A stretch of 64,000 nucleotides of DNA from contig OZ243956.1 in the NCBI GenBank assembly GCA_965214405.1, positions 32,001 to 96,000 on the forward strand, written 5' to 3'. The translations under genes and the position numbers were made by a program. The DNA is from Trueperaceae bacterium. GTDB lineage: Bacteria > Deinococcota > Deinococci > Deinococcales > Trueperaceae. The notes under the pieces were generated by a model. It was given only the letters and a program-made list of their open reading frames with translations, was not told where the DNA came from and ran no database searches. Shown here piece after piece: positions 1-64,000 of this stretch (within the stretch, counting starts at the first letter, position 1; each line of letters opens with the position of its first letter).

Positions 1-314
1 GCGACGCGCGCGCCGCCGGTCTCAAAAACCGGACCTACCGCTACCTGGCGGCGGGCGTCATCAACGCGGTGAATTTTTACGACCCCGACCTCATCGTGGT
101 GGGCGGCGAACTTGCCCAAACCTGGACGGACGTGGCCGAGGAACTTCTCAAACGTGTGAGGGGGCGTTCGTTCGGGTTTGCCTCGAGCGCCGTCGCCCTG
201 TGCCCCTCACACCTGGGCGGCTACGCCAGCGTCATCGGGGCAGCGGGCCTCGTGACGCAGTTTGTTTTCGAGCAGCCCTACCTGATCGGCAAACAGACCG
301 GTACCGCCGTCTAA
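1..314 (+). CDS. ROK family transcriptional regulator, C-terminal part (5' truncated by window edge)
   Basis: Frame open from base 3: YLAAGVINAVNFYDPDLIVVGGELA...ASVIGAAGLV, a typical ROK C-terminus. Confidence 0.85.
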   Translation, partial: DARAAGLKNRTYRYLAAGVINAVNFYDPDLIVVGGELAQTWTDVAEELLKRVRGRSFGFASSAVALCPSHLGGYASVIGAAGLVTQFVFEQPYLIGKQTGTAV

Positions 315-423
315 ATGAAAACTTGACGGTCCGCAGCAGATGGTCGCCTTACGGACACCGCCCAATGGACGTCACCCGACAACTCGGCTTTCACCTGGTA
401 CGACATTATATCCTGTCTTTGTA

Positions 424-475
424 TTATTTTATTAACTTAAAAAATGTTGACAAGGGTTGCCATGTCTGCTACTGT
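424..475 (+). promoter_or_regulatory. Sigma70-type promoter with upstream AT-rich, possible ROK operator
   Basis: TTGACA 447-452, 17-nt spacer, TACTGT 470-475; AT-rich TTTT..AAAA tract just upstream. Confidence 0.55.
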
Positions 476-553
476 AAACGAATTAACGAAAACTGCCTTC
501 GGTTCTGTTGAGAGCAAGCTCTCGACAAATTAAGGATCAAGAAGGCGAGGAGA

Positions 554-1855
554 TTGGTTATGAGCTCGGCTATGCGTAAGATGCTCGCCTTTTGGTGTAT
601 TTTTGGAGGCTTTTTGGTTACCGTGGGTTACGCCCAGACGGTCACGCTAAACGCCATGATCGGCAGTTGGATCGACCCCAACAGCCCCGAGGTCCCGCAA
701 GAAGTCCGGGACTTGTATGCGCAATTTGCCGCCGAGCACCCGGACATCGAGATCAATTGGGATATCCAGGGTTACACCCAACTGCAGCAAAAACTCTTGA
801 CCTCGGCCGCAGCGGGCAACCTGCCCGACTTTGCCTATGTAGACTCCATCTGGGTTCAGCAACTCGCCGGTCTGGGCGCACTGCAGCCGCTTGAAGGCCT
901 GTGGCCCGCAGAAGACCGCGCCGACTACAAGGAGGCTTTTATCGAGGGGGCCATGTATGACGGCGCGCTCTACGCGATGTGGGACAGCACCGACACGCGC
1001 GTCCTTTGGTACAACACAGAAATTTTCAAAGAAGCCGGACTCGACCCCGAGCAGCCGCCGACAACCTGGGAAGAACTCTTGACGGCGGCGCGGGCCATTA
1101 CCCAAACGGGCCACGCCGGCTTGGGTCTTGCGCTCGGACCCCACGAATACCTGACGGCGGACGTGGTGCTGCCTATGTTTTGGGGCTTAGGCGGCGAACT
1201 GTTAGACGCCGACGGGCGTCCCGTGTTCCACGAGGGCGATAACTTGGCGGCGATGACGGAAGTGCTTACGTTTTTGGGTACGCTCAGAGACGACGGGGTA
1301 CTGCCCAGCGACGCGATGCAGTTGCAAGGCGGGGGGGCGCTCTATCCCGGTATGGCGACAGAAGGTTACGGCATGTCTATCGGCAACAACAACGTGCTCG
1401 AGGTGGCCTTGAAAGACCTCGCGCCCGACACTTACGCGCAGTGGCAAGTCGCCTTGCTGCCCGCGCCGACCGGGGGAGAGCCCTCCTCCATGAACGGCGG
1501 CTTTACCTGGGCCGTCATGACGGCTGACCCCGCAAAGCAGCAGGCGGCCTGGGAGTTCATCTCTTTTTGGAACAGCCCCGAAGTGCAGCTCACGCGTTAC
1601 AAACCGAACGCCAACGTCGCCGTGCGTAAGTCCACGGCGCAAGACCCGTTTTACCAGTCCCCTTACTGGCAGACGGTCAACGAGGCCGTGACCGTCGGGC
1701 GGACCCGCCCCGGCGTGGCCCTCTACCCGGTCATGTCACAAGCGATCCAAAACGCGGTGCAACAGTTTTTGGTAGGAAACAGCTCCGCCGAAGACGCGGT
1801 CACCGCGGCCGGTGAGGCCGCCGTCGCCGAGTACGAGCGCGAGCAGCAGCGCTAA
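554..1855 (+). CDS. Sugar ABC transporter substrate-binding protein
   Basis: Signal peptide; LPDFAYVD, LWYNTEIFKEAGLDPEQPPTTWEEL SBP_bac_1 motifs; true start may be ATG 560 or 572. Confidence 0.92.
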   Translation: MVMSSAMRKMLAFWCIFGGFLVTVGYAQTVTLNAMIGSWIDPNSPEVPQEVRDLYAQFAAEHPDIEINWDIQGYTQLQQKLLTSAAAGNLPDFAYVDSIWVQQLAGLGALQPLEGLWPAEDRADYKEAFIEGAMYDGALYAMWDSTDTRVLWYNTEIFKEAGLDPEQPPTTWEELLTAARAITQTGHAGLGLALGPHEYLTADVVLPMFWGLGGELLDADGRPVFHEGDNLAAMTEVLTFLGTLRDDGVLPSDAMQLQGGGALYPGMATEGYGMSIGNNNVLEVALKDLAPDTYAQWQVALLPAPTGGEPSSMNGGFTWAVMTADPAKQQAAWEFISFWNSPEVQLTRYKPNANVAVRKSTAQDPFYQSPYWQTVNEAVTVGRTRPGVALYPVMSQAIQNAVQQFLVGNSSAEDAVTAAGEAAVAEYEREQQR

Positions 1856-1858
1856 AAC

Positions 1859-2770
1859 GTGGCCCTCGTTCGGTCTCGGAGTCAAAAGGTGCGCCACCGG
1901 CGCACCTTGGCTCACGTGCCCTATTTACTCCCCGCCTTTCTTTTTATTGCCGCCCTGACTTTTATCCCGGCGGCCTACACCATTTATCTGAGCTTCACCA
2001 ACGCGTCTCTCATCTATCCGAGCCGTAGTTTTATCGGGTTTGGCAACTACCTGCGGCTCTTTAGCGACAGCGCAACGTTTATGGTTTTGAAGAACACGTT
2101 TGTGTTCGTCGGCTGGAGCGTCATCTTGCAAATAACGCTGGGGCTGGGCCTGGCTCTCCTTTTGAACCTGCCTTTTCGGGGCCGAAACCTTGTCCGGATG
2201 CTCGTCTTGACCACCTGGGTCATTCCGGAAATCGTCGTGGGGTTTACCTGGCAGGTGGTGCTCGCCGGTGGCCGGTACGGACTCGCCAACTCTTTTCTGG
2301 CGCCTTTGGGGATAGACCCCATCCTCTTTTTTAGCAACGGCTCGCTGGCGATGGCGACCCTTATCTTGGTCAACGTCTGGCGCGGTACCGCCTTCTCGAT
2401 GGTCCTCTTTCTGGCAGCCCTGCAGGGCATTCCCAGAGAACTTTACGAGGCGGCCCGCATCGACGGGGGCTCACCCGCTCAGCTCTTACGGTTTGTGACC
2501 CTGCCCCTGATTGCGGCCACGGTCCTGATTAACTTTGTGAACAACACCCTGCAAACGTTCAACGTCACCGCGCTCGTTTTTTCACTCACCGGGGGCGGCC
2601 CGGCGCGCTCCACCGAAATTCTCGCTTTTACGATGTACCGGACCGCCTTTGAAAACTTCGACCTCGGCTACGCTTCGGCCATCGCCATGTTGCTGTTTAC
2701 CATCAACGTCGCGCTGGTTATCGCTTACCTGTTCGTTTTTCGCCGCGTCGACACGCAGGCGGCGCTGTGA
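1859..2770 (+). CDS. Sugar ABC transporter permease (MalF-type)
   Basis: Hydrophobic helices; EAA loop LYEAARIDGG. Confidence 0.93.
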   Translation: MALVRSRSQKVRHRRTLAHVPYLLPAFLFIAALTFIPAAYTIYLSFTNASLIYPSRSFIGFGNYLRLFSDSATFMVLKNTFVFVGWSVILQITLGLGLALLLNLPFRGRNLVRMLVLTTWVIPEIVVGFTWQVVLAGGRYGLANSFLAPLGIDPILFFSNGSLAMATLILVNVWRGTAFSMVLFLAALQGIPRELYEAARIDGGSPAQLLRFVTLPLIAATVLINFVNNTLQTFNVTALVFSLTGGGPARSTEILAFTMYRTAFENFDLGYASAIAMLLFTINVALVIAYLFVFRRVDTQAAL

Positions 2771-2804
2771 ATTACTGTGACGGTGTTAGTATGACGGTAC
2801 GACG

Positions 2805-3641
2805 ATGACCGTACGGCGCACGCTGAACGCGCTCGGCGTCTACCTGCTTTACGCCCTCGTGGGGCTGCTCGCGGTGCTGCCGGTGCTCTGGGTCGTGTCT
2901 ATGTCTTTTAAGGAGCCGGGCGAACTCTTTACCGTCCCGCCACGTTGGCTTCCCCACCAACCGACGCTCGAGAACTTCCAGTTCGTGCTGTTCGGTACCC
3001 CCATCCCAAAGCTTTTTCTAAACAGCGTCGTCGTTTCCGGCTTGAGCACCTTGCTCACGCTCCTTTTGGCGACGGTGGCGGCCTACGCGTTTTCCCGTTT
3101 TGCTTTCAGGGCCAAGGCCACCCTGTTGCTGTTGCTGCTCGGCACCCAGCTTATTCCCGGCGTCAGCAACGTGGTCCCCCTTTACGTGATGATGCGCCGC
3201 GTCGGGCTGCTCGACACGCAGGCCGCGCTCATCTTTATCTACTCGGCGGCGCTCGTGCCGGTGTCCGTCTGGATTCTCAAGGCCGCCTTCGACCAGGTGC
3301 CCAGCGCGCTCGACGAAGCGGCCATGATCGACGGCTGCACGCGCCTGGGCGCTTTCCGGCGCGTGGTGCTTCCCCTTATCGGTCCGGGGCTCATCGCGGC
3401 AGGGACCATGATCGTGGTGAGCACCTGGAACGAGTTTTTCCTGGCTTTTATCCTGACGTCTTCACCGGCCAGTCGAACCATTGCGACGAGCGTTTACATG
3501 TTTCAGGGCCAGTACGGCGACAGCGGCTGGAACCTGGTGTCCGCCACCGCCGTGGTCACCATCGCCGTACCTCTCCTACTTTTCGCCCTTTTTCAAAACT
3601 ACATGGTGGGCGGTCTCAGCGCGGGGGCGACGAAGGGGTAA
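2805..3641 (+). CDS. Sugar ABC transporter permease (MalG-type)
   Basis: LDEAAMIDGC, WNEFF, C-terminal GLSAGATKG. Confidence 0.93.
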   Translation: MTVRRTLNALGVYLLYALVGLLAVLPVLWVVSMSFKEPGELFTVPPRWLPHQPTLENFQFVLFGTPIPKLFLNSVVVSGLSTLLTLLLATVAAYAFSRFAFRAKATLLLLLLGTQLIPGVSNVVPLYVMMRRVGLLDTQAALIFIYSAALVPVSVWILKAAFDQVPSALDEAAMIDGCTRLGAFRRVVLPLIGPGLIAAGTMIVVSTWNEFFLAFILTSSPASRTIATSVYMFQGQYGDSGWNLVSATAVVTIAVPLLLFALFQNYMVGGLSAGATKG

Positions 3642-3806
3642 AGGCGTAGGCTTGGCGTCAAGCGATTGGGTATTTAGAGGTTGCGCCAGCGGCATAGAAA
3701 TCTCCAGCCTTGTGACACGCCGTAGTCGCAGCACCCCTACCTTCTCGGTGACCTGTTACCTATCTTCCGGTCGTACGCTTTGCGCATTTGAAAGGGATGG
3801 ACAGGT

Positions 3807-4577
3807 TCAACTGCATAAGTGAGCCGAAATATACTCAAAACTCTCCCGCACCGAATCAAAAGGATCGCCCGCACAGATGTCTTGCTCCACCACAAACCAT
3901 TCGCAATCGGACGCTTCCGCCGCTTGGGTGATGGCTGCAAAGTTTAAGTTGCCCGCCCCGATGGGGGCGAAGGTCGGTCGGCTGTCCGCGTCTACGGCGT
4001 AGTCTTTAAGGTGGATAATCGGCAAACGACCGGCGAGCTTTGTGCAGTATGCGACCGGGTCTCCCCCACCGTACTGCACCCAATAAGTGTCAACTTCGCC
4101 TTGCAAATAACGCGGGTCGGTCTTCTCGTAAATGAGGTCGAGGATAACGCGCCCGTCCAGCTTGCGAAACTCGTGCTGATGGTTATGGTAGGCGAGCGTT
4201 TTTCCCGCCCGGTACAGCACCTCGCCTGCTCGGTCAAGTTGAGCGATGAGCGTGTTCACGCTTCGGCTCGAGCCGAAATCAACACCGTGAGGAAAGGGGT
4301 ACGCGGTGAGGGGGCAGTTGAGCTTGTCCAGGCGTTCCACGACCCGCTCCGGCTCCTCGAGGATGGTTTGCGCGGGCTCGTGCGTGGCGCAGAGGGTGAG
4401 GCCTTCCGAATCGAGAATGTTCAACAGTTCGTTCTCGTCGATCGGCCCGAGGCCGCTGGCCTGCACCGCCTCGTAGCCGGTGGCGCGCACTCTCTTCAAG
4501 GTGGCGGCGATGTCGGCGGGCGTTTTGAGAAAGTCTCTTAAGGTGTAGAGCTGCAAGGCAACTTGTTGGATGTTCAC
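3807..4577 (-). CDS. Sugar phosphate isomerase/epimerase (xylose isomerase-like TIM barrel)
   Basis: LQLYTLRD, YHNHQHEF, EVDTYW, IHLKD, VVEQD motifs. Confidence 0.9.
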   Translation of the reverse strand: MNIQQVALQLYTLRDFLKTPADIAATLKRVRATGYEAVQASGLGPIDENELLNILDSEGLTLCATHEPAQTILEEPERVVERLDKLNCPLTAYPFPHGVDFGSSRSVNTLIAQLDRAGEVLYRAGKTLAYHNHQHEFRKLDGRVILDLIYEKTDPRYLQGEVDTYWVQYGGGDPVAYCTKLAGRLPIIHLKDYAVDADSRPTFAPIGAGNLNFAAITQAAEASDCEWFVVEQDICAGDPFDSVRESFEYISAHLCS

Positions 4578-4620
4578 GCGTTTCCTTTCAGTCGGCTCGA
4601 GCGTTTTATCAAACGGGGTG

Positions 4621-5691
4621 TCAGGCCAAACGCTGCGCCGACGCTTGCGCCTCGAGCGAGAGTTCCGCCGCCTTAAAGGCGTGCGCCTGGGTCATGGCGT
4701 GTTCGGTGCGGTTCAAGCAGTCGAGGATGAGCCGTCCGAAAAAGGGGTAACCGACCTCTCCCGACAGAGATAGATGCTGTTCACCCTCGCCGTTGACGAG
4801 GTAAAGCTGGTCGCCCCGGCGTTCGCGTCCGATATCGGTATATTTGCGCAGTTCGATGGTGCCTTCGGTGCCCAAGATAACGGTGCGCCCGTCGCCCCAG
4901 GTGGAGAGCCCGTCCGGGGTAAACCAGTCCACCCGGACGTAGCCCGAGCAGCCGTTGTCCCCCACGAGACTCACCTCGCCGAAGTCCTCCAAGTCCGGAC
5001 GGTCCGGGTGGGCGTAGTTGGCGACCGCCGAAGCACGAATCTGGGCGTCTTGCGCGCCGCTGTAGAAAAGAAACCCCTCTAGCTGGTGCGAAGCAATGTC
5101 GCAGAGAATGCCGCCGTACTTGGCTTTCTCAAAAAACCACGGCGGGCGCGACGCCGCGTTTAGGCGGTGCGGCCCGAGCCCGAGCACCTGAATCACCCGG
5201 CCGATCGCGCCACTTCGCACGAGGTCCCCGGCAAAAACCGCGCACTCGACGTGGAGGCGCTCGCTGTAGTAGACCATATACTTTTGGTCCGTCTCGGCGA
5301 CTTTTTTTCGCGCGGCTGCAAGCTGCGCCAAGCTTGTAAAGGGCGCTTTGTCAGTAAAGTAGTCTTTGCCCGCGTCCATGACTTTCAAGCCCAGAGGCCC
5401 CCGCTCGCTGGGCACCGCGGCGGCGGCGACGAGCCCGACAGACGACGCCAGCACCTCCTCCAAACTCGTCGCCACGGTGACGCCGGGAAAAACCTTACAA
5501 AACGCCGCGACCTTGGCGGGGTCGGGGTCGTAGACGTAGCGGAGTTCTGCCCCCGCTTCAGTGAGCCCGTTACACATCCCGTAAATGTGGCTGTGCTCGA
5601 GCGCCACCGCGGCAAACGAAAAGTCGCCGGGCGCGACGACCGGGCGCGGCTTGCCCTGGGGCGCGTAGGTCATGCCGCTGGCTTGACTCAC
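4621..5691 (-). CDS. Gfo/Idh/MocA family oxidoreductase
   Basis: GKDYFTDKAP, GGILCDIASHQ, RVDWFTPDGL motifs. Confidence 0.9.
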   Translation of the reverse strand: MSQASGMTYAPQGKPRPVVAPGDFSFAAVALEHSHIYGMCNGLTEAGAELRYVYDPDPAKVAAFCKVFPGVTVATSLEEVLASSVGLVAAAAVPSERGPLGLKVMDAGKDYFTDKAPFTSLAQLAAARKKVAETDQKYMVYYSERLHVECAVFAGDLVRSGAIGRVIQVLGLGPHRLNAASRPPWFFEKAKYGGILCDIASHQLEGFLFYSGAQDAQIRASAVANYAHPDRPDLEDFGEVSLVGDNGCSGYVRVDWFTPDGLSTWGDGRTVILGTEGTIELRKYTDIGRERRGDQLYLVNGEGEQHLSLSGEVGYPFFGRLILDCLNRTEHAMTQAHAFKAAELSLEAQASAQRLA

Positions 5692-5701
5692 ACGAGAACC
5701 C

Positions 5702-6826
5702 TCACGGCGCCACCCAGCCCTGCGCCTTGAGGTCCCCCAGCAACGCCCCGTACCTGCGCGCGTCTAACGGCAGGTCGACGTCGCTGCGGGTGTGCGACGA
5801 GAGGATCATCGCGTTGGCGAGTTCTAAAGACAGCCGCCCCTGCGCGCCGTCGGCGACTAAGGGTGCGCCGGTCGATATCGCCTCGTGCAGGTTTTTATAA
5901 ATTGCCGCGTGGTTGCCCTCACCGGGCTCCAGGACCACGGCTTCCGCGCGGCTGGAGGGAGCGGCGAAACGCTCGGGGCTCGTAGCGGCAAAGTTCTCGA
6001 AATCCGTCTCGAGCAGGTTCAAGCTCAACGCTCCGTCTCTTATATGCAAGGTGCCGCGCGTGCCGACGAGTTCCAAGCGCTCCGGCCTACCGGCCTCGGC
6101 GGTGCTGATGTGTAAGGAGCCTAAAGTGCCGCTCGACCACTCGAGCATCGCCTGGGCGGTGTCTTCGACTTCCAAATCGTGGAGCAAGTTGCGCGTCCAG
6201 GCGGTGACCCGCGCGGGCCGCCCCAACAGGTAGCACAGCAGGTCGAGATTATGCGGGGCCTGGTTCATGAGCACGCCGCCCCCCTCGCCGCGCCAGGTCG
6301 CGCGCCAGCCCGCCGAGCGGTAGTAGGCCGCCGTGCGCGGCCAGGCGACCGCCATGTCCACATGTTGGAGCGTACCCAGCGCGCCCTCCTCAACGAGCTT
6401 GCGCGCCGCGCGCACCGCGGGCCGACAGCGGTGCTGGAAGTTGACCGCCAACAGACGTTCCGAGCGCCTGGCCGCCGCGATCATCGCGTCGGCCTCGGCC
6501 ACCTCGACCGCCATCGGCTTCTCCACCAGGACGTGACAGCCCGCCTCTAAACAGTGGATGGCGACGGCGGCGTGAAAGGGATGGGGCGTGAGCACGACCG
6601 CGACCTCGGGCCGCGTCTCGGCGAGCATCTCCTGATAATCGCCGTAAAACGGACAGTCCAACTCAACAGCGCGCTGTCGGCCCTTCGTTTCGTCTAAGTC
6701 GGAAACGCCCACAAGTTCGGTCGTGGCGAGACCAAAGGCGGGGCGGTGCATCTCGAGCACGCCCGCCCCGACGCCGATAACGGCGTGGCGTAGCGGCCTG
6801 GGTTGAGACTGGGTCATATCGCTCAT
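5702..6826 (-). CDS. Gfo/Idh/MocA family oxidoreductase
   Basis: VIGVGAG, TPHPFH, HVLVEKPMA, GGGVLMNQAPHNLD; start placed at ATG 6826. Confidence 0.92.
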   Translation of the reverse strand: MSDMTQSQPRPLRHAVIGVGAGVLEMHRPAFGLATTELVGVSDLDETKGRQRAVELDCPFYGDYQEMLAETRPEVAVVLTPHPFHAAVAIHCLEAGCHVLVEKPMAVEVAEADAMIAAARRSERLLAVNFQHRCRPAVRAARKLVEEGALGTLQHVDMAVAWPRTAAYYRSAGWRATWRGEGGGVLMNQAPHNLDLLCYLLGRPARVTAWTRNLLHDLEVEDTAQAMLEWSSGTLGSLHISTAEAGRPERLELVGTRGTLHIRDGALSLNLLETDFENFAATSPERFAAPSSRAEAVVLEPGEGNHAAIYKNLHEAISTGAPLVADGAQGRLSLELANAMILSSHTRSDVDLPLDARRYGALLGDLKAQGWVAP

Positions 6827-6972
6827 AGGTTCGTCCACTTCTTTCGGTTGGGGCTCGGATAGACGCGAAGCGTGCGGCGACGCTGTTTGAGCGTGGCTCC
6901 TTGATTTGTTAATGTTGAATCTAACATGCACCCTTTACAGAATCAACGCGGTTCAGCGTAAGGAGCGCCCTC

Positions 6973-7422
6973 ATGAAGTCATACCTTTACCCGACCCCCG
7001 CCGGGTCTACTTTGGCGCGGGCAACGCGGCGCGTGCGCTCCATCTGCGCCATCACGAACGCGGGCAAGGCACAGATTTATATTGGCTTATGGGCGGACCG
7101 CGTCGCGCGCATTCTTGCGCCCGAGACGGCCCCGGCAAAGCTCGATGTTTCCTTTGAGAGGTTGCAGGAGACGGCCTTTTCGGTTGTGGGGCTCGTTTTT
7201 GCGGTTGCCGGGCTCGCCGACTTGGGGCGAAGTGTGGCCCTTAGCCTTTCGAGCTTAGGCGGCGCGTGGGCGGAACCCGTGGGGGCGGCGCTCAGGGTCG
7301 CGCTCGGGCTCTGGCTGCTCTTGGGTGGGGGTAAATTGGCGACGTTTTTGAGAGGGCTCGAGGCGAGCCACATCGGGCGCGACGATGATGAGGAACCTGG
7401 TGAAGGCCGTTCGGCGAGGTAG
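6973..7422 (+). CDS. Hypothetical membrane protein, possibly an N-terminally degraded fragment
   Basis: Two hydrophobic helices in C-terminal half; N-terminus looks non-coding-like. Confidence 0.45.
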   Translation: MKSYLYPTPAGSTLARATRRVRSICAITNAGKAQIYIGLWADRVARILAPETAPAKLDVSFERLQETAFSVVGLVFAVAGLADLGRSVALSLSSLGGAWAEPVGAALRVALGLWLLLGGGKLATFLRGLEASHIGRDDDEEPGEGRSAR

Positions 7423-7718
7423 ACGAGATGAACCAAAAACGCGCCTGATAGTCTACCAAATCCCTCTTTTTCTGCTAAAATCGTGGGGTCGGTCAAGTCT
7501 TATCCGTCCTCTCGGTTTGTTGCTCGCAACGCGGTTTCGTTGAGGTCTAGGTTTCCTCGTGCAGGGCACCATTCACCCCTCGAGCGTCGCCAGCCGCTGG
7601 CAGTTTGGCTTGAGGGGGTCGTAAAAGCTTTCTTAGCGCGTTTTGAAGCGCTCACAGGAGGTGGTGGGGTGTCTCAGTTAGCTACCGGTTTGGGTCTTGG
7701 TTGTACGGGGGAAAACCC

Positions 7719-8939
7719 ATGCTAGCCGCTTTTCGCCAGTTCAAGACGTATCCGCTCCAGTCGGTGCTCATCATCTTGGCGGTCGCGCTCGGGGTGGCGG
7801 TGGTGACGGCGGTGGCGGCGCTGCTCGGCCAGACCTTTTCGCAACTCAACGACGCCGCGCTGTGGTCGCGGCAGCTCACCCTGCAAACCAAGGCGAACGA
7901 CCAGGGAGCCTTTTACAGGGGCGACGCCGTACCCGTGCGCGAAGTCGGGCTCTTGAACGAGGAGAAGGTGAGTTTGGCGCTGGCCGATTTGGCGCGCGCC
8001 AAGGAGGCCGCGCCGACGGTGGACTACGCTTACGTGACGAGCTGGTACGGTTTTACGGTCAATCCAGAGGGTGATGCGTTCGACTTAGACGTTAGGGCCG
8101 TGACGGCGGACTACCTGGCGGCGGCGGACGTTAAGGTCATCCAAGGGAGCTTGCCCAGCGAGAGCGACTTTGCTGAAAACCGCAGGGTTATGTTGCTCTC
8201 AGAAGAGACCGTTAAAAAGCTTGGGGTGGAGGGTAATCCCATAGGCCAAAGTATCAAAGTCTCCGACTTTAGCAGCGCCAGCGACTATACCCTTGTGGGC
8301 GTGCTCGAGGGCAACGAGCAGGGCAACGACGGGCCGAACACGTTTATTCCCTACAAACCCGCGCCCTGGGAAGCGGACGGGCTGCAAGAACTCAGCTTCG
8401 CGGTTCAGGACAGGGCCGATGTGGCGCAGGCTCGCGCCGAGTTGCAGACCTACGCCGAGAAGACCTGGGGCGGGCGCGTTACGGTTAGTTCGCTGAGTGA
8501 CGGAAACGCCGAGGGGCAGTACCGGCTGGTGGCGCTCGTGACCGCGGCGTTTGCCTCGACGGCCTTGGCGGCGGCGGCCTTGAACATCATGAACCTGATG
8601 CTGGCGCGGGTGCTCGAAAGGCGGCACAGCATCGGCATTTTACGCAGCTTAGGCGCGAGCAAGGCAAGCATCCTTTGGGGCTTCTTGAGCGAGAGTCTGG
8701 TCTTGGGCGTGATGGGCGGGCTGCTCGGCGTCGGGGCGGGCTACGGGCTTTTTGTGCTGTACAACCGTTACCAGGTTACCGTCTACGGCGACCAGTTCGC
8801 GGCTCTCCTGGGCGCGTTTCCGTGGTTCGCGCTGCTCATCGGCTTCGCCGTCGCCCTGGCGACGAGTCTCATTTTCGGTTTCTACCCCGCCTGGCAGGCG
8901 TCGCGGCTGCGCCCGGTTGAGGCGCTGCGGGAGGTGTGA
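7719..8939 (+). CDS. MacB/FtsX-family ABC transporter permease (A1)
   Basis: ILAVALGVAVV, NIMNLMLARVLERRHSIGILRSLGA, FGFYPAWQASRLRPVEALR. Confidence 0.9.
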   Translation: MLAAFRQFKTYPLQSVLIILAVALGVAVVTAVAALLGQTFSQLNDAALWSRQLTLQTKANDQGAFYRGDAVPVREVGLLNEEKVSLALADLARAKEAAPTVDYAYVTSWYGFTVNPEGDAFDLDVRAVTADYLAAADVKVIQGSLPSESDFAENRRVMLLSEETVKKLGVEGNPIGQSIKVSDFSSASDYTLVGVLEGNEQGNDGPNTFIPYKPAPWEADGLQELSFAVQDRADVAQARAELQTYAEKTWGGRVTVSSLSDGNAEGQYRLVALVTAAFASTALAAAALNIMNLMLARVLERRHSIGILRSLGASKASILWGFLSESLVLGVMGGLLGVGAGYGLFVLYNRYQVTVYGDQFAALLGAFPWFALLIGFAVALATSLIFGFYPAWQASRLRPVEALREV

Positions 8940-8940
8940 G

Positions 8941-10173
8941 ATGAGAAGCGTTTGGCGGCGCTTTCGCAGGAAACCCTTGAGGGCGGTTCTCACGCTCTTG
9001 CAGATTGTGCTCGGCTCGCTGGCGATGACGCTGGCTTTGTCGGTTTACTTGGACGCCTACGCGCGGCAGAACGCGGCCCAGGCGGAGCGTTTTGATTTGA
9101 TTGCGGGAAACGTGGACGAGGACGGCTCGAGCTACACCTATTCGTTTATGAGCGCGGCGGGGGCGGCTGAGCTTACAACGCTCGCGCCGGACGTCGAAAA
9201 GGTCGCGCTCTACGCGCAGGAATGGGCGCCTGTGGTCGAGTTGGGCGGCAGGCTCTACCAGTTTCAGTGGGGAGCGTTCGTTGACAACGCGTTTTTCGAC
9301 CTCAACGATGTTGCGCTGACTCGAGGCTCGCTCTTCACCCAAAGCGAGGCCGACGCCAAAGAAGCCGTGCTGCTCCTTTCCGACGAGGCCGCCGCCATCC
9401 TTTTTCCCGACCTAGACCCGCTAGGTCAGACGCTAACCCTCATGCCCGACGAGAATTTGGGGGACCCCGACGCGTCTCCCCAGCCCTTCAGGGTCATCGG
9501 CACCTTTGCGGTCAAAAGGGACGCCTCCGGTGAGAAGGACCACATTTATCTCCCCACCTGGACCCAAAGCAACGTGGTAGGCGGGAGCAGCACGCTCAAC
9601 GTGCTCGCCAAGGCGGGCCGGGGCGACGCGGCGCGGGCGCAGGTTGTAAGCGCCGCGCGTCGGGTTTTCGCGCAGCGTTTAGAAGACTGGGACGTTGAGG
9701 AGGGCAAAGACTTCTACATCCGCGAAATGGGCGAGTCGCCCTTCGGCCCCCGTCCCGACCTGCTCGACCCCACGGTGGTCATGTTCGGACTTTTCGGCAT
9801 CGTCGCGCTGATTGTGGGCTCGATTGGGATTTTCTCCATCATGGTGGTGGACGCCCTCGAGCGCGAGCGCGACATCGGCGTCAAGCGCGCGTTGGGCGCC
9901 ACAAGGGGAAGCGTGGTGCGCGAACTCACCTTAGAGGCCACCCTCTTGTCTGGTCTGGGCGGGCTGCTGGGCGTTTTCTCCGCCGCGCTCCTCTTCCCGC
10001 TCTTAGCGCGCGGGGTGGGCGAGAACGTCTTTTGGGGCATTGACTTGCGCTGGCAGCCGCTGGCGGCGGGGCTGGTGGTCGGGGTGACGCTCCTTTTGGG
10101 AACGGCATTGGGTATTTTTCCGGCGTGGCGGGCGGGTAGGACGAACCCGGCGCAGGTGTTGAAGGGAACATGA
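8941..10173 (+). CDS. MacB/FtsX-family ABC transporter permease (B1)
   Basis: ATG at 8941; GIFSIMVVDALERERDIGVKRALGA, GIFPAWRA. Confidence 0.9.
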   Translation: MRSVWRRFRRKPLRAVLTLLQIVLGSLAMTLALSVYLDAYARQNAAQAERFDLIAGNVDEDGSSYTYSFMSAAGAAELTTLAPDVEKVALYAQEWAPVVELGGRLYQFQWGAFVDNAFFDLNDVALTRGSLFTQSEADAKEAVLLLSDEAAAILFPDLDPLGQTLTLMPDENLGDPDASPQPFRVIGTFAVKRDASGEKDHIYLPTWTQSNVVGGSSTLNVLAKAGRGDAARAQVVSAARRVFAQRLEDWDVEEGKDFYIREMGESPFGPRPDLLDPTVVMFGLFGIVALIVGSIGIFSIMVVDALERERDIGVKRALGATRGSVVRELTLEATLLSGLGGLLGVFSAALLFPLLARGVGENVFWGIDLRWQPLAAGLVVGVTLLLGTALGIFPAWRAGRTNPAQVLKGT

Positions 10174-10268
10174 ACCGGGTGACTGGTGTTTTGTGGGCGG
10201 GCTTGAGCTTTGTTCCCGCTTTGGGGGCAAGCCGGGCGCGCATTTCTCAAAGTTTGGGAGGTTCGTAG

Positions 10269-11465
10269 ATGCAGGTGTTCCGTCGGTTCTTCTCGAGCCC
10301 ACTCCAGTCGAGTCTCACCCTGCTCGCGCTTGCCCTGGGGGTCGCCGCTGTCACAGCCATCGCGGCATTTATTAGCGTGAGCAGGCTCTCGCAAACGGCG
10401 CTCACGACCTCGCTATGGGCTCGAGAGCTGACGATGCAGACCAGGGAAGACGACCTTTATAAGGCTACTGAAGATGACAGAATGCTTATTCACGAAGTGG
10501 GGCGGTTGGGGGATGAACCGATAACGCTCACCGAAGCTGACATGGAAAGGGCTCGAGAGGGTGCGCCCCTGGTGGATTATGCCTATGTGACCTCACCTGT
10601 GGGCATAGACATGAGTAACATTACTAAAGACGGTACGGATGTTCTTGCCGTGAGCAAGGATTATTTCGCGGTCAACACCATAACGGTGTCGGAGGGCTCG
10701 AGCTTTACCGACAGCGACTACACGCAGCAGCGCGACGTTGCCTTGGTTTCGCCCAGGCTCGTCAAGCTCATGGGCGTGTCCGACCCGATAGGGAAACACG
10801 TTAAAGATGAGTGGGGAGGTTTCGACTTCGAGATTATCGGCGTCTTGAGCGCTCAGGACGCCACGAGTCTTCCTGACATGCTTGTTCCCTTCCGCCCCGA
10901 CCCCTACAACGCGATGAACCCCCCCACTTTCGTGGTTGAGGCCGTTGCTGACGTTGGCGAAGCGCGCGCGCAGTTGCAGGCGTTTGCCGCTAGAACCTGG
11001 GGCGACCGCGTGACCGTGCGCTCGCAAAACCTGAAAAAGTACGCCGCACAACAGCGCTCCACTCGAGTGCTGATTGCCTCGCTCGCGTCTACCGGGTTGG
11101 TAAGTGCGGCCCTGAACATCATGAACCTGCTGCTGGCTCGAGTCTTCAAAAACAGGCGGGACACCGGCATCTTGAGAACCTTAGGCGCAACCCGGAGGAT
11201 GATCAGAAACCGGTACCTCATAGACGCCCTGGTGCTGGGCGTGATAGGTGGCGCTATCGGGGTGGGGTTGGGCTACGGGCTGCTCATCATCTTTGACACC
11301 TACGTGGCCGCTGCCGACCCGCAGGCGATTTCAGTTGCTTCACCCTCACCCATACCGCTGCTTGTCGGTTTCGTTTCAGCCCTCGGGATAAGCGTCGTTT
11401 TCTCCCTCTACCCCGCGCTGTTGGCCTCCCGTCTGAACGTCATCGAATCCCTAAAGGAGTTGTGA
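10269..11465 (+). CDS. MacB/FtsX-family ABC transporter permease (A2, paralog of A1)
   Basis: Shares LW.R.LT.QT, VDYAYVTS, TWG.RVTV, AALNIMNL.LARV with 7719..8939. Confidence 0.9.
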   Translation: MQVFRRFFSSPLQSSLTLLALALGVAAVTAIAAFISVSRLSQTALTTSLWARELTMQTREDDLYKATEDDRMLIHEVGRLGDEPITLTEADMERAREGAPLVDYAYVTSPVGIDMSNITKDGTDVLAVSKDYFAVNTITVSEGSSFTDSDYTQQRDVALVSPRLVKLMGVSDPIGKHVKDEWGGFDFEIIGVLSAQDATSLPDMLVPFRPDPYNAMNPPTFVVEAVADVGEARAQLQAFAARTWGDRVTVRSQNLKKYAAQQRSTRVLIASLASTGLVSAALNIMNLLLARVFKNRRDTGILRTLGATRRMIRNRYLIDALVLGVIGGAIGVGLGYGLLIIFDTYVAAADPQAISVASPSPIPLLVGFVSALGISVVFSLYPALLASRLNVIESLKEL

Positions 11466-11473
11466 GATAGCGC

Positions 11474-12712
11474 GTGAGAACCCTCCTTCTTAACTTGAGA
11501 CGCAGGCCGCTCCGGCTGTTCCTGACGTTTTTGCAGATTCTGTTGGGCAGCCTGGCGATGACGCTGGCGCTCTCCCCTTATTTTTCTCCCGAGGATACCG
11601 GGAGCGACGATACTTTCTTTCTGAATGCAGGTTTCAGGGACGAAGAAGGCGCTATCCTTTACAGTATCTTCAACTCGAGTGACTTCCAGACCCTGAAAAG
11701 CCTCGCGCCTGATGTGGAAGACATAGCGATATACCAGGCTGGCTGGAACGCTGCAAATGTTGTTTATGAGGGCAAGCGGTTCTCCTTTAACGTGGGCGCC
11801 ACCGCCACCGTCGACCTCAACTATTTCGACCTGTCGCCCGTCACTATGACGAGGGGTTACGCCTTTAGCGAGGCTGATGAAAGGGCGCAGGAAGCCGTCG
11901 TTTTGCTGTCGGACAGCTCAGCTCAGCAAATGTTTGGTGACGTTGACCCCATCGGCAAAACGATTCTCAAAACGCCCTCCCACAACTTTTACGAACGGGA
12001 TTCTTTAGACGACGACCCCGTGCCTTACCGGGTCGTCGGCACCTTTGCCGAGACGACGAACGTGCTGTACACGACCCCAGCCATTTATTATCCCGTTTGG
12101 GCGCCGGAGAGTTTTTCTGGCGTTTGGGCGTATCAGGTGCTGGTCAAGGCGACAGGGGGGCGGGGCGACGTGGCCCAAACACAGCTTTTAGCGGCGGCGA
12201 GGCAGCACTACAAAAACGACCCAATGATGCAAGGCGTTGAAGTGGGCGAAGACTTTTTCATCAGCAAGAGGGCGGAGTTTCAGAACGACGAAGCGCCCTT
12301 CAATCCCAACCTCATCATCCTCGCTATGTTCGGCATCATTTCGCTCATTATCGGGTCCATCGGTATGTTTTCGACTACTCTCATTGACATTTTGGAGCGC
12401 GCTCACGACGTCGGCATCAAACGTGCGCTTGGCGCGAGCTGGCTTGACGTTTGCCGGGAGGTCTCTACCGGAACCGCTCTGCTGGCCTTTATAGGCGCTG
12501 CGGCGGGCGCGCTGTGTGCGGCGCTCATTGTATCTCTTTTGCAAAACCCGCTCGGGACGACCTTTTCTTTTGGCTTACCCTTTAGCTGGCAACCCTTGGC
12601 GGCTCTACTCGTGACGCTTATGACGGTCTTGCTGGGCGTCTTGGTAGGCTTTTTCCCCGCGTTTACGATGATGAGAACGAATCCTATAGAAGCGCTGAAG
12701 AAAAAGGTGTAG
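11474..12712 (+). CDS. MacB/FtsX-family ABC transporter permease (B2, paralog of B1)
   Basis: Shares LQI.LGSLAMTLALS, LAPDVE, EAV.LLSD, G.KRALGA with 8941..10173. Confidence 0.9.
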   Translation: MRTLLLNLRRRPLRLFLTFLQILLGSLAMTLALSPYFSPEDTGSDDTFFLNAGFRDEEGAILYSIFNSSDFQTLKSLAPDVEDIAIYQAGWNAANVVYEGKRFSFNVGATATVDLNYFDLSPVTMTRGYAFSEADERAQEAVVLLSDSSAQQMFGDVDPIGKTILKTPSHNFYERDSLDDDPVPYRVVGTFAETTNVLYTTPAIYYPVWAPESFSGVWAYQVLVKATGGRGDVAQTQLLAAARQHYKNDPMMQGVEVGEDFFISKRAEFQNDEAPFNPNLIILAMFGIISLIIGSIGMFSTTLIDILERAHDVGIKRALGASWLDVCREVSTGTALLAFIGAAAGALCAALIVSLLQNPLGTTFSFGLPFSWQPLAALLVTLMTVLLGVLVGFFPAFTMMRTNPIEALKKKV

Positions 12713-12720
12713 ATTTATTT

Positions 12721-14019
12721 ATGACCGACCGCCACGAGCCCATCGTCCAGACCCGCGCCCGGCCCAAGGGCGAGAAGCGCCGCTCCAACTGGTCGTTATG
12801 GGTCTTCGTCGTGGTGGTCTTGGCCCTCCTCCTCACCGTGCCCTTTTTGCTCCTGCGCCCCCGCGCCAACACTTACGTCTTACGCTCCTACGAAACCGCC
12901 ACCGTCCAAACGGGTACGCTGCTCGACTATGTGCGCGGCACCGGCACGGTGGTGCCCCGGCTCGAGCGCAGCGTCGTCTCCCCCGTTGAAGGCACCCTCA
13001 CCGAATGGCTCGTGGCCGAGGGTGACGAGGTTGCAGAGGGCGCGGTGCTCGGGCGGGTGAGCTCGAGAAGCCTAGGCCAAGAGGTCGCGGACGCGCAGAA
13101 AGAGGTGCAGGCGGCGGAACTGGCTTTGGAGAAGCTGAGGCTCGAGCAGAGCACGAACGCCCGCACGCGTGGGCTCGAGCTAGAACGCGCCCAAACGTCC
13201 TTAATTGGAGCAGAAACCGAACTGAGCACCACCCAAAGACTCTTCGACGCGGGCGCGGCTTCTCGCAATGACTTGGATACGGCCAAAGCGAAGGTTTCAC
13301 AGGCGCAAGAAGAGGTGGAGAGCCAAACGCTTGCTCAACAGGACGCGGTGAGCGCCGACGCGCTTGCGACCCAAGAAGCGCAACTGAGGCTCGAGCAAGC
13401 CCAGGCCAAACTCGTCTCGGTAGAGGAGAAAGAGGCGGGGCTCGAGCTCAAGGCCCCCGTCGCAGGGCGGGTAATGAAACTCGCATTAGCGGCGGGCGGG
13501 AACGTCCAGCCGCAGGCCGTCCTCGCCACCGTCGCCAGTTCGCAAGACGTGCGGGTGAACGTCTCCATCCCCGAGGCGCAGGCGAGCCGGGTGAGCGTGG
13601 GTCAGCCCGCCAAGCTAAGGGTCGGCCCCACCGACTTTGAGGGCAGCGTCGTCGGGGTGTCGCCCAACGCCGAGGCGGGCGCGAACGGCCCCGTCGTGGG
13701 GGTGGCGCTAGGATTCGACTCTCCGCCCCAGGACATCCGCATCGGCGCGAGCGCGGGCGCGGACATCGAGGTGGACCGTAAAGAGGACGCGCTTTATCTG
13801 CCCAGAGGGGCTTTTTTAAGCACCGGCGGCGAACGCTTTGTCTATCTGGTGAACGGCGACAGGGCGGTGCGCACCAACGTCTTGTTTGGACTGGTTGACG
13901 GGAACAACGTTGAGGTAAGGGAGGGGCTTGTACCGGGCGACAACATCGTGAGCAGTTCGTACGAGGCGTTCAAGGAAGAGGCGGAAGTCAGCCTCATCGC
14001 GGAAGGGGAGGTCAAGTAG
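12721..14019 (+). CDS. Efflux periplasmic adaptor / membrane fusion protein (HlyD/MacA-like)
   Basis: N-terminal TM, lipoyl-like V.EGDEV.EG, coiled coil, LKAPVAGRV, VEVREGL. Confidence 0.9.
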   Translation: MTDRHEPIVQTRARPKGEKRRSNWSLWVFVVVVLALLLTVPFLLLRPRANTYVLRSYETATVQTGTLLDYVRGTGTVVPRLERSVVSPVEGTLTEWLVAEGDEVAEGAVLGRVSSRSLGQEVADAQKEVQAAELALEKLRLEQSTNARTRGLELERAQTSLIGAETELSTTQRLFDAGAASRNDLDTAKAKVSQAQEEVESQTLAQQDAVSADALATQEAQLRLEQAQAKLVSVEEKEAGLELKAPVAGRVMKLALAAGGNVQPQAVLATVASSQDVRVNVSIPEAQASRVSVGQPAKLRVGPTDFEGSVVGVSPNAEAGANGPVVGVALGFDSPPQDIRIGASAGADIEVDRKEDALYLPRGAFLSTGGERFVYLVNGDRAVRTNVLFGLVDGNNVEVREGLVPGDNIVSSSYEAFKEEAEVSLIAEGEVK

Positions 14020-14021
14020 GC

Positions 14022-14795
14022 GTGGACGGCGACGGGACAACAGACAGAACAACGAGCAAAGTAAAGGACAGCGCAACAGACAAAGCGATGATAGAGCTTA
14101 GAGACATCTACAAGGTCTACAACATGGGCGAAGTGGACGTGCCCGCCTTGGACGGGGTGGACTTTACCGTGCGGCGCGGGGAGTTCGTGAGCGTGGTGGG
14201 CCAGTCGGGCTCGGGCAAATCAACCTTGCTGCACCTCTTGGGTTGTCTCGACACGCCCACTTCGGGTGCGTACGAGCTCGAGGGCCACAATATTACCCAC
14301 CTGCCCGACAAGGAGCTCTCGCGCATCCGCAACCGGCACTTTGGCTTCGTGTTTCAGGCGTACAACTTGCTCTCCGACATGACCGCGTTAGAAAACGTCG
14401 AGCAAACGCTTCTCTACGCGGGCGTGCCCGCCAAAGAGCGGCGTGAGCGGGCGCGGGCGGCGCTCGAGCAGGTCGGCTTGGGCGACCGCGCCAAGCACCT
14501 GCCCAGCCAGCTCTCGGGCGGTCAGCAGCAAAGGGTCGCCATCGCGCGGGCGCTCATCAACAGGCCGACGCTGCTCCTCGCGGACGAGCCCACGGGCAAC
14601 CTCAACAGCGAAGCGGGCGACGCGGTCTTGAAAATTCTCACGGGGCTCCACGAGGGGGGCGCGTCCATCGTGATGGTCACCCACGACCCGCGCATCGCGG
14701 TGTTAGCCGAGCGGCAGGTGATGATGCAAGACGGGCGGCTCTTGCGCGACGCGCCGGTCGAAGCGCGGACCGTGCTGGCTCCTTCGGCTGTTTAA
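14022..14795 (+). CDS. ABC transporter ATP-binding protein (LolD/MacB-type)
   Basis: GQSGSGKST, LSGGQQQRVAIARA, LLADEPTGNL. Confidence 0.95.
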   Translation: MDGDGTTDRTTSKVKDSATDKAMIELRDIYKVYNMGEVDVPALDGVDFTVRRGEFVSVVGQSGSGKSTLLHLLGCLDTPTSGAYELEGHNITHLPDKELSRIRNRHFGFVFQAYNLLSDMTALENVEQTLLYAGVPAKERRERARAALEQVGLGDRAKHLPSQLSGGQQQRVAIARALINRPTLLLADEPTGNLNSEAGDAVLKILTGLHEGGASIVMVTHDPRIAVLAERQVMMQDGRLLRDAPVEARTVLAPSAV

Positions 14796-14927
14796 GGGTG
14801 TGAGCGTGGGGTCGTGCCGCTTTTAAGTTCCCGTCCACTTACCTTTTAGTTATCGCCTAGTAACCGCCTAACCCGTCCTCGAGCCTCTCACGTTCAATAC
14901 TGGCGTGGGAGCAAGCTGAGCCGCTTT

Positions 14928-15887
14928 TTACGTTTTCAGCTCGAGCCAAGCCAACTCGTCAGGCGTGAGCTTGACGGAGAGCGCCGCCACGTTCTGCTCG
15001 AATTCTTCAGGCGTTCTGCAACCGACGAGCGCAAAGATGTTGAGCGGTTGACTCGTTACGTAGGCGAGCGCGACTTGCGGCAGGCTGAGGCTTTTGTCCG
15101 CCGCCAGCTTCTCGGCGCGCCCCAGCCGCTCAAAGTTCTCCTCAGACGCGTACGAGCTCACGCAGAGTTTATCGAGGTAAGACGTGAAACTCTCTAGGTT
15201 GTCCCGCCGGAACCGGCCCGAGAAAAAGCCGCCCGCCAAGCTCGACCAGGTAAAGAGCGCCAGGCCCGTGTCCCGGTAGTACGTCCTGGCCGCCGCGCCC
15301 CCCTCACCGCTGACGCTGACGCAATCGGGCCAGGGGGCCTGTATTTGCTCGGCCAGGCTAAAGTTCGGGCTGCTGGCGACAAAGGGAACGAGCTTGTTGC
15401 GCTCGGCGTAGGCGTTGGCCTCAGCAACGCGTTCCGTGGTCCAGTTGGAGCCGCCAAAGGCGTGGATGCGGCCCGCCTCGAGATACCTGTTGAGCACGTC
15501 CACGATAGGCCCGACCGGCACCGACGGGTCGTCGCGGTGGAGCACGTAGAGGTCGATATAGTCGACGCCCAGACGCGCCAGCGAGTCGTGCAGGTCGGCC
15601 TCGATATCAAAGGGCGTGACCCTTTTGCGGTCCCCGTTATGGTGCGCGCCCTTGCCGAGGATGACGACCCGGTCGCGCAGCCCGCGCGCCCCCAACCAAC
15701 GGCCAAAGGCGCGCTCGCAGGCCCCCGCGCCGTAGCCGTGGGCGGTGTCGAAGGTGGTGCAACCCTGCGCGAAGATCTCGTCGAGCAGGGTGAAATCTGC
15801 CCCCGAATCGCTGCCGTCCACCATCACCGTGCCTTGCACGAGCCGCGACACCCTTTTGTCGATGCCGGGAACCTTGCCGTAGTCCAT
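14928..15887 (-). CDS. Aldo/keto reductase
   Basis: FDTAHGYG, SLARLGVDYIDLYVLHRDD, GGSNW; start uncertain (ATG 15887 or GTG 15902). Confidence 0.92.
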   Translation of the reverse strand: MDYGKVPGIDKRVSRLVQGTVMVDGSDSGADFTLLDEIFAQGCTTFDTAHGYGAGACERAFGRWLGARGLRDRVVILGKGAHHNGDRKRVTPFDIEADLHDSLARLGVDYIDLYVLHRDDPSVPVGPIVDVLNRYLEAGRIHAFGGSNWTTERVAEANAYAERNKLVPFVASSPNFSLAEQIQAPWPDCVSVSGEGGAAARTYYRDTGLALFTWSSLAGGFFSGRFRRDNLESFTSYLDKLCVSSYASEENFERLGRAEKLAADKSLSLPQVALAYVTSQPLNIFALVGCRTPEEFEQNVAALSVKLTPDELAWLELKT

Positions 15888-16139
15888 TTTATAGTCCGTC
15901 ACACCTCCACTATAACAGCGCGTGAGTCCGGCAGCGCGGCATCCTCGAACGGTTTGTGCCCCTATGGCCGGACCCTTGGCTGGCAACCACACGCTGTTCT
16001 AGAGTAACGCGGCACCCACGTGCGCGCCTCACCAAACGGCCGCGGCCCGCGCGTTTGCGTGACTTGACGGGTACAGCTTCCCAGCGCGCTACGGCTTCAG
16101 CTATCTACCGTTGAGCCGCTGAAAGGCGAGAAGGCGAGA

Positions 16140-16168
16140 TTGACAGGCGAGGACCCAACTGCTACAGT
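16140..16168 (+). promoter_or_regulatory. Sigma70-type promoter of second sugar ABC cluster
   Basis: TTGACA 16140-16145, 17-nt spacer, TACAGT 16163-16168. Confidence 0.55.
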
Positions 16169-16298
16169 TTGGTAGCAACAACAACATACGCGGTAAGAAT
16201 TTTGATGCGGGGGGTTTAGCGGTGACCTGATTCATCCTTTACAAAGCGAGCTTTACTCTTTGCCGTACCCCCTGAAAACTTTTCGAAAGGAAACACCT

Positions 16299-17597
16299 AT
16301 GCACCCTAAAAAACGTTCTCCTGCGGTGCGCCTGCTCGCCAGCGTGTGCTTGGCCGTATGCAGCGCCCTAACTCTTACCCCCGCTTTCGCCCAGTCGGGT
16401 GCGCCCGTGACGCTCGAGTTCTGGGCCTGGGTCCAGGGCAGCGAAGAGGCCGTCGCCTGCTGGAACGAGTCGCACCCGGACGTTCAGGTCAACTACACGC
16501 GCACCACCGGCGGCACCGAGCACTACAACAAGTTGAAAACCGCCGTGGCGGCGGGCGCGGGGCCGGACGTCGCCCAGGTCGAGTTTCAGCTCCTGACCAG
16601 CATGGCGGTCAACGGGGTGGTCCAGCCCATCACGCAAGAGGCCGCCTCGGCGCAAGATAGGTTTATCGACTGGACCTGGCAGCAAGTCACCCTGGGCGGC
16701 GACGTCTACGCCATCCCACAAGACATTGGGCCGATGGCGATGTTTTACAACAAAGAGGTTTTCGAGGAGTACGACATCGCGGTGCCGACGACCTGGGAAG
16801 AGTTCGCCGCCGCCGCGGAAAAGCTGCACGCCGCGGACCCGACGAAGTACATCGCGCATCTCCCGCCCAACAACGTGGGCCAGTTCGTCGGCTTGGTCTG
16901 GCAAAACAACGCCCGCTGGTTCGGCATCGAGGGCGACGCCTGGCAGGTTAGCATTGGCGGCGAAGAGAGCAAAGAGGTCGCCGCGTTTTGGCAGGACCTC
17001 ATCGCGCGCGACCTTGTCAAGGTCGCGTCGGACTTTAACCCCGCCTGGTATCAAGACTTAGCCAACGGCACCATCGCCACCTGGACGAGCGCGGTGTGGG
17101 GTGCGGGCACCCTGGCCACCAACGTGCCCGACGGCGCGGGCAAGTGGGCGGTGGCCTACATGCCGCAGTGGGAGGCGGGCGCTGAGACCGCGAGCAACTG
17201 GGGCGGCTCCACCACCGCCGTCATCGCGGGCAGCGAGCACGTCGAAGAAGCCGTCGAATTCGCCACGTACCTCAACAGCGACCCCTGTCCTTTGGAAGCG
17301 ATGATCCGCGGGAACAACATCTTCCCGGCCACGACGGAAGGGGCCAACCTGCCCGTGCTGAACGAGGCCAATCCTTACTTCGGCGACCAGGTGATTAACG
17401 ACACCTTCCGCCAGGCCGCGCAGAACGTCGACCCGTCCTGGACCTGGGGGCCGACGATGGACCAGGTTTACGCGACGCTCGGTGACCAGTTCACGGCGGC
17501 CACCAACGGCGCCGACACCCTCTCGGACGCGCTGGACACGACTCAGGAGAGCACCGTTGCGGAGATGAATCAAATGGGCTTGACGGTTGCGCCCTAA
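16299..17597 (+). CDS. Sugar ABC transporter substrate-binding protein
   Basis: SD AAAGGA then ATG 16299; signal peptide ending AFA; GPDVAQVEF, PQDIGPMAMFYN, NWGGS. Confidence 0.92.
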   Translation: MHPKKRSPAVRLLASVCLAVCSALTLTPAFAQSGAPVTLEFWAWVQGSEEAVACWNESHPDVQVNYTRTTGGTEHYNKLKTAVAAGAGPDVAQVEFQLLTSMAVNGVVQPITQEAASAQDRFIDWTWQQVTLGGDVYAIPQDIGPMAMFYNKEVFEEYDIAVPTTWEEFAAAAEKLHAADPTKYIAHLPPNNVGQFVGLVWQNNARWFGIEGDAWQVSIGGEESKEVAAFWQDLIARDLVKVASDFNPAWYQDLANGTIATWTSAVWGAGTLATNVPDGAGKWAVAYMPQWEAGAETASNWGGSTTAVIAGSEHVEEAVEFATYLNSDPCPLEAMIRGNNIFPATTEGANLPVLNEANPYFGDQVINDTFRQAAQNVDPSWTWGPTMDQVYATLGDQFTAATNGADTLSDALDTTQESTVAEMNQMGLTVAP

Positions 17598-17605
17598 GAA
17601 ACAAA

Positions 17606-17635
17606 GGAGCCAGGCGGGTGAACCCGCCTGGCTCC
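17606..17635 (+). terminator. Intercistronic stem-loop after binding-protein gene
   Basis: Perfect inverted repeat GGAGCCAGGCGGGT-GA-ACCCGCCTGGCTCC; no U-tail, so more likely an mRNA stabiliser. Confidence 0.6.
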
Positions 17636-17636
17636 A

Positions 17637-18605
17637 ATGCGCGCCAAGGAGAAAGGTGTGAGCAGCGCTAACACAAAGGCGTCGTTAGTAGAACCCACGT
17701 CGCCGAAGCGGCAGCGGAGTTTTTTTTGCCGCAAGAGAATGGTGGGGTACGCCTTTCTGGCACCTTTCATGCTGGTCTTCTTCGTCTTTCAGCTCCTGCC
17801 GGTCGGTTACGCCCTGTGGCAGAGCGTGTTTGCGACCACCCGCTCCGGCCTCGGCATCGGCGCGGCGACAACTCGCTTCGTGGGGTTTGAAAACTACGCG
17901 CGGGCGCTCCAGGACCAGGAATTTATCGCGGGCGTGTTGCGCATGTTGCTCTTCGGCGTCGTTCAGGTGCCGATTATGCTCGGTTTGGCGCTGCTCTTGG
18001 CGCTGCTGTTCGACTCGAGCTTGGCGGTGTTCAGGCAGTTTTTTCAGCTCTCGGCCTTTTTGCCCTACGCGCTGCCGGGCATCGTCGCGTCTATCTTGTG
18101 GTCTTTTTTATATTTGCCCGGCGTGAGCCCGGTGGTGTCGGCGCTCGAGGCGCTAAACTTACCGCACAATTTTTTGGGGGCCGGGGCCGTGCTGTGGTCG
18201 ATCGCCAACATCGTGACCTGGCAGTGGACGGGCTACAACATGCTCATTATTTTCGCGGCGTTACAGGCGCTGCCGCGAGACATCTTTGAGGCGGCCCGGA
18301 TCGACGGCGCGAGCGAGTTTCAGCTCAACACCCGCATCAAAGTGCCGCTGGTGTTCCCGGCGGTGATTCTCACCGCCGTGTTTTCGATTATCGGCACGCT
18401 GCAACTCTTTTCCGAACCGATGATCGTCAGGACGCTGACGAACAACGTCACCTCGAAATTCACCCCGAACATGGCGGCTTACAACATCGCCTTTAACGGC
18501 AACAACCCGAACTACGCCGCGGCTGTCGCCGTCGTCCTGGCGGTCGCCACCTTTGTCCTGTCGTTCGGTTTTATGCGGCTCGCGCAGCGAGGCGTGGGCG
18601 AATGA
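17637..18605 (+). CDS. Sugar ABC transporter permease (MalF-type)
   Basis: WQWTGYNM, IFEAARIDGA. Confidence 0.93.
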   Translation: MRAKEKGVSSANTKASLVEPTSPKRQRSFFCRKRMVGYAFLAPFMLVFFVFQLLPVGYALWQSVFATTRSGLGIGAATTRFVGFENYARALQDQEFIAGVLRMLLFGVVQVPIMLGLALLLALLFDSSLAVFRQFFQLSAFLPYALPGIVASILWSFLYLPGVSPVVSALEALNLPHNFLGAGAVLWSIANIVTWQWTGYNMLIIFAALQALPRDIFEAARIDGASEFQLNTRIKVPLVFPAVILTAVFSIIGTLQLFSEPMIVRTLTNNVTSKFTPNMAAYNIAFNGNNPNYAAAVAVVLAVATFVLSFGFMRLAQRGVGE

Positions 18606-19465
18606 GCGCCCGGCGTAGCGCGCTGACCCCGGCCCTCGGGTCGCGGACGCTCACCACTATTTTTCTAGTTGTCATCGCAGGGTACTGCTTGCTGCCGGTG
18701 TCCTGGCTGATTTTTGCCGCGACCAAGAGTACGGGCGACCTGTACAGCTCGTTCGGCTTCTGGTTCGCGGACTTTAACCTGTTCGACAACCTCAGGCGGC
18801 TCGGCGCGGAGGACGGCGGCGTGTTCGTCCGCTGGATGCTCAACTCGGTGCTGTACGCGGGCGTGGGCGGCTTTTTGGGGATGCTCCTGTCCGCGCTGGC
18901 CGGGTACGCGCTCGCCAAACACGAGTTCGCCGGGCGGGAGCTTGTGTTCGGCGTTATCCTGGGCGGGGTGCTTATTCCGGGCGCGATCCTGGCGCTGCCG
19001 CTGTTTTTGCTACTCAGCAAGATCGGGCTGACCAACACCTACTTGGGCGTGCTGCTGCCGAGTCTGGTCAGTCCGTTCGGCGTGTACCTGTCGCGGGTCT
19101 ACGCGGCGGCCTCGGTGCCGGATGAACTGCTCGAGGCCGCCCGCGTCGACGGCTCGGGCGAGTTCAGGACCTTTTTTACTATCGTGTTGCGGATTATGGG
19201 ACCCGCGCTGGTCACAATTTTTCTTTTTCAGTTCGTGGCGATCTGGAACAACTTTTTCCTGCCGCTGGTCGTCTTAAGCAACAACGACCTCTTTCCCGTG
19301 ACGCTCGGGCTCTACGCGTGGCAGGGTCAAGCGCTGGGCGATCCCGACATCGTCAGCTTGGTGATTACCGGCTCGCTGGTCGCCAGCATCCCGCTCGTTA
19401 TCTTGTTTTTCATGCTGCAACGCTACTGGCGCGCGGGCGCGACGGCGGGCGCGGTGAAAGGCTAA
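18602..19465 (+). CDS. Sugar ABC transporter permease (MalG-type)
   Basis: LLEAARVDG, WNNFFLP, AGAVKG. Confidence 0.93.
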   Translation: MSARRSALTPALGSRTLTTIFLVVIAGYCLLPVSWLIFAATKSTGDLYSSFGFWFADFNLFDNLRRLGAEDGGVFVRWMLNSVLYAGVGGFLGMLLSALAGYALAKHEFAGRELVFGVILGGVLIPGAILALPLFLLLSKIGLTNTYLGVLLPSLVSPFGVYLSRVYAAASVPDELLEAARVDGSGEFRTFFTIVLRIMGPALVTIFLFQFVAIWNNFFLPLVVLSNNDLFPVTLGLYAWQGQALGDPDIVSLVITGSLVASIPLVILFFMLQRYWRAGATAGAVKG

Positions 19466-19547
19466 TTGGGAAGCCTTCTCATAAGCGTGCCCAAAGTTTT
19501 GTCAATACTAATGCTCAACCAATGCCCTATACGACTGAACTCGACCG

Positions 19548-20240
19548 TCACCGCAACGGAGCGCGCGTCCCCTGAACCTTCTTTGCAAGCCAAACCGTGT
19601 GCCGCGCGCCGCGCTTCCCATGTGCCCGCACCCGCTCCTCTGTAACCACGAATCCTAACCTGCTCAGACGCCGCGCGAACGCCGGGCTCGGATGCGCCGA
19701 CCACACCGCCAGGACGCCGCCGGATCTAAGCGACGTAAAGGCCGCCGCCAAGCCGCTCACCGAGTAGAGCCACGCGTTATTCTCCTGCGTCAGCCCCTCG
19801 GGGCCGTTGTCGACGTCGAGGAGGATGGCGTGAAAGCTCGAGCCCCCGTCCAACAGCCCAGCCACATCCCCTTCAACCACCGTCACGCGTTTGTCACGAA
19901 TGGGATACTGGTTGAGGCCGCCCAGCGCCCCCCGGTTCCACCTGACAACCTCGGGAACGAGTTCGGCAACCGTCACTTTGCTGTCAGGGCCGAGCGCGTC
20001 CAGCACCGCCCGCAGCGTAAAGCCCATGCCGAGACCGCCGACAAGCACCCTGGCCGCCTCTGTATGGTCCAGTTTTTCACACGCGAGACGCGCCAGCGCC
20101 CTCTCCGAACCGTGCCCGCGGCTATTCATCAGCTCGATGTTGGCGAGCCTAAGCGAGAACTCCGCGCCGCGCCGGTACAGCTTGAGCGCGTCTCCCCCGC
20201 CGGGCACGCGGGCGCTGCCGACCAACTCCCAGGGGATCAC
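19548..20240 (-). CDS. Spermidine synthase-like SAM-dependent methyltransferase-fold protein
   Basis: VLVGGLGMGFT, VAELVPEV, ILLDVDNGP. Confidence 0.8.
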   Translation of the reverse strand: MIPWELVGSARVPGGGDALKLYRRGAEFSLRLANIELMNSRGHGSERALARLACEKLDHTEAARVLVGGLGMGFTLRAVLDALGPDSKVTVAELVPEVVRWNRGALGGLNQYPIRDKRVTVVEGDVAGLLDGGSSFHAILLDVDNGPEGLTQENNAWLYSVSGLAAAFTSLRSGGVLAVWSAHPSPAFARRLSRLGFVVTEERVRAHGKRGARHTVWLAKKVQGTRAPLR

Positions 20241-20430
20241 GAAGAAGTCACAGTCATAAAAAAGTTACAAGGTCTTGGTAGAAGTGTTGAGGACCGGGTT
20301 CAAAGTCTTCTCAGGATTCGGATCTCGGCACTTAACTTCTCCCTAGTATAAACCTCCTACTTGGTAACGACAAAACCTGAGCCCGCACAAAACGGTGAAA
20401 GCTCACCCATCTGGAAACCGGGAGCAAAAG

Positions 20431-20462
20431 AAAAACCCTGGGTCACTTTGACCCAGGGTTTC
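20431..20462 (-). terminator. Intrinsic terminator of tmRNA
   Basis: AACCCTGGGTCA..TGACCCAGGGTT hairpin followed by a T-run on the minus strand. Confidence 0.8.
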
Positions 20463-20834
20463 TGGTGGAGGCGGCGGGAGTCGAACCCGCGTCCAAAACC
20501 CCCTCAGACCGGCTTCTACGCGTGTAGCCCCTGATTGGGTTGTCGGCTCGGGGCGCGCTTCAAGGGCGGGCGCTTAAACCCCGAGCTTACGCGCCTTTGT
20601 TTTCGCCTCGGTCCGACGCTGGAAACCTTTGGCTAGCCCGTTTTAGGACGTTCCGCTAGCGAGCCACAGGCAGGGCTTCTAAGGAACGGTTAGCCACAAT
20701 TAAGCAGCTAGTGCAAAGCTCTGACGAGCATTGTTGTTGCCAGTTAATGGCTTTGCCGCTTTTTTAAGAGGCCAACGGCACCCTCTACGCGCGACCAAAT
20801 CTTTGCGAGGCCCTGTCGAGACCAGGTCGCCCCC
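20463..20834 (-). ncRNA. ssrA: tmRNA
   Basis: 5' GGGGGCGACCTGGTCTCGAC; 3' GGTTCGACTCCCGCCGCCTCCACCA; acceptor stem with G-U pair; tag ORF GNNNARQSFALAA* at 20700-20741. Confidence 0.97.
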
Positions 20835-20875
20835 AAAAGGTTTGACGCCCTCGCCACTGGCGAAAGGTAACACTG

Positions 20876-20905
20876 AGTATAACGCATCAGGGGGCGCTAG
20901 GTCAA
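20876..20905 (-). promoter_or_regulatory. Promoter of ssrA
   Basis: TTGACC-N18-TATACT on minus strand. Confidence 0.55.
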
Positions 20906-21031
20906 TAAATCTGATACACCCGAACTCATATCTGGGTAGGCACAAGGCTGACAAGGAGGTATAAGACTGGGCGAGCGGCTCGAGCACACGCAACGTAGAA
21001 GCGCGGCAGCTTATTCGTTAAGCTGGATGTC

Positions 21032-21625
21032 ATGAGTCCCGTCGAGGTTCTTTTGCAGTTCGGCACCGTTTTCTTAGGCGCGTTTCTGGCGTTCGTGATA
21101 GAGAACGTGCGGGAGCGCCGCCGTTTGAAGGGCTGGGTGCGAAGGTATCTGGAACGGTTCTACGGCGATTTGCGAGAAGGGATTACCGCACAAGAAGAGG
21201 TGATCGAAGAGCTCCGAAAGTTGGTCGAGGTCTACCAGACATTCATCGAGGCGGACCCTTCCGACGACGTAACCCCTCAGTGGCTGGCGCTGTTGGGGAT
21301 GTCCTACACGGTGGGTGACGACTTTAAGATTTTGCTCGAGGGCGAAGCCCTGCGCGTGCTGCCTACCGAGGTGGTGCGCGCGGTTAACGAACTCCAGAAG
21401 ATGAACGACGCCAACGGTGTGCTTGGCCGCCTTTTGGCCGACCTACACGGGCGTTACGTGGTTCCCGTCGCCCTGGTCAAGGCGTGGCCGCCCAGTGAAC
21501 ATGACCGCGCCGCTCTGGACTACTTTAAGCGCGTGGCGGACGTGAGCCTAGCGTACCAAAAGAGATTTTTAGAGGCCATGAGGGAGGTCCGGGCGGTTTT
21601 AGAGCGCCATCAGCTCGTTTCGTGA
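21032..21625 (+). CDS. Hypothetical protein with N-terminal TM helix
   Basis: 197-aa ORF; TM segment VFLGAFLAFVI followed by helical region. Confidence 0.7.
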   Translation: MSPVEVLLQFGTVFLGAFLAFVIENVRERRRLKGWVRRYLERFYGDLREGITAQEEVIEELRKLVEVYQTFIEADPSDDVTPQWLALLGMSYTVGDDFKILLEGEALRVLPTEVVRAVNELQKMNDANGVLGRLLADLHGRYVVPVALVKAWPPSEHDRAALDYFKRVADVSLAYQKRFLEAMREVRAVLERHQLVS

Positions 21626-21643
21626 GGCTGCTATACTTTCCTT

Positions 21644-23185
21644 ATGGACAGCGCCGTCTCGATGCAGAACATCACCAAACGCTTTCCTTTGGTGCTGGCG
21701 AATGACCGGGTGGACTTCGGCGTGAACTGGGGCGAGGTTCACGCGCTCATCGGCGAGAACGGCGCGGGCAAGAGCACGCTGATGAAGATTCTTTACGGGC
21801 TCCAGCTCCCCGACGCGGGCGAGATCTTTGTGGACGGCAAGCCCGTCGCCGTCCACAGCGCCAAGGACGCGATTCGGTTGGGCATCGGCATGGTCCACCA
21901 GCACTTTATGCTGATCGAGCCCCTGTCGGTCGCCGAAAATATGGTGCTCGGCTCGGAGCCGACGACGGGGCCGTCGCTGAATTACCGCGCGGCGAGAACG
22001 CGGACGCGCGACCTCATCGGGCGCTTCGGTTTTGACATCGACCCCGACAGCAAGATTGAAGACTTGCCTTTGGGGCTCCAGCAGCAGGTCGAAATCCTCA
22101 AGACGCTCTACCGCGACGCGCGCATTCTCGTGATGGACGAGCCCACCGCGGTCTTGACGCCGCAGGAAACGCGCGGGCTTTTTCGTTTCGTCCGCGACTT
22201 TGCCGCCGCGGGCCACGCGGTCGTCTTTATCTCGCACAAGTTAGATGAGGTGATGGAGATTTGCGACCGCATGAGCGTGATGCGCGACGGGCGCATGATC
22301 GGCACCGTCGCGCGGGAGGATACCGACCAGCGGCGGCTGGCGACGATGATGGTGGGGCGCGAGGTGATCTTGCGCGTCGAGAAGGAGCCGCCCGAGCCCA
22401 AGGAGGTGAGGCTCGAGCTTGACGCCCTCACCGTTAAAGACCCCCTCAAGGGCAAGCCGGTCGTGGACGGCGTGTCGTTTGCGCTCCGTGCGGGTGAGAT
22501 TTTGGGCGTCGCCGGAATCGAGGGCAACGGGCAGTCCGAGCTTGTCGAGGGGGTTACCGGGCTCCGCAAGGTGGACGGGGGGCGCGTGCTGATGGGGGGG
22601 CAGGACGTGACCGATAAAAGCGCCAAAGCCCGCCGCGAGGGGGGGCTCTCGCACATTCCCGAGGACAGGTTTGAGCGCGGGCTGGTGGCGACCTACAGCG
22701 CCGCGATGAACAGCATCCTGGGTGACCACACCCACGCGCCCTACAGCGGCCCTTTAGGATTTTTGGACGAGCGTAAGATCGAAGCGCACGCCGAAAAGCT
22801 GGTGCGTGACTACGACGTGCGGCCCGCGTCGATTACCGTGCCCGCGGGGAGCTATTCGGGCGGCAACGCGCAAAAACTCATCGTGGCGCGAGAGCTCGAG
22901 CGCGCCCCCCGCATCCTCATCGCCTCGCAGCCCACGCGCGGCGTGGATATCGGCGCGATTGAGTTTATCCACAAGCAAATCGTGCGGGCGCGTGACGAGG
23001 GATTAGCGGTGCTGCTCATTTCGGCCGACCTTAACGAGGTGATGAGTCTGTCCGACCGCATCTTGGTCCTTTATGAGGGCCGGGTCATGGGTGAGCTCTC
23101 GCAAGAGGAGGCGACGGCGGAGACGTTGGGGTTGCTTATGGCGGGCTCGAGGGTGTCGGGGGACGCGGTGGTGGGAGAGGCGTAG
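21644..23185 (+). CDS. ABC transporter ATP-binding protein with tandem NBDs (nucleoside/CUT2 type)
   Basis: [35 protein letters not shown]. Confidence 0.93.
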
Positions 23186-23203
23186 CGCGTCTGAGATCTT
23201 GGG

Positions 23204-23290
23204 CTACGCAACGAGCATGTTGACGGGTAGGGTCCAGCCCGGCACGGCGGGTTCGGCCTCTGCTACGTTACCCCAGCGGTAGACGAGGGT
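23204..23290 (-). pseudogene. Remnant resembling the C-terminus of a Uma2 (DUF820) family endonuclease
   Basis: Translates LVYRWGNVAEAEPAVPGWTLPVNML, like Uma2 C-termini from memory; upstream frame is unrelated. Confidence 0.45.
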
Positions 23291-23384
23291 GTTGCACCCG
23301 ACCGCCTGTAGCCTGCGCCTGTTCTTCTCGGGTGGCGGGTAAGGTTGAGCGATATTATGATTCAGATCATGGAATAATGGTGGG

Positions 23385-25706
23385 ATGAATGACAAATCTG
23401 TTGGACCTACCGGCGACCCTGGACCGGAGGATGGGCGGGTCGAACCCGTAACGGCGGGCGGGCTCGAGACCGAAGCGCCCAAGGACGTTCAGCAGCAGGT
23501 TGAGGAGCACGAAGCGCAGCAGTCGCAGAAATTCGGCACCTTCGGCGGCGTGTTCACGCCGACGCTGCTCACCATCCTCGGCGTGATCATGTACCTGCGC
23601 GAAGGGTGGGTCGTGGGAAACGCCGGTTTGGGTGGGGCGCTGCTCATTATTCTGCTGTCGTTCGCCATCACCGGCGCGACGGGGCTGTCGATGGCGACGT
23701 TCGTGACCAATATCCGCGTCGGCCCGGGCGGCGCCTTTTCAATGATCGCGCAGTCCCTGGGCTTAGAAGCGGGCGGCGCGATTGGCGCGCCCCTGTACAT
23801 CGCGCAGGCCCTCGCCGTGGTGATGTATATCTTCGGCTTCCGCGAGGGCTACTTGTGGGCCGCGGACGCCTGGGGGATTCCGGCCCTGTCGCCCCTGGCT
23901 ATCGACCTGCTCATCTTCGCGGTCATCTTCGGCATTACGATGGTCAGCACGGGCTTGGCTTTTAAGGTCCAGTATGTGATTCTGGCGATCATCATCGGCT
24001 CGCTCGTCTCGGTCGGCATTTCCGCGTTTACAGGCTCACTGGATAATCCCATCGTGTGGTGGGGCGACTTTCGCGGGGGTCCGGAAACCGGCTTCGCAGG
24101 CGTGAGTTTCTGGGCCGTCTTTGCGGTGTTTTTTCCCGCCGCGACCGGTATCATGGCGGGTGCCAACTTATCAGGCGACCTCAAGGACCCGCGTCGCTCG
24201 ATTCCCGTCGGCACCTTGAGCGCCATCGCGCTCAGTCTGGTCGTCTATCTGGCGCTGGCCTACTGGCTCATGCGGGTGGCGACGGTGGACGAGTTGACCG
24301 AAAATTACACCATCATGATTGACCGCGCCTTTTGGGGACCGGCGGTTCTCGGCGGCCTGCTGGCCGCGACGTTTTCGTCGGCGCTGGCCTCGTTTGTTGG
24401 GGCACCCCGGATTCTCGAGGCCTTGGGCAGCCACAGCATCGCGCCCGCGTCGGCCTGGCTCGCCCGGCGCACCCGGAAGGGCGAGCCGCGCAACGCTACG
24501 TTCGTCACCGCGGTCATCGTCTTGGCGGCCATCATGCTCCGCGAACTCAACGCCATCGCGCCGCTCGTGGCGATGATCTTCCTGCTCACCTACGCGACCA
24601 TCAACCTCGTCGTAGCAACCGAGCAAAGTTTGCGGCTGATCAGCTTCCGCCCCCTCTTGCGCGTGCCCAAGGCGGTGCCGATGCTCGGGCTGGCGGGCTG
24701 TTTGTTCGCCATGTTTATTATCAACCCCACCTTTAGTTTGATAGCGGTGGGCGTGGTGGTGGCGCTCTACTACCTCCTGATGAAGCGGCGCTTGACGGCC
24801 CCCAGCGGCGACGTGCGTAGCGGCCTGTTCACCGCCTTAGCCGAATGGGGGGCCAAGCAGGTCAAGCTGTCCCAGGGCACCACCGAACGGGCCTGGAAGC
24901 CCAACCTGCTGCTGCCGGTGGAAGACCCGAACCGCTTGCAGGGGACCTTCGAGTTGGTCGAGCAACTGGCGTATCCGATGGGCTCGATCAAGCTGCTCGG
25001 CATCGCGCCCGCGGCCCGCATTGACGACCTTCAGAAACGCCTGCTGGACGCGCAGCAGGCGTTTACGGACGCGGGGGTCTTTACCTCCTCGAGCGTGATG
25101 GAAACCGACCGCTTCCCCGACGACGTGCGCGTCGGGATGCAGGCGCTGGCGGGTTCGTTTTTTCGCCCGAATTTGCTCTTCCTCGAGCTTCCCAAAGGAA
25201 CAGAAACCCACGAATCGTTGCAGCGCGTGATTCACGAAGCGAAGCGTCAGCGTATGGGCGTCGCGCTGTTTGTGCGGCACGACACGTCCGGCTTGGGACG
25301 GCGCAAGCGCATCAACCTGTGGATTCCCGACCAGGGTCCCGACTGGACGCTGGAAATGGAGTTCACAGACCTTGACTTAGCCATCCTGCTGGCCTACCGG
25401 ATGCTGGATAGTTGGACTGATGCGGAGCTCACCGTCATCGCGGCGGTCGAGAAGGAAGCCGATAAAGAGAAGGCGACGACGTTTCTCGCCCGCTTGGTCG
25501 ACCTCGCCCGCTTGCCAGCCGACACCGCGGCGCACGTGGCCGACGGCGATTTCGGCCGTTACGCCAGCAGCGCCCCGGAAGCCGATTTGAATGTGTTCCC
25601 CCTCCCGGCGGAACTCGACGCGGACTTTTTGTGGAGTCTCCGCGACGCGACGGGCTCGTCGTGTCTTTTTACGCAGGACAGTGGCGATGAGAGCGCGCTG
25701 GCCTAG
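23385..25706 (+). CDS. Amino acid permease / cation-chloride cotransporter (SLC12-like)
   Basis: FGTFGGVFTPTLLTILGVIMYLR, FFPAATGIMAG, SGDLKDP, WKPNLL, FFRPN. Confidence 0.88.
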   Translation: MNDKSVGPTGDPGPEDGRVEPVTAGGLETEAPKDVQQQVEEHEAQQSQKFGTFGGVFTPTLLTILGVIMYLREGWVVGNAGLGGALLIILLSFAITGATGLSMATFVTNIRVGPGGAFSMIAQSLGLEAGGAIGAPLYIAQALAVVMYIFGFREGYLWAADAWGIPALSPLAIDLLIFAVIFGITMVSTGLAFKVQYVILAIIIGSLVSVGISAFTGSLDNPIVWWGDFRGGPETGFAGVSFWAVFAVFFPAATGIMAGANLSGDLKDPRRSIPVGTLSAIALSLVVYLALAYWLMRVATVDELTENYTIMIDRAFWGPAVLGGLLAATFSSALASFVGAPRILEALGSHSIAPASAWLARRTRKGEPRNATFVTAVIVLAAIMLRELNAIAPLVAMIFLLTYATINLVVATEQSLRLISFRPLLRVPKAVPMLGLAGCLFAMFIINPTFSLIAVGVVVALYYLLMKRRLTAPSGDVRSGLFTALAEWGAKQVKLSQGTTERAWKPNLLLPVEDPNRLQGTFELVEQLAYPMGSIKLLGIAPAARIDDLQKRLLDAQQAFTDAGVFTSSSVMETDRFPDDVRVGMQALAGSFFRPNLLFLELPKGTETHESLQRVIHEAKRQRMGVALFVRHDTSGLGRRKRINLWIPDQGPDWTLEMEFTDLDLAILLAYRMLDSWTDAELTVIAAVEKEADKEKATTFLARLVDLARLPADTAAHVADGDFGRYASSAPEADLNVFPLPAELDADFLWSLRDATGSSCLFTQDSGDESALA

Positions 25707-26014
25707 AATCAGCTTGAAGGCCTGAGGGCTCGTCAACGTCATACAAACCTTTCTGGGTGCTTGCGCCGCTCGAGCGTTCGTGGCGGATTTAGGAGCACCG
25801 AGAAAGGCAAAGCTGAACACGGCTCATGAAGGAAAAAGCGGGCGGCATTCTGTCAAGCCGGATGGAGAAGCGTCGGCAGCCGCCACCGAGCAGCACCTCG
25901 TTATGGCGGCTCGAGCCTTTCTGCGGAAGTCACTGGAGCTATTCTCTAGCATTCTCTTATATTTTCTCTAGGTTACCTGTTATTTTTGAAGGATAAAAAG
26001 CATACATCTTAGAT

Positions 26015-26677
26015 TTACCCTGTGCGCATTACACGGCTGCTCAACGTCTTGACACCACTTGTCGTTTCGATATGCGCCACCAGAAAGGGGGCGTCGCCAG
26101 ACCCGAGCGCGCGGACGTCCGCGAGGTGCGCCGCGTCTACGCTCGACAAAACGTTGGTCAACCACTCGGGCTGAGGGTGGTAAAGCTCGAGCCGCTTTAA
26201 GGCGCAGCCAAGGTCGGCCACCGCGTCGGCGGGGTGGGTTTGGGTGAGCCATTGGATAAGGTAAGGGGCCATCCCGCCCGCCAAAAGCCTGCCGTCGTCG
26301 GGCATCCCGAAAAGCCAGCGCAGGTCGCCCCGGCTCACTTCTGTGGGCTCACCAAAAGAGAAGGAGGTCCGGTGGGGCTCGAGTTTAGGCGTGTTAACCA
26401 CCCAAGCGAGGAGTTGCGGCTCCTGAGCGAGGCGCGCGCGGACGAAGGGGTCGTCGAGACCGTACCAGCGGGGTCGCGCGGGCGCGGGCGCGGCGGAGTT
26501 GACGGCAATAAGCTCGAGAAAAACCCCGTGACCCAGCCGCATCAGGTGGTTATGAGTGCCCATAAGCGGATGCTCCCCACCTTTGGGTACGTCGACGCCT
26601 AAGTGTTCTTTGAGGTAGTGGACGCCTTGCTCGAGCGACGACGCGCCCACGACGATATGGTCCAAAGCGGTTCTCAC
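26015..26677 (-). CDS. VOC / glyoxalase-like family protein
   Basis: LDHIVV, GGEHPLMGTHN, FLELIA. Confidence 0.88.
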   Translation of the reverse strand: MRTALDHIVVGASSLEQGVHYLKEHLGVDVPKGGEHPLMGTHNHLMRLGHGVFLELIAVNSAAPAPARPRWYGLDDPFVRARLAQEPQLLAWVVNTPKLEPHRTSFSFGEPTEVSRGDLRWLFGMPDDGRLLAGGMAPYLIQWLTQTHPADAVADLGCALKRLELYHPQPEWLTNVLSSVDAAHLADVRALGSGDAPFLVAHIETTSGVKTLSSRVMRTG

Positions 26678-26768
26678 GCGCGTCCTACCGAAGCGGCTGT
26701 CACCCCAGCGTGGTGGGCTGACCCTATGCGCGCGGTGCGGTTTCTGTCAAGAGAGCGCCAAGACCTCA

Positions 26769-27953
26769 TCAAGTCGCGTCCAGAAACCGCCTCAGCCGCG
26801 CCGCGAGCTGGGGGAACTCGATCAAAAATGCGTCGTGACCGTGCGGCGAGGTGATGCGGGCGTAGGAGGCGTTGGGTAAAGCTTTGGCGAGCGCTTTGGC
26901 CTCGGCTTCGGGATAGAGCACGTCGCTGTCGATGCCCATCACGAGCGCGGGCATGACTATGCGGGCGAGCACGTCGGTTAAGCGACCGCGGCCTTCGGCG
27001 AGGTCGTAGTCGTCCATCGCGCGGGTGAGGTAGAGGTAGGTGTTGGCGTCGAAGCGCTTGACGAGCTTGACTCCTTGGTAGGCGAGGTAGGATTCAATTT
27101 CAAAAGAGTGTTCCAAAAGTTCGCGCGAGGCGCTCACGCGGTCGCGGCCAAACTTGGCCTCCAAAGAGTCCACCGAGCGGTAGGAAAGCATGGCGACCGC
27201 ACGCGCCAGGCCGAGGCCCGTTTCGGGGGGGGTCCGGGGGTCGTAGCGCCCGCCTCGCCAGGCGGGGTCTGCGGTGATGGCGCGGCGCGCCACCTCGTTC
27301 AGGCCGATCGCCCAAGCCGAATGCCGCGCGCCGATGGCGATGGGAACGACTTTACGCACCCGCTCGGGGTGCGTGGCGGCCCACTCGAGCACCTGCATCC
27401 CCCCCATCGAGCCGCCGACGACCGCGTGGAGCGTACACACGCCCAGGCGGTCCAAGAGCCGCCGCTGCACCTCGACCATGTCGCGGACCGTGTAGCGGGG
27501 GAAGGTGAGGCCGTAGGTCTCCCCCGTCGCCGGATTGACGCTGCTCGGCCCGGTGGTGCCGTAGCAGCCGCCCAAGACGTTGCTACAGACGACGAAGAAG
27601 CGCGCGGTGTCGATGGATCGACCGGGTCCGGTGAGCGGGTCCCACCAGCCGGGCACTTCCCCCACGCCCTCCTGTACGCCCCCCTGAACTCCGGCAGCGT
27701 GCGCGGAGCCGGTGAGCGCGTGCTCTAAGAGGACGGCGTTGTCGCCCGCCCGGTTGAGTTCGCCGTAGGTTTCGAACGCCACCGTCACGTGCTCTAAGAC
27801 GCCGCCGAGCTCGAGCCGCAGGGGGTCTTCGGGCGTGGCGACTTGAAGCGAACGCGGCGTGACCGCGCCCACGCGGCCCGCCGGGTCGGGGCCGGTGCGG
27901 GCCAAGAGGGCGGCGTGGTCGCCCCAGGTTTCGTGGACCAGCGTGCGGCTCAC
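26769..27953 (-). CDS. metX: Homoserine O-acetyltransferase
   Basis: HALTGS, PGWWD, GGSMGG, RFDANTY, HGHDAFL. Confidence 0.95.
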   Translation of the reverse strand: MSRTLVHETWGDHAALLARTGPDPAGRVGAVTPRSLQVATPEDPLRLELGGVLEHVTVAFETYGELNRAGDNAVLLEHALTGSAHAAGVQGGVQEGVGEVPGWWDPLTGPGRSIDTARFFVVCSNVLGGCYGTTGPSSVNPATGETYGLTFPRYTVRDMVEVQRRLLDRLGVCTLHAVVGGSMGGMQVLEWAATHPERVRKVVPIAIGARHSAWAIGLNEVARRAITADPAWRGGRYDPRTPPETGLGLARAVAMLSYRSVDSLEAKFGRDRVSASRELLEHSFEIESYLAYQGVKLVKRFDANTYLYLTRAMDDYDLAEGRGRLTDVLARIVMPALVMGIDSDVLYPEAEAKALAKALPNASYARITSPHGHDAFLIEFPQLAARLRRFLDAT

Positions 27954-29214
27954 GCGAGCGCCTGCCGGAAGTCGCGTTTGAGGTCGTCCACATCCTCCAA
28001 ACCCACCGACACCCGTACTAACGCGGGGCAGACACCCGCGCGGCGTTTGGCCTCCTCACTCAGCCCCGCGTGGGTGGTGGTCCAGGGGTTGATGACGGCG
28101 GTTTTGGCGTCGCCGATGTTGGCAAGGTGCGAGGCCAGCGTCACACGGTCGAGAAAGCGGTGCGCGGTGGCGGTGTCACTGGTTTCAAACCCCAAAACCG
28201 CGCCGAAACCGTGCCGGAGCGTGCGTTGCGCGACCTCATGTGACGGGTGCGAGGGCAGACCGGGATAAATAACGCGCGTCACCTCGGGTTGTTCAGTCAG
28301 CCACTGCGCGAGCGCTAAAGCCGTCTCGCACGAGCGGGCGACGCGTAAGGAGAGCGTCTCGAGCCCCTGGAGCCCCGCAAACGCGGCGTGGGGCGACAGG
28401 GTCATGCCCATCGTGAAGAGCCCCAAGTCGTGCGCTCGAGCGGTAAACGCGGTGTCCCCCGCCCTTGACAGATACGTCCGGCCCCGGCTGTCAGGCTTAG
28501 TAAAGGCGGGAAACTTGCCGTTGTCCCACCCGTAGCGGCCCGCCTCGACGACGGCCCCGCCCACAAAGGTGCCGTGACCGCCTATCCACTTCGTCGCGGA
28601 GTGGACGACGATGTCGGCACCCTGCGTCAAGGGCTGGCAGAGGTAGCCGCCGCAGCCCCAGGTGTTGTCCACCACCAGCGGCACCTCACGTTCACCGCAA
28701 ACTTCGGCGATGGCGGTCACGTCGGGCACGGTGCCGCTGGGGTTGGCGATGGTCTCGAGCCAGACCGCCGCCGTTTGAGGACGCAACGCCGCGCGCACGC
28801 CGTCGGCGGTGGGTGAAACGCGGCTGACGGATACGCCCCAGGGCTCGAGCAGTTTCGTCGCCACGCTAAAGGTGCCGCCGAAAAGCTCGTCGGAGAGCAC
28901 CAAGTGCGCGCCCGGCTCGAGCAAACTCAGGAGCACCGCGGTCGTCGCCGCCTGACCCGAGGCGAGGGCCAAACCCGCTGCGCCACGCTCGAGCGCCACC
29001 AGTCGCGCCACAAACGCCGCCACCGTCGGGTTGTGCATCCGCCCGTACTGGTTGCCAGGCGTCTCGCCTGCAAAAAGCGCCGCCGCGCCCGCTGCGCTAT
29101 CAAAGGTGTAGGCGGCGGTCGCGTAGACGGGCACGGCGCGCGCATGGGTCGCCTTGTCTGTTTCCTCCTGGCCCGCGTGAACCTGGAGCGTGTCGAAAGC
29201 GGGCAGGTCGGGCA

Positions 29215-29215
<1 letters not shown>
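27950..29215 (-). CDS. Cys/Met-metabolism PLP enzyme (MetY/MetZ-like sulfhydrylase paralog)
   Basis: YGRMHNPT, ASGQAA, VVDNT, HSATKWIGGHG, ANIGDAK. Confidence 0.88.
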
Positions 29216-30645
<1,430 letters not shown>

Positions 30646-30807
30646 TCAGGAAGACTTACGCGTCACGCCGCGCGGCGCATTCGCTGCGTTGGTTCTATCA
30701 AAAGAGGAGTGGATGAGTTGCGCATGGCGGCCTCTCTTTCTCGAGCCCAAGCTCGACTCTTTACCTTGGTACAAGATCTTAGTACAAGGCTTACGAGGCG
30801 CGTCACG

Positions 30808-30932
30808 CCTCTATCTCTCCGAAACGCTCGCCATCGTGGCTAAGCCGTTCGGCTGGACGAAGCACCCGCTTACATGAAAGCTGGTTGCTGCGGCGTCTTT
30901 GGGCCAGGTCCCTCAGCCGCTCCTGATAGAGC
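30808..30932 (-). promoter_or_regulatory. SAM-I (S-box) riboswitch
   Basis: Minus strand CTCTATCAGGAGCGGCTGAGGGACCTGGCCC...GCAACC...GGTGC...AGATAGAG; P1 CTCTATC/GATAGAG; upstream of met genes. Confidence 0.9.
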
Positions 30933-31226
30933 CACCCGTGGGTGGTAAAACGAGTAAAGCACATGTCGTGAGGAGATGCAAGGGGCGGTTTAGCCCTCGA
31001 GCTTCTATCATCACGCCAAACCCATAAAGTTTTGAGCCCTTTTTGGTTTAAGAGCCTGGCTTAACTACGGCGCATCTGCTTTTTATCCCTCTCCTTGTCT
31101 CCTCACCGTTTCAACCTCTGTTCAACCTCTGACAACAAAATTCTGACAATAATTATGTCAGTTTATCAGAACCGGTGCCAGGCCCGAAACCTGCATAGTC
31201 TCCAATCCAGAGATGAAAAAGTCCGC

Positions 31227-31707
31227 CTACCCCTTTAACTCCCCCAGCCTCGCCAAAAACCCCTCCACCTGCTCATGCAAGAGCGTAGCGGTGCGGGGCA
31301 GTTTACCCGCGACCAAACGCTCCCGCTCCCAATCGAGTTCGAACGTATAGGCGTGGCGGAAGATGTGACGGAAGCCGCGGAAGTCGTTGAGCAAGCTGTA
31401 CAGTTCTTCGTCAATCACGGCGGGGTGGTAGCCGGAGACCGTAAAGCCGCATCCTTTTCAAAAGGTCCGCGCGCCAGCCTTTAGGACTCAGGTCGTTTTC
31501 AAAAAAGCGAGCGATGGAGCGGAAGATGTTTTCGCAGCCGTTGTAAAAGGAGTGGAGGTAGTAGCCGACCGCCGCGCGGTCGTAAAAAGGCACGTCTTCT
31601 GGGGGTTTGGCGAGCAGGCTCTCCAACTCGGTAAAGTCTCGTCTCAAGCGCTCGAGCTTACCCAGCTCGTCCCGTACGTCGGCCTTGAGAAGTTCTGTGT
31701 TAGGCAC
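31227..31707 (-). pseudogene. HEPN (HepT-like) ribonuclease, frameshifted
   Basis: LHSFYNGCENIF..W..DLLKRM in one frame and FRGFRHIFRHAY (RX4H) in another; removing one T near 31444 joins them (RLTVSGYHPAVIDEEL). Confidence 0.8.
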
Positions 31708-32065
31708 GTTCAAACACGGCCTCTCCGCGCCCCAGCACTTTGGCGACAAAGGTGGGGTCATCGTCTTTGGTGTAGAGGTCGCACGGGTAGCCGGTCGCCT
31801 CTTCCAACGCACGCTTAAAAGGCCAATAATGGTCAGCCGAGAGCGGCCACACCAGCAGGTCGATACCCGAACCCGCCGCGCTTCGGCCCGCGGCAACCGA
31901 CCCGAACAGCACGGCCTGTTGGACGCCGAAGAGTTCAAAGATAGGGTTTGCTCGCGCTAACGCAGTTTTGCGCGCGTCGGCCTGTCGCTGCGCCCCAAGC
32001 GCGTCCTCGAGCCACCTTTCTTTTAGCTTTTCAAATCCCACAGCTAAGCCTCGAATCTTCTGCAA
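31700..32065 (-). CDS. Minimal nucleotidyltransferase (MNT) antitoxin-like protein
   Basis: LFGSVA.G....SGIDLLV (GSX10DXD-like, first Asp is Gly); overlaps HEPN start. Confidence 0.78.
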   Translation of the reverse strand: MQKIRGLAVGFEKLKERWLEDALGAQRQADARKTALARANPIFELFGVQQAVLFGSVAAGRSAAGSGIDLLVWPLSADHYWPFKRALEEATGYPCDLYTKDDDPTFVAKVLGRGEAVFERA

Positions 32066-32118
32066 AGTGTACAGCGTCCCGCTTCACAACGCTCCAGCAA
32101 AAAGCGTAAACTTACGCC

Positions 32119-32364
32119 ATGACCGTAGACGACTGGGTACTGGAGGCGGTGCGGGCGCTTTCGAGAGGCCGGGGCGCGACCCTGCGCGAGGTTCAGCGCT
32201 TTATCGACGAGCGCCATTTTGAAGAACTGGCGGTGGACACGCTGCGAAGTTCACTTGACACTTTGGTTGCGAAGGGGCGGCTCGAGGAGTCGGACGACCA
32301 CTGGACTTTAGTCAAAGGGACGAGCCGGGAGGACGCGGCGAAAAAGCTTTTTGGTGACGGGTAG
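32119..32364 (+). CDS. Small hypothetical protein, winged-helix-like
   Basis: 81 aa; ATLREVQRFID...LRSSLDTLVAKGRL pattern. Confidence 0.7.
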   Translation: MTVDDWVLEAVRALSRGRGATLREVQRFIDERHFEELAVDTLRSSLDTLVAKGRLEESDDHWTLVKGTSREDAAKKLFGDG

Positions 32365-32378
32365 CTCCAGGGACGGCC

Positions 32379-33857
32379 TTAAAGAGGCAGCACGGCCAAG
32401 AGCCAAAGGAGGCCGAACTGGACGAGGAGCGCCAAACCCAGACCCAGCGGCGCGAGCAAAAGGGCGGGCGACAGGGCGAGCAGCGCGGCGACGAACCACA
32501 TTTCGAAGCGTTCGGCGGGGAGGCCGGTCCAGCTCGAGAGCTTGGCGAGCAGCAGGAGGCCCAGCAGGGGCTGCGTCGCGGCCAACAGGAGCGCGCTACC
32601 CGTGACCGCCACACCCGCTGTTAATCCGGCAACCGATGTCCCGACGCCCGACGCCCCGACAACTGAGATGATGCTGAGCACCAGCGTCACCACCCCGGCG
32701 GCCACCAGACCGCCCGGCAAGGCGCGGCCCAGCGCCTCGTCGGCGGGGGCCAAGGGCAGGGGCAGCGCGGGGGCGGCGGGGCCGATAAGGCGGATGAGAC
32801 TCTGACCCAAAGCGAGCGCGGCAAAGAGGACGCCCACCAGGCCCACCGCGCGGCTCAGCACGCCGAAGCTCGAGGCCGCCAGCAGCAGGAACAAAAACAC
32901 GTGCGAGAGCCCGGGCCGCCGGAGGAGCGAGAGCGAGCTCCGCCAGCTCGTCGCGCCGAGCGCGCCCCAGGCCGCGGGCGGCGCTCGGAGACGCCGGTTG
33001 GTAGCCCGCGTCGGCTTGTCGCGCAGTTGCGCCAGCAACTCTCCCCGCCGCGCGGGGTCCGCCGCGCCCGCCCCCAAAAAAGCGAGCGTCGACATCGCGC
33101 GGAGTTCGCTCAGCACGAGGCACTGCGCGGGAAACGCGGGCGGGAACGCCTCACGCAGCGACGCCCGCACTCCCCAAAGGACGAGCGAGAGGAGCGCGGC
33201 AGGTTGGAGCAGGGTGAGGGGGTTGGGGCTGTGGAGCGCCGCCGCCAAACCCCAGCCGGGGCTAAGAGCGCCCAGCGTACACAGGGCGAGGATGAGGCCG
33301 ACTAAGAACGCAAGGTAACGCCGGGACACTTTGGATTCGGTTGTGCCCCCCGCATAAGCGAGCCAGGCGAGGCCAAGTTGCGCGGGCGCTAAGAGCGCGA
33401 GCAGCGGCCCCGCGAGGGGCGCGCGCGTCGCCAACCAGGTAGCGGCCAGAAGTGTCCAGCACGCACCTAGCACGAGACCGGAGAAAGCGTAGAGCAGGCT
33501 TTTCAGCGTATAGGCCCAGCGTAAACTCAATCCGGGCGGCGCGGGCGCGAGCGCCAAGCGGTAGAGGTCGGCGCGGCTGAGAATCACGGGCGGCGCGTGG
33601 GCGCGGAAGAGTGGAAAGAGGAGAAACGTGGCGAGGAGCGCGTTGGCGGCGAGCGGGAGATGGCGGGTGGACAGGGGGTCGGTAAGCGGCGCGAGCAGTT
33701 GGATGCCCGAGACGAGAAAAATCACGAACCAGACGATGAGGTAAACGACCGACGCCCAGCCGACCGCCTTGCCGATCCAGTCGAGGTAACCCCGAACCGC
33801 GCGCCCCAGGGTGCGGCGGCGCAGGTAGGAGACGGCGCTAGCGGACATCAGCCTCAC
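32379..33857 (-). CDS. Multi-pass membrane protein, probable ABC exporter permease
   Basis: Many hydrophobic helices; overlaps ABC ATPase gene. Confidence 0.7.
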   Translation of the reverse strand: MRLMSASAVSYLRRRTLGRAVRGYLDWIGKAVGWASVVYLIVWFVIFLVSGIQLLAPLTDPLSTRHLPLAANALLATFLLFPLFRAHAPPVILSRADLYRLALAPAPPGLSLRWAYTLKSLLYAFSGLVLGACWTLLAATWLATRAPLAGPLLALLAPAQLGLAWLAYAGGTTESKVSRRYLAFLVGLILALCTLGALSPGWGLAAALHSPNPLTLLQPAALLSLVLWGVRASLREAFPPAFPAQCLVLSELRAMSTLAFLGAGAADPARRGELLAQLRDKPTRATNRRLRAPPAAWGALGATSWRSSLSLLRRPGLSHVFLFLLLAASSFGVLSRAVGLVGVLFAALALGQSLIRLIGPAAPALPLPLAPADEALGRALPGGLVAAGVVTLVLSIISVVGASGVGTSVAGLTAGVAVTGSALLLAATQPLLGLLLLAKLSSWTGLPAERFEMWFVAALLALSPALLLAPLGLGLALLVQFGLLWLLAVLPL

Positions 33858-34587
33858 GGGGAGGTGAGTGGGCGTGAGGGGCTGTCTGAGAGGACGTCAA
33901 TTTTCCCCCCTCGAGCCGCAACTCCCGCGCCCCCGACAGGGTGGTCTGGTGCGCGGTCAAAAGCACCGCACCGCCCGCCGCCGCGCGCGCGCCCAGCGCG
34001 TCTTGCAGCACTCCTTGCGCCTCCACGTCGAGCGCGTTAAAGGGCTCGTCGAGCATCAGGAGCGGGGTCTCGAGGCCCAGCGCGAGCGCCAGGGCGAGTT
34101 TTTGGCGCATCCCCCTCGAGTGGCGGCTCGGGCTCTCGCCCAAAAAGCGGGTGAGGGAGAAGGCGTCCAGCCACCCCAGCGCCCGCGCCTCCGCCCCTGG
34201 TTGCGCGTAAACGCGCGCGGTGAAGACCGCGTGCTCGCGGAGCGTGAGGTCTTCGTAAAGCGCCGCCACGTCGGGCGCGTAGACAAAGCTCGCCTTGGCC
34301 GCTAAGCTCTGCGGCCTGTGCCCGCGAATCAAGATGTCGCCGTTATGGGGCAAAAGGCCCGCGACCGCGCGCAACAGCGTGCTTTTGCCCGCGCCGTTGG
34401 CCCCCGCGAGCCAGGCTAAGTCGCCCACCTGGAGGGTGAAACTCACCGACTCGAGGATGACCGCGCCGCTCAGGCGGACGCTCACGTCTTCTAAAGTGAG
34501 AACGGGCGTGTCGGGCGTGGGTGCGTTAGGGGCGGGACCGTCTTGCGCAGGACCATCTTGCGTAGGACCATCTAGGGGCTGACTCAC
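33838..34587 (-). CDS. ABC transporter ATP-binding protein
   Basis: [27 protein letters not shown] start overlapping upstream stop (GTGA). Confidence 0.9.
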   Translation of the reverse strand: MSQPLDGPTQDGPAQDGPAPNAPTPDTPVLTLEDVSVRLSGAVILESVSFTLQVGDLAWLAGANGAGKSTLLRAVAGLLPHNGDILIRGHRPQSLAAKASFVYAPDVAALYEDLTLREHAVFTARVYAQPGAEARALGWLDAFSLTRFLGESPSRHSRGMRQKLALALALGLETPLLMLDEPFNALDVEAQGVLQDALGARAAAGGAVLLTAHQTTLSGARELRLEGGKLTSSQTAPHAHSPPREADVR

Positions 34588-34901
34588 CCGAGCACCCAGT
34601 CGGTCAGCAAGTAAAAAGCGAGCGAGGCGGCCACGCGGATGATGTGTTCGCGCGGCGCGGCGGTGCCGAACACCACGCGCGCGTTGACGAACGAGGCGAG
34701 CGCGGCGAGGGCGAGACCCGCCGCCAAAAAGCCGCGGGTAAAGGGGATGGCGGACACGAACGCCGCCGCGGCGATCATCAGCACCGCCGCCGCGAGCAAA
34801 AAGAGCCCCGCGACCCACGCTTTGCGGCGCACCACCGCCCACGCCCCAAAGGCGTTGACGAGCGCGTAACCGGTGGTCACAAAGGCCAGCAGAATGAACA
34901 T
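34584..34901 (-). CDS. Small four-helix membrane protein
   Basis: 105 aa, almost entirely hydrophobic; operonic spacing. Confidence 0.75.
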   Translation of the reverse strand: MFILLAFVTTGYALVNAFGAWAVVRRKAWVAGLFLLAAAVLMIAAAAFVSAIPFTRGFLAAGLALAALASFVNARVVFGTAAPREHIIRVAASLAFYLLTDWVLG

Positions 34902-34912
34902 AGGCGCACGCC

Positions 34913-35758
34913 TTACAGCGCCCCCGTCAACGCGGTGAGGTCGTCGGGGCTCAGCAGGTCGTGAAGATAAACGACCGTAAGGGGTTTATGGACCGCGCGC
35001 GCCACCTGGGTGGCGAGCCACGCGTCGGTTCCCGTCTGGTCGGCGACCATGACGAGTTCGTCCACGCTCCCCTTGCGGCTTAGGTAACGCGCCGCGCCCA
35101 GCACCTCGCGGTCGGTCGGGAGAAGGCGCGCGTCCAGCCGCGCCCCCTCGTCGCGGAGCATGGCGGGCTCGAGCCTTCCCTGCGACACGAGGTGTTGCCC
35201 CGGCGCGCCGAGTTTGCCCACCACCACGTCAGTCAAAAGCCAGGGTTGCGCCAAGACGCCCACGACCCGTTCGTTCGACAAGCCCCGCCAGCGCGGCTCC
35301 GGGTAGCGCGGCGGCTTCGCCAGGCTCCGGTTTCTCTCCCACACGCGCCGCACCAACGCGGGGTCGCGCGAGAGCGCGTGGAGCGTGTTGACGGCCAGCG
35401 TTTGGGGGGGGTTCTCGAGCCCCGCGGGCACCCCCACCAGCGGCGGCAGACCGCCCAGCGTGGCGGCCAACGCCTCGGGAAAAGAGGCCACCCACGGGTC
35501 TTGCCCCCCGCCCCGCGCGCTCTCAAAGGCGGGGTTTAAGTCGGGCACGATTAACATGTCTACGTCTAATGAAAGCGCCTGCGCCGCGGCCATCTTAAAG
35601 GCCACGCCGGGAACTTTTGCCAAGCGCGCGTCGGTGAGCGCGCGCTCCACGAGCGGCGGCTCGGGAAAAAGCGCGTCCGCCCCCACACCCGTAACGAGCT
35701 TGTGCCAAAGGGGACCGTAACGCTCCCAAAGTAAAGACGTGAGAAAGCCAACACGCAT
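34913..35758 (-). CDS. Conserved hypothetical protein (possibly related to CoA enzyme activase/dehydratase domains)
   Basis: 281-aa ORF heading the operon; MRVG....LLW.RY.P.W N-terminus. Confidence 0.65.
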   Translation of the reverse strand: MRVGFLTSLLWERYGPLWHKLVTGVGADALFPEPPLVERALTDARLAKVPGVAFKMAAAQALSLDVDMLIVPDLNPAFESARGGGQDPWVASFPEALAATLGGLPPLVGVPAGLENPPQTLAVNTLHALSRDPALVRRVWERNRSLAKPPRYPEPRWRGLSNERVVGVLAQPWLLTDVVVGKLGAPGQHLVSQGRLEPAMLRDEGARLDARLLPTDREVLGAARYLSRKGSVDELVMVADQTGTDAWLATQVARAVHKPLTVVYLHDLLSPDDLTALTGAL

Positions 35759-35955
35759 AGCGGCCTAGTCTAGCACAAGACGTTTGGGGGGTCTGGCGCG
35801 CGGACGTGACCGCAAACAGGCTTTTTCATGAGTACCCTAGAGGAAGCTGTAGAACGCGCTTTTGCTTCCCTAAAGACGAACGTGATGCGTACCTGGTCTA
35901 AAGGCTTCTCAGGCCTCGGTACTCGCTTATGCGAACAGACCCGGTCGAATCTGCG

Positions 35956-37443
35956 TTAGCCCAATCCCGTTTCAAAAGGTCGTCCCCCAAACCTTGCTAA
36001 GTTGTCCGCATGATGAGCGCGCCCTGTGGCTCTCAAACGGGCCAGATAAGCTTGCCAGTTCTGGCTCTTTTCGTTGGCGTGCAGAGGGCCACCCTCGGCG
36101 ATTACGCCCCAAAATGGGTCACCCCTCAACGCTTTGGGCATCTGCGCGGCGAGCCAGGCGTCCAGCTTCTGCAAGCCCTGATTTAAGACATCATTGTGGG
36201 TAGAAGCAAGATTGGTGGTTTCGTGCGAGTCGTCTCTAAGGTTAAAAAGCATGTACGCAGGAAAGTCTTTTAGACCCGTGTGGTAGGTGCGAATCATCAG
36301 CCAATCGTCCCAGCGCACCGAACGCTGACAGCTCCACGCGCCTTGGCTCAGCACCAGGTAATCGCGCCCTTCGTCTTGCGGTGAGGATAACGTGGAGGCG
36401 AAGGACGAGCCGTCCCAACTCTCGGGTTGTTCGCCGCCCATAAGTTCGGCGAGGGTTGCCGTAAGGTCGATATGGTAGTAAAGGCCGTTCTTGACCGCGC
36501 CAGCTTGCTCATCCGTAACGCCGGGCCAGCGCACAAGGAGAGGGAGACGATTGGTTTTGTCGTCCGCCGTTTGGTGGTCGCCCCAGACGTTGAGTTCACC
36601 GTGATTTTCGCCGTGGTCGGCGCAAAGCACAATGGCGGTGTCGTCGTAAACGCCCATATCTTTCAAGTCTTGGATGAGTTTGCCGACGTAAAAGTCCGCG
36701 TAGTGAATGCCCGTGTCGTAGCCGTCTATATGCGCTTTCACGTCTTCAAGCGTTTTGATGTGCCCCACCCCCATGCGCCAGACAGGGGGCAAAACGTCGT
36801 TATAGCCCGGCACGTCGTGCGCCCCGTGGGGGCCGAAGGAGGCGTTTTGGGCGTCGAGCAAGCTTTGCGTGTACCAGTCCTCGATGGGTTCGTCTTCAAA
36901 AGGATTCCCGTAACTTTCAGGGTGGTCGTAGGGGGTATGCGGGTCCCAGAAGTTGATATGCAAAAACCAGTCGTCTTTTTTACCGTTTCGCTCGAGCCAA
37001 CCCTTGGCCGGTGGATACATCTCGTCCGCGTTTTCGTAGCCGCCTTTGCCCGTGTCGTAGGTTTCGGAAAAGCCGTACCAGGCTTGATAGGCCGTGTGCC
37101 GATTCGGAAAAGGGCTGATGCTCGCGGTGTGGTAGCCCGCGCGCCTTAACACGCTGGCGAGCGCGTCTTCGGCAAAGCGGGTGCGAAAGCCGCGGCTCGC
37201 GCCTTGCAAGGGCAGGTCGGCGTAAGCCCCGCCGTGGTTCACCACGCCCGTGTTGACGCCGAAACGCCCGCCAAAAAAAGCCGTCCGGCTGGGTAAACAG
37301 GGTGTATCGGTGGCGTAAAGGTTGGTAAAGCGAACGCCTTCGGCGGCGAGCGCGTCGATATTGGGAGAAGTTTGGCGGTGGTAGCCGTAGCAAGAAAGGT
37401 GGTCGGGGCGTAAGGAGTCGATGTCGATGTACAAAATTCGCAT
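35956..37443 (-). CDS. Sulfatase (Cys-type, formylglycine-dependent)
   Basis: IDIDSLRPDHL, CLPSR (CxPSR), WDPHTPY, ADHG. Confidence 0.92.
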   Translation of the reverse strand: MRILYIDIDSLRPDHLSCYGYHRQTSPNIDALAAEGVRFTNLYATDTPCLPSRTAFFGGRFGVNTGVVNHGGAYADLPLQGASRGFRTRFAEDALASVLRRAGYHTASISPFPNRHTAYQAWYGFSETYDTGKGGYENADEMYPPAKGWLERNGKKDDWFLHINFWDPHTPYDHPESYGNPFEDEPIEDWYTQSLLDAQNASFGPHGAHDVPGYNDVLPPVWRMGVGHIKTLEDVKAHIDGYDTGIHYADFYVGKLIQDLKDMGVYDDTAIVLCADHGENHGELNVWGDHQTADDKTNRLPLLVRWPGVTDEQAGAVKNGLYYHIDLTATLAELMGGEQPESWDGSSFASTLSSPQDEGRDYLVLSQGAWSCQRSVRWDDWLMIRTYHTGLKDFPAYMLFNLRDDSHETTNLASTHNDVLNQGLQKLDAWLAAQMPKALRGDPFWGVIAEGGPLHANEKSQNWQAYLARLRATGRAHHADNLARFGGRPFETGLG

Positions 37444-37467
37444 GGTGTTCTCCTGTGTCCTCCGCTG

Positions 37468-39015
37468 TCAAGCGCCCGCAATGCGCGGCATCCGGGTGGG
37501 TTCGTTCTGCAAGGTTGCTTGCAAGAACTCGTGCATCAGCCCCAACTTAAGCCCTCTACTCTCCGGCTCGTCCCAAAGGTTGTTGAGTTCATCCGGATCT
37601 TCTTGCAAATCGAAAAGCTCACCGAAATCCTCTTCACGGTACAGGGTCAGTTTGTAGCGCTCGTTCACGTAGGTTCTTAAGTGCGGCATGACCGGGTTGT
37701 GGCGGTTCTCGCAGATGACGTGGTCTCGAGCCTCCGCCTGTTTACCCTCCCAAACGTCAAGTTGACTCACCCCCTGCACCTCACCCGGAACGCCTTGACC
37801 GCTCGCCGTTAAAAAAGTCGGGGCCAAATCGACCAGGCTTTGCAACGCGTCACTGGTTCTATTCTCAGGAACGTGCCCGGGCCAACGAACGACAAAAGGA
37901 AGCTTGAGCATGTCTTCATAGTGAAACGGTCCCTTGGCAATCAGCCCGTGCTGGCCGAGAAAGTGGCCGTGGTCGGTGGTGAAGACGACGATGGTGTTGT
38001 CGGCAAGACCCAGCGCCTCGAGCTTGTCCAACATACGCCCGATTTGCGCGTCCATAAAGCTAATCATCCCGTAGTAAACCGCCATGTCCTTTTTAAGTTC
38101 GGCTTCGGGGTAGAGGTGCGAGGAGCAGCCGTGCGCCTGAAAGGGTTCGTGCCAATTTCCAAAGTCGGGATTTTCTTTTTGCGTTTCCCCGAAGTGCCAG
38201 GGGTTCTTATCGTGTTCGCCCGCAACCAGTTTGCCGGGCGCCATGTCTTCGGGGTTGTACATCGACGCCCAGGGTTCGGGCACGGTGTAGGGCGGGTGCG
38301 GGTCGTGAAAGCTCGACCAGAGGAAAAAGGGGGCGTCCTCTTGCGCCGCGCGCTCGAGAAACTCTATACTACGTTCGCCCGTCCAGGCCGTGTAATGCAA
38401 ATCTTCGGGTAACGCCCAGGCGCGGTCTTCGCGCACCCAATAGCCGACGTCTTTGTTTATCTTGGGCGCTTTCGTAGAGCTGTCTCCCGGCAGCGGCTGA
38501 AAGTAGTCGCGCCAGTCCTTTAGTCCTTTTTCCTCCAACCAAATTGCGTAGTGTTGCCCCACATGGCTCTCGTCCGCGTGGTTTCTAGCCAGCTCGACGT
38601 GGTCGAAACCGTACCAGGGGTCTTTGAAATCCCGCCAGAAATCTAAGTCGCGCAATGTCGGTTGCGCCTCGATAGACTCCGAACCTTTTTGAGAAGCGAG
38701 CGGCTGAAAGTGCGCCTTGCCGATGAGCGCTGTTTTGTAGCCGACATCTTTCAAATGCTCACCCACCGTGGGCACGTCCTCGGGCAGTTTCACCCCAATC
38801 GTCCAGGCCCCGTGCTGCGAGGGGTACATGCCGGTGATGAGGCTCGAGCGCGACGGCGTACACACCGGGTTGGGGCAATACGCCCTCGTAAACCGCGTCC
38901 CCTCCCGGCACAGCCTGTCGAGCGCAGGCGTTTTGATACGCGGATTCGTCACCCCCAGCGTACTGAAGTGTTGCTGGTCGGAGGTGATCAAAAGGATATT
39001 GGGCTTCTTGGGCAT
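37468..39015 (-). CDS. Sulfatase (Cys-type, formylglycine-dependent)
   Basis: PNILLITSDQ, CTPSRSSLITG, GKAH, DPHPPY, TDHG. Confidence 0.95.
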   Translation of the reverse strand: MPKKPNILLITSDQQHFSTLGVTNPRIKTPALDRLCREGTRFTRAYCPNPVCTPSRSSLITGMYPSQHGAWTIGVKLPEDVPTVGEHLKDVGYKTALIGKAHFQPLASQKGSESIEAQPTLRDLDFWRDFKDPWYGFDHVELARNHADESHVGQHYAIWLEEKGLKDWRDYFQPLPGDSSTKAPKINKDVGYWVREDRAWALPEDLHYTAWTGERSIEFLERAAQEDAPFFLWSSFHDPHPPYTVPEPWASMYNPEDMAPGKLVAGEHDKNPWHFGETQKENPDFGNWHEPFQAHGCSSHLYPEAELKKDMAVYYGMISFMDAQIGRMLDKLEALGLADNTIVVFTTDHGHFLGQHGLIAKGPFHYEDMLKLPFVVRWPGHVPENRTSDALQSLVDLAPTFLTASGQGVPGEVQGVSQLDVWEGKQAEARDHVICENRHNPVMPHLRTYVNERYKLTLYREEDFGELFDLQEDPDELNNLWDEPESRGLKLGLMHEFLQATLQNEPTRMPRIAGA

Positions 39016-39140
39016 AGTAGGTCCTTCCAGAAGATACAGAAAGGGGAATACGGAATACAGAATGTCTGGTTCATTCTCCCTTCTGTATTCCCATCACCAG
39101 GAAACGAACTGACGCGAGTCACCCCCTACGCCTCTTTCTC

Positions 39141-40025
39141 CTACTGCTTCACCGCCCCCGCGATCCCCTCCACAAAGTACCTCTGCATAAACAAAAACAG
39201 TACGATAATGGGCAAGATGCTGATGGTCGCCGCCGCCGCCATGCCGCCCCAATCGACGAAGAACTCGCCTCTAAACGCGTAAATCCCGACCGCGAGGGTG
39301 CGTAAGTCGGGGCGGGCCAGCGTCAGCACGAGGGGCAGCAAAAAGTCGTTCCAGGCGTGCAGCGTTTGCATGATGGCGACGGTGGCGATGATGGGTTTGG
39401 CTAAAGGCAGCATGACCTGCCAGAACACCCTGAAAAAGCCCGCGCCGTCGATGATGGCGGCCTCTTCCAACTCGCCCGGCAAGCGGCTGAAATAGCCTGT
39501 AAAAAGCAAGATGAAAATGATCGGCGAGCCCCCGCTGGTGCCCAAAATCACGCCCAGCAACGACCCGCTGAGGCCGAGGCCGTTGATGAGTTCGAACACG
39601 GGGATGATGGTGTAGCCCTGCGGCAAAAAGACGGTCGCCACCAAAATGCCCACCACGATGCGCTTGCCCGGAAACCGGTAGCGCCCCAACACGTAGCCCA
39701 TCATGGACGTTGTCACCACCACGATGAGCACGGAGGACGCCGTGATGATGACGGTGTTGATGAAGTACCTGCCGATATTGGCCTGCGTCCAGGCCCTGGG
39801 GAAGTTCGACCACTCGAGCGACTTCGGAATGAGCCCCAGCCCCGCAAAGATTTCGCCGTTACTCTTGAGCGCGGCGGACACCGTCCAGAGAAACGGGTAG
39901 ATCCAAACGAAGCAGATGGGCAAGAGAACGAGCGTGGTGATGATGAGCCGGGGGCGGTTGCCGCTAAACCACCAGCGCGCTTCCGTCCACTCGAGCTTGG
40001 GACGCGGCTTGAAGTCGGAGGTCAC
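39141..40025 (-). CDS. Sugar ABC transporter permease (MalG-type)
   Basis: LEEAAIIDGA, WNDFLLP, GIAGAVKQ. Confidence 0.93.
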   Translation of the reverse strand: MTSDFKPRPKLEWTEARWWFSGNRPRLIITTLVLLPICFVWIYPFLWTVSAALKSNGEIFAGLGLIPKSLEWSNFPRAWTQANIGRYFINTVIITASSVLIVVVTTSMMGYVLGRYRFPGKRIVVGILVATVFLPQGYTIIPVFELINGLGLSGSLLGVILGTSGGSPIIFILLFTGYFSRLPGELEEAAIIDGAGFFRVFWQVMLPLAKPIIATVAIMQTLHAWNDFLLPLVLTLARPDLRTLAVGIYAFRGEFFVDWGGMAAAATISILPIIVLFLFMQRYFVEGIAGAVKQ

Positions 40026-40984
40026 GACAAGCGCCTCGAGCGCATCCCGCGCACCGCCAGACCCTGCAACAGCGTCACGACCATCACGGCCAGCCCGAAA
40101 AACACGCCCGCCGCCGACGCGTAACCCAAACGCGGCACGCTGCCGCCGCCACTCGTGCCAAAGGCGGTGCGGTAGATATACACTTCCATCACCTCACTGC
40201 TGTAAAAAGGCCCGCCGCCCGTCATGGTTTGGACGAGCGCGAACACGTTGAGCGAACCCACCGCGGTAATGAGCAAAATGACGATGGCAAAAGGCGTCAG
40301 CAACGGAACAATAATATACCTGAAAAGTTCCCAACGCCCCGCGCCGTCGAGCTTGGCGGCCTCGTACAGGTCGGCGGGCACGGTTTGCAAGGACGCCAGC
40401 CAGTAAATCATGGTGATGCCGAACCACTTCCAGACGAACACGCCGATAACCGTCCAGAGGGAGGTGGCGGCGCTACCCAGAAAGTCGATGGGCCTCGAGA
40501 CGAGGCCAAAATCCACCAAAATACGGTTCACGGGGCCGTTAAAGGGGCTGAAAATAAAACTCATGACGATGCCCACAATGGCCGTTGTCGTCACCACGGG
40601 GATAAAGAACAGGGTGCGAAACACGGGCGCGAGTTTGAGCGCTCTGTCGTTTAGGACGATGGCGACGACGAGCGACAACATCATCTGGAGGGGCACGCTC
40701 ACGAGCATAAAGACAAAAGAGCGGCGAAACGCGCCCCAAAAGAGCGCGTCGCCTATGACCTCTCTAAAGTTGGCGATACCGACGAACGCTTTGTTGGCGG
40801 TAAACCCCGACCAGTCCAGAAAGGCAAACTGCCAGGACGCAAAAATGGGATAAAAGGTAAACATCCCCATCAGGACAAGCGAGGGGAGCATGAACAAGTA
40901 GCACCAGCGGTACTTCCAGATTTCTCGCCGCAGGGTTTGGGGGCGTTTGGTGTAGGGCGCGGAGGTACGCAGTCGGGTCGCCAT
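40022..40984 (-). CDS. Sugar ABC transporter permease (MalF-type)
   Basis: WKWFG, LYEAAKLDGA. Confidence 0.93.
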   Translation of the reverse strand: MATRLRTSAPYTKRPQTLRREIWKYRWCYLFMLPSLVLMGMFTFYPIFASWQFAFLDWSGFTANKAFVGIANFREVIGDALFWGAFRRSFVFMLVSVPLQMMLSLVVAIVLNDRALKLAPVFRTLFFIPVVTTTAIVGIVMSFIFSPFNGPVNRILVDFGLVSRPIDFLGSAATSLWTVIGVFVWKWFGITMIYWLASLQTVPADLYEAAKLDGAGRWELFRYIIVPLLTPFAIVILLITAVGSLNVFALVQTMTGGGPFYSSEVMEVYIYRTAFGTSGGGSVPRLGYASAAGVFFGLAVMVVTLLQGLAVRGMRSRRLS

Positions 40985-41140
40985 AGGGTTCCTTATCTAG
41001 CTTGCGCGGGGTGCTCGAGCGTCTCGTCTATACGTGAATAAAAAGAAGGCAGAATGTTTGATTAATTCTCCCTTCTGTGTTCGCCATTCACCGGCTTTTT
41101 TGCAAAACCAGTCACAAGAAACAAAAAGTGAACGAGCAAA

Positions 41141-41172
41141 GGAGTAGAGGAAAACCTTTTCTCCTCTACTCC
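41141..41172 (-). terminator. Stem-loop downstream of binding-protein gene
   Basis: GGAGTAGAGG...CCTCTACTCC inverted repeat. Confidence 0.6.
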
Positions 41173-41190
41173 TCTTCTCACGTCCTACGC

Positions 41191-42738
41191 TTAAAGGTCT
41201 TCGTAATCCTCCGCGCCGTAGTCTTCGCGCGGGTTCCAGTTGGGGAAGACCCAGTCGTCGCGGGACACGTCGGCACCCTTGGCCTGGGCGGCGGCGATGG
41301 CGCGCTCGAGTTCCGCCGTGTAGCGCTCTTGCAGGTCGTTCATCTGCGCCCTCACGTCCGTGAGTTCGCCTGCGTAGAGTCCCTGCACCACCTGCGCGAA
41401 ACTCGGCTCGGGGGTGCGAAGTTCTAAGGTAACCTGAACAACATCGGGGTTTCTGACCACGGGGTTGGGACCCACTTTGATCTGCTCATTAAACATATTG
41501 AGCGCCTGCTTGGCCCTGGGGCTAAGCGTGGCGTTGGCAACCGCATCGGGCAAGATGGGCGCGTCGGCCGCCCCGACGATGCTGGCCCACTCCGTTTGGC
41601 CTTCGACGCTGCCCAGATAAGCAAAGATGTCGCCCGCGACGGCGGCGTTGTCGGGGGGGCTGCCGTTAAATACCCAGAGAGCGTTCGCCCCACCTTCACT
41701 GATGGTGAGCGGCCAGACGTCGCCGTCGTCGGGTAGCGGTTGGGTGGAAATGCCAAAGTCGAAGTCGGGGTTTTCGCGTTCCCACTGCGGGATGTTCCAG
41801 GGACCTTGCAAAATCATCCCCGCGGTACCCTGCGGCATAAAGGCCCTCGCCTGCGGCGCGTTGATGCTCAGAACGCCCGGAAACACGCTGCCGTCGTCAC
41901 GGAGTTGCAACAGCAGTTCGACCGCGCCGATGTACTCCTCGGTGTTGTAGTTGTATTCACCCGTTAAGAAGTTCATGTCGGCGGTGATTTGAGCACCGAG
42001 ACCGCCTACAGCGCCCGCCATCTTGGCAAAGCCCGCGACAATGTCGCCCCAGCGGTTGAGTTGGTTGCCGCCCAAAATAAAGCCGTAGTAGGCCCCGTTG
42101 CCCTGCTCGGTAATTTTCTTGGCGGCGTCTCGAAACGTCGTCCAGGTTAGGGGCTCGTTTTCGGGGTCGTAACCCGCCGCGGCGAGCATATCTTTATTGT
42201 ACAAGAGGTGCGTGCCGTAGCTTTTGTTGGAGGTAAAGGGGAAGCTGTAGGTTTTGCCATCAAAATCTGTGACGCCCGGCAAGAAGACCCCTGCCGGAAA
42301 CCGGGCTTTCACTTCCTCAAAGTTGGGGATAAGGTCGTTCAAGGGTTGAACCCACCCCTCGCTCACGGCCTGCGCGCCGCTGACACTAAGGGGCAACTGG
42401 AAAACGTCGTGCGCCGTGCCGTTGCGAATGCCCAGCGGCACGACCTGGGCAATTTCGTTCCAGGGCAGGGGGTCGTAGGCGACTCTGATGTTGGGGTGAG
42501 CAGCCTGGTAAGCAGCGAAGAATTCGTTGAAAAAGACGGCCTTTTGGTCACCGCTGTCGACCCAGCGCAGGGTGACGTTGTCAGTAGGCAAGGTCGCGCC
42601 GGTATTGGGAATCGTGATGTCTTGCGCCCAAACCCGCTGCGTCCCTTGGGCCATCAAAAAAGCCCCGGCACCCGTTGCGCCCATGAGCTTGATGAGTTGT
42701 CGTCTGGACAGTTTGCCTTCTTTGTCAAACCAGTTCAT
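41191..42738 (-). CDS. Sugar ABC transporter substrate-binding protein, Tat-exported
   Basis: SRRQLIK twin-arginine signal; LLYNKDML..AG, MILQGPW. Confidence 0.9.
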   Translation of the reverse strand: MNWFDKEGKLSRRQLIKLMGATGAGAFLMAQGTQRVWAQDITIPNTGATLPTDNVTLRWVDSGDQKAVFFNEFFAAYQAAHPNIRVAYDPLPWNEIAQVVPLGIRNGTAHDVFQLPLSVSGAQAVSEGWVQPLNDLIPNFEEVKARFPAGVFLPGVTDFDGKTYSFPFTSNKSYGTHLLYNKDMLAAAGYDPENEPLTWTTFRDAAKKITEQGNGAYYGFILGGNQLNRWGDIVAGFAKMAGAVGGLGAQITADMNFLTGEYNYNTEEYIGAVELLLQLRDDGSVFPGVLSINAPQARAFMPQGTAGMILQGPWNIPQWERENPDFDFGISTQPLPDDGDVWPLTISEGGANALWVFNGSPPDNAAVAGDIFAYLGSVEGQTEWASIVGAADAPILPDAVANATLSPRAKQALNMFNEQIKVGPNPVVRNPDVVQVTLELRTPEPSFAQVVQGLYAGELTDVRAQMNDLQERYTAELERAIAAAQAKGADVSRDDWVFPNWNPREDYGAEDYEDL

Positions 42739-42836
42739 AAGCTTCGCTCTTTTCTTTTGAATAGACTCTAGTATTTGGCAAACGGTTTAGAGCGCACTAC
42801 CGCACCCTTTTTGAAGTGACACCCCTTTTTGTCCTG

Positions 42837-43733
42837 GAACCAGTCTAAGAACTCCCATTAGGTGCATAAGCTACCAATGCAGTAGTACCCGCAAGCAGAT
42901 GAGGATAGCCGAGACGGTGGCGTAAGCAAGGTAATGTTCCGCTTTCCGTTCGTAGCGGACTACTAGCCCTCGGAAGTTGTCCTGCCAAGCATTGACCCGT
43001 TCCACTTGCCAACGCCTTTTGCTGGCCGGGTACAGCTTCGGCTTCGGCCCCTTCTGACGACGCTTGCCTCTTCTCTTTCTTTCGGGTACGGAAGCGCGGA
43101 TGCCCCGAGCCCGCAGAGACTGCCGGAGGTCACGACTGTCGTAGGCTCTGTCCATAGCAACTTCTAAAAGTCGGGTTTTGGGACGCCCTCGCCCCGCTTT
43201 AGGAACACGTACCTTCGCAAGAACATCAAGAGCCACACTTGATTCGGCGGTGCTGGCGCTTGCCAGAGACAAAGCGACCGGAATGCCGTGGGCTTCGTTG
43301 GCGACCATTAAAGTAGAGCCTTTCCCTTTGTAGCCGTAGTCGATGCGGTTGCCCCCCTTTTTGCAGGGACAAAGCTCCCATCTAGCGCGCCTTCTCCGAG
43401 GTTGAGCTTTCCTTCTTTATCAAGCAGCCCCAGAAGCTCCTGGAAAAGCTCATCCCACACCCCTTCTTCCGTCCAGCGCCTCAGCCAGTAGTAGACGGTA
43501 CTACGTGCAGCATACGCCTCTGTTCTCGGGAGGTCTTTGTACCTTACCCCCGTCTTGAGCCGGTAGATGACGCTGTTCAGCACCTCTCTATCGTGTTCCC
43601 GGCGGCGTCCGGTAGAGGGTTGTGGAGGAAGCAGCGGTTCGAGAATCTCCCACTGCTCATTGGTGAGCTTAGTATCGTTCATGGCTCTACACTATTCACC
43701 TACTCAAACTTTTATGCGTTCTTGGACTACTTC
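42837..43733 (-). mobile_element. IS5-family (IS427-like, two-ORF) insertion sequence, 897 bp
   Basis: Terminal IRs GAACCAGTCTAAGAAC / rc GAAGTAGTCCAAGAAC (13/16), TG on both flanks; split transposase. Confidence 0.85.
42871..43682 (-). CDS. IS5 family transposase (orfA 43308-43682 + orfB, -1 frameshift)
   Basis: LTNEQWEILEPLLP, GRRREHDREVLN, LDGSF, MDRAYD, RWQVER, LVVRYE; slippery AAAAAAGGGGGG near 43351-43362. Confidence 0.88.
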
Positions 43734-43781
43734 TGGGGAAAGGGCGATTTCCGCTGGCGTTCAAATTGAAAACTGCTTCGT

Positions 43782-43810
43782 AATCTATCACCCTACCCCA
43801 ACGCCGTCAA
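43782..43810 (-). promoter_or_regulatory. Probable native promoter of the ABC/sulfatase operon, separated from it by the IS5
   Basis: TTGACG-N17-TAGATT on minus strand. Confidence 0.5.
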
Positions 43811-44122
43811 GTCTCAGTAAGGGATAGCAGCCGTTCCAAATTCAACCAAATTCACTTCCAAAGATGTGCTGAATAGCATTTTTAGGAGGAATACGAAACA
43901 TCAACTAAGGGGCTATGGCAGAAAAGAACCGCTCAGTTTCTGACAAAACAGCTTCCTTGGCGACCTCGATGAGGGGCCTTGTTAGACTTTTAGCTTTCTT
44001 CCGGGCAAGGTCTTAGGAGGTTGGCCGCTGTGCTAACAAGATTTTGCCTATTCACCACCGTCTGAGAGAGGTTTTACTAAAATTAGGAACGGCTGGCTTC
44101 ATCGCTCCATCTCCGCAAAGGC

Positions 44123-45481
44123 GGGTGCAGCCCGCTAGTGTCGGATTAAGCCGGGGCAGGGTAAGCGAGGTGCCTGAGCTGCCCAAAGTCAATGAGGGAA
44201 TGTTTGGCACAGGTCTGGGCACGCAAAGAGGCCATACTGGCAGCACCTTGTTTGGACCAGTGCATCCCGCTTCTTTTCATACGGTTTCCGATAACGGCTT
44301 TGTTCATCCCTTCGATTTGCCCTGAACCGATGGGATAGCCTTTTTCTGTGAACCGAGCATAATCCATACTGTCAAGCCGGGTTTCAAGATACTTTAGAGC
44401 AGTTTGCGCTTTGTCATCCCAGGTGAGCCAGACCTCGGGTTTAGGAAGGTGGTGAGCGAGCCAGTCACGGGCGTTGAGCTGACCCCGATACCAGTCACAG
44501 CGGTGGCGCGTTCTTAGGTCTTCATCCCAAGCCAGTGCTTGCATGATGGTGTCGAGGTACTGAGTGGCGTGGTAGACGTCGGTGATTCTTACGGCGTCGA
44601 GATGACAAAAGATGTTGTCAATCCAAACGGCTCCATCACCCAAACCGAGCAGCGTATCCGCGGGGGTGACTCCGGCTTCGTTGAGTAAACCCGCCACGAG
44701 CGTGACAAAGTCTTCGGCACAGCAGCGTTCGGCCAACATCCAGCGCTGACTCGGAGCGGCTTGCGGATAAAGTACGGCTGTTTTGAGTTCCAGGCCAGGA
44801 CATAGCCCCTGTTCAGGTTGCCCTAAGACGTAGACGCCGTCCATTTGCAACACCATGACGCGTCCTTGTCGGCGTGCCGCTTCAGGCTCTGAACAAGACA
44901 ACAGTCTGTCTGCCACCTCGGCTCGACACGCCTCAGCGTAGGGGCGTTGCAAGCGGTCTAATTCTGACGAGCTAATCCTCAGGCCGAAGTTGCGCGCGAT
45001 GTAAGCGCCTTCTTCTAAGGGCACGCGCGCTGCTAAGTCGGTCAGGCAAGCTAAGGCTTTGGGCGTCCAGCCCGAATGGTCTAAGCGTCTATCGAGGATA
45101 GCTTGTTTGGCTCGACCCTCTCTATCAACCAGCCTTTGTACCTCGACATAGACCCGGCCCCACAAGTGCTTAACCGCGCAGCGACGTTTGCCGTTACCCC
45201 AATAGCCTTCAGGTACTTCTCTTTTGTGCTCGGGGGGAAAAGCTCCGGCTATCTGCCAGAGCTTGCATAGTCTCACTCATCATCGCTTGATAATGCGCCA
45301 GCATCGCCGTCTCAACCTCGGCTACACCCGCATCTTCGGGTAGGTCTCGTTCCAAAGCTTCTAAGTACCTGCCAAACGCTTCCTTCGCCCGTTCTTTCCA
45401 ATCACCTGTCTGGCTCGTTTTCATCCGCCATTCTACCGCTGCTACGCCCCTTTTTCTATCCGCCTATTTGGGGTTGCACCC
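44123..45481 (-). mobile_element. ISKra4-like (IS256-related) insertion sequence, 1359 bp
   Basis: IRs GGGTGCAGCCC-N8-CGGAT / GGGTGCAACCC-N8-CGGAT; 9-bp target duplication CGCAAAGGC at 44114-44122 and 45482-45490. Confidence 0.88.
44146..45424 (-). CDS. ISKra4-like DDE transposase in two overlapping ORFs (45209-45424 and 44146-45276)
   Basis: MDG, GDGAVWI, DVYHA..YL, PIGSGQIEG..K.VI..RMKRSGMHWS; TTTTCCCCCC run in the ORF overlap. Confidence 0.85.
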
Positions 45482-45497
45482 CGCAAAGGCGCAAAGA

Positions 45498-45526
45498 TTG
45501 ACGGTGCGCCTTGAGCGCTGTAAACT
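45498..45526 (+). promoter_or_regulatory. tRNA promoter
   Basis: TTGACG-N17-TAAACT. Confidence 0.65.
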
Positions 45527-45542
45527 ACTTAGCACGAGGCGC

Positions 45543-45617
45543 GGGCGGTTAGCTCAGCGGGAGAGCACTCGCTTCACACGCGAGGGGTCGTAGGTTCAAA
45601 TCCTATACCGCCCACCA
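45543..45617 (+). tRNA. tRNA-Val (CAC)
   Basis: GGGCGGT acceptor, AGCTCAGCGGGAGAGC D arm, CTCGC-TTCACAC-GCGAG anticodon arm, GGTTCAAATCC, encoded CCA. Confidence 0.97.
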
Positions 45618-45735
45618 GAAGAAACAGCGTATAGCACGCAGTAAACCAGAATGCTTGAATGGCGTTCTGGTTATCTTTTTGACTATCGGCACCTATTGGA
45701 CCTTTTTCAGCCTGGTTGTGTGGAGGTCCGAAGTT

Positions 45736-46167
45736 ATGAGGACCGCCACCAATCAGGACCAAGAAACAAGCAACGGCGGCAAGGCTAGGTGCGACAGGAC
45801 CACCCCGCCCCTATCCACTAAGAGGGGGGCGGCGCTGACAGACCGGACGCAGGGTGAGCAGGAGCTAACCGCTAGCATTCACTGGTTAGCGGCCACAACC
45901 ACGGGGAAGGAAGCGGACGTGCTGGGATTCGTCTCAGCTACCCTCGGCGGTGCCGACTTTGAAACGTCTGAGCGGGGCGTGAGCGGCTATACCCGCACCT
46001 ACAGAACCATCTACGGGCTCAGGCTCTTCGTCAACGACGAACGCCCGGAAATGGGCTTACACATGATTGCTGATGGTCATGCGTGTGAGTCCATCGGCTA
46101 CGACGCTCTCAGGATGATTTACAACACCCTCGAGCTCTCGTCATCCACTAAACCCAAGCCCCTGTAG
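45736..46167 (+). pseudogene. Truncated replication initiation factor (Rep_trans/NicK-like) remnant
   Basis: SD GGAGG; TPPLSTKRG, SIHWLAAT, GVSGY, MGLHMIADGHAC resemble the Rep_trans N-terminus; stops before the catalytic core. Confidence 0.5.
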
Positions 46168-46187
46168 CAACCGGTACCATAGACGCT

Positions 46188-47543
46188 ATGCTCCCCCCAC
46201 CCAACGACACCATTACCGCCATCGCCACCGCGCCCGGCGTGGGCGCGGTCGGCATCGTGCGGCTCTCGGGTCCGGCGTGTTACGAGATTGCCGACCGGAT
46301 GTTTCGCCCCAAGGCGGGCGGGCCTATGAGCGAGGTGCCCGCAGGCCGCGTGGTCTACGGCAGCGTGCGTGACGGCGACGAACTCGTGGACGAGGCGCTG
46401 GGGCTGACCTTTCGCGCGCCGCGTTCCTACACGGGGCAGGACGTGGTGGAATTTCAAACGCACGGCGGCCCGGCGGTGCTGCGGCGGGTGCTGGAACTCT
46501 GCACCCTGCACGGCGCGCGTTTAGCCAAACCGGGCGAGTTCACGCTGCGCGCTTTTCTCAACGGGCGGCTCGACTTGGTGCAGGCCGAGGCGGTGTTGGA
46601 CCTTGTTAACGCGCAGTCCGACAGCGCGCGGCGCGGCGCGGCGCTGGGGCTCAGCCGGGCGCTGAGTGAGCAGTTGGGGCTCGTCCAGAACGACGTGACG
46701 GAAGTCTACGGCAACATCCAGGCGGTGTTCGACTACCCTGACGAGGGGGTGCCGGAGGCGGAGTTTTCAGGACCCCTGACGCGCGCGGTTACGCGCATCG
46801 ACGCGCTGCTCGCCACCGCCAAAGCCGGGGCCATCGCCAAACGCGGCGCGCGTTTGGCGCTCGTCGGGCGGCCCAACGTCGGCAAGTCGAGCCTGCTCAA
46901 CGCGCTTCTGGGCTACGAGCGCTCGATTGTGTCCAACATGCCCGGCACGACGCGCGACTATTTAGAAGCGCCCTTAGACATTTTGGGCGTGCCCGTGACC
47001 GCCATCGACACCGCCGGGATTCGGCAGACCAGCGACGCGGTCGAGGCGTCCGGGGTGGTGGTCGCAAAAAACATCGCGGCCAACGCCGACTTGAGCCTCG
47101 TGCTGCTCGACTCGAGCCGCCCCCTGTCCGAAGAGGACGTGGCACTCATAACGAACACCGACGCGGCGCGTAGTCTCGTCATTGCCAATAAAGCCGACCT
47201 CGAGCCCGCCTGGCACGCCGACATCGGCACCTTAGACGTTTCGAGACACGTCTACAGAGTCTCGGCGCGGACCGGGGCGGGATTAGAACCCCTCAAAGAG
47301 GCGGTGCGCGACGCGCTCATCGGCGACGCGGGTGGGGGCGAACTGTGGCTCACCAACGAACGCCACGCCGAGGCGCTCTCGCGCACCAAAGCCCTTTTAG
47401 AACGCGCGCTTGACGCTCCCGACGACCTCGCCGCGCTCGACCTAGAAGAGGCGCTACGCACCCTCGCCGACATCACGGGGCGGGGCGAGATTGCCGAGGA
47501 GACGCTGGAGCATATTTTTAGCCACTTTTGTGTGGGGAAATAG
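46188..47543 (+). CDS. mnmE: tRNA modification GTPase
   Basis: DTITAIATAPG, SYTGQDVVE, GRPNVGKSS, GTTRD, DTAG, NKAD, FCVGK. Confidence 0.98.
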   Translation: MLPPPNDTITAIATAPGVGAVGIVRLSGPACYEIADRMFRPKAGGPMSEVPAGRVVYGSVRDGDELVDEALGLTFRAPRSYTGQDVVEFQTHGGPAVLRRVLELCTLHGARLAKPGEFTLRAFLNGRLDLVQAEAVLDLVNAQSDSARRGAALGLSRALSEQLGLVQNDVTEVYGNIQAVFDYPDEGVPEAEFSGPLTRAVTRIDALLATAKAGAIAKRGARLALVGRPNVGKSSLLNALLGYERSIVSNMPGTTRDYLEAPLDILGVPVTAIDTAGIRQTSDAVEASGVVVAKNIAANADLSLVLLDSSRPLSEEDVALITNTDAARSLVIANKADLEPAWHADIGTLDVSRHVYRVSARTGAGLEPLKEAVRDALIGDAGGGELWLTNERHAEALSRTKALLERALDAPDDLAALDLEEALRTLADITGRGEIAEETLEHIFSHFCVGK

Positions 47544-47546
47544 CAG

Positions 47547-47580
47547 TGAGTAGTGGTTGGAAAAGTCCAACCACTACTCA
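47547..47580. terminator. Stem-loop between convergent genes
   Basis: TGAGTAGTGGTTGGA-AAAG-TCCAACCACTACTCA perfect 15-bp stem. Confidence 0.7.
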
Positions 47581-47636
47581 CCAACCATTAGCCACTTCTC
47601 AGTCTCGTCTTGAACCCAGGCCAAATTAGGTTTGGG

Positions 47637-48317
47637 CTAGAGCGCAACAAGCGCTTGCGCCTCACCTGTGGGTTGGGGGGAGCCGCCGGGGGGCTCGAGC
47701 GTCACCGCCAGGGTGCCTCCCGGCGTCAGGGCTTCGGCCAAAAAGGTGTGGCCCTCCCAGACGCCAAGGGGGCGCGCTTCGCCTTCGCTTAAGCACCAAG
47801 CTTGGTAGACGCGTCCCTCGGGGGGCGCTGTGTCGAGGGCGAGAAACATTTGCTGGTTGGGCAGCGTGACGCGCGTGCCGACGGGGCGTCCCTCCGGGTC
47901 CAGCAGCGGGGACTCGGTCGCGCCGGGTTTTGCATTGTAAAAGCGCAGGCGCTCGCGCACCTCGGGGGGGTGAACGGGTCGTGACAGCCAGAGACCCGCG
48001 GCGACCTTGGCGGCCATCCCGGCCCCCAGCCACCAGCGCCAGCCAGGAACGTTTTCCCCTTCCCCATTCTCTCCAGGCTTTTCCCGGCGAACGCGCTTTA
48101 GGAGCGCTCCTTCAGCGCCCGCCGGGACGGGTTCGGGCGGCAGCGTCATGACGAGCTCGCTCAACACGGTGAGGTAGTCGCGCACCGTACGCGCCGCCTC
48201 CGGGTGCGTTTCCAAGTAGGCTTCGACCTCCGCCTCTTCCCGAGGGGAAAGGGTGCCCAATGCGTAGGCGACCAGACTGTCCTCGAGCCTGTTTTCCAAG
48301 CTTTCTTCGCCCATCAC
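47637..48317 (-). CDS. Anti-sigma factor (RskA-like)
   Basis: AYALGTLS..E...VE.YL, TM, YQAW, AVTLEPPGGSPQPT. Confidence 0.88.
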   Translation of the reverse strand: MMGEESLENRLEDSLVAYALGTLSPREEAEVEAYLETHPEAARTVRDYLTVLSELVMTLPPEPVPAGAEGALLKRVRREKPGENGEGENVPGWRWWLGAGMAAKVAAGLWLSRPVHPPEVRERLRFYNAKPGATESPLLDPEGRPVGTRVTLPNQQMFLALDTAPPEGRVYQAWCLSEGEARPLGVWEGHTFLAEALTPGGTLAVTLEPPGGSPQPTGEAQALVAL

Positions 48318-48946
48318 GCGTCATCCCCCCTTTCGGCGTTCTGTGCGGTTTCTTGTGTGTTTGCGTCCGCTCGAGCCTGGCCGCGCCTCTGTGTTTGGGC
48401 GAGTTTGTCGAGCGCCGCGCGTAACGCCGCGCCGACGGCGGCGGGCGACATGCCCGTAGCGGCGGCGAGTTCGCCCACGCTGCACCCTTCATAAAACGCC
48501 CTGTCGAGCAGCTCGAGCTCGTTCGCTGCGTCACCCCTACCACCCGCTACCTCATGCCCGTCTTCTACGCCGGAGTTAGCGCTGGCGTTAACATTAAAGT
48601 TTGCGCCTGACCGTACGCCTCCGGAAGCAAACGACACAGGCGCGACCGAGCTGTTTCGCTTCTCCAGAGCCACGCGGTGAGCGGTCATGACCAGCCACGC
48701 CCTGGCGCTCTCCCGAGTCGGCTCAAACGTATGGGCGGTTTCCCACGCTCTCTCGAACGCCTCCTCGACGCCCTCGGAGGCGTTACCCCCCACCATGCGG
48801 CGCATCAGCGCCATGAGGTGAGGGGCGTAACGCGCGTGAAGCTCCAGAAGCGCCGCGTCGTCGCCCGCGGCCATCCGCGCCACCAGGCGCTCGTCGGAAT
48901 CATTGGACCGTCTCACGTTTATAAACCGCGCACCCTCGAGCCGCAC
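48314..48946 (-). CDS. ECF RNA polymerase sigma factor (SigK-like, divergent)
   Basis: SDERLVARMAAGD..AL..L, ARAWL..AHR, AFYEG.S..ELA; coupled to anti-sigma. Confidence 0.8.
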   Translation of the reverse strand: MRLEGARFINVRRSNDSDERLVARMAAGDDAALLELHARYAPHLMALMRRMVGGNASEGVEEAFERAWETAHTFEPTRESARAWLVMTAHRVALEKRNSSVAPVSFASGGVRSGANFNVNASANSGVEDGHEVAGGRGDAANELELLDRAFYEGCSVGELAAATGMSPAAVGAALRAALDKLAQTQRRGQARADANTQETAQNAERGDDA

Positions 48947-49156
48947 CGCGCCACCCCGAGGGCCTTCCCCTTCTCCACAGCTCGCCGCGTCCCACCGCGT
49001 TTGGTCATCCTTCTACCCCCGCGCCATTATTGTGTCGTTGTCGCGCCATCGTCATGTCACTGTCGTACGGTTCTCTAAATCTCTACAAAATATTGACGAG
49101 CATACCCGCGCTTCCGGTTTGAAACCACCCCACATGATACCCAACGCGTCACCCTC

Positions 49157-49762
49157 TCACACCTGATAAGACGCCTCGACCTCGCGCGCGGCGGCCTGAA
49201 CCGCGCCCGGGAACTCGGCGGTGATGGATTCCAACACGCGCTCGGCGGTGAAGTGAATCATTTTGAGGAGCGCCCGCCCGCCCCAACGCTCGGGTTCGGG
49301 CAGGTGCAGGTGAATGGCGATGTCGAAGCGGTAACTCACGTGACTGCCGCCGGGATGGGGGCGCACCTCGGCCTCGCCCGCGACCTCCGCCCAGCCGGGG
49401 CGCAGATGCTCCAGCGGCACGCTGCGGAGCACCGCGCCGCGCGGCGTGGGGAGCAGACGGCTCTCAAAGGCGAGCTCTTGTTGACCAAAGAGCGCCGCGT
49501 TGACCGGGATGCGCGCGCGCACTGTGGTTTCATCTGTGGTCTCATCTGTGGTTCCATTTACTGTGGTTTTATTTGTGGTCTCGCCCGCCTCACGGACGCC
49601 CTCGACAGGCCCTGCGAGCGTCGCCACGCTGGGGAGGGTTTCCAGATGCTGGATAAACGTCACCTTAGAGAGGCTCGCCTCGGCGTCACGCACGAAGTCG
49701 ACGGCGGCTCCCTTGCTGAGCGAGAGCGCGAAATCGAACCCTACCGAGTGCGTAATCTTCAC
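49157..49762 (-). CDS. DUF3809-like (SRPBCC-fold) protein
   Basis: F.SRL..TP.GA.L, W.EV.G, LP..E.WGGRA motifs recalled from Deinococcota proteins. Confidence 0.65.
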   Translation of the reverse strand: MKITHSVGFDFALSLSKGAAVDFVRDAEASLSKVTFIQHLETLPSVATLAGPVEGVREAGETTNKTTVNGTTDETTDETTVRARIPVNAALFGQQELAFESRLLPTPRGAVLRSVPLEHLRPGWAEVAGEAEVRPHPGGSHVSYRFDIAIHLHLPEPERWGGRALLKMIHFTAERVLESITAEFPGAVQAAAREVEASYQV

Positions 49763-49837
49763 GTGCGACCTTTCTCCCTGGCGTGTTCCTCCTGCGACTG
49801 TACCCCCGCCCCCTCGCCTCTACCGTCTTGACCCCTA

Positions 49838-50164
49838 CTATACGCTCCCCCTACCCTCCGGCGCGTGACCTATCCACTCGACTCTCAGTTCGCCCTCGCG
49901 GCCCGCGACCTCCAGCTCGGCGTCCGTGACCGTTTTGAGGCGGGGCAGCTCGGCAAAAAGCGCGGCGGCGCTCGCCAATCCCACCCGCACCGTGACGGGG
50001 CCGTCGTCGGTCGTCCGGCCGATGCGCCACACCAGCAGGGGGGCCAGCGCCTCGAGCGCGGGCGAGAGGTCGCGGGTTTCCTTTACCTCCTCGGCGGCAT
50101 CCTCACCGTCGGCACGGGTGTTGTCAGCGTTGTTGTCGGCGTCAATAGGGTCAGCGTCAGGCAT
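49838..50164 (-). CDS. DUF3248-like protein
   Basis: LVWRIG...VTVRVGLASA...FA.LPRL...RVEW. Confidence 0.75.
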   Translation of the reverse strand: MPDADPIDADNNADNTRADGEDAAEEVKETRDLSPALEALAPLLVWRIGRTTDDGPVTVRVGLASAAALFAELPRLKTVTDAELEVAGREGELRVEWIGHAPEGRGSV

Positions 50165-50167
50165 GGC

Positions 50168-51370
50168 TTACTCCTCGAGTTCCAGGGCGGCGAACGTCAG
50201 GTAGCGCGTTTCGGGCACGCCCAAACGTTCGGGGTGACAAGAGGCCGCGCCCCGCCGCTCGAGCACCCGCATCCGAACCCCCGCGTCCGCGGCGGCCTCG
50301 GTCAGCATGGCGTAAAAGTCGGGTTCGCTCACGTGATGGCTACAGCTTGCGGTGAAAAGCCGACCCCCCGGCCCCAGGAGCGTCATCGCCCGCAGGTTGA
50401 TTTCTTTGTAACCGGTGAGGGCGCGCGCCACGTTACTGCGCCCTTTGGCAAAGGCGGGCGGGTCTAAAACGATGGTGTCGAAGCGCTCCCCCGCTTCTGA
50501 GAGAGACCGCAGCACCTCGAAAGCGTCCCCCTTGTGCGTACGCAGCCCCAGCCCGTTGCGCGCCGCGCCCGCCTCGACTTGCGCTAAAGCCGCGGCGCTC
50601 GAGTCCACCGCCAGCACCTCGGTTTGGGCGGTCTCAGCCGCGCTCGCAAGTTGCAGGGCGAAACCGCCGTGGTACGAAAAAACGTCCAAACATCTCCCGC
50701 GCGCCAAGCTCCCCGCATACACATGATTCTCGCGCTGGTCCAAAAATGCGCCGGTCTTCTGACCCGTGTAAGGCGCGGCGAAGAGCGTGACCGACCCCTC
50801 GCGGTAAGGAACCCTCTCGGGCACCTCGCCGTAAAGCGCCGAGACCTCTTGGGGCAAGCCCTCGAGCGCCCTCACGGGCGAATCGTTGCGGGCGAGCACG
50901 CCTTTGGGTCCGTAGTGGGTGCGTAACGTCTCGAGGATGGCGGGCACGAAGGGTGCCAAACCCGCGGCGTGAACTTGCATGACCAGAACGTCGGCGTACT
51001 TGTCTACGGTCAGGCCGGGTAAGCCGTCTCCCTCGCTATGCACCACCCGAAAGGCCTCGTATCCGTCGGTCACGCGGTCGCGGTAGGCGCACGCCCGCGC
51101 CACGCGGGAGGCGAAAAAGCTTTCGTCGACGGGCTCGGTTTGGGTGGTCAAGAACCGAAAGGCGAGTTTTGAGCGGGGGTTGTAGAGCCCCTGGCCCACC
51201 GGACGGCCGCGCGCGTCCACGGCGAGCGCGAGTCCCGGCGCGCTTGGTGCGTGGGAGGGTTGAAGGTCGCTGGCAAACACCCACGGGTGGCCCCCCTCGA
51301 GCCGCCGCAGGCCTTTCGGTTTGAGTTTTATCGTCTCGAGCCCAATCTTACGCTCCAGCGTTTCTCTCAT
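50168..51370 (-). CDS. Class I SAM-dependent rRNA methyltransferase (RlmI family)
   Basis: GHPWVF PUA domain, SEGDGLPGL, GQKTG.FLDQR, LDPPAF, TASCS. Confidence 0.92.
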   Translation of the reverse strand: MRETLERKIGLETIKLKPKGLRRLEGGHPWVFASDLQPSHAPSAPGLALAVDARGRPVGQGLYNPRSKLAFRFLTTQTEPVDESFFASRVARACAYRDRVTDGYEAFRVVHSEGDGLPGLTVDKYADVLVMQVHAAGLAPFVPAILETLRTHYGPKGVLARNDSPVRALEGLPQEVSALYGEVPERVPYREGSVTLFAAPYTGQKTGAFLDQRENHVYAGSLARGRCLDVFSYHGGFALQLASAAETAQTEVLAVDSSAAALAQVEAGAARNGLGLRTHKGDAFEVLRSLSEAGERFDTIVLDPPAFAKGRSNVARALTGYKEINLRAMTLLGPGGRLFTASCSHHVSEPDFYAMLTEAAADAGVRMRVLERRGAASCHPERLGVPETRYLTFAALELEE

Positions 51371-51592
51371 ACGTTCTCAACCTTTGATTCCCGCCTCACG
51401 AATCCACGGTATCATGAACGGCTCTCCCCGCCGCCTTTTGTAGAAACCCACAGGGACGAAAAGATGAGAAACCTTTTTCTTAGCAACTTTTTTAGCGAGA
51501 TGTGAAAATCGTCGGTTGCGAAATGCTTTCACGGGGTAAGCTGGGGAGAGTTAAGCAGCCTCTGCAAGGGCAGGGGCTCAGGGCGAGGTCTT

Positions 51593-52654
51593 ATGTCATA
51601 CGAGCGCGAGCAACGCAACCCCGATTCATTCCAAAAACCCCAGCAGCAGACCCTCCCGAGCGAACCTCGAGAGGCTGGCGCTCCCCCCGCGTGGCGGCGT
51701 CGGGACTACGGCACGCTCCTTTTGAAGGGTGTGGCGATGGGCGCTGCCGACGTGGTGCCGGGCGTATCGGGCGGGACGATGGCGCTCATCTTGGGCATCT
51801 ACGAGGAGCTGATTACGAGCCTGCGCGCGCTCGGGCGGCCTCCCTTTTGGCGCGCGCTGCTAAGTGGGCGGCTAGGCAAGGCTTTTGGGGAGGCGCACGG
51901 GCGTTTTCTCGTCACGCTCGTCTGCGGGATCGCCCTAGCGGTCCTCAGTTTGTCGCGGGGGCTCGAGTGGCTCATCCTGAATCAGCCCGTGCCCGTCTGG
52001 AGCTTTTTCTTCGGCCTCATCGCCGCCTCGGTGCTGGTGGTGGGCGCGCGCGTGAGGCGGTGGGGCGTTACCACCGTGTTGGGGTTTATCGGGGGCGCTG
52101 TCGCGGCTTTCGTCCTGGTGGGCCTCACCCCGGCCGTAACGCCCGAGAGCGCCCTCTTCTTGTTCTTGAGCGGAGCGCTCGCCATTTGCGCGCTTATCCT
52201 GCCCGGCATTTCGGGGGCCTTTATCCTCGTGCTGCTCGGTAAATACGAGTTTATCCTCGGCGCGCTCAACCGGGGCGACGTGGTGCCCCTCATTTTCGTG
52301 GCGCTCGGCGCGGGGGTCGGGATTCTCTCGTTCGCGCAGGTGCTGGGCTGGCTTTTTCGGCACTACCACAACATTACGCTCGCGGTCCTGGGCGGCTTTA
52401 TGCTGGGGAGCCTGCGTAAGGTGTGGCCGTGGAAAGAGATAACGGGTGGAGACCTTGACGCAGACATTGACGCAGCGGCCAACACCCTGCCCGCGCTTAC
52501 CCAAGGGGGCGCGTTCAACACCGCCGTTTTGGTGGCGCTCCTCCTCGCGGCGCTTGGGTTCATTTTGGTGCTGGTCGTTGACCGGCAGGGGCGTCGTCAT
52601 GAGGCGAGAGAGCGTGCGCGGGTAGAAGACGAGGCGGCGCAGCCCGTGTCTTGA
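51593..52654 (+). CDS. DUF368 membrane protein (undecaprenyl-phosphate translocase family)
   Basis: MGAADVVPGVSGGT and ILPGISG repeats; GSLRKVWPW. Confidence 0.9.
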   Translation: MSYEREQRNPDSFQKPQQQTLPSEPREAGAPPAWRRRDYGTLLLKGVAMGAADVVPGVSGGTMALILGIYEELITSLRALGRPPFWRALLSGRLGKAFGEAHGRFLVTLVCGIALAVLSLSRGLEWLILNQPVPVWSFFFGLIAASVLVVGARVRRWGVTTVLGFIGGAVAAFVLVGLTPAVTPESALFLFLSGALAICALILPGISGAFILVLLGKYEFILGALNRGDVVPLIFVALGAGVGILSFAQVLGWLFRHYHNITLAVLGGFMLGSLRKVWPWKEITGGDLDADIDAAANTLPALTQGGAFNTAVLVALLLAALGFILVLVVDRQGRRHEARERARVEDEAAQPVS

Positions 52655-52788
52655 CCCCCGGAGCGACTTCGGAACATAGTGGGCTTACCTACCGCAACTC
52701 AGCGCAACATCATTCTGACAGAGTGTCATGACGCAGCATCACGACGGAGCACCAAGGCGGAAAAGGCGAGCGTAAAGGAGGCGGCACC

Positions 52789-53853
52789 ATCCCGGTCATC
52801 CCACCGTTAGAGGGGCTTACGCTTCTCCACCTTGACGACGATCCCGCGGTGCGGACGCTCGTCAGGGCGTTTTTAGAGCGTCACAATGTTCGGGTAAAAA
52901 GCGCAGCGGACGCAGCTACCGCACGTTCTATTCTAGAAGAAAGTTTACCCGACGTGATTTTATGTGACGTGCTCATGCCCGGCGTGGACGGGCACGCGTT
53001 TCACGAGGCGGTGCGTTCGGTTCCGGCCTGGCGCGGCCTCCCCTTTATCTACGTGACGGCGCTGGGCGGGCACGGGGACTACCGCCGCGGCATGAACAAG
53101 GGCGCGGACGGCTACTTGAGCAAACCCTTTAGCGAGGCCAAACTCTTGAGAGAGATTGGATTTGTGTTGGAGCGCCACCACGCCATCCTGGAGCAACCGG
53201 CGTCCATCACCCTGCTGGGTGGGCAGAGCGTGAGAAAGGGCGCGGCGCTTCTTTCGGCCCCCGACCGGGGTGCGGAAGGGCTGGTGTTCTACCTGCTGAC
53301 GCACCCGGACGGCGCGGCGGGGGTTGCGGTGGACCGCGATACGGTCCTGAGCGAGGTCTGGGGCGGGTTGTCAAAAAGCGGCTTTCGCAGCGTGCTGTCG
53401 CGCGCGCGGCGCTGGAGCGAGCCCTGGGCGGACTGGTCGGTAAACGGCGGCGCGCTCCGGCTTATACCCAAGGCGAGCGTTCGCTGCGACCTTTATGAGC
53501 TCGAGGCCGCCCTCCACGCGCCTAATAGCAGGGACGACGGCAGGGAAAGGGGCACCCTTGGCTCGAGCCGCTTGGCCGCCCTCTACCCCGGCCCGCTGCT
53601 TCCCGCTTATCACGACGCCTGGGCCGAAGAGCGCCGTCACGCGCTTCAAAACCGCGTCAAAGGGGTTTTTCTGGCTCTCGCGGGGGAAGACGTGACGAGC
53701 GCAGCTTACCGTGAGGGCTTGCGGCGCGCGCTCGAGCTTGACCCGTTCGACTTCGCGCTTTGGGAAAGTTATATAAACGCCCTGGAAGCCGCCAATCTCC
53801 AGGAGGAAGCCGCGCGGGCCAGGGGAAAGCGGGAACGGGAACAGTTCGGCTAA
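52789..53853 (+). CDS. Response regulator with receiver and SARP/BTAD-like output domain
   Basis: LLHLDDD, PDVILCDVLMP, ADGYLSKPF; LYPGPLLP..D.W..E.R BTAD motif; start apparently non-canonical ATC 52789. Confidence 0.8.
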   Translation: MPVIPPLEGLTLLHLDDDPAVRTLVRAFLERHNVRVKSAADAATARSILEESLPDVILCDVLMPGVDGHAFHEAVRSVPAWRGLPFIYVTALGGHGDYRRGMNKGADGYLSKPFSEAKLLREIGFVLERHHAILEQPASITLLGGQSVRKGAALLSAPDRGAEGLVFYLLTHPDGAAGVAVDRDTVLSEVWGGLSKSGFRSVLSRARRWSEPWADWSVNGGALRLIPKASVRCDLYELEAALHAPNSRDDGRERGTLGSSRLAALYPGPLLPAYHDAWAEERRHALQNRVKGVFLALAGEDVTSAAYREGLRRALELDPFDFALWESYINALEAANLQEEAARARGKREREQFG

Positions 53854-54266
53854 AACGTTTCAACCGCCGAATTGACTCAGCTCATATCCCCATATTCACC
53901 GAGCGCCTAAACAACCCTTTGAACCGAAAAGGCAGCGCAGCTTGCCCGCGGCAAGAAGGAGGGTGCGGGCGCAGGATTCACATTTTTCCAGCCGCAAGAA
54001 ACGCTGGGTTAGGAAGCGCAAAGAGGAGACTAAACGCCTAGCGCCCGCTCCCACCCGCGGGCGCTACCTTTTCGGCGGTTTATGCGGTTAAATGGAAACC
54101 ATGAGCACAGTTGCCGAGAGGGGTAAAGCGGTTTTCGGAGGTGAGTTTGCCAAGGTAGGCATTACTTTCTAAACTGCGTACCCGTGACGCCGTCCGCTAC
54201 CCGGCGACGGCGACGTATGAGCTAAACCTCGCTCAAAAGGGACGAGACCTGCTATAAAGGAGGAGT

Positions 54267-54593
54267 GTGAACCAGTCAGCGCGCACCAAAACCAGCGTGA
54301 ACGTTTATAAGCATCCGCACGTCGAAGAACTCGAGACCCTCTCGCACAAGGTCCACCTGCTCATGGGGCGCATCGAGCACGACCCCCTCTTGCCCCTCTT
54401 GAAACGGCGCAACCCGTCGATTACCGGGGTGCTCGAGCGGGCGGCGGGGCGCTTAGAGGGAACCACCGAACTCTGCAGCCTTGACGAGGTGAAAGTGGCC
54501 GTTGCCGGATACGAGGGCGTGTTGAGAGAGCTCGAGCGCGTCCGGGCCATCCTCAACGATCTGGGCGTGCGAGGGTCGGCCAAAGGAGCCTAG
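54267..54593 (+). CDS. Small helical hypothetical protein (paralog 1)
   Basis: SD AAGGAGGAG; similar to the next ORF. Confidence 0.7.
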   Translation: MNQSARTKTSVNVYKHPHVEELETLSHKVHLLMGRIEHDPLLPLLKRRNPSITGVLERAAGRLEGTTELCSLDEVKVAVAGYEGVLRELERVRAILNDLGVRGSAKGA

Positions 54594-54594
54594 C

Positions 54595-54852
54595 ATGAAA
54601 CGCAGCAGCGAGTTTGAAACGCTCCTAAAAAGCGTTCACGAACACATAAAAACGATAGAAAACAATCCCGACTGGCCCGAACTCAAAAGGCGCGAGCCCG
54701 CGCTTACGGCGGTGATGACTCGGGCGGAGGAATTCAAGGCGAGCGCGGACCCCCGCAACGAGGAGGAGCTAGACGCGTGTACCGAGGAAGCCCGTACGCT
54801 CGTTGAGGCTTTAGAGGGTTTGCGCGGGCAACTCGCCCAAATGGGCAGCTAG
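54595..54852 (+). CDS. Small helical hypothetical protein (paralog 2)
   Basis: SD AAGGAG; E.ETL...VH.....IE..P..P.LKRR.P..T.V..RA shared with paralog 1. Confidence 0.75.
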   Translation: MKRSSEFETLLKSVHEHIKTIENNPDWPELKRREPALTAVMTRAEEFKASADPRNEEELDACTEEARTLVEALEGLRGQLAQMGS

Positions 54853-54985
54853 CGTTGCAACGTTAGTGTGAACGTCACCGCGATCACCACGCCGAACGTC
54901 ACAGTAAAGGTCACAGTATAACGTCGGTCGTGCGGGCGCGTTTAGCGGCGAGGGAGCTCTCTACAGCCCTTGACCACGTCATCTG

Positions 54986-55582
54986 TTAGTTGAGCTGCGT
55001 CTCGAGCGTGCGCGGTCCCGCCCTCTGTTTATCGACTGGGGGTCGCGCTTCGTCGGGGGTAATGATGGGAGCGAGAAGTGCGTGGACGGTCCTGAGCGCG
55101 TAGCTTTGCCTCTCGGGCAGCCATAAGAGGGGCAGGTCGGCCCCGCGAAAGGCGGCCTCGAGGCGCGCGCGCCGCTTTTCACTCGCTTGTTTATGTATCC
55201 CGGACGGGTGTTCGGACTCCAAATTGATGGCGCAAAGCACGGACAAGTCGCTCGCCCGGCAGACGACGTAGTCCACCTGACCCTGTAGAAGCCGCCGCGC
55301 ACGCCTCCCAAAGAGGCCGGGTCCGAGCTCTAAAACCTCGGCCACGCGCACCTTGCCGAAAATACGGTAGTTGCTCCCCAGGGCTTTGTCGAGCGCACCC
55401 AAAAGAGCACGTTCGGTGGGCGAAAAAAAGATCGTCCTCTGGACGCGTAGTCCCTTTGGCACCTTGGACGCTCTTGACAAGAGCGCCACAATACCGACGA
55501 CCAGAAGCAGGGCCACGACGAGCGCGGTGAGGAGCGCGGCGGGCAGAAAAAAGGAGGATTCGGCAAAGCGTGTAACGTCCAC
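54986..55582 (-). CDS. DUF2726 domain protein
   Basis: N-terminal TM; SPTERA, IFGKVRVAEVL, VDYVVC. Confidence 0.8.
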   Translation of the reverse strand: MDVTRFAESSFFLPAALLTALVVALLLVVGIVALLSRASKVPKGLRVQRTIFFSPTERALLGALDKALGSNYRIFGKVRVAEVLELGPGLFGRRARRLLQGQVDYVVCRASDLSVLCAINLESEHPSGIHKQASEKRRARLEAAFRGADLPLLWLPERQSYALRTVHALLAPIITPDEARPPVDKQRAGPRTLETQLN

Positions 55583-55866
55583 GGGAGTCCTTTCACGAAG
55601 AGAACGGAGCTGGCGTTAAGATGAAAGTTCTCTTAGAAAGAGTGTGCAACAGTCTCACGGTTTTGTCTGTGAGGAGTTAGCTGAGGCCTCCGTTCACGGC
55701 TTCACAAGCATGACTCACGCCTTGACCGTGCTAAGGTAGACGCCTACAAAAACTTGGAAGCTCCGTTACGGCTGGTTAACATGCTCGAGACCCCCTCACT
55801 ACCCTCTAATGCTCACACCACACCTGAGCAGAGCCTTCTTTGTGGCTCGTTTAAGTTGGCGGCCGC

Positions 55867-58800
55867 GTGAGCCGTACTCTTGGCAAGGCGCAACGGCTCA
55901 CCGAACTGCTCGAGCTTCTCAAGCTCAAAGCCTGGACGAGCCGCGAACTCGCGGAACGCTTCGGGGTGCCCATCCGCACGGTTCAGCGCGACCTAGACAC
56001 GTTACGCGAGAGCGGGCATGGGGTCGCAACCTCAGAGGATTTCCGCCACCGCCTCACGCCGACGGGTTCGTCGCTTAACGCCGTCGAAGGACTCGCAGTT
56101 CACGCGGCGGTAAGGCTCTTGTACCACCACTCACCTACCCAGAACCGGTATTACCGCTCGGCTTTGGAGAAGCTGGCGGCGCTGCTGCCCGAACCTGCCA
56201 GGGGAATCGCGGCGGCGAGTGCGCAAGACCTGAAAGTGCGCCCCGGTGACGACCGGACTTTGGAGTTGGTCGCGCGGGCCTGGTTCGAGGGCAAAGTTCT
56301 GCGGTTCAAGTACCTCGCCCCGGATAGTTTTGAACCTGCCTGGCGCGAGTTGGAAACATATCTGCTCGAGGTCAGCCGCACTAACTTGGCCCTTTACGCC
56401 ATCGGTCAGGAGCGCACGTTCAACCAGGTGCTCACCTTCAAATTGTCCCGTATGAGCGATGTTCGTGTTTCGGACGATGCCTACGCCATCCCTGAAAGCT
56501 TTGCGCCGAGCGAATACTTGAGCGCTGCTTGGGGCGTGATGGGTGGGCAAGGGGACAAGGTGGCTAAAGTGCGCTTGCGCTTTGAGCCCGAAGCCGCCTC
56601 CCGCATCAAAGAGGGCGGCTATCCCAATTTGAGGGTAGAGAGGGAACTAGCGGACGGCTCGCTCGAGGTCGAAATCAAAGCAGGCACCGACAACACGGGC
56701 TTTCCAAAAGAACTCCTCCCCTGGGTACAGAGCTGGGGGCCACGGGTCGATGTTCTTGCGCCCAAGGCGCTGCGCGAACGCTGGCTGAGCGAGGCCGGTG
56801 CCGTCGCGTTGAGGCACCCTCACTTAAAAACGAGGCTCGCGTCACTAGATGACGCACCCAAAGGACAGACTGAACCTATGACGAATCTTTCAGCGAAGGC
56901 GGCGGCCCTGTGGGCCAAGAGTGGTGAAGACGAGCAGGGCTATAGCCTCGTGGGACACTTGTTGGACGTGGCGGCGGTGGCGCACGCCCTGCTCGAGCGC
57001 GAACCCCCGCAGACCCTGCGGCTTTACGCGGAGGATGTGGGGCTCGAGCCCGGCGACGCTAAGAAATGGATAGCGGCACTGGCGGGCTTACACGACATCG
57101 GCAAGGCGACCCCGGCCTTTCAGCGGCAGTGGGAACCGGGACGGCTGGTGGTCGAGGCAGCGGGGCTTACGTTTAGCAAGGGCGACAAGGGCACCGCACA
57201 CGGAAAACTCTCGCAGAAAATCTTGCAAGACGAGCTCAAAATCTACGGTTTAGGTAAGAGGCTCGCCGCTCAAGTTGCCGACGCCGTAGGCGCACATCAC
57301 GGTCTGCGAACCGCGAAGGGCGACTTGTCAGACAACGTCGTTCCGCAACAAGACATGGGCAACAATGCGTGGCAAGAAACCCGGCAAGAGCTGCTAACCG
57401 AGTTTCTAAAGGCCGTAGAAGTCGTTCAAATCTCACCCCCGATCACCGCCGCACTCACGGGCCAGGGCTTTATCCGATTAGCAGGCTTGACCAGCTTTGC
57501 CGATTGGATTGGCTCGACAGTTGACTTTTTTCCTACCGACCGCAAAGTAGAGAATTTGAGAGAGCACTTTCTCGACTCGTTGCTAAGGGCGCGCAAGGCC
57601 CTGAACGCGATAGGCTGGGAGCGCCGCGAGCCTTTAGCGGCGGAACCTCGAGCCTTCAACACCATCTTTCCTTTTGAGCCCAACGGTCTTCAAAAGCAAA
57701 TCGTCAACCTTGTCGAGCAAACGCGTGAACCCTCTCTTCTCATCGTCGAAGCGCCGATGGGGGAAGGAAAAACGGAGGCTGCCTTCTACGCCCACGTCAC
57801 TTTGCAACGGCAGTTGGGGCACCGAGGCTTGTACGTGGCGCTGCCCACGCAGGCAACGGGTAACGCCATGTTTGAGCGCACCAAAAACCTTCTCAGCACC
57901 TTCGAGCGCGACACGCCACCCGACTTGCAGCTTTTACACGGCTCGAGCCTGCTCAACGACGCTTACGCCACCATCCAAATCAAGGATGTAGATGGAGTGG
58001 ACAACACAGAGAGCGAGGTGTGGGCCAGAACCTGGTTCACCAGCAAAAAGCGGGCGCTGCTTTCGGAAAACGGGGTGGGCACGGTTGACCAGGCGCTCCT
58101 CAGCGTTCTAAACATCAAACATCAATTTGTGCGCCTGTGGGGATTGGGTAACCGCACGGTTGTTTTGGATGAAGTCCACGCGTATGAGCTTTACACGAGC
58201 AAGCTCATTGAGCGCCTAGTCTGCTGGCTGCACGCGCTCGGCTCGTCGGTCATCATCATGAGCGCGACGCTGCCCACCGCCAAACGACTAGATTTAGTCA
58301 AAGCCTTTGGCGGCGGCGCGGCCGAGGAGCCCGTCTCTTACCCACGCATCACGCAGGTGCTGGGCGGAGAGACCAAGGAGGTTTCGTTCTCGGTGAGAGA
58401 GCAGAAGCCTATGAGCTTGAAAAGGGTCAGCCTAGATCTCGAGACGGTAGCAAACCTTCTCACAGGCTTGATGACGGACGGCGGTTGCTCGGTGGCTATT
58501 CTAAACACGGTGCAGCGGGCGCAAACTCTTTACAGCCTGTTTGGGGAGGGTGAAGGTCTTGAGGCCGGAAAGCGTTTACCCGACGGCACCGAGGTCTATC
58601 TGTTCCACGCCCGTTATCCGGCGGAGGAGCGGAAAAAGCGGGAGGAGGCGGTGCTGGGGAAGTTCGGCAAGGGCGGAGAGCGCCCAGCCAAGGCCATTCT
58701 CATCGCCACGCAGGTGGTTGAGCAGAGTTTAGACCTTGATTTTGACGTGATGGTGAGCGACTTAGCGCCCGTCGATTTGCTCTTGCAGCGTGCCGGACGG

Positions 58801-59556
58801 ATGCACCGCCACGAGCGCGAACGTCCCGCCGCCCACGCGTCGCCCGTCCTTTACGTGGCAGGGCTGACCGACGCCGAGACGCTACCGGATGTCAGCAGCG
58901 AATACTTCGATTGGGTTTACGAAGCGTTCACGCTTTACATGACGTGGTGGACCTTGGCTGATAAGGAAGTTATTGCGTTACCTGAAGACTTTGAGCCGCT
59001 TATCAAAGCCGTATACGGCGAAACCGATTTTACGGCGCTGCCGGATTTCGCCCGTGAGGTGGTTGAGCAAAGCCGCGCGGACCAGGAAGGAGAAGCCGAC
59101 ACCCACAAGCGAAAAGCTGTCAGCTCAGCTAACGTGATACCTCTGCCAAACATCTACCCGACCACCGACGGCGTCAGTTCGGTTGTCAAGAGCGAGGACG
59201 ACGAAGACCCCAGCCTTCACGAGCACTACCGGCCCGCGACGCGTCTGGGCGATCCCAGCGTCACGGTCATCCCCTTACATAAAAAGGATGACAAGCTTTA
59301 CCTCGAGCCCTCCTACGAAACCGAAATCGTGTTGAACAAGGAACCCTCATGGCAAGCGGCGAGAACCCTCTATCTGCAACACCTCAAGCTGAGCCGTAAA
59401 GGTCTTGTGTTCGAGCTTGTTAAATATCCAGTACCCGCTTGGCAGAAGCAACCGCTGCTGCGTTACTGCTTCCCGCTCACTTTTGAGGAGAGGGTGGCAG
59501 TGGTTGGGAAATTGACCCTTCGCTATGACGATGCGCTAGGGATTGTGTATGGGTAG
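55867..59556 (+). CDS. cas3: HTH-WYL-WCX regulator fused to type I-E Cas3 (HD nuclease + SF2 helicase)
   Basis: N-terminal ELAERFGV..RTVQRDL HTH and TFKLSRM WYL motif; from aa 338 LWAKS..HLLDV, HDIGK, HHG, ADW, APMGEGKT, DEVH, SAT, QRAGR. Confidence 0.93.
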   Translation: MSRTLGKAQRLTELLELLKLKAWTSRELAERFGVPIRTVQRDLDTLRESGHGVATSEDFRHRLTPTGSSLNAVEGLAVHAAVRLLYHHSPTQNRYYRSALEKLAALLPEPARGIAAASAQDLKVRPGDDRTLELVARAWFEGKVLRFKYLAPDSFEPAWRELETYLLEVSRTNLALYAIGQERTFNQVLTFKLSRMSDVRVSDDAYAIPESFAPSEYLSAAWGVMGGQGDKVAKVRLRFEPEAASRIKEGGYPNLRVERELADGSLEVEIKAGTDNTGFPKELLPWVQSWGPRVDVLAPKALRERWLSEAGAVALRHPHLKTRLASLDDAPKGQTEPMTNLSAKAAALWAKSGEDEQGYSLVGHLLDVAAVAHALLEREPPQTLRLYAEDVGLEPGDAKKWIAALAGLHDIGKATPAFQRQWEPGRLVVEAAGLTFSKGDKGTAHGKLSQKILQDELKIYGLGKRLAAQVADAVGAHHGLRTAKGDLSDNVVPQQDMGNNAWQETRQELLTEFLKAVEVVQISPPITAALTGQGFIRLAGLTSFADWIGSTVDFFPTDRKVENLREHFLDSLLRARKALNAIGWERREPLAAEPRAFNTIFPFEPNGLQKQIVNLVEQTREPSLLIVEAPMGEGKTEAAFYAHVTLQRQLGHRGLYVALPTQATGNAMFERTKNLLSTFERDTPPDLQLLHGSSLLNDAYATIQIKDVDGVDNTESEVWARTWFTSKKRALLSENGVGTVDQALLSVLNIKHQFVRLWGLGNRTVVLDEVHAYELYTSKLIERLVCWLHALGSSVIIMSATLPTAKRLDLVKAFGGGAAEEPVSYPRITQVLGGETKEVSFSVREQKPMSLKRVSLDLETVANLLTGLMTDGGCSVAILNTVQRAQTLYSLFGEGEGLEAGKRLPDGTEVYLFHARYPAEERKKREEAVLGKFGKGGERPAKAILIATQVVEQSLDLDFDVMVSDLAPVDLLLQRAGRMHRHERERPAAHASPVLYVAGLTDAETLPDVSSEYFDWVYEAFTLYMTWWTLADKEVIALPEDFEPLIKAVYGETDFTALPDFAREVVEQSRADQEGEADTHKRKAVSSANVIPLPNIYPTTDGVSSVVKSEDDEDPSLHEHYRPATRLGDPSVTVIPLHKKDDKLYLEPSYETEIVLNKEPSWQAARTLYLQHLKLSRKGLVFELVKYPVPAWQKQPLLRYCFPLTFEERVAVVGKLTLRYDDALGIVYG

Positions 59557-59596
59557 CTTTACCCAGAAGCCTTGTTATGGTTGCTGTGCAAGCGCG

Positions 59597-59635
59597 GAAG
59601 TTAGCCTTGACTAACCTCCCTATTTCGACTACTAT
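59597..59635 (+). promoter_or_regulatory. TA operon promoter with overlapping inverted-repeat operator
   Basis: TTGACT 59607-59612, N17, TACTAT 59630-59635; IR GGAAGTTAG-N6-CTAACCTCC over the -35. Confidence 0.6.
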
Positions 59636-59650
59636 GCTATCGAGGACGTA

Positions 59651-60010
59651 GTGAGCTCTACGCCGTACATCGTTTACGAGTACGAGGACGAAAATGGTTA
59701 CTCCGAGTTTCGGGAGTGGCGCAAGGCGCTTAGACGCTCCAATCCTAGAGCTTCTGCGAAAGTCGATTGGCTCATCGCGCTGCTCGAGGACAAAGGTACA
59801 ACACTGTCGTTTCCCTACGTCAGTCATATAGACGGGCCGATTTATGAACTGCGCGGTAAAACCGGACGTAACACCGTACGCATTTATTACTGGCAACAGG
59901 ACAAAGAGGTATTCATCGCCGCCGCGGGCGAGGTGAAGCAGCAGAACCAAGCTGACCGCAAGCTTATTAGGAAAGCTTTGGCAGCTTACGAGGAATATAA
60001 CAAGGAGTAA
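59651..60010 (+). CDS. RelE/ParE (HigB/Gp49-like) toxin
   Basis: L...G..L.FPY..HI.G.IYELR....VRI.Y pattern; toxin-first gene order. Confidence 0.85.
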   Translation: MSSTPYIVYEYEDENGYSEFREWRKALRRSNPRASAKVDWLIALLEDKGTTLSFPYVSHIDGPIYELRGKTGRNTVRIYYWQQDKEVFIAAAGEVKQQNQADRKLIRKALAAYEEYNKE

Positions 60011-60014
60011 CGCC

Positions 60015-60410
60015 ATGCCAAAACGTCCCTTGAAACGAGCGAGCGACCTAAGCCAAGAGTTTTTGCAAGACCCCGGTTACGCTGCTCTATACCGTGAGGT
60101 CGCTAACGAAGAGATTGGAGCGGCGCTGCGCACAGTGCGCGAGGCTAAGGGGTTAAGCCAGCGTGAGGTTGCCGAGCGCATGGGCGTGACGCGTCCACGT
60201 GTGTCGCAGATTGAAAGTGTCGAGGGTACGGCGTTGGCGCTCGAGGTGCTCAGCCGCTACGCCCGCGCGGTAGGGTGCCGCCTCGACATCACTTTGAAAG
60301 ACGCCGAGACCAACCATGAGGTTGCTGCGCTGTTTGTACCAACGCTCGAGGCTACCGCGCCAAAACCGCCCGGCGCGGAGCCTTATGAAAAAGCAGAGGG
60401 GGTAGCCTGA
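60015..60410 (+). CDS. XRE-family HTH antitoxin (HigA-like)
   Basis: LRTVREAKGLSQREVAERMGVTRPRVSQIE. Confidence 0.88.
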   Translation: MPKRPLKRASDLSQEFLQDPGYAALYREVANEEIGAALRTVREAKGLSQREVAERMGVTRPRVSQIESVEGTALALEVLSRYARAVGCRLDITLKDAETNHEVAALFVPTLEATAPKPPGAEPYEKAEGVA

Positions 60411-60465
60411 AAGATAGTTCCGCACCACGTAGGCACAACGGTTATGGGTAGAATGAGTTTGAAAC

Positions 60466-60555
60466 ATTTTCCCTACACGCGTGGGGATGAACCTTAGTAA
60501 TTCCACCTGTGGACGTAATAGTGAATATCCTCCCCACACCAGTGGGGCTGCGGTT
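60466..60555 (+). CRISPR. Single-spacer mini-array of type I-E-like repeats (crRNA-like regulatory RNA)
   Basis: Repeat ATTTTCCCTACACGCGTGGGGATGAACCT (60466-60494), 32-nt spacer (60495-60526), repeat ATCCTCCCCACACCAGTGGGGCTGCGGTT (60527-60555); both hairpins preserved; -10 TAGAAT at 60449-60454. Confidence 0.85.
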
Positions 60556-60562
60556 GGTGGGT

Positions 60563-60623
60563 AAGTAGTAATTCCACCTGTGGATGTAAAGCCTTGACTC
60601 CGATACTGTCCCGTGTGTATAGT
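60563..60623 (+). promoter_or_regulatory. Promoter overlapped by the mini-array target (AAG PAM + protospacer)
   Basis: AAG 60563-60565, protospacer 60566-60597, TTGACT 60594-60599, N18, TATAGT 60618-60623. Confidence 0.75.
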
Positions 60624-60776
60624 GAAAAAGCGTGGCTGGGGCCTACCGCGAAATAGTCACCCCACCACGCCTCAAGGGACATGCCCTCTGAATCCGATTT
60701 TACCTTAGCTTTGGCACAAATTCAAAGGGCGTCCACTTTAACGTAGGGAGGTTTCCACCTCTCGGACGGGAGTAAC

Positions 60777-60962
60777 GTGTTAGACCTCGAGGACACCACC
60801 TACCAAGCGTTTAGGGACAGCCTGTATCAGGTTGACGAGCGAGACCGCGCCGTGCTGTGGGAGTTCTGGCCCCACTTTCAATCGGCTTTGAACTCTCGAC
60901 ATGGAGAGTGGCAGAAGCTGACGTTAACGGGCTCGCTCGATGACGACGATGTAGACCGTTAA
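60777..60962 (+). CDS. Small acidic orphan protein (61 aa), candidate CRISPR-repressed effector
   Basis: SD GGGAG, GTG start; lies between the targeted promoter and a terminator. Confidence 0.6.
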   Translation: MLDLEDTTYQAFRDSLYQVDERDRAVLWEFWPHFQSALNSRHGEWQKLTLTGSLDDDDVDR

Positions 60963-60967
60963 CCGTG

Positions 60968-61001
60968 GTGAGGCGCATCCCGCGCCTCACTTCTTTATTT
61001 T
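60968..61001 (+). terminator. Intrinsic terminator
   Basis: GTGAGGCGC-ATCCC-GCGCCTCAC followed by TTCTTTATTTT. Confidence 0.85.
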
Positions 61002-61006
61002 GGCGA

Positions 61007-61038
61007 CGTCACTACATGACGCACCCCCCTCTTACACT
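61007..61038 (+). promoter_or_regulatory. Cascade operon promoter with palindromic operator
   Basis: CGTCA-CTACA-TGACG-CACCC (19/20 identical to 56840-56859), -10 TACACT 61033-61038, then SD GAAAGGAGG. Confidence 0.65.
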
Positions 61039-61058
61039 GCTTTTGAAAGGAGGCCGAG

Positions 61059-62555
61059 ATGTTTAACCTCATCCATGAACCTTGGCTGCGGGTCGAAAAC
61101 CCAGACGGCTCGCTAGGCCAGGACTCGCTAAAGGGGGTTTTATTAAACGCCCACCGCTACGCGCGGCTGGCCCACCCCTCCCCCGCCGTGCTCCCGGCGC
61201 TGCACCGCTTTCTACTGGCGGTGCTGTACCGGGTACTGGACGAACCACGCAGTACCGATGAAGGGGTTGATTTGTTCAAACAGGGTCGGTTTCCGGCGGA
61301 GCGCGTCGGTGCTTATCTCGAGCACTGGCAAGACCGCTTCGACCTGTTCCACCCTGAAAGGCCCTTTTACCAGGTGCCGGACTCGGAAGATAAGGTGTCA
61401 GGGGTCGCCCGGCTCGCAGCCGAACTCGCCAGCGGCACGAACAAACTCCTCTTCGACCACACCGCGGAGGCCGACCCGCCGGAGTTGACGCACGCCGAAA
61501 TCGCGCAACTGCTCGTGACCCGGCAGATGACCGCCATCCCCGAAGGCGCGGGCTACAGCCCCAGCCCGGCGGGCGGCGCGGCGTTCGTGCTGCCGCAGGG
61601 TCGCAACCTGTTCGAGACGCTGGTGCTCAACCTCGTTCCTTATTCTGAGGAGGAGAACGAGGACGACGCGCCCATTTGGGAAGGGGCTACGCCGAAGAGC
61701 GCGGCGGTAAAAGCCGCCAAGCCGCGCGGCTCGAGAGGGCTTACCGAACGTTACACCTGGCTAACGCGCATCGTTAAGTTGCAAGAACCCGAGGGTGACG
61801 CGCCTGTGTCGGCGCTGCATTATGCGGCAGGCATCAAGTTCGATGGCGGCGACAGCCCCGACCCCATGTTGGCTTACCGCAAAGATGAAAAGCGCGGGCT
61901 CCTCCCGGTATCTTTCAACAAGTACAAGGCGTTCTGGCGGGACTTTCAGGCCCTAATACCCAATCCCGACAGCGGAAGCTACTTAGCGCCCCAGACGGTA
62001 AAACACGCTCGCAACATATATGAAGAATTAGAGCGCACCGACCCCCTCACCTTACTGGTTTCCGGCCTGAGCAATGACAAGGCCAAGGTCGTGCTGTGGC
62101 GTACCGAACAGTTCAACGTGCCGCAGGTCCTCCTTCAAAATCCGGGGGCTTACGCCGAGTTGACGCGGCTGCTCGAGTACGCCGACAACGGCGGGCGCAC
62201 CCTCTACGGCGCGACGCAGCGCTTGGCGGAAAAGTTGCTGAGCATTGGCGAACGTAAACCCGACCCCGCCGACGTTCGCAACCTGGCCGCGAGTTTTCCC
62301 GCCAGTATGCACTACTGGAGCAGGCTCGAGACCCGCTTTCCCGAACTGCTGGAGCGCTTTGAGACTCAGACCTTTGATGAGCGGTTCAGTTGGTGGTTAG
62401 GGCAAATCACCCTTGTAACGCGCGAAGCCTGGGAGCTTGCCTTAAAGAGCGCCGGGGAAAACGAGCGCGCCTGGCGGGCCGGGGCCGAGGCGAGCAAGGT
62501 CATCAACACCCACCTCAAACGCCTGCGCGAACAGACAGCCGAGCCAGCCCCATAG
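61059..62555 (+). CDS. casA: Type I-E Cascade large subunit Cas8e (Cse1/CasA)
   Basis: FNLIHEPWL, LHRFLLAVL, DRFDLFHPERPFYQ, LFDH, G.NLFETL.LNL. Confidence 0.95.
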   Translation: MFNLIHEPWLRVENPDGSLGQDSLKGVLLNAHRYARLAHPSPAVLPALHRFLLAVLYRVLDEPRSTDEGVDLFKQGRFPAERVGAYLEHWQDRFDLFHPERPFYQVPDSEDKVSGVARLAAELASGTNKLLFDHTAEADPPELTHAEIAQLLVTRQMTAIPEGAGYSPSPAGGAAFVLPQGRNLFETLVLNLVPYSEEENEDDAPIWEGATPKSAAVKAAKPRGSRGLTERYTWLTRIVKLQEPEGDAPVSALHYAAGIKFDGGDSPDPMLAYRKDEKRGLLPVSFNKYKAFWRDFQALIPNPDSGSYLAPQTVKHARNIYEELERTDPLTLLVSGLSNDKAKVVLWRTEQFNVPQVLLQNPGAYAELTRLLEYADNGGRTLYGATQRLAEKLLSIGERKPDPADVRNLAASFPASMHYWSRLETRFPELLERFETQTFDERFSWWLGQITLVTREAWELALKSAGENERAWRAGAEASKVINTHLKRLREQTAEPAP

Positions 62556-62563
62556 GAGGCATC

Positions 62564-63154
62564 ATGACAGAAACCGTGACAAACAGCACGACAAACACGC
62601 CCTCGAGCAAACAAGCAGATGTAGCCGAACGCTTCATCAGTCACCTGGACAAACTCAATCCAGCCAAAACGCCGGGAGCCAAGCGGCAACACTTAGCCGA
62701 GCTTAGAAAAAGTCTCAGCTTCGACTTAGGCACGCACGTTCCGGCCTTTCCTTATGTTGAGCCATTTGTAGCAACGCTGGACGAGAGGACAGGCTACTGG
62801 CGACGCGCTATGTTCTACCTCGTCGCGGGGCTCTACGCCTCTCATCCAGAGTCCGCCTCTCAGGGGGGTTTCGGCAAGGCGATGGCGGTTCTTAGTCACA
62901 GACGCGAGAGCGGGAGCCTGGAGAAACGTTTTCTCGCGCTCTTGGCTGCGGAAGAAGCAGGGCAGCTCGTCTACCACTTGCGCCAACTCGTCAGCCTGCT
63001 CAAGGCCGAGGGTGTCGGCCTAAACTACGCAACGCTGCTCCGCGACCTGTTCGGGTGGCAACACCAAGACCGCTATATTCAGCGCCGCTGGGCGGGGCAG
63101 TATTACGGCTTTACCTCCGATGCTCCCGACACCTCCGCCACAAAAGAAACCTAG
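62564..63154 (+). CDS. casB: Type I-E Cascade small subunit Cas11 (Cse2/CasB)
   Basis: [47 protein letters not shown] before ATG 62564. Confidence 0.93.
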
Positions 63155-63165
63155 AAAGGATTCCT

Positions 63166-64000
63166 ATGAAAGCACTTTTAGAAATTCACGCCCTACAAAA
63201 CTTCGCCCCCAGCAACTTGAACCGCGACGACACCGGCAGCCCCAAAGATTGCGAGTTCGGCGGCTACCGCCGCGCCCGCATCAGTTCGCAAAGCCTAAAG
63301 CGGGCCATGCGGACCTACGTTCGCGCCGAGAAGCTTCTTGAGGATGACGCGTTGGCTGTGCGTACCAAGCGCGTAACCGCCGAACTGGTTGGGCAACTTA
63401 AAAAGAAGGGTCGGGACGAGGCCGAAGCTGGCAAGGTGGTCGAACTCGCGTTGGCGGGCCTGTCGCTCAGCGTAGACGAGGGCAAGACGCAGTACCTTCT
63501 CTACCTTGGCAAGAGCGAAATTCGGGACATGGCGAACAGCATTGACGCGTATTGGGACGAACTACTCGAAGCTGTCCCCGCAGAGGATGACAAGAAAAAA
63601 TCAAAAAAGGACGCAAAGGGCAACGTTCCAAAAGACCTCGTTGCCGCTTTGGAAAAAAGCTTAGACGGCGGCAAAGCCGTGGACTTAGCCCTCTTCGGGC
63701 GGATGCTCGCCGACCTGCCCGAGAAAAATCGGGACGCCGCCTGTCAGGTGGCCCACGCCATCAGCACCAACGCGGTGCAACGCGAGTTCGACTTCTATAC
63801 CGCCGTCGACGACCTCAAGCCGGAGGACAACGCGGGCGCGGACATGCTCGGCACGGTTGAATTTAACAGCGCCTGCTATTACCGCTACATTGCGCTCGAC
63901 TTAGAGAAGCTAGCCGCCAACTTGCAGGGCGACGGTGAGCTTTTAGAAAAAGGTCTTAGGGCTTTTCTCGAGGCGAGCTACTTCGCCGCGCCCTCGGGCA
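63166..64000 (+). CDS. cas7: Type I-E Cascade backbone Cas7 (Cse4/CasC), 3' truncated by window edge
   Basis: [70 protein letters not shown]. Confidence 0.96.

Follow-up and report, generated by a model that had tools for sequence, protein, structure and literature searches.

In the window, a stretch of 64,000 nucleotides (nt) from a Trueperaceae bacterium, one gene on the plus strand (55867..59556) encodes a WYL regulator and a Cas3 in a single polypeptide, and this fusion is conserved in relatives. The architecture is not new: in the available text of Makarova et al. (2014; Front Genet, PMC4012209), WYL-Cas3 fusions are mentioned in one sentence with no mechanism, and the literature searched yielded this one-line mention and no study of function. 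What is added here is a former cas3 promoter retained in the linker, a matching palindrome before cse1, and a fold and operator that resemble those of DriD. The combination of a retained internal operator, −10 and ATG with the same operator before cse1 was not found in the literature searched, and supplementary file 6 of Makarova et al. may list the same proteins. We favor, with a probability of about 50%, a bifunctional DriD-like regulator-Cas3 that has kept the cas3 promoter and would be made both as a long fused protein and as a short leaderless Cas3.

The ORF listing and translation gave a single reading frame with no internal stops, a GTG start and 1,229 amino acids (aa). The start at 55867 is supported because stand-alone homologues open with the same N-terminal residues. 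As shown by Pfam profiles, the regulator part consists of a winged-HTH (wHTH) DNA-binding domain (HTH_11, residues 10-51, 55894..56019; score of 29.5, cut-off of 25), a WYL domain with a presumed single-stranded DNA (ssDNA) pocket (residues 131-201, 56257..56469; 36.2, cut-off of 21.8), and a WCX domain (residues 234-313, 56566..56805; 46.4, cut-off of 23.9). A linker of ~17 aa (residues 321-337, 56827..56877), placed by the end points of stand-alone homologues and by junction comparison, leads into the Cas3 HD nuclease domain (Cas3_HD, residues 349-555, 56911..57531; 159 bits, cut-off of 23.1), the SF2 helicase core (57691..58818; DEAD, residues 609-806, and Cas3-like_C_2, residues 872-984), and the Cas3 C-terminal domain (Cas3_C, residues 1126-1226, 59242..59544; 58 bits). 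All seven Pfam matches exceeded their cut-offs. Thus, translation and profiles confirmed what an earlier note on this DNA had read as one 1,229-aa ORF of HTH-WYL-WCX, linker and Cas3. The NCBIfam models cas3_HD (TIGR01596; 92.7 versus a cut-off of 43.45) and cas3_core (TIGR01587; 211 versus 102) were also matched. The I-E equivalog PRK09694 scored 383 bits over residues 347-1091, under its cut-off of 569; since that model rests on enterobacterial Cas3, the subtype was taken from the locus context. In an alignment of 20 fused proteins, the HD residues H364, H409-D410, K413, H445, H477-H478 and D546, the Walker A GxGKT at 632-636 (G632, G634, K635 and T636) and the DExH residues D768 and E769 were invariant, while motif VI (Q974, G977, R978 and R981) was nearly so. 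Judged by these residues, the HD and SF2 helicase motifs of the Cas3 half are complete. With this query, the fused gene was the sole Cas3 found in the 4.5-Mb genome.

The fused Cas3 sits in a type I-E locus. Cse1, Cse2, Cas7e, Cas5e, Cas6e, Cas1e and Cas2e all scored over their profile cut-offs, and cse1 (casA; 61059..62555, plus strand; profile match) is the first gene of a Cascade-cas1-cas2 operon, the remainder of which lies past the window end. Locus L083 holds Cse2, Cas7, Cas5, Cas6e, Cas1e and Cas2e along with a CRISPR array of 83 repeats at 60-61-nt spacing (end, ...GGGGATGAACCG). As a separate observation, the DNA near cse1 carries the hallmarks of a CRISPR-derived regulatory mini-array of the CreR/CreA type, with degenerate repeats, a pseudo-spacer and an AAG-flanked partial match near a promoter. 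Repeat-like stretches at 60466-60494 (22/29 identities, counted by eye) and 60527-60555 (17/29, likewise) enclose a 32-nt spacer, nt 1-24 of which match 60566-60589 at 23 of 24 positions after an AAG; the promoter lies at 60594-60623. The spacer at L003 is not the same, but it too is matched by a target there.

The earlier note had allowed for an assembly indel or a recent stop loss, and neither agrees with the data. Logan contigs of two runs covered 55700-57500 with 0 differences and 0 gaps, and one Logan record (56758-57120) bridges the junction; both runs come from one sample, possibly the source sample, and thus represent an independent assembler but not independent DNA. The note had also proposed a search for WYL-Cas3 fusions in relatives, which returned fused forms at 85-86% and about 45-57% identity, derived from other assemblies and sources. 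They include P0003 (86%), P0004/L003 (85%), P0005 (56%), P0006/L006 (53%), P0007 (51%) and P0009 (45%). In a neighbor-joining tree of 76 Cas3 parts, drawn without support values, P0001 and P0003 to P0007 form one clade with a single unfused member, P0008, and the fusion is common to this clade down to ~53% identity. In one pairwise comparison with L003, dN/dS was 0.127 for the WYL module, 0.133 for Cas3 and 0.12 for the wHTH, ratios that point to purifying selection on both halves. Although the genome is a single-contig metagenome-type assembly, we therefore consider an assembly or sequencing artefact very improbable, given the agreement of the Logan contigs and the fused relatives in other assemblies, and rate a fresh pseudogenizing event just as low, as the dN/dS ratios speak against it.

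Of the best 150 50%-identity clusters, 42 span the junction, and type I-C WYL-Cas3 fusions are present in Thermaceae. Both the I-E and the I-C forms agree with the mention by Makarova et al. of WYL joined to Cas3 (HD plus SF2 helicase) in type I systems. The earlier statement that WYL is usually a separate gene near cas was borne out among 80 loci collected with the WYL module as query, where it lies directly upstream of cas3 in 27 and is fused to it in 16. Stand-alone WYL homologues (44 to 65% identity) stop at about residue 318-325. An intact N-terminal HTH is missing from two members of the fused clade, P0006/L006, which is broken near residue 75, and P0007, which begins at about residue 176; this suggests that regulator function may decay in fused forms.

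The linker DNA (56827..56877) reads as the 3' end of an earlier WYL gene, its stop and the cas3 promoter, now translated. Locus comparison identified within the ORF a perfect 17-bp 6-5-6 palindrome, GCGTCA-CTAGA-TGACGC (56839..56855), as a candidate operator. Ten nt past it and 6 nt ahead of an in-frame ATG at 56878 (M338 of the fused ORF) lies the −10-like hexamer CAGACT (56866..56871, plus strand), a weak −10 without the first T of TAnnnT; the layout is thus palindrome, N10, hexamer, N6, ATG. In L003, the arms are the same and the 5-nt center differs. Site comparison identified a second palindrome, ACGTCA-CTACA-TGACGC (61006..61022), upstream of cse1, identical to the junction copy at 19 of 21 bases, flank included. 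It is followed after 10 nt by the −10 hexamer TACACT (61033..61038, plus strand), downstream of which an AAGGAGG Shine-Dalgarno (SD) sequence precedes the cse1 ATG at 61059.

This arrangement recurs at other loci. The palindrome is present upstream of cas3 at 15 of 28 distinct loci (none at 13) and upstream of cse1 at 10 of 23 (none at 13). An in-frame ATG lies exactly 39 nt past the palindrome start at 12 of the 15 palindrome-bearing cas3 loci, namely the fused loci of the window, L003 and L006 and nine unfused ones; leaving out L089, one of the 12, which is from an unpublished genome (G033), gives 11 of 14. TAnnnT falls exactly 10 nt past the palindrome at all 10 palindrome-bearing cse1 loci. 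Relative to L003, dS is lowest in the 25 junction codons (0.255 versus 0.44-1.84 elsewhere), and L090 reads the same DNA motif in another frame, which argues for conservation at the DNA level. Regions upstream of WYL gene starts essentially lack the motif, and a search for an operator ahead of the long gene at 55867 itself found none. At ≤2 mismatches, the 64-kb window contains 6 matches versus 5.07 expected, with ~0.01 expected per upstream region. Genome-wide, ≤1 mismatch with the right arm TGACG exact gave 8 sites, of which the 2 cas sites alone lie in a promoter context. Altogether, these data mark the conserved palindrome as a candidate operator whose geometry and position resemble those of the DriD site.

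Across 2,652 long ORFs of this genome, TAnnnT is most frequent 6 nt ahead of the first start codon (175 versus a background of ~25). According to the available text of PMC4007540, 60% of the mRNAs of Deinococcus deserti are leaderless, with a −10 motif directly 5' of the start and no −35 motif detected. M338 aligns with the starts of unfused Cas3 proteins, and a stand-alone 892-aa Cas3 (56878..59556, plus strand) is a plausible second product that would probably be leaderless. The earlier note had attributed such an isoform to an internal SD. The AAAGGA does exist; however, 12 nt separate its end from the ATG, compared with a peak at 5-7 nt for the SD cores of this genome, and it falls in the variable N10 spacer between the palindrome and the −10-like hexamer, so its reading as an SD is unsupported. 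The in-frame ATG is present, a short Cas3 holds up as a proposal, and a conserved internal leaderless promoter would explain two isoforms better than an SD.

Foldseek ranked DriD chains best for the regulator module (E value, 7.6e-15 over 334-338 columns), followed by PafBC and then CapW and BrxR, with a model of mean pLDDT 77.8 and pTM 0.41; in the AF2 model, the wHTH region (residues 1-60) has a pLDDT of 84-96. A module profile matched DriD among PDB sequences at 6.8e-12. On these models, residues 1 to ~320 are a DriD-like wHTH-WYL-WCX module. Y149, R160, Y177 and K192 align with the DriD ssDNA-contact residues Y168, R176, Y192 and R207, and F191 aligns with W206, while only about 4-5 of 9 such contacts are kept, the equivalents of R178, R204, Y240 and R288 being absent or changed.

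We propose that two genes, neighbors in most relatives, became fused when the stop codon between them was lost, and that the fusion is old enough for clade-wide sharing. Transcription from an upstream promoter would yield the 1,229-aa protein, which is the only route to the regulator module because no stop codon separates the halves. The module, probably dimeric, would bind both 17-bp operators, the one at the cas3 joint occupying the −35 position of the former cas3 promoter; its assignment to the palindrome is guilt by association, and another regulator could bind there. With ssDNA as the presumed ligand in the WYL pocket, the module would activate rather than repress, driving two promoters without a −35 element in the manner of DriD. 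The first would produce a leaderless mRNA for the 892-aa Cas3 and the second the Cascade/cas1-cas2 operon, so that both isoforms would be made. Tethered Cas3 may feed ssDNA to the sensor; the DriD-like fold and operator are compatible with tethering that couples Cas3 activity to cas transcription, as the earlier note had suggested.

A more elaborate version, which we regard as doubtful, is a self-switching gene whose internal operator exchanges the sensor isoform for the effector isoform upon ssDNA. At rest, there would be a low level of the long sensor-nuclease; ssDNA from its own Cas3, phage or DNA damage would load the WYL pocket in cis, and the freed wHTH would bind within its own gene and before cse1, turning on short leaderless Cas3 and Cascade, and might also block read-through of the long transcript. 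If so, interference activity would directly amplify the CRISPR capacity of the cell.

The WYL module might instead mainly serve the enzyme as an ssDNA-binding or allosteric accessory or a dimerizer of Cas3, with transcription control secondary or lost. In the available text of bioRxiv 10.1101/163188, the WYL domain of TePif1 enhances unwinding and holds back the ATPase. An intact HTH is missing from two I-E fused relatives, and in most other fused clusters (the type I-C clade and ~40 distant ones) the joint contains no methionine, so that their Cas3 works only in fused form; the fusion is therefore also functional as a single obligate polypeptide, and an enzymatic WYL role explains this at least as well. 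However, the whole transcription-factor module is kept here, with a confidently folded wHTH at a dN/dS of 0.12, both the ORF and the DNA ahead of cse1 still contain the operator and −10, and TePif1 has WYL alone at its C terminus. We consider a mainly enzymatic role unlikely as the leading explanation, and it is compatible with a transcriptional one, the two not being mutually exclusive. A nearly neutral read-through, in which the stop was lost, the halves keep their old jobs, tethering adds nothing and short Cas3 performs interference, we give a similarly low chance. In unfused relatives, no more than a few bases separate the stop from the cas3 ATG, and in L017 and L034 it falls within the N6 spacer itself, so that a single substitution is enough to join the WYL gene to cas3. 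Fused forms occupy at least four places in the Cas3 tree (without support values), and the uninterrupted full-length form occurs in only 2 of 121 genomes of the family sample. Nonetheless, the fusion persists through the clade to ~53% identity, and other lineages keep it without any internal start, suggesting that it is at least not harmful and is probably kept by selection.

The palindrome, too, could belong to something other than the WYL module, either another regulator, such as one of the CRP family, or an RNA hairpin, which we also hold to be improbable. In the part of PMC7662524 available, TTHB186-TTHB187 and TTHB188-194 of Thermus thermophilus HB8 rise in a mutant of the CRP-family TTHB099, TTHB186 being annotated as a putative transcriptional regulator and TTHB189 as Cse2 family. 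The palindrome can form a 6-bp hairpin, but its stability is no greater than that of shuffled sequences (z, −1.36 and −1.44), and mid-stem A-A or C-A mismatches at several loci would be better tolerated by an operator. The fixed N10 to TAnnnT (10/10 before cse1) favors a promoter element, and the geometry is that of the DriD site. No regulator other than the WYL gene is consistently present at these loci, although they were collected through that gene.

The activation of type I CRISPR systems outside E. coli is poorly known. This locus and its relatives offer a testable circuit, with a DriD-like sensor and a 17-bp site at cas3 and cse1 promoters without a −35, and fused and unfused relatives provide a natural comparison. 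Should the module prove to be an ssDNA-dependent activator, Deinococcota would link CRISPR expression to DNA damage or to interference in progress, and the fused form would have its sensor attached to the enzyme that generates the signal; if the cell only tolerates the fusion, this is an ordinary gene fusion.

Among known systems, DriD of Caulobacter crescentus (PDB 8TP8 and 9PFQ; PMC9186387 and PMC13004042) shares the wHTH-3HB-WYL-WCX order. In the available text of PMC13004042, WCX is its dimerization domain, and DriD binds ATACGAC(X)7GTCGTAT in place of a −35, at a fixed distance from the −10 of promoters without a −35. The palindrome here, CG(T/A)C-N7-G(A/T)CG against CGAC-N7-GTCG in DriD, occupies the same promoter position. 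In contrast, DriD is a free protein of 327 aa, only 22 to 24% identical to the module, and its targets are DNA-damage genes instead of cas genes. Actinobacterial PafBC (PDB 6SJ9 and 9FND; PMC8635444 and PMC11804915), the second-best fold match, is a WYL activator whose own upstream element replaces −35 recognition beside a normal −10 ("sigma adaptation") and which, as far as the available text goes, is triggered by ssDNA; unlike the module here, it pairs two WYL proteins, as a heterodimer or as a fused tandem, and relies on a −26 element instead of a 17-bp palindrome. CapW and BrxR (PDB 9C5G, 7TB5, 7QFZ and 7T8K; PMC11662680 and PMC9122601) are likewise wHTH-WYL-WCX anti-phage regulators, and CapW is described in the accessible text as sensing ssDNA. 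However, they repress defense islands, and match the module less well (E values, 7e-9 to 4e-7), and no site was found here ahead of the regulator gene itself. TePif1 (bioRxiv 10.1101/163188) also carries a WYL domain on a helicase, where it binds ssDNA and modulates unwinding, but in the text available this is a C-terminal WYL only, without HTH or WCX, on an SF1 enzyme. The candidate described here is instead an N-terminal wHTH-WYL-WCX module on an SF2 helicase. Other Cas3 fusions are Cas2-Cas3 in type I-F and Cse1-Cas3 in some Streptomyces I-E systems. These likewise indicate that Cas3 tolerates large fused partners, although their partners are adaptation or effector Cas proteins and not a transcription factor.

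The fused gene lies at positions 55867 to 59556 on the plus strand and, according to the ORF listing and its translation, forms a single 1,229-aa ORF that begins with GTG and is uninterrupted by stops. Its description in the earlier note as a WYL regulator and a complete Cas3 in one ORF was correct with respect to the ORF, the Pfam domains, and the motif residues. Pfam matches, all exceeding their cutoffs, comprised HTH_11 (residues 10 to 51), WYL (131 to 201), WCX (234 to 313), Cas3_HD (349 to 555), DEAD (609 to 806), Cas3-like_C_2 (872 to 984), and Cas3_C (1126 to 1226). The NCBIfam models cas3_core and cas3_HD were also above their cutoffs, while the enterobacterial type I-E equivalog PRK09694 aligned with residues 347 to 1091 and stayed below its cutoff (383 versus 569). 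Aligning 20 fused proteins showed no variation at the HD, Walker A, and DExH residues and almost none at those of motif VI. The GTG start at 55867 is backed by stand-alone homologues of the regulator module, whose N termini open with the same residues. Compared with L003, the locus of a close fused relative, dN/dS was 0.127 in the regulator module and 0.133 in Cas3 in a single pairwise comparison. In addition, dS was about 2-fold higher in the module (1.14) than in Cas3 (0.50); this inequality may reflect recombination between the two halves.

At the assembly level, Logan contigs from two runs of one sample matched positions 55700 to 57500 with no differences and no gaps, although the sample is possibly the source of the assembly, which makes this an independent assembly and not independent DNA. 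The junction itself was bridged by one Logan record (56758 to 57120). An RNA run containing this stretch was also looked for among sequencing runs, and none turned up. Full-length WYL-Cas3 fusions, which the earlier note had proposed to look for in relatives, were found at 45 to 86% identity: P0003 (86%), P0004 (encoded at L003; 85%), P0005 (56%), and, more distantly, P0006 (53%), P0007 (51%), and P0009 (45%). The Logan contigs and these fused relatives in other assemblies contradict the idea of an assembly artifact.

The WYL-Cas3 fusion architecture is already in print (Makarova et al., PMC4012209), and the remaining literature, in the portions of text available, merely cites that remark or mentions WYL genes near cas genes; no functional study of such fusions was found in the literature searched. 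A scan with the WYL module as query, limited to a single genome for each species, returned 80 loci. WYL and Cas3 shared one open frame at 16 loci, a separate WYL gene lay immediately 5′ of cas3 at 27, cas3 was at least 2.9 kb downstream of the WYL gene at 4 (with weak matches in L019 and L075), and the flank held no Cas3 match at 33. The 16 fused loci were mostly from Meiothermus, Calidithermus, or other Deinococcota, and one of them, L016, is type I-C, with Cas5c, Cas8c, and Cas7c downstream. Among 121 genomes sampled from the family of the window's organism, an uninterrupted full-length fusion occurred only in the window's genome and in G032; in G031 of the same sample, the junction was fused and the frame was broken near residue 75. 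At that locus (L006, identical to L085), the first ~75 residues, comprising the HTH, are encoded apart from the rest, in another frame or ORF, at about 5950 to 6225; the DNA-binding domain has either decayed or been misread in sequencing.

A search with residues 131 to 560 against 1.84 billion cluster representatives extended the survey: 42 of the best 150 matches spanned the junction, most of them 1,150 to 1,290 aa long and 28 to 36% identical, and 3 additional matches were type I-C-like fusions with a weak HD match. In a neighbor-joining tree of 76 Cas3 parts, built in Biopython without support values, fused proteins occupied at least four positions. All 8 members of the type I-C clade were fused; a clade of ~1,200-aa fused proteins had two shorter unfused members nested inside; the window's clade held P0001 and P0003 to P0007 as fused members and P0008 as its sole unfused member; and the fused P0009 neighbored an unfused protein. 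Because fused proteins stand in at least four places of the tree and recur across the surveys, the sequence comparisons indicate that the fusion arose several times and is neither rare nor recent, and a recent stop loss, also raised by the earlier note, is not borne out. The window's WYL-Cas3 fusion is therefore genuine and conserved, and it belongs to a known kind.

Stand-alone homologues of the module (44 to 65% identity) stop at about residue 318 to 325, and M338, the in-frame ATG at 56878, lines up with the N terminus of unfused Cas3 proteins. Inside the fused ORF, a perfect palindrome, GCGTCA-CTAGA-TGACGC (56839 to 56855), is followed by a 10-nt spacer, the hexamer CAGACT (56866 to 56871), a 6-nt spacer, and this ATG. 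A second palindrome, ACGTCA-CTACA-TGACGC (61006 to 61022), is followed after 10 nt by TACACT, an AAGGAGG Shine-Dalgarno (SD) sequence, and the cse1 ATG at 61059. We surveyed 28 distinct loci with type I-E cas3 for this palindrome, allowing up to 3 mismatches and demanding at least 4 of 6 arm pairs. It was present upstream of cas3 in 15 loci and absent from 13. An in-frame ATG stood exactly 39 nt past the palindrome start in 12 of these 15 (11/14 when L089, from the unpublished genome G033, is left out), both at fused loci (the window's own, L003, and L006) and at unfused ones (L004, L005, L007, L017, L022, L029, L034, L089, and L090). On the cse1 side, 10 of 23 loci carried the palindrome and 13 had none; TAnnnT followed exactly 10 nt past it in all 10. 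Between the window and L003, the palindrome arms are identical and the 5-nt center differs, despite coding, and dS within the fused gene is lowest (0.255) at the 25 junction codons. In L090, the palindrome is read in another frame, and the TGA within it terminates the WYL gene. Two other Trueperaceae genomes (L004 and L005) have ~3 to 3.5 kb inserted between the WYL gene and cas3 (6950 to 10400); the unit of palindrome, −10, and ATG remains with cas3 despite the insert. Judged from these features, the linker DNA at the junction is the old cas3 promoter.

The palindrome was essentially absent 5′ of WYL gene starts. At up to 2 mismatches, its matches in the 64-kb window were near chance level (6 versus 5.07 expected). 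The whole genome held 8 sites at up to 1 mismatch with the right arm TGACG exact, only 2 of which, both cas sites, had a promoter context; the other 6 were rejected as a regulon, lying in GC-rich surroundings without promoter features. A role of the palindrome as an RNA hairpin was not supported, and Rfam gave no match within 55500 to 61200 at E values up to 1. In a survey of type I-C fusions that covered 14 loci (13 of I-C type from Deinococcota and 1 from Chloroflexia), no such palindrome occurred at the junction or before cas5c, and none preceded the fused gene in 11 of the 12 loci with a located gene start. The single upstream match, in L016, has 5 of 6 arm pairs and lies 84 nt before the start.

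Across 2,652 long ORFs of the window's genome, TAnnnT peaked sharply 6 nt before the first start codon (175 occurrences, with 88 at 5 nt, 76 at 7 nt, and a background of ~25), and the organism probably makes many leaderless mRNAs. As far as the published text consulted describes it, 60% of mRNAs in Deinococcus deserti are leaderless, with a −10 motif directly 5′ of the start and no conserved −35 detected (PMC4007540). As a −10, the internal hexamer CAGACT is weak. AAAGGA, proposed by the earlier note as an internal SD, was rejected: with 12 nt between its end and the ATG, it lies farther from the start codon than the 5 to 7 nt at which this genome's SD cores peak, and it falls in the 10-nt spacer, which is not conserved. 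The idea of two isoforms thus gained comparative support but with a different mechanism, an internal leaderless promoter instead of an SD. Retention of the operator, −10, and ATG suggests continued production of the 892-aa Cas3 from inside the fused gene.

The 1,229-aa protein, in turn, must be made, to judge from its gene, since purifying selection acts on the module, which is not followed by a stop; posttranslational cleavage may occur. Tethering of the regulator to Cas3 may have a role, consistent with retention of the fusion throughout the window's clade and with obligate fusions lacking an internal methionine in the type I-C clade and ~40 distant clusters. The same obligate fusions also fit a reading in which the fusion is neutral or the WYL module acts enzymatically rather than transcriptionally. 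This may be so as well, given the TePif1 precedent, as far as the source portion consulted describes it, and two type I-E fused relatives without an intact HTH.

With this query, no Cas3 other than the fused one was found in the 4.5-Mb single-contig genome, which is of an uncultured Trueperaceae type. Upstream lies a divergent DUF2726 gene (54986 to 55582, minus strand); the region 5′ of the fused gene shows no conservation with L003, in which another ORF directly adjoins the gene. Downstream follow a toxin gene, an antitoxin gene, a degenerate mini-CRISPR, cse1, cse2, cas7, cas5, cas6e, cas1e, cas2e, and an array. The Gp49/HigB-like toxin gene (59651 to 60010) and HTH_3 antitoxin gene (60015 to 60410), with a promoter-like site at 59607 to 59635, are inserted between cas3 and cse1, and L003 has the pair too. 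The array, just past the window's end (L083 coordinates 7884 to ~12950), has 83 repeats at 60- to 61-nt spacing directly 3′ of cas2, which suggests an active system; by gene content, the type I-E system is complete and looks active.

In the mini-CRISPR, two repeat-like stretches (60466 to 60494 and 60527 to 60555) flank a 32-nt spacer. Spacer nucleotides 1 to 24 recur at 60566 to 60589 (23/24 matching), preceded by AAG as a PAM, and this copy abuts the −35 of a promoter, TTGACT-18-TATAGT (60594 to 60623). The 24-nt direct repeat at 60495 and 60566, which contains a 5-2-5 palindrome, was rejected as a WYL operator, being the pseudo-spacer and target of the mini-CRISPR. The arrangement recurs in L003, where the spacer differs and again has its own matching target. 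The element looks like a CreR/CreA-type RNA that directs Cascade to a promoter of the locus it lies in and fits the CRISPR-derived regulatory RNAs of type I-E and other systems, as described in the source text available (bioRxiv 10.1101/2023.03.10.532045, PMC10120712). Downstream of this promoter, the segment at 60777 to 61000 contains a possible 61-aa ORF without family matches, followed by a strong terminator-like hairpin (60967 to 60991) and a T run. Its coding status is doubtful because its GTG start is CTG in L003, and the segment could be either a guarded toxin or a cse1-operon leader.

The AF2 model of residues 1 to 337 (mean pLDDT, 77.8; pTM, 0.41) matched DriD best in Foldseek, over its full length (E = 7.6e−15; 22 to 24% identity), followed by PafBC and then CapW and BrxR, and a sequence profile of the module also found DriD (E = 6.8e−12). 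For Thermus thermophilus TTHB186, the table entry says only putative transcriptional regulator (PMC7662524). According to the source text consulted, DriD is activated by ssDNA bound in the WYL pocket and recognizes a pseudo-palindrome, ATACGAC(X)7GTCGTAT, that overlaps the −35 position at a fixed distance from the −10 in promoters without a −35 (PMC13004042, PMC9186387); PafBC, in the text seen, likewise combines a normal −10 with an upstream element of its own (PMC8635444). The palindrome here has a similar geometry, CG(T/A)C-N7-G(A/T)CG, and would span about −39 to −23 if transcription begins at the ATG; no −35-like hexamer was present at the cas3 or cse1 palindrome site. Among nine ssDNA contacts of DriD compared, Y168, R176, Y192, and R207 correspond to Y149, R160, Y177, and K192 of the fused protein, whereas W206 is replaced by F191 and R178, R204, Y240, and R288 lack conserved counterparts. 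From the fold match and the DriD-like geometry and position of the site, we infer that the WYL module is the presumed binder of the palindrome and, like DriD, an ssDNA-dependent activator.

Follow-up and report, generated by a model that had tools for sequence, protein, structure and literature searches.

A degenerate mini-CRISPR of the CreR/CreA type, probably guiding a type I-E Cascade to the neighbouring promoter in a Trueperaceae bacterium

In the type I-E system of S. enterica, Cascade-dependent repression by CreR has been demonstrated; it is 8.6-fold and is relieved by excess crRNA or AcrIE8 (Liu et al., 10.1101/2023.03.10.532045). About 19% of I-E loci are reported to contain regulatory mini-arrays (Shmakov et al., 2023, PMC10120712). 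In other types, the repressed cargo is a small RNA toxin (CreT of CreTA) or a KilA-N-type protein blocking cell division (CreP of CrePA; PMC12737573; 10.1101/2024.01.05.574328). Haloarcula CreA is reported to repress both a toxin and cas genes.

The CreR/CreA class is already described for type I-E, and the mini-array reported here is a further member of it. We put at roughly 0.8 the probability that this element belongs to the adjacent complete type I-E system as a degenerate mini-CRISPR of the CreR/CreA type. As read from its sequence, it very probably encodes a guide RNA by which the bacterium's own Cascade is held on the neighbouring promoter, switching this promoter off. The window, the 64,000-nt stretch of the Trueperaceae genome under study (G000) that was analysed, holds in order a WYL-fused cas3, a Gp49/HTH pair, the mini-array, a 61-aa ORF, cse1, cse2 and the start of cas7. 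The genes around the mini-array are as follows.

55867..59556, + strand: cas3 with an N-terminal HTH-WYL-WCX regulator-like domain (Pfam Cas3_HD, Cas3-like_C_2, Cas3_C, WYL, WCX and HTH_11; PADLOC Cas3c and WYL models)
59651..60410, + strand: toxin-antitoxin-like pair in the interval between cas3 and the mini-array (Pfam), conserved in the sister locus G032
59651-60010, + strand: Gp49/DUF891 ORF of this pair (Pfam)
60015-60410, + strand: HTH_3 ORF of this pair (Pfam)
61059..62555, + strand: cse1 (cas8e; Pfam CRISPR_Cse1, E 9e-96)
62564..63154, + strand: cse2 (Pfam CRISPR_Cse2)
63055..64000, + strand: 5' part of cas7 (Pfam), with an uncertain start codon

The toxin-antitoxin-like pair has its own promoter-like site (59607-59635). 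Just downstream of the window end lie the remainder of cas7, cas5, cas6e, cas1, cas2 and an array of 83 repeats. All eight genes of a type I-E system (cas3, cse1/cas8e, cse2, cas7, cas5, cas6e, cas1 and cas2) have Pfam matches, and Cas6e and every Cascade gene are intact. The array (G000:C1:98885-103908) is on the same strand, 2.9 kb beyond the window end, and also has the I-E form, with a 29-nt repeat, 78 of the 83 copies being identical, and spacers of 32 nt (63), 31 nt (18) and 43 nt (1). Comparison of its 82 spacers with their own genome gave no full self-match, the best matches elsewhere being of 15-22 nt, which is chance level; there is thus no sign of self-priming.

The mini-array lies between the HTH_3 ORF and the 61-aa ORF and consists of the following elements.

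60449..60454, + strand: -10-like TAGAAT, a putative promoter element of the mini-array, 11 nt 5' of pseudo-repeat 1
60466..60494, + strand: pseudo-repeat 1, carrying a hairpin and the crRNA 5' handle (22/29 against the array consensus, with one of the seven differences in the 8-nt handle, 7/8; stem 11/12)
60495..60526, + strand: 32-nt spacer-like guide between both pseudo-repeats
60527..60555, + strand: pseudo-repeat 2, with the hairpin retained and a degenerate 3' part (17/29 against the array consensus; stem 12/12; handle 2/8)

The original prediction, made from this DNA without database searches, had described two degenerate 29-nt repeats, identical at 19/29 positions and both keeping their hairpins, around a spacer of exactly 32 nt with TAGAAT just upstream. 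The coordinates bear this out, and both hairpins are present in the minimum-energy and the centroid folds. The comparison with the main array that had been proposed as a check gives the 22/29 and 17/29 listed above. As in CreR and CreA, two pseudo-repeats derived from the cognate repeat flank one spacer between cas3 and cse1; the 5' handle bases are kept in pseudo-repeat 1 and the 3'-handle and hairpin bases in pseudo-repeat 2. Judged by which bases are retained, the decay of the repeats is non-random and asymmetric in the manner of CreA/CreR-like guides. In pseudo-repeat 2, the base 3' of the stem differs from the consensus, so that Cas6e cleavage at this site is uncertain. A promoter scan detects no clear -35 upstream of TAGAAT; the block up to and including TAGAAT is kept in G032, and the sequence beyond it diverges. 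Rfam gives no match across 59500-61200 at E <= 1. Phage and plasmid records contain no match to the mini-array region, and hence no phage mimic was found in those collections. The first spacer of an array in another genome (G030) resembles the guide (73% over 82 nt, repeat included); that genome has no second site with <=3 mismatches in 18 nt, and the likeness is treated as unexplained or due to chance.

Immediately downstream of pseudo-repeat 2, a near copy of the guide precedes a predicted promoter.

60563..60565, + strand: AAG PAM, read from the sequence; AAG also precedes the matches in related loci
60566..60597, + strand: target (protospacer-like site); positions 1-24 (60566-60589) match the guide at 23/24 and positions 25-32 at 0/8
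60594..60623, + strand: promoter-like site TTGACT-18-TATAGT (10/12 matches), whose -35 (60594-60599) overlaps the last 4 nt of the target
60630..60670, + strand: stable 5'-terminal hairpin of the predicted transcript (fold; a similarly placed hairpin is seen by eye in relatives; no Rfam match)
60777..60962, + strand: 61-aa acidic ORF, the first gene behind the promoter (homologues in relatives; codon differences from G032)
60967..61001, + strand: terminator-like hairpin that has a T-run and separates the small ORF from cse1, nearly identical in G032

The predicted near copy, its AAG and its overlap with the -35 of a promoter are all confirmed at these positions; the single mismatch within the first 24 nt is at position 20. 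The site, 71 nt downstream of the guide, is the only good AAG-flanked match of the guide in the 4.5-Mb genome: it matches at 15/15 of the non-flipped positions among 1-17, and the next best AAG site at 11/15. Chance does not account for this match, as the best 24-mer direct match within 300 nt scores 23 in the real 801-nt region and 15-17 in 20 shuffles. In relatives, the best spacer match, sought with no PAM condition, is preceded by AAG in all eight loci that have a match. The site thus offers the PAM-proximal partial complementarity to an AAG-flanked sequence that characterizes CreR and CreA, with AAG taken as the PAM from its recurrence in relatives.

These features suggest a simple mechanism. 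The mini-array would be transcribed from about 60461, and Cas6e would bind both retained hairpins to yield a crRNA-like RNA of about 61 nt, in which the 32-nt guide is preceded by the 8-nt 5' handle of pseudo-repeat 1 and followed by the hairpin of pseudo-repeat 2 as the 3' handle. In an index of sequencing runs, 60300-61300 is represented by two DNA runs of a single study and by no RNA run. With the RNA bound, Cascade would recognise AAG at 60563-60565 and pair with the template strand over 24 nt (60566-60589). Since the last 8 nt are unable to pair, the R-loop would be incomplete and Cas3, it is proposed, unlicensed; Cascade would stay bound, covering the -35 at 60594-60599. The repressed transcript would encode the 61-aa protein; where transcription passes the hairpin at 60967-61001, it would also cover the cse1-cse2-cas7-cas5-cas6e operon. 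The outcome would be negative feedback, in which the promoter opens if Cascade is scarce, titrated by other crRNAs or blocked by an anti-CRISPR. As a counterpoint, pairing at 23/24 positions exceeds the usual complementarity, and in I-E systems extensive pairing next to a canonical PAM could permit some interference or priming. The same feature makes this locus a good test of how much pairing is tolerated by I-E Cascade before Cas3 is licensed.

The guide and the target share a palindrome with 5-bp arms and a 2-nt gap, for which a different explanation had been named as a fallback: the duplicated 24-mer would be a tandem operator bound by a dimeric regulator, its flanks resembling repeats only incidentally. 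The adjacent genes encode two HTH proteins, and candidate binders would be the HTH protein close by or the HTH-WYL domain that Cas3 carries. The presence of the palindrome in both copies fits this explanation, and so do inverted repeats in three of the first eight loci analysed, which is above expectation, including the targets of G032 and G285 (6-bp and 5-bp arms, by eye). In the latter two loci, however, the spacer copy of the palindrome is degraded and the PAM-proximal match is retained, and most related targets have no palindrome. The window holds no further copy of the motif, a single match with one mismatch comparing with 1.5 expected by chance; as a regulon motif, the palindrome was rejected, being present in the spacer and target only. 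An operator predicts neither pseudo-repeats that match the host array in exactly those parts relevant to a crRNA, nor AAG before 8/8 matches found blind to the PAM, nor the 6-nt mismatch period described below. As an account of the locus it is very improbable, while a protein operator inside the target may act besides Cascade.

Further evidence for the guide RNA comes from covariation, which had also been proposed as a check. In the sister locus G032, Cse1 is 90% identical and the flanks are 84-87% identical to those in G000, whereas the segment that begins with the spacer and ends where the small ORF starts is replaced. The G032 spacer matches its own new site (positions 1-5, 7-10, 12-15 and 18-20), which is preceded by AAG and directly followed by TTGACT. 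Spacer and target thus covary between these two loci, and a survey of 90 cse1-upstream regions from several families of the same phylum finds the same layout in 22, with spacer/target pairs that are mutually unrelated yet match internally. The blind scan of the same strand matched 17/90 regions and that of the opposite strand 7; in each, one region was dropped which had no repeat-like hairpin. The controls gave 0/90 for the reverse strand and 0/90 for each of the shuffles (5 + 3). Two loci (G031 and G179) with a repeat-like pair 5' of cse1 are left out of the 22, their best target (7/12) being unconvincing. Targets in the relatives abut or overlap a TTGAC-type -35 at the same relative position as in G000.

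The mismatches in these loci are not evenly spread. Among the 22 loci, position 6 is matched in 5, position 12 in 7 and position 18 in 6, compared with 78/110 for positions 13-17. This comparison used positions outside the detection criteria and gives a Fisher p of 1.3e-6, a significance that is overstated because the loci are related and not independent. Across this set of alignments, the clustering of mismatches at every sixth position is a signature of Cascade pairing, and the comparative set shows the every-sixth-base rule in silico with unusual clarity. The relatives pair over about 17 nt, the 23/24 in G000 being the longest complementarity of the 22. Many have spacers shortened from ~32 nt to 24-26 or 18-20 nt, so that the set falls into three length classes; this suggests regulatory Cascades with fewer Cas7 subunits. 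In G000, positions 6, 12, 18 and 24 all match, so that drift has left no signature in this locus, which may be young.

The survey also bears on the possibility that the mini-array is an inert remnant, that is, a decayed array fragment whose spacer was once taken up from adjacent DNA and which has no present function. Both repeats are degenerate, and as G000 has no drift at positions 6, 12 and 18, selection for pairing is unreadable from this one copy. Nevertheless, a layout that recurs in 22/90 loci, in several families of the phylum and with different sequences, is hardly explained in this way; in addition, the repeat decay is non-random, and the cas3/cse1 interval is the position described for regulatory mini-arrays (PMC10120712). 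An inert remnant is thus highly unlikely. Taken together, the repeat asymmetry, the intact Cascade and Cas6e, the unique AAG target and the covariation support, at the level of sequence, the CreA/CreR-like guide that had been predicted.

One element of that prediction needs correction: the promoter is not directly before cse1. Behind it lie, in order, the 61-aa ORF, the terminator-like hairpin and cse1, and given this well-formed, conserved hairpin the cas genes are only putatively under control of the promoter. In G000, a promoter scan from the hairpin to cse1 finds no canonical promoter, and 22 nt separate the end of the small ORF from cse1 in G059; both observations support a single operon. 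The novel aspect of the locus appears to be that the promoter first drives a conserved acidic, helical protein of ~60 aa that has no known family.

Judged by codon differences, the 61-aa protein is under purifying selection: in comparison with G032, 15 differing codons are synonymous and 10 non-synonymous, and the differences by codon position number 11, 2 and 17. The protein has 14 D+E and 6 K+R residues, and AlphaFold2 predicts three helices (pLDDT 77). No credible Pfam or PADLOC family is found, a PADLOC DndF row (E 0.003, 14 bits) being taken as chance. At E <= 0.001 the model matches neither solved structures nor viral predicted structures, and the ESM Atlas gives no usable match. A single-protein query of metagenome contigs matched 418 stretches, of which 0 were confirmed. 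The family comprises 19 representative clusters among 1.84 billion.

These properties bring up an explanation in which the guide mainly controls the 61-aa protein, from a transcript ending at the 60967-61001 terminator. The protein would act as a harmful or alarm effector that loss or inhibition of Cascade sets free; it would be a protein counterpart of CreT/CreP, and the mini-array would belong to an addiction or anti-anti-CRISPR module, with the cas genes expressed otherwise or by leak-through. The selection on the protein is in line with this explanation, as is its distribution: the ~60-aa family is present in 18/22 mini-array loci and in 0/68 other cse1-upstream regions, and of the four exceptions three have another ORF of 46-47 aa at the same place and one a short remnant. 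That association may, however, reflect common descent, and the HMM was built from these same loci. Two nearly identical loci (G059 and G230) differ in whether they carry a ~430-nt module, which contains the mini-array, promoter and small ORF and is either wholly there or wholly missing. Downstream of the small ORF, six loci (G000, G032, G238, G067, G077 and G100) have a terminator-like or strong hairpin, whereas in three others (G059, G023 and G231) the ORF stands directly before cse1 with no terminator, like the first gene of an operon, and G000 has no independent cse1 promoter that could be found. Nothing marks the protein, which is acidic, soluble-looking and three-helical with no family, fold or language-model match, as toxic. 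Control mainly of this protein is rather unlikely, although a dual role has a precedent in Haloarcula CreA.

A tentative extension, possible but somewhat doubtful, is that the unit controlled by Cascade is a portable ~430-nt cassette and the small protein a new Cascade-guarded effector made in bursts. The cassette would comprise the mini-array, the PAM-flanked target, the promoter, the 5' hairpin and the gene for the ~60-aa three-helix protein. A burst of this protein would occur whenever Cascade is missing or blocked by an anti-CRISPR, and the protein could be a novel type of toxin or alarm, or could counter Cascade inhibitors. On this view, spacer, target and leader would have been replaced wholesale between G000 and G032 in an arms race with guide-mimicking phage RNAs, and the I-E systems of Thermus, Meiothermus, Deinococcus and relatives would carry a CreTA/CrePA-like safeguard with a new protein. 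If the protein is instead a component of the Cascade operon, it would represent an unrecognised accessory gene in systems that include those of structural-biology model organisms.

Under the preferred reading, of a guide RNA that directs Cascade to its own operon, the mini-array is a clean, well-supported example of a published principle. The likeness to S. enterica CreR extends to the position of a degenerate mini-CRISPR in the cas3/casA (cse1) interval, to retention of the 5' handle in the first pseudo-repeat and the 3' handle in the second, and to the PAM-proximal partial match to an AAG-flanked site at a promoter, which in S. enterica is that of the Cascade operon (10.1101/2023.03.10.532045). 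The CreR match comprises 15 consecutive nt at a site about 140 bp 5' of casA, and no gene intervenes (10.1101/2023.03.10.532045). In contrast, the match of the G000 element, which is in a different phylum and is known from sequence alone, comprises 23/24 positions at a site 493 nt upstream of cse1, and a 5' hairpin, the conserved 61-aa ORF and a terminator-like hairpin intervene.

The mini-arrays surveyed in PMC10120712 share the cas3/cas8 interval, an upstream repeat better conserved than the downstream one, an AAG target in a promoter region (there that of cas8) and tolerance of sixth-position mismatches; their frequency may be compared with the 22/90 found here. Toxin-antitoxin genes are enriched at those loci (PMC10120712); the toxin-antitoxin-like pair present here is upstream of the mini-array instead of between it and the cas genes. 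The passages of that report considered here mention neither a case from Deinococcota nor a conserved small ORF separating the target from cas8, and its supplementary files may list these loci. Likewise, none of the openly accessible papers found in a literature search describes such elements or the small ORF in Deinococcota.

CreTA of the Haloarcula hispanica I-B system and CrePA of the Acinetobacter I-F system share with the mechanism proposed for this locus a crRNA-like RNA, partial complementarity and promoter repression, as well as a repressed gene inside the cas locus and a guide and cargo that are inherited together (PMC12737573; 10.1101/2024.01.05.574328). The 61-aa protein matches neither CreT nor the KilA-N CreP toxin family by Pfam, PADLOC, fold or atlas comparison. 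Phage Cracr RNAs, which mimic CreR/CreA, have the same RNA architecture, and their shortened spacers resemble those of many of the related host loci (10.1101/2024.10.29.618823). Cracr RNAs are carried by phages or prophages and silence host immunity (10.1101/2024.10.29.618823), whereas the mini-array described here is chromosomal and lies inside the cas locus.

The source Trueperaceae genome (G000; 4.5 Mb, 60.6% G+C, single contig, C1) carries a type I-E locus that runs from 55867 onward in the window (C1:32001-96000) with every gene on the plus strand. Housekeeping-like genes precede cas3, namely mnmE, a sigma/anti-sigma pair, and genes for a methyltransferase and a response regulator. The locus is arranged as follows:

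55867-59556, +, cas3, with an N-terminal HTH-WYL-WCX domain
59651-60010, +, Gp49/DUF891 ORF
60015-60410, +, HTH_3 ORF, forming a toxin-antitoxin-like pair with the Gp49/DUF891 ORF
60466-60555, +, mini-array (pseudo-repeat 1, guide, pseudo-repeat 2)
60777-60962, +, 61-aa ORF
60967-61001, +, predicted terminator-like hairpin with a T-run
61059-62555, +, cse1
62564-63154, +, cse2
63055-64000, +, 5' part of cas7, start codon uncertain
past the window end, remaining cas7, cas5, cas6e, cas1 and cas2
C1:98885-103908, CRISPR array of 83 repeats

The N-terminal HTH_11-WYL-WCX module of Cas3 (55867-56900) has the architecture of ligand-sensing defence regulators and could provide an extra protein layer of locus control. 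The Gp49/DUF891 (HigB-like) and HTH_3 ORFs (59651-60410) have their own promoter-like site and are conserved in the related genome G032.

Re-reading of the window agrees exactly with the original prediction, which described a self-targeting, single-spacer mini-array: two 29-nt repeat-like sequences (60466-60494 and 60527-60555; 19/29 mutually identical) frame a 32-nt spacer, AAG (60563-60565) precedes a second copy of the spacer, this copy continues into the -35 element TTGACT (60594-60599), and the two copies have 0/8 bases in common after position 24. The shared 24 nt (60495-60518 and 60566-60589) are 96% identical; these 23 matches, the best for any direct pair of 24-mers lying within 300 nt of each other, compare with 15-17 in shuffles of the 801-nt region (n = 20). 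TTGACT is paired with TATAGT (60618-60623) across an 18-nt spacer, a predicted promoter with 10/12 matches in a consensus scan; AAG is the putative PAM of this system, and terminator and RNA processing are likewise predicted. At the AAG-flanked target, 15/15 non-flipped positions among 1-17 match the guide, and the runner-up among AAG sites genome-wide reaches 11/15; the target is unique in the genome.

Comparison with the main array, in which 78/83 repeats are identical and spacers are of 32 nt (63), 31 nt (18) or 43 nt (1), bears out the assignment of the pseudo-repeats to this I-E system. Pseudo-repeat 1 matches the array consensus at 22/29 positions (stem 11/12, the changed pair becoming G-U; 5' handle 7/8), and pseudo-repeat 2 at 17/29 (stem 12/12; 5' handle bases 2/8). 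Folding of the predicted transcript gives both hairpins, in the minimum-energy as well as the centroid structure. For loading into Cascade, an RNA requires the upstream repeat to supply the 5' handle and the downstream repeat the hairpin, and these are the parts that the pseudo-repeats retain. The same asymmetric repeat decay is reported for the S. enterica I-E CreR, a crRNA-like guide that represses Cascade's own operon (10.1101/2023.03.10.532045). In another genome, G030, the leader-proximal spacer of the main array (locus L004, 1529-1560) resembles the G000 guide (73% over 82 nt including the repeat) and follows a variant repeat whose last base is A; no second copy was found in the G030 genome.

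When the 648-nt intergenic region was searched against 61 relatives, a homologous locus was found only in G032, whose Cse1 is 90% identical to that of G000. The flanks of the two loci are 84-87% identical, and the sequences from the spacer to the small-ORF start are unrelated. In G032, pseudo-repeat 1 keeps the handle unchanged and its hairpin is compensated; a spacer of ~25 nt follows, and then the hairpin of pseudo-repeat 2. The covariation of spacer and target expected from the original prediction is present: a G032 site after AAG matches G032's own spacer at positions 1-5, 7-10, 12-15 and 18-20, with TTGACT directly 3' of it. As the new spacer of G032 matches a new AAG-flanked site, guide and target have been exchanged together.

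Cse1 occurs in 94/364 genomes of the phylum. From 101 Cse1 match rows, 90 upstream regions of 88 genomes were taken (the 11 omitted are mostly partial or split cse1 pieces; contig ends shorten 3/90 regions) and scanned for a handle-like heptamer with <=1 mismatch and an AAG-flanked site 30-220 nt downstream with >=9/10 matches at positions 1-5 plus 7-11. The same-strand scan gave 17 matches and its opposite-strand version 7, with 0/90 on the reverse strand and 0/90 in each of 5 + 3 shuffles. G214 and G251, one per scan, were removed because the 29 nt before the "spacer" have, by eye, no repeat-like hairpin, leaving mini-arrays at 22/90 loci. In an earlier, PAM-unconstrained search, the best match lay 18-31 nt past pseudo-repeat 2 in 8/10 loci with a recognisable handle, and AAG preceded it in 8/8; the other two (G031 and G179) gave no convincing target match in that search. 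Targets in related loci reach a TTGAC-type -35 or extend over it. The target is on the opposite strand in Thermus-like loci and some others (L062, L066, L068, L076, L054, L092), where the complement of its AAG PAM overlaps the -35 TTGACA.

In type I Cascade, every sixth guide base is flipped out and unpaired, a feature mentioned also for I-F1 (PMC10120712). Across the 22 loci, guide and target match at position 6 in 5/22 (chance level), position 12 in 7/22 and position 18 in 6/22, and at 78/110 of positions 13-17, none of these positions having had a role in detection (Fisher p = 1.3e-6, which overstates the case as many loci are related and counts across relatives are non-independent events). 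Neither an operator for a protein nor simple duplication is expected to give a 6-nt mismatch period. A perfect palindrome (5-bp arms, 2-nt gap) lies in both guide (60502-60513) and target (60573-60584) of G000, and the targets of G032 (L023) and G285 (L040) contain inverted repeats with 6-bp and 5-bp arms that are degraded in their guides; such palindromes may reflect an operator for a protein that lies within the Cascade target, or may have arisen by chance. Spacer-like lengths at the 22 loci, obtained with a simple hairpin regex (error of 1-2 nt possible), are 30-33 nt (9), 24-26 nt (3), 18-20 nt (9) and 14 nt (1), steps of roughly 6 nt, as if many regulatory guides assembled a Cascade that is one or two Cas7 subunits shorter.

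The G000 copy is the longest guide-target match among the 22 loci (23/24, as compared with ~17 nt in relatives), its positions 6, 12, 18 and 24 are all matched, and none of its last 8 is. The G000 guide looks young, as though it had lately arisen as a copy of the target or by conversion against it. Type I-E Cascade locks, and licenses Cas3, once the R-loop extends all the way to its PAM-distal end. Because the eight distal bases are unpaired and Cas3 needs R-loop completion, binding should occur without cleavage, although the margin against cleavage is smaller in the G000 copy than in relatives. None of the array spacers is fully matched at another genomic site, and therefore there is no trace of self-priming.

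The 61-aa ORF behind the promoter starts at a GTG that a GGGAG-like ribosome site precedes by 5 nt, and is a real gene: codons differing from G032 comprise 15 synonymous and 10 non-synonymous changes, with 11, 2 and 17 differences at the three codon positions. No ATG, GTG or TTG is found at the equivalent start in G032. The protein is acidic (14 D+E vs 6 K+R), is predicted to form three helices (residues 4-16, 21-29 and 31-51; pLDDT 77), and has no match in Pfam, PADLOC, the fold library or the atlas. Colinear relatives are encoded at the corresponding position, between the target promoter and cse1, in Meiothermus-, Truepera-, Deinococcus- and Thermus-like loci, with a near-invariant Gly and often a C-terminal "G-S-L-D plus acidic" tail. 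By profile search, this family (~50-67 aa, acidic, helical, unannotated) is present at 18/22 mini-array loci (the window, L023, L028, L029, L033, L034, L041, L054, L062, L066, L068, L081, L085, L087, L092, L107, L109 and L110) and at 0/68 other cse1-upstream regions, the informative part being the absence from the 68, as the profile was built from loci in which it was then counted. Three of the four remaining mini-array loci have another ORF of 46-47 aa, and the fourth has a short remnant. This is a tiny family, with 15 clusters, all "hypothetical", in one collection, and 19 representatives among 1.84 billion proteins in another. G031 (L024) has a 109-codon ORF that extends from ~440 to ~110 nt before cse1 and follows a repeat-like pair for which no target was detected. 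Its first half, which has no family match, looks to us like a RelE/HigB-type addiction-module toxin, possibly frameshifted; if so, this position would hold another kind of cargo in G031.

The cas3 ends of G059 (L029) and G230 (L030) are ~98% identical where aligned, and the two loci differ by one clean ~430-nt block comprising mini-array, promoter and small ORF; in G230, cse1 directly follows cas3. This cassette is likewise absent from G047 (L031), and in G059 the mini-array promoter has its -35 within the coding end of cas3. Directly behind the predicted transcription start of G000 is a stable hairpin (60630-60670; ~11 bp, loop of 18-20 nt) without an Rfam match. Leader hairpins with different stem sequences recur at L028, L029, L033, L034, L041, L081, L085, L097, L107, L109 and L110, and the loop sequence is conserved in Meiothermus-like loci.

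In our reading, the guide would control the small gene together with the cas genes, with the hairpin at 60967-61001 as a putative attenuator. No promoter-like site is found by consensus scan between this hairpin and cse1 in G000, and in several relatives the small ORF adjoins the cse1 ribosome site, both of which point to one operon and Cascade autoregulation. Control of the small gene separately from the cas genes, which we consider less likely, is favoured by the gene's strict coupling to the mini-array, by the similar hairpins that follow the small ORF at other loci, and by the hairpin with its T-run and the next ~70 nt, which are nearly identical in G032 and better conserved than the coding sequence. 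The stretch up to the cse1 start (60992-61058) contains a short inverted repeat and is almost identical in G000 and G032 (1-2 differences in ~105 nt; adjoining coding sequence ~87%), and may be an unrecognised regulatory element.

In the passages of the literature searched, neither Deinococcota examples nor the small ORF are mentioned; supplementary tables may list such loci. Regulatory mini-arrays between cas3 and cas8 are described for ~19% of I-E loci, and the promoter of cas8 holds their partial targets, flanked by AAG (PMC10120712); the S. enterica I-E CreR is reported to repress P_casA 8.6-fold through Cascade (10.1101/2023.03.10.532045). The same logic is applied to toxins by the CreA-type guides of CreTA and CrePA (PMC12737573; 10.1101/2024.01.05.574328), and phages carry mimics of such guides (10.1101/2024.10.29.618823). 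The G000 element has every sequence-level feature of the regulatory mini-array class, and is a predicted new member of that known class.

Follow-up and report, generated by a model that had tools for sequence, protein, structure and literature searches.

A candidate protein-cargo variant of the CRISPR-repressed module in a type I-E CRISPR-cas locus of Trueperaceae

The gap between cas3 and cas8e in a type I-E CRISPR-cas locus of Trueperaceae appears, from its sequence, to hold a protein-cargo variant of the CRISPR-repressed module, an arrangement that is new for type I-E in the literature searched. A degenerate mini-array stands next to a promoter that its pseudo-spacer matches, and the promoter is followed by a structured leader, a gene for a 61-residue acidic protein (called ORF61 here) and a terminator-like hairpin. 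By analogy, the device most likely acts as a safeguard or a feedback in the manner of the CRISPR-repressed toxins. The DNA analysed is a stretch of 64,000 nucleotides, called the window below, and the locus lies at its end; coordinates are positions in the window, and all the features described are on its + strand.

The locus opens with a single long ORF (55867-59556; 1229 aa), in which Cas3 is fused in frame to an N-terminal HTH-WYL-WCX regulator part. Pfam places HTH_11, WYL and WCX in residues 10-313, and Cas3_HD, helicase and Cas3_C in residues 349-1226. Next comes a toxin-antitoxin-like pair (59651-60410), a Gp49/HigB-like gene at 59651-60010 (PF05973, E 4e-11) and an HTH_3, HigA-like gene at 60015-60410 (PF01381, E 2e-12). 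A promoter-like site at 59607-59635 precedes the pair. After a gap of 648 bp the effector genes follow in the order cas8e, cse2 and cas7, the first of them (61059-62555) being assigned to Cse1/Cas8e by PF09481 (E 9e-96). The CRISPR array is outside the window and consists of about 76 repeats of CTATTCCCCACGCAGGTGGGGATGAACCG with a period of 61 nt.

Reading the sequence against the repeat consensus of the genome's own array reveals a degenerate mini-array of the creA/creR type at 60466-60555, made of PsiR1 (60466-60494), the pseudo-spacer PsiS (60495-60526) and PsiR2 (60527-60555). PsiR1 retains seven of the eight bases of the 5′-handle of the repeat, ending in ATGAACCT where the repeat has ATGAACCG; it is similar also to the CRISPR repeats of G032, a genome from another genus of the Trueperaceae. 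PsiR2 retains the hairpin in the form TCCCCAC-N4-GTGGGG. A mini-array with handle and hairpin retained is one of the features by which CreTA and CrePA modules are recognized. Another such feature, a pseudo-spacer that pairs in part with a PAM-adjacent cargo promoter, is seen here as well. The first 24 bases of PsiS recur with one mismatch (23/24) at 60566-60589, directly 3′ of an AAG PAM (60563-60565), and the last eight bases are unmatched. The 32-nt protospacer (60566-60597) covers four bases of the -35 box of a promoter. When the intergenic region was shuffled 200 times, the best AAG-adjacent match reached 17/24. Moreover, a 19-mer common to guide and target is found at just these two sites in the 4.5-Mb genome. 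The premise of an earlier note on this DNA, that the promoter is targeted by Cascade, is thus well supported by the pairing beside AAG at the -35 box, by the shuffles and by the uniqueness of the site. In type I-E systems, unpaired bases at the PAM-distal end should permit Cascade binding without the recruitment of Cas3.

The targeted promoter, found in a promoter scan, is of the sigma-70 type (TTGACT-18-TATAGT, 60594-60623) and has 10 of the 12 consensus positions with a spacer of 18 nt. Over 59500-61500 the scan returned four promoter-like sites, against 0.6 expected from shuffles. From the position of the -10 box, transcription would start at about 60630 and yield a leader RNA of about 147 nt (60630-60776). 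Two hairpins are predicted by folding at its 5′-end: the first (60630-60670) has an 11-bp stem and an 18-nt loop that ends in AATAGTCA, and the second (60672-60691) has the loop ACATG. The leader of G032 also has both hairpins at the predicted 5′-end, with other stem sequences and with the identical 8-nt loop end; the fold z-scores are -2.7 in the genome of the window (G000) and -3.1 in G032. Compared by eye, 7 of the 11 pairs of hairpin 1 are altered on both sides while its loop is 18 nt in both, and hairpin 2 has a stem of 4-7 bp and the loop AYATG across the two, a comparison of two sequences being too small for a covariation test. There was no Rfam match in 59500-61500 at E up to 1, and sequestration of the Shine-Dalgarno sequence in the G000 leader is not significant (z 0.74).

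ORF61 (60777-60962; 61 aa) begins with GTG, which is preceded by GGGAG at a gap of 4 nt, and its translation from the ORF list agrees with that given earlier. Between G000 and G032 (Nei-Gojobori), its dN/dS is 0.087 in its own frame (21.0 synonymous and 12.0 non-synonymous differences), as compared to 0.59 and 3.3 in the other two frames and 0.14-0.24 in the neighbouring genes. The indel between the two copies is 3 nt long and keeps the frame. Judged by this substitution pattern, ORF61 is a real gene under purifying selection along its whole length. The product is strongly acidic (pI 4.3, 14 acidic vs. 6 basic residues, net charge -8). AlphaFold2 predicts helices at residues 4-16, 21-29 and 31-51 and a disordered acidic tail, with pLDDT of 78-79.

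What kind of protein this may be is not apparent from known families. ORF61 and its relatives belong to no family in Pfam, PHROGs, NCBIfam or PADLOC, and the KilAC domain that characterizes CreP is absent from all of them in the same four collections. A membrane helix, an enzyme domain and a known toxin domain are all absent from ORF61. A match to DndF (14 bits over 46 residues) was taken as chance. Fold searches of the PDB and BFVD gave nothing at E ≤0.001, and the best VIA-align hits (Z up to 6.0) were generic helical hairpins. Searching PDB sequences with ORF61 returned just weak helical-repeat matches, and the ESM Atlas gave no usable match.

The gene is followed by an intrinsic-terminator-like hairpin and T-run (60967-61001), found by terminator scan and folding. 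The stem (60967-60991) has 10 pairs, seven of them G-C, with a loop of 5 and the tail TCTTTATTTT, and a folding energy of -18.7 kcal/mol. The scan alone is not significant, since the region has two terminator-like sites and shuffles give 2.1. Support for the terminator comes instead from its conservation: G032 has the stem-loop and T-run without a single difference. Of the 96 bases that separate the ORF stop from the ATG of cas8e, G000 and G032 share 93, while flanking synonymous sites have a dS of 0.16-1.05. The elements that the earlier note had listed, namely a promoter, a leader of about 150 nt, a Shine-Dalgarno sequence with a GTG ORF, and a hairpin with a T-run, are each present. With the ORF under purifying selection and the terminator conserved, the unit looks, by sequence, as self-contained as that note had proposed.

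Beyond the terminator, conservation of motifs marks a control region for cas8e at 61007-61038: an operator-like sequence, CGTCACTACATGACG (61007-61021), followed after 11 nt by a -10-like TACACT (61033-61038). The arrangement CG[TA]C[AG]-N5-TGACG, 11 nt and TAnnnT is found 52-70 nt before cas8e in nine loci. These include G035, G352 and G340, where the gap from cas3 to cas8e is 47-85 nt and there is no mini-array or small ORF. A promoter of its own for cas8e, as had been claimed, is therefore a good reading of a conserved operator and -10 element that are present also in loci without the module. A near twin of the 15-mer, the inverted repeat CGTCA-N5-TGACG, lies at 56840-56854, at the WYL/Cas3 junction inside the long cas3 ORF and 24 nt before an in-frame ATG (56878). 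The motif is at the WYL/cas3 junction in G032, G074, G038 and G007 as well. Across the genome the bare inverted repeat shows no excess (4 copies vs. 5.2 expected), and the argument for an operator rests for this reason on the 20-nt identity of the copies and on their conserved position. We infer that the WYL part binds this operator. As the native cas8e control region is downstream of the ORF61 unit, the silenced unit in this window is probably not simply the cas operon.

ORF61 was called an orphan in the earlier note, which turned out not to be so: an 11-sequence alignment and a profile search define a small family that reaches Thermus. The family comprises about 12 unannotated sequences from Trueperaceae and Thermus, and the members whose context is known all lie between a Cascade-targeted promoter and cas8e. 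A clear orthologue was found just once, in G032 (82% amino acid identity), among 61 relatives, 128 family genomes and 364 phylum genomes. Two more proteins, 77-78% identical, came from a collection of 5.8 billion proteins, and the profile search added three that are unnamed or "hypothetical." A four-sequence profile run against 1.84 billion representatives recovered the family's own cluster only. Four further matches to it (E 4e-5 to 3e-4) are long proteins hit in 4-9 short stretches each, and were rejected as compositional. Where the ORF61 profile hit parts of long frames, as in G088, G089 and others (E 0.003-0.05), we took the similarity to be due to chance. No relative turned up among the JGI metagenome contigs or in IMG/VR, and tblastn of phage and plasmid records gave no match.

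The core shared by the 11 aligned sequences reads F-x-D-x-L-x3-E-[RK]-D-R-x2-L-x2-F ... G-[SD]-L-D-[DE]. Members are 60-90 aa long and acidic, with a pI of 4.3-4.8 in nine of the ten full-length ones. The Trueperaceae members carry a 21-residue insertion, and a direct comparison of the Trueperaceae and Thermus profiles by hhalign is weak (P 0.008 over 27 columns). A protein of G346 (WQK...STGDLD) bridges the two groups, and that of G361 is identical to an NCBI hypothetical protein of Thermus filiformis. Common descent of the two forms is likely on the basis of the alignment and the shared position. Of 364 Deinococcota genomes, four have the Thermus form, with cas8e as its immediate downstream neighbor in every case, and two clearly have the Trueperaceae form. 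The module is a patchy add-on. A 47-aa ORF at the same position in G074 has no detectable relatedness (hhalign probability 0.2%).

The other parts of the module also recur. Our survey covered 43 loci of 41 genomes, each over the 1.5 kb that precede cas8e; 13 of the loci came from the family search and 30 were the best from 105 phylum genomes with Cse1. When the seed rule is strict, five genomes (G000, G074, G018, G039 and G358) combine a handle resembling the repeat, a pseudo-spacer and a promoter target flanked by AAG; reading of the sequences added handle, pseudo-spacer and promoter target in G032, G361 and G346. Recurrence between cas3 and cas8e with a mini-array, a check that the earlier note had called for, is thereby confirmed in relatives. 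G032 has a spacer-target pair of its own with an AAG PAM, an 18/24 match and a target that ends 6 nt before the -35 box; its seed pairs over 10 bases, position 6 being free. In G358, G361 and G346 the -35 sequence TTGACA shares bases with the PAM, which reads CTT on the top strand. Downstream of the promoter lies an acidic ORF of 66-89 aa, with about 35-50 nt between its end and cas8e. The mini-array of G031 has no target within its 4.5-kb locus. Pair-scan matches in L020 (two), L027, L029, L075 and L085 were discarded, there being no repeat-like handle before the "spacer"; two of them are palindromes.

Independent transcription of the cargo, another feature of CreTA and CrePA, may hold in the window, in view of the conserved terminator and the separate cas8e region. 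In the Thermus members the terminator is missing, the 3′-end runs into the cas8e operator, and the leader is short or absent; they would share a transcript with cas8e. A terminator between targeted promoter and cas8e is missing from G018 and G074 also. The G074 leader holds ATG AAG AGG AGG TAA, and the mini-ORF signature of CreT RNAs, described below, may be present there. Three of the eight genomic copies (G032, G018 and G039) look damaged or without a canonical start. In G032, CTG replaces the GTG of G000, there is no ATG, GTG or TTG at the start, and the first canonical start leaves 35 codons. The G018 copy is frameshifted, the profile matching the C-terminal frame only (E 5.5e-4 in 453 frames), out of frame with the Shine-Dalgarno sequence and ATG. 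The ORF of G039 is cut to 26 codons, and its guide and target are intact. Decay of this sort fits any dispensable gene, not just a toxin.

A comparison of G000 and G032 suggests how the module changes. In BLAST the two are 86% identical up to 60493, the last but one base of PsiR1, and 88% identical from 60783, the third codon of ORF61, onwards. The stretch between these points, which runs from the spacer through PsiR2, PAM, target, promoter and leader to the start codon, cannot be aligned, although the layout is the same in G032. Spacer, target, promoter and leader, to judge from these breakpoints, are exchanged wholesale between relatives, and the ORF and terminator are kept. Contigs of one sample contain three forms of the locus; the sample is possibly the source of the window itself and hence not independent support. 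The first form is that of the window, the second is G032-like, with 343 bases skipped and 366 others instead, and the third departs exactly upstream of 60783, with AAGGAG, 4 nt and ATG before the ORF. An arms race with viral guide mimics has been described (10.1101/2024.10.29.618823), and rapid turnover of the cassette fits what would be expected if such mimics select for new spacer-target pairs.

Of the possible readings, we tentatively favor that of an effector protein akin to CreP, which Cascade represses in a type I-E system and which represents a new family, and give it a somewhat less than even chance of being right. The mini-array would provide a guide resembling a crRNA, in which an 8-nt 5′-handle and a hairpin 3′-handle enclose the 32-nt pseudo-spacer. 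At the -35 flank of the 60594 promoter, Cascade loaded with this guide would form 23 pairs over the 24 PAM-proximal bases. The eight unpaired PAM-distal bases would let it stay bound without licensing Cas3, and it would block RNA polymerase. The transcript silenced would be the structured leader with the reading frame of the 61-aa protein, ended by its own terminator, and cas8e would be read from its own operator-controlled promoter 40 nt downstream. Loss of Cascade, its titration or its inhibition by an anti-CRISPR would allow the protein to be made. It would then act as the effector, a growth-arresting guard of the CRISPR system like CreP, with a target that homology would not point to as FtsZ. 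Repression by Cascade, the efficiency of termination, translation and any toxicity are parts of this scheme that we infer.

By analogy, the wiring of CreTA and CrePA and the example of CreP, a protein encoded between cas3 and the effector genes, would speak for a guard, and so would the patchy distribution of the module and the rapid turnover of its cassette. Co-transcription with cas8e in Thermus, predicted from sequence, would speak against it: relief of routine autorepression would also make the protein, which would fit autoregulation equally well. It should be noted that one Pseudomonas CreTA is reported to have a shared promoter (10.1101/2024.10.29.618823). Our caution about the guard comes from this co-transcription, from the lack of known-toxin features and from the damaged copies. 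If the protein is a guard toxin, it offers a new target and a screening tool for type I-E anti-CRISPRs.

The next reading gives the protein a non-toxic role, and we regard it as a doubtful, if serious, contender. The acidic protein would report a shortage of Cascade. It might, for instance, be an anti-repressor or a DNA mimic and lift the HTH-WYL regulator off the cas3 and cas8e operators, so that both promoters rise. The operator CGTCACTA[C/G]ATGACGCACCC stands before the Cas3 part and before cas8e, both being positions that recur in other genomes. Read-through from a promoter placed between cas3 and cas8e cannot extend into cas3, and in this window the terminator would keep it from cas8e as well; a diffusible product would then be the sole possible route of feedback. 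The strong acidity of ORF61, which the family shares, would suit a relay, and so would the co-transcription with cas8e in Thermus, as a regulator could well be placed there. On the other hand, WYL regulators occur in 206 of 364 Deinococcota genomes, so that co-occurrence is uninformative; the binding of WYL to the operator is itself a supposition, and the generic inverted repeat is no more frequent in the genome than expected. In its full form, where the protein is a diffusible relay of Cascade occupancy that neutralises the HTH-WYL regulator on an operator shared by cas3 and cas8e and the guide controls the whole locus through the protein, the proposal is unlikely. If true, it would amount to feedback in two tiers, for which the literature searched has no parallel in any CRISPR system, and a relay regulator of any kind would add a new layer of cas control.

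Plain autoregulation of the CreR type we consider rather unlikely for this window. On this view the targeted promoter would serve cas8e from upstream, the hairpin would be an attenuator that leaks, and the small ORF, as first cistron or as passenger, would play a minor or cis-acting part. In its favor, the CreR target of the Salmonella type I-E locus is about 140 bp upstream of casA (10.1101/2023.03.10.532045). The loci that reach cas8e without a terminator (the Thermus-type ones, G018 and G074) agree with this explanation, as does G039, where guide and target have outlived the ORF. In Thermus-type relatives the targeted promoter probably does drive the effector cas genes, the feature that defines CreR. 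In the window, however, a 10-bp hairpin and T-run kept base for base in G032 intervene, as does a second, conserved control region that belongs to cas8e, and ORF61 is under strong purifying selection throughout, which a passenger would not be.

The earlier note had allowed that the RNA itself might be the toxin. A conserved two-hairpin leader element did come to light in its favor, and the published CreT signatures are absent. A CreT-like toxin would depend on a mini-ORF that lies beside the conserved hairpins and contains rare or slow codons. The two hairpins are kept in G000 and G032 despite differing stems, with AATAGTCA identical, and the leader belongs to the cassette that is swapped between relatives. 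A GTG frame at or near the predicted start reads the loop as ATA-GTC in both, followed in G000 by CCA-CCA; in rarity, ATA and CCA both rank within the first three of all codons. Nevertheless, the leader is very unlikely to be the toxin: when all its mini-ORFs are listed, none has a Shine-Dalgarno sequence and 4-6 codons with two adjacent special codons and a hairpin, the G000 GTG lies inside a stem 2 nt from the predicted 5′-end, agreement in frame between two sequences (the only two leaders compared) has a 1 in 3 chance of arising at random, and the Thermus members hardly have a leader. Of the CreT features, then, the hairpins are present, and an efficient start with a few-codon mini-ORF holding two adjacent rare or proline codons beside a stable hairpin is not found.

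Returning to the preferred reading of a CreP-like effector, we close by placing the locus among known systems. In the literature searched, the CRISPR-repressed cargoes published so far comprise RNA toxins, from types I-B and I-F, and a single KilAC protein, from type I-F. The parts of the literature covered by our search describe cas autoregulation (CreR) alone for type I-E; the locus tables of PMC10120712 may list such loci, and its main text contains no mention of Thermus, Deinococc or Truepera. Thermus is likewise not mentioned in the available text of 10.1101/2023.03.10.532045, 10.1101/2024.10.29.618823, 10.1101/2024.01.05.574328 and PMC12737573. The last of these, a 2025 review, raises the question whether other CRISPR types have protein cargoes directed at other targets in the cell. 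The present locus and its Thermus relatives make a concrete candidate: a conserved, unannotated family of acidic proteins that appears to be wired to Cascade-targeted type I-E promoters, and its host organisms have relatives in laboratory use.

CreTA RNA toxins are described in the type I-B systems of Haloarcula hispanica and Halobacterium hubeiense (PMC8501985) and in type I-F of Pseudomonas aeruginosa (10.64898/2026.06.02.729485). There, as appears to be the case here, a crRNA-like RNA guides Cascade to a cargo promoter inside the cas locus, and the modules vary strongly between strains. The cargoes differ. In the CreTA modules of these papers, a small RNA combines a hairpin with a mini-ORF of 4-6 codons that holds two rare or proline codons, a signature absent from the leader here.

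CreR of Salmonella enterica (10.1101/2023.03.10.532045) is closer in setting. Its description agrees with the present locus in subtype, in the AAG PAM, in the position between cas3 and cas8e, in the retained PsiR1 5′-handle and PsiR2 hairpin, and in a guide partly complementary to a promoter region. The Salmonella target, as described, is the casA promoter itself and there is no cargo gene, whereas here a conserved protein gene and a terminator stand between the target and cas8e, and cas8e has an operator and -10 element apart from the targeted promoter.

The closest parallel in kind of cargo is CrePA of Acinetobacter baylyi ADP1 (type I-F), where creA accompanies CreP, a protein toxin of 103 aa, between cas3 and csy1 (10.1101/2024.01.05.574328). 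That account has in common with ours a degenerate creA mini-array beside a small protein gene in the gap from cas3 to the effector genes, a guide partly complementary to the promoter of that gene, and a cargo that is protein rather than RNA. Unlike CreP, the cargo here is without KilAC or any other recognized domain; it is a protein of 61 aa, strongly acidic and predicted to be all-helical, and it belongs to a type I-E locus with an AAG PAM and a terminator of its own.

A conserved control element precedes cas8e. In the window it occupies 61007-61038, and it recurs at other loci (L028, L025, L088, L092, L096, L099 and L100), its range covering the type I-E loci of Trueperaceae and those of the Thermus type. 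The layout is an inverted repeat, CG[TA]C[AG]-N5-TGACG, followed after 11 nt by TAnnnT. In the Thermus-type loci, the element overlaps the final codons of the small acidic ORF, the reading frame that lies between the Cascade-targeted promoter and cas8e.

A second copy of the cas8e operator, the inverted repeat of this element, is present within a single reading frame (55867-59556) that joins an HTH-WYL-WCX regulator to Cas3. The copy lies at the junction of the two (56800-56890), together with a weak hairpin remnant and a -10-like CAGACT. An in-frame ATG at 56878 follows the CAGACT by only 6 nt, an arrangement from which a shorter, leaderless Cas3 may be produced in addition. Genome G074 encodes the regulator (320 aa) separately from Cas3 (910 aa), and the same operator lies between the two genes. 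The fusion appears to recur in other Deinococcota, to judge by open frames of ~1080-1290 aa.

Between cas3 and the mini-array, the degenerate CRISPR whose spacer matches the promoter upstream of the small ORF, lies a HigB/Gp49-like and HTH_3 gene pair (59651-60410), which is 93-95% identical to its counterpart in G032, a genome of another Trueperaceae genus. The pair has its own promoter-like site at 59607-59635, which the mini-array does not target. A TAGAAT at 60449 is also conserved, and the mini-array could be transcribed either jointly with the pair or from this TAGAAT. In the G031 locus (L020), a mini-array is found ~875 nt upstream of cas8e and is followed by a RelE/ParE-like gene of 109 aa; its spacer has no AAG-flanked target within the 4.5 kb of that locus.

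The leader of the Cascade-targeted transcript carries a two-hairpin element (60630-60691) that is also found in L013 (8748-8807, minus strand). The stems have diverged between the two, the loop end AATAGTCA is identical, and no Rfam family matches the element. At least three versions of the cassette of spacer, target, promoter and leader (60454-60798) occur together in the contigs of one sample (runs X1 and X2), their flanks being 86-100% identical.

In G074, the target upstream of cas8e (AAG PAM, 20/23 matches) lies immediately 5′ of TTGACA-17-TAAACT. The transcript contains a 15-nt mini-ORF, ATG AAG AGG AGG TAA (L024, ~1205-1225), with an unrelated 47-aa ORF downstream; neither a Shine-Dalgarno site nor a hairpin was seen for the mini-ORF in the locus sequence. 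Judged by its sequence, the transcript is a candidate for a classical CreT, the RNA toxin of CreTA modules, in a type I-E locus. The format of its mini-ORF is identical to that of the published Pseudomonas CreT mini-ORF, ATG AAA CCT CCG stop (10.64898/2026.06.02.729485).
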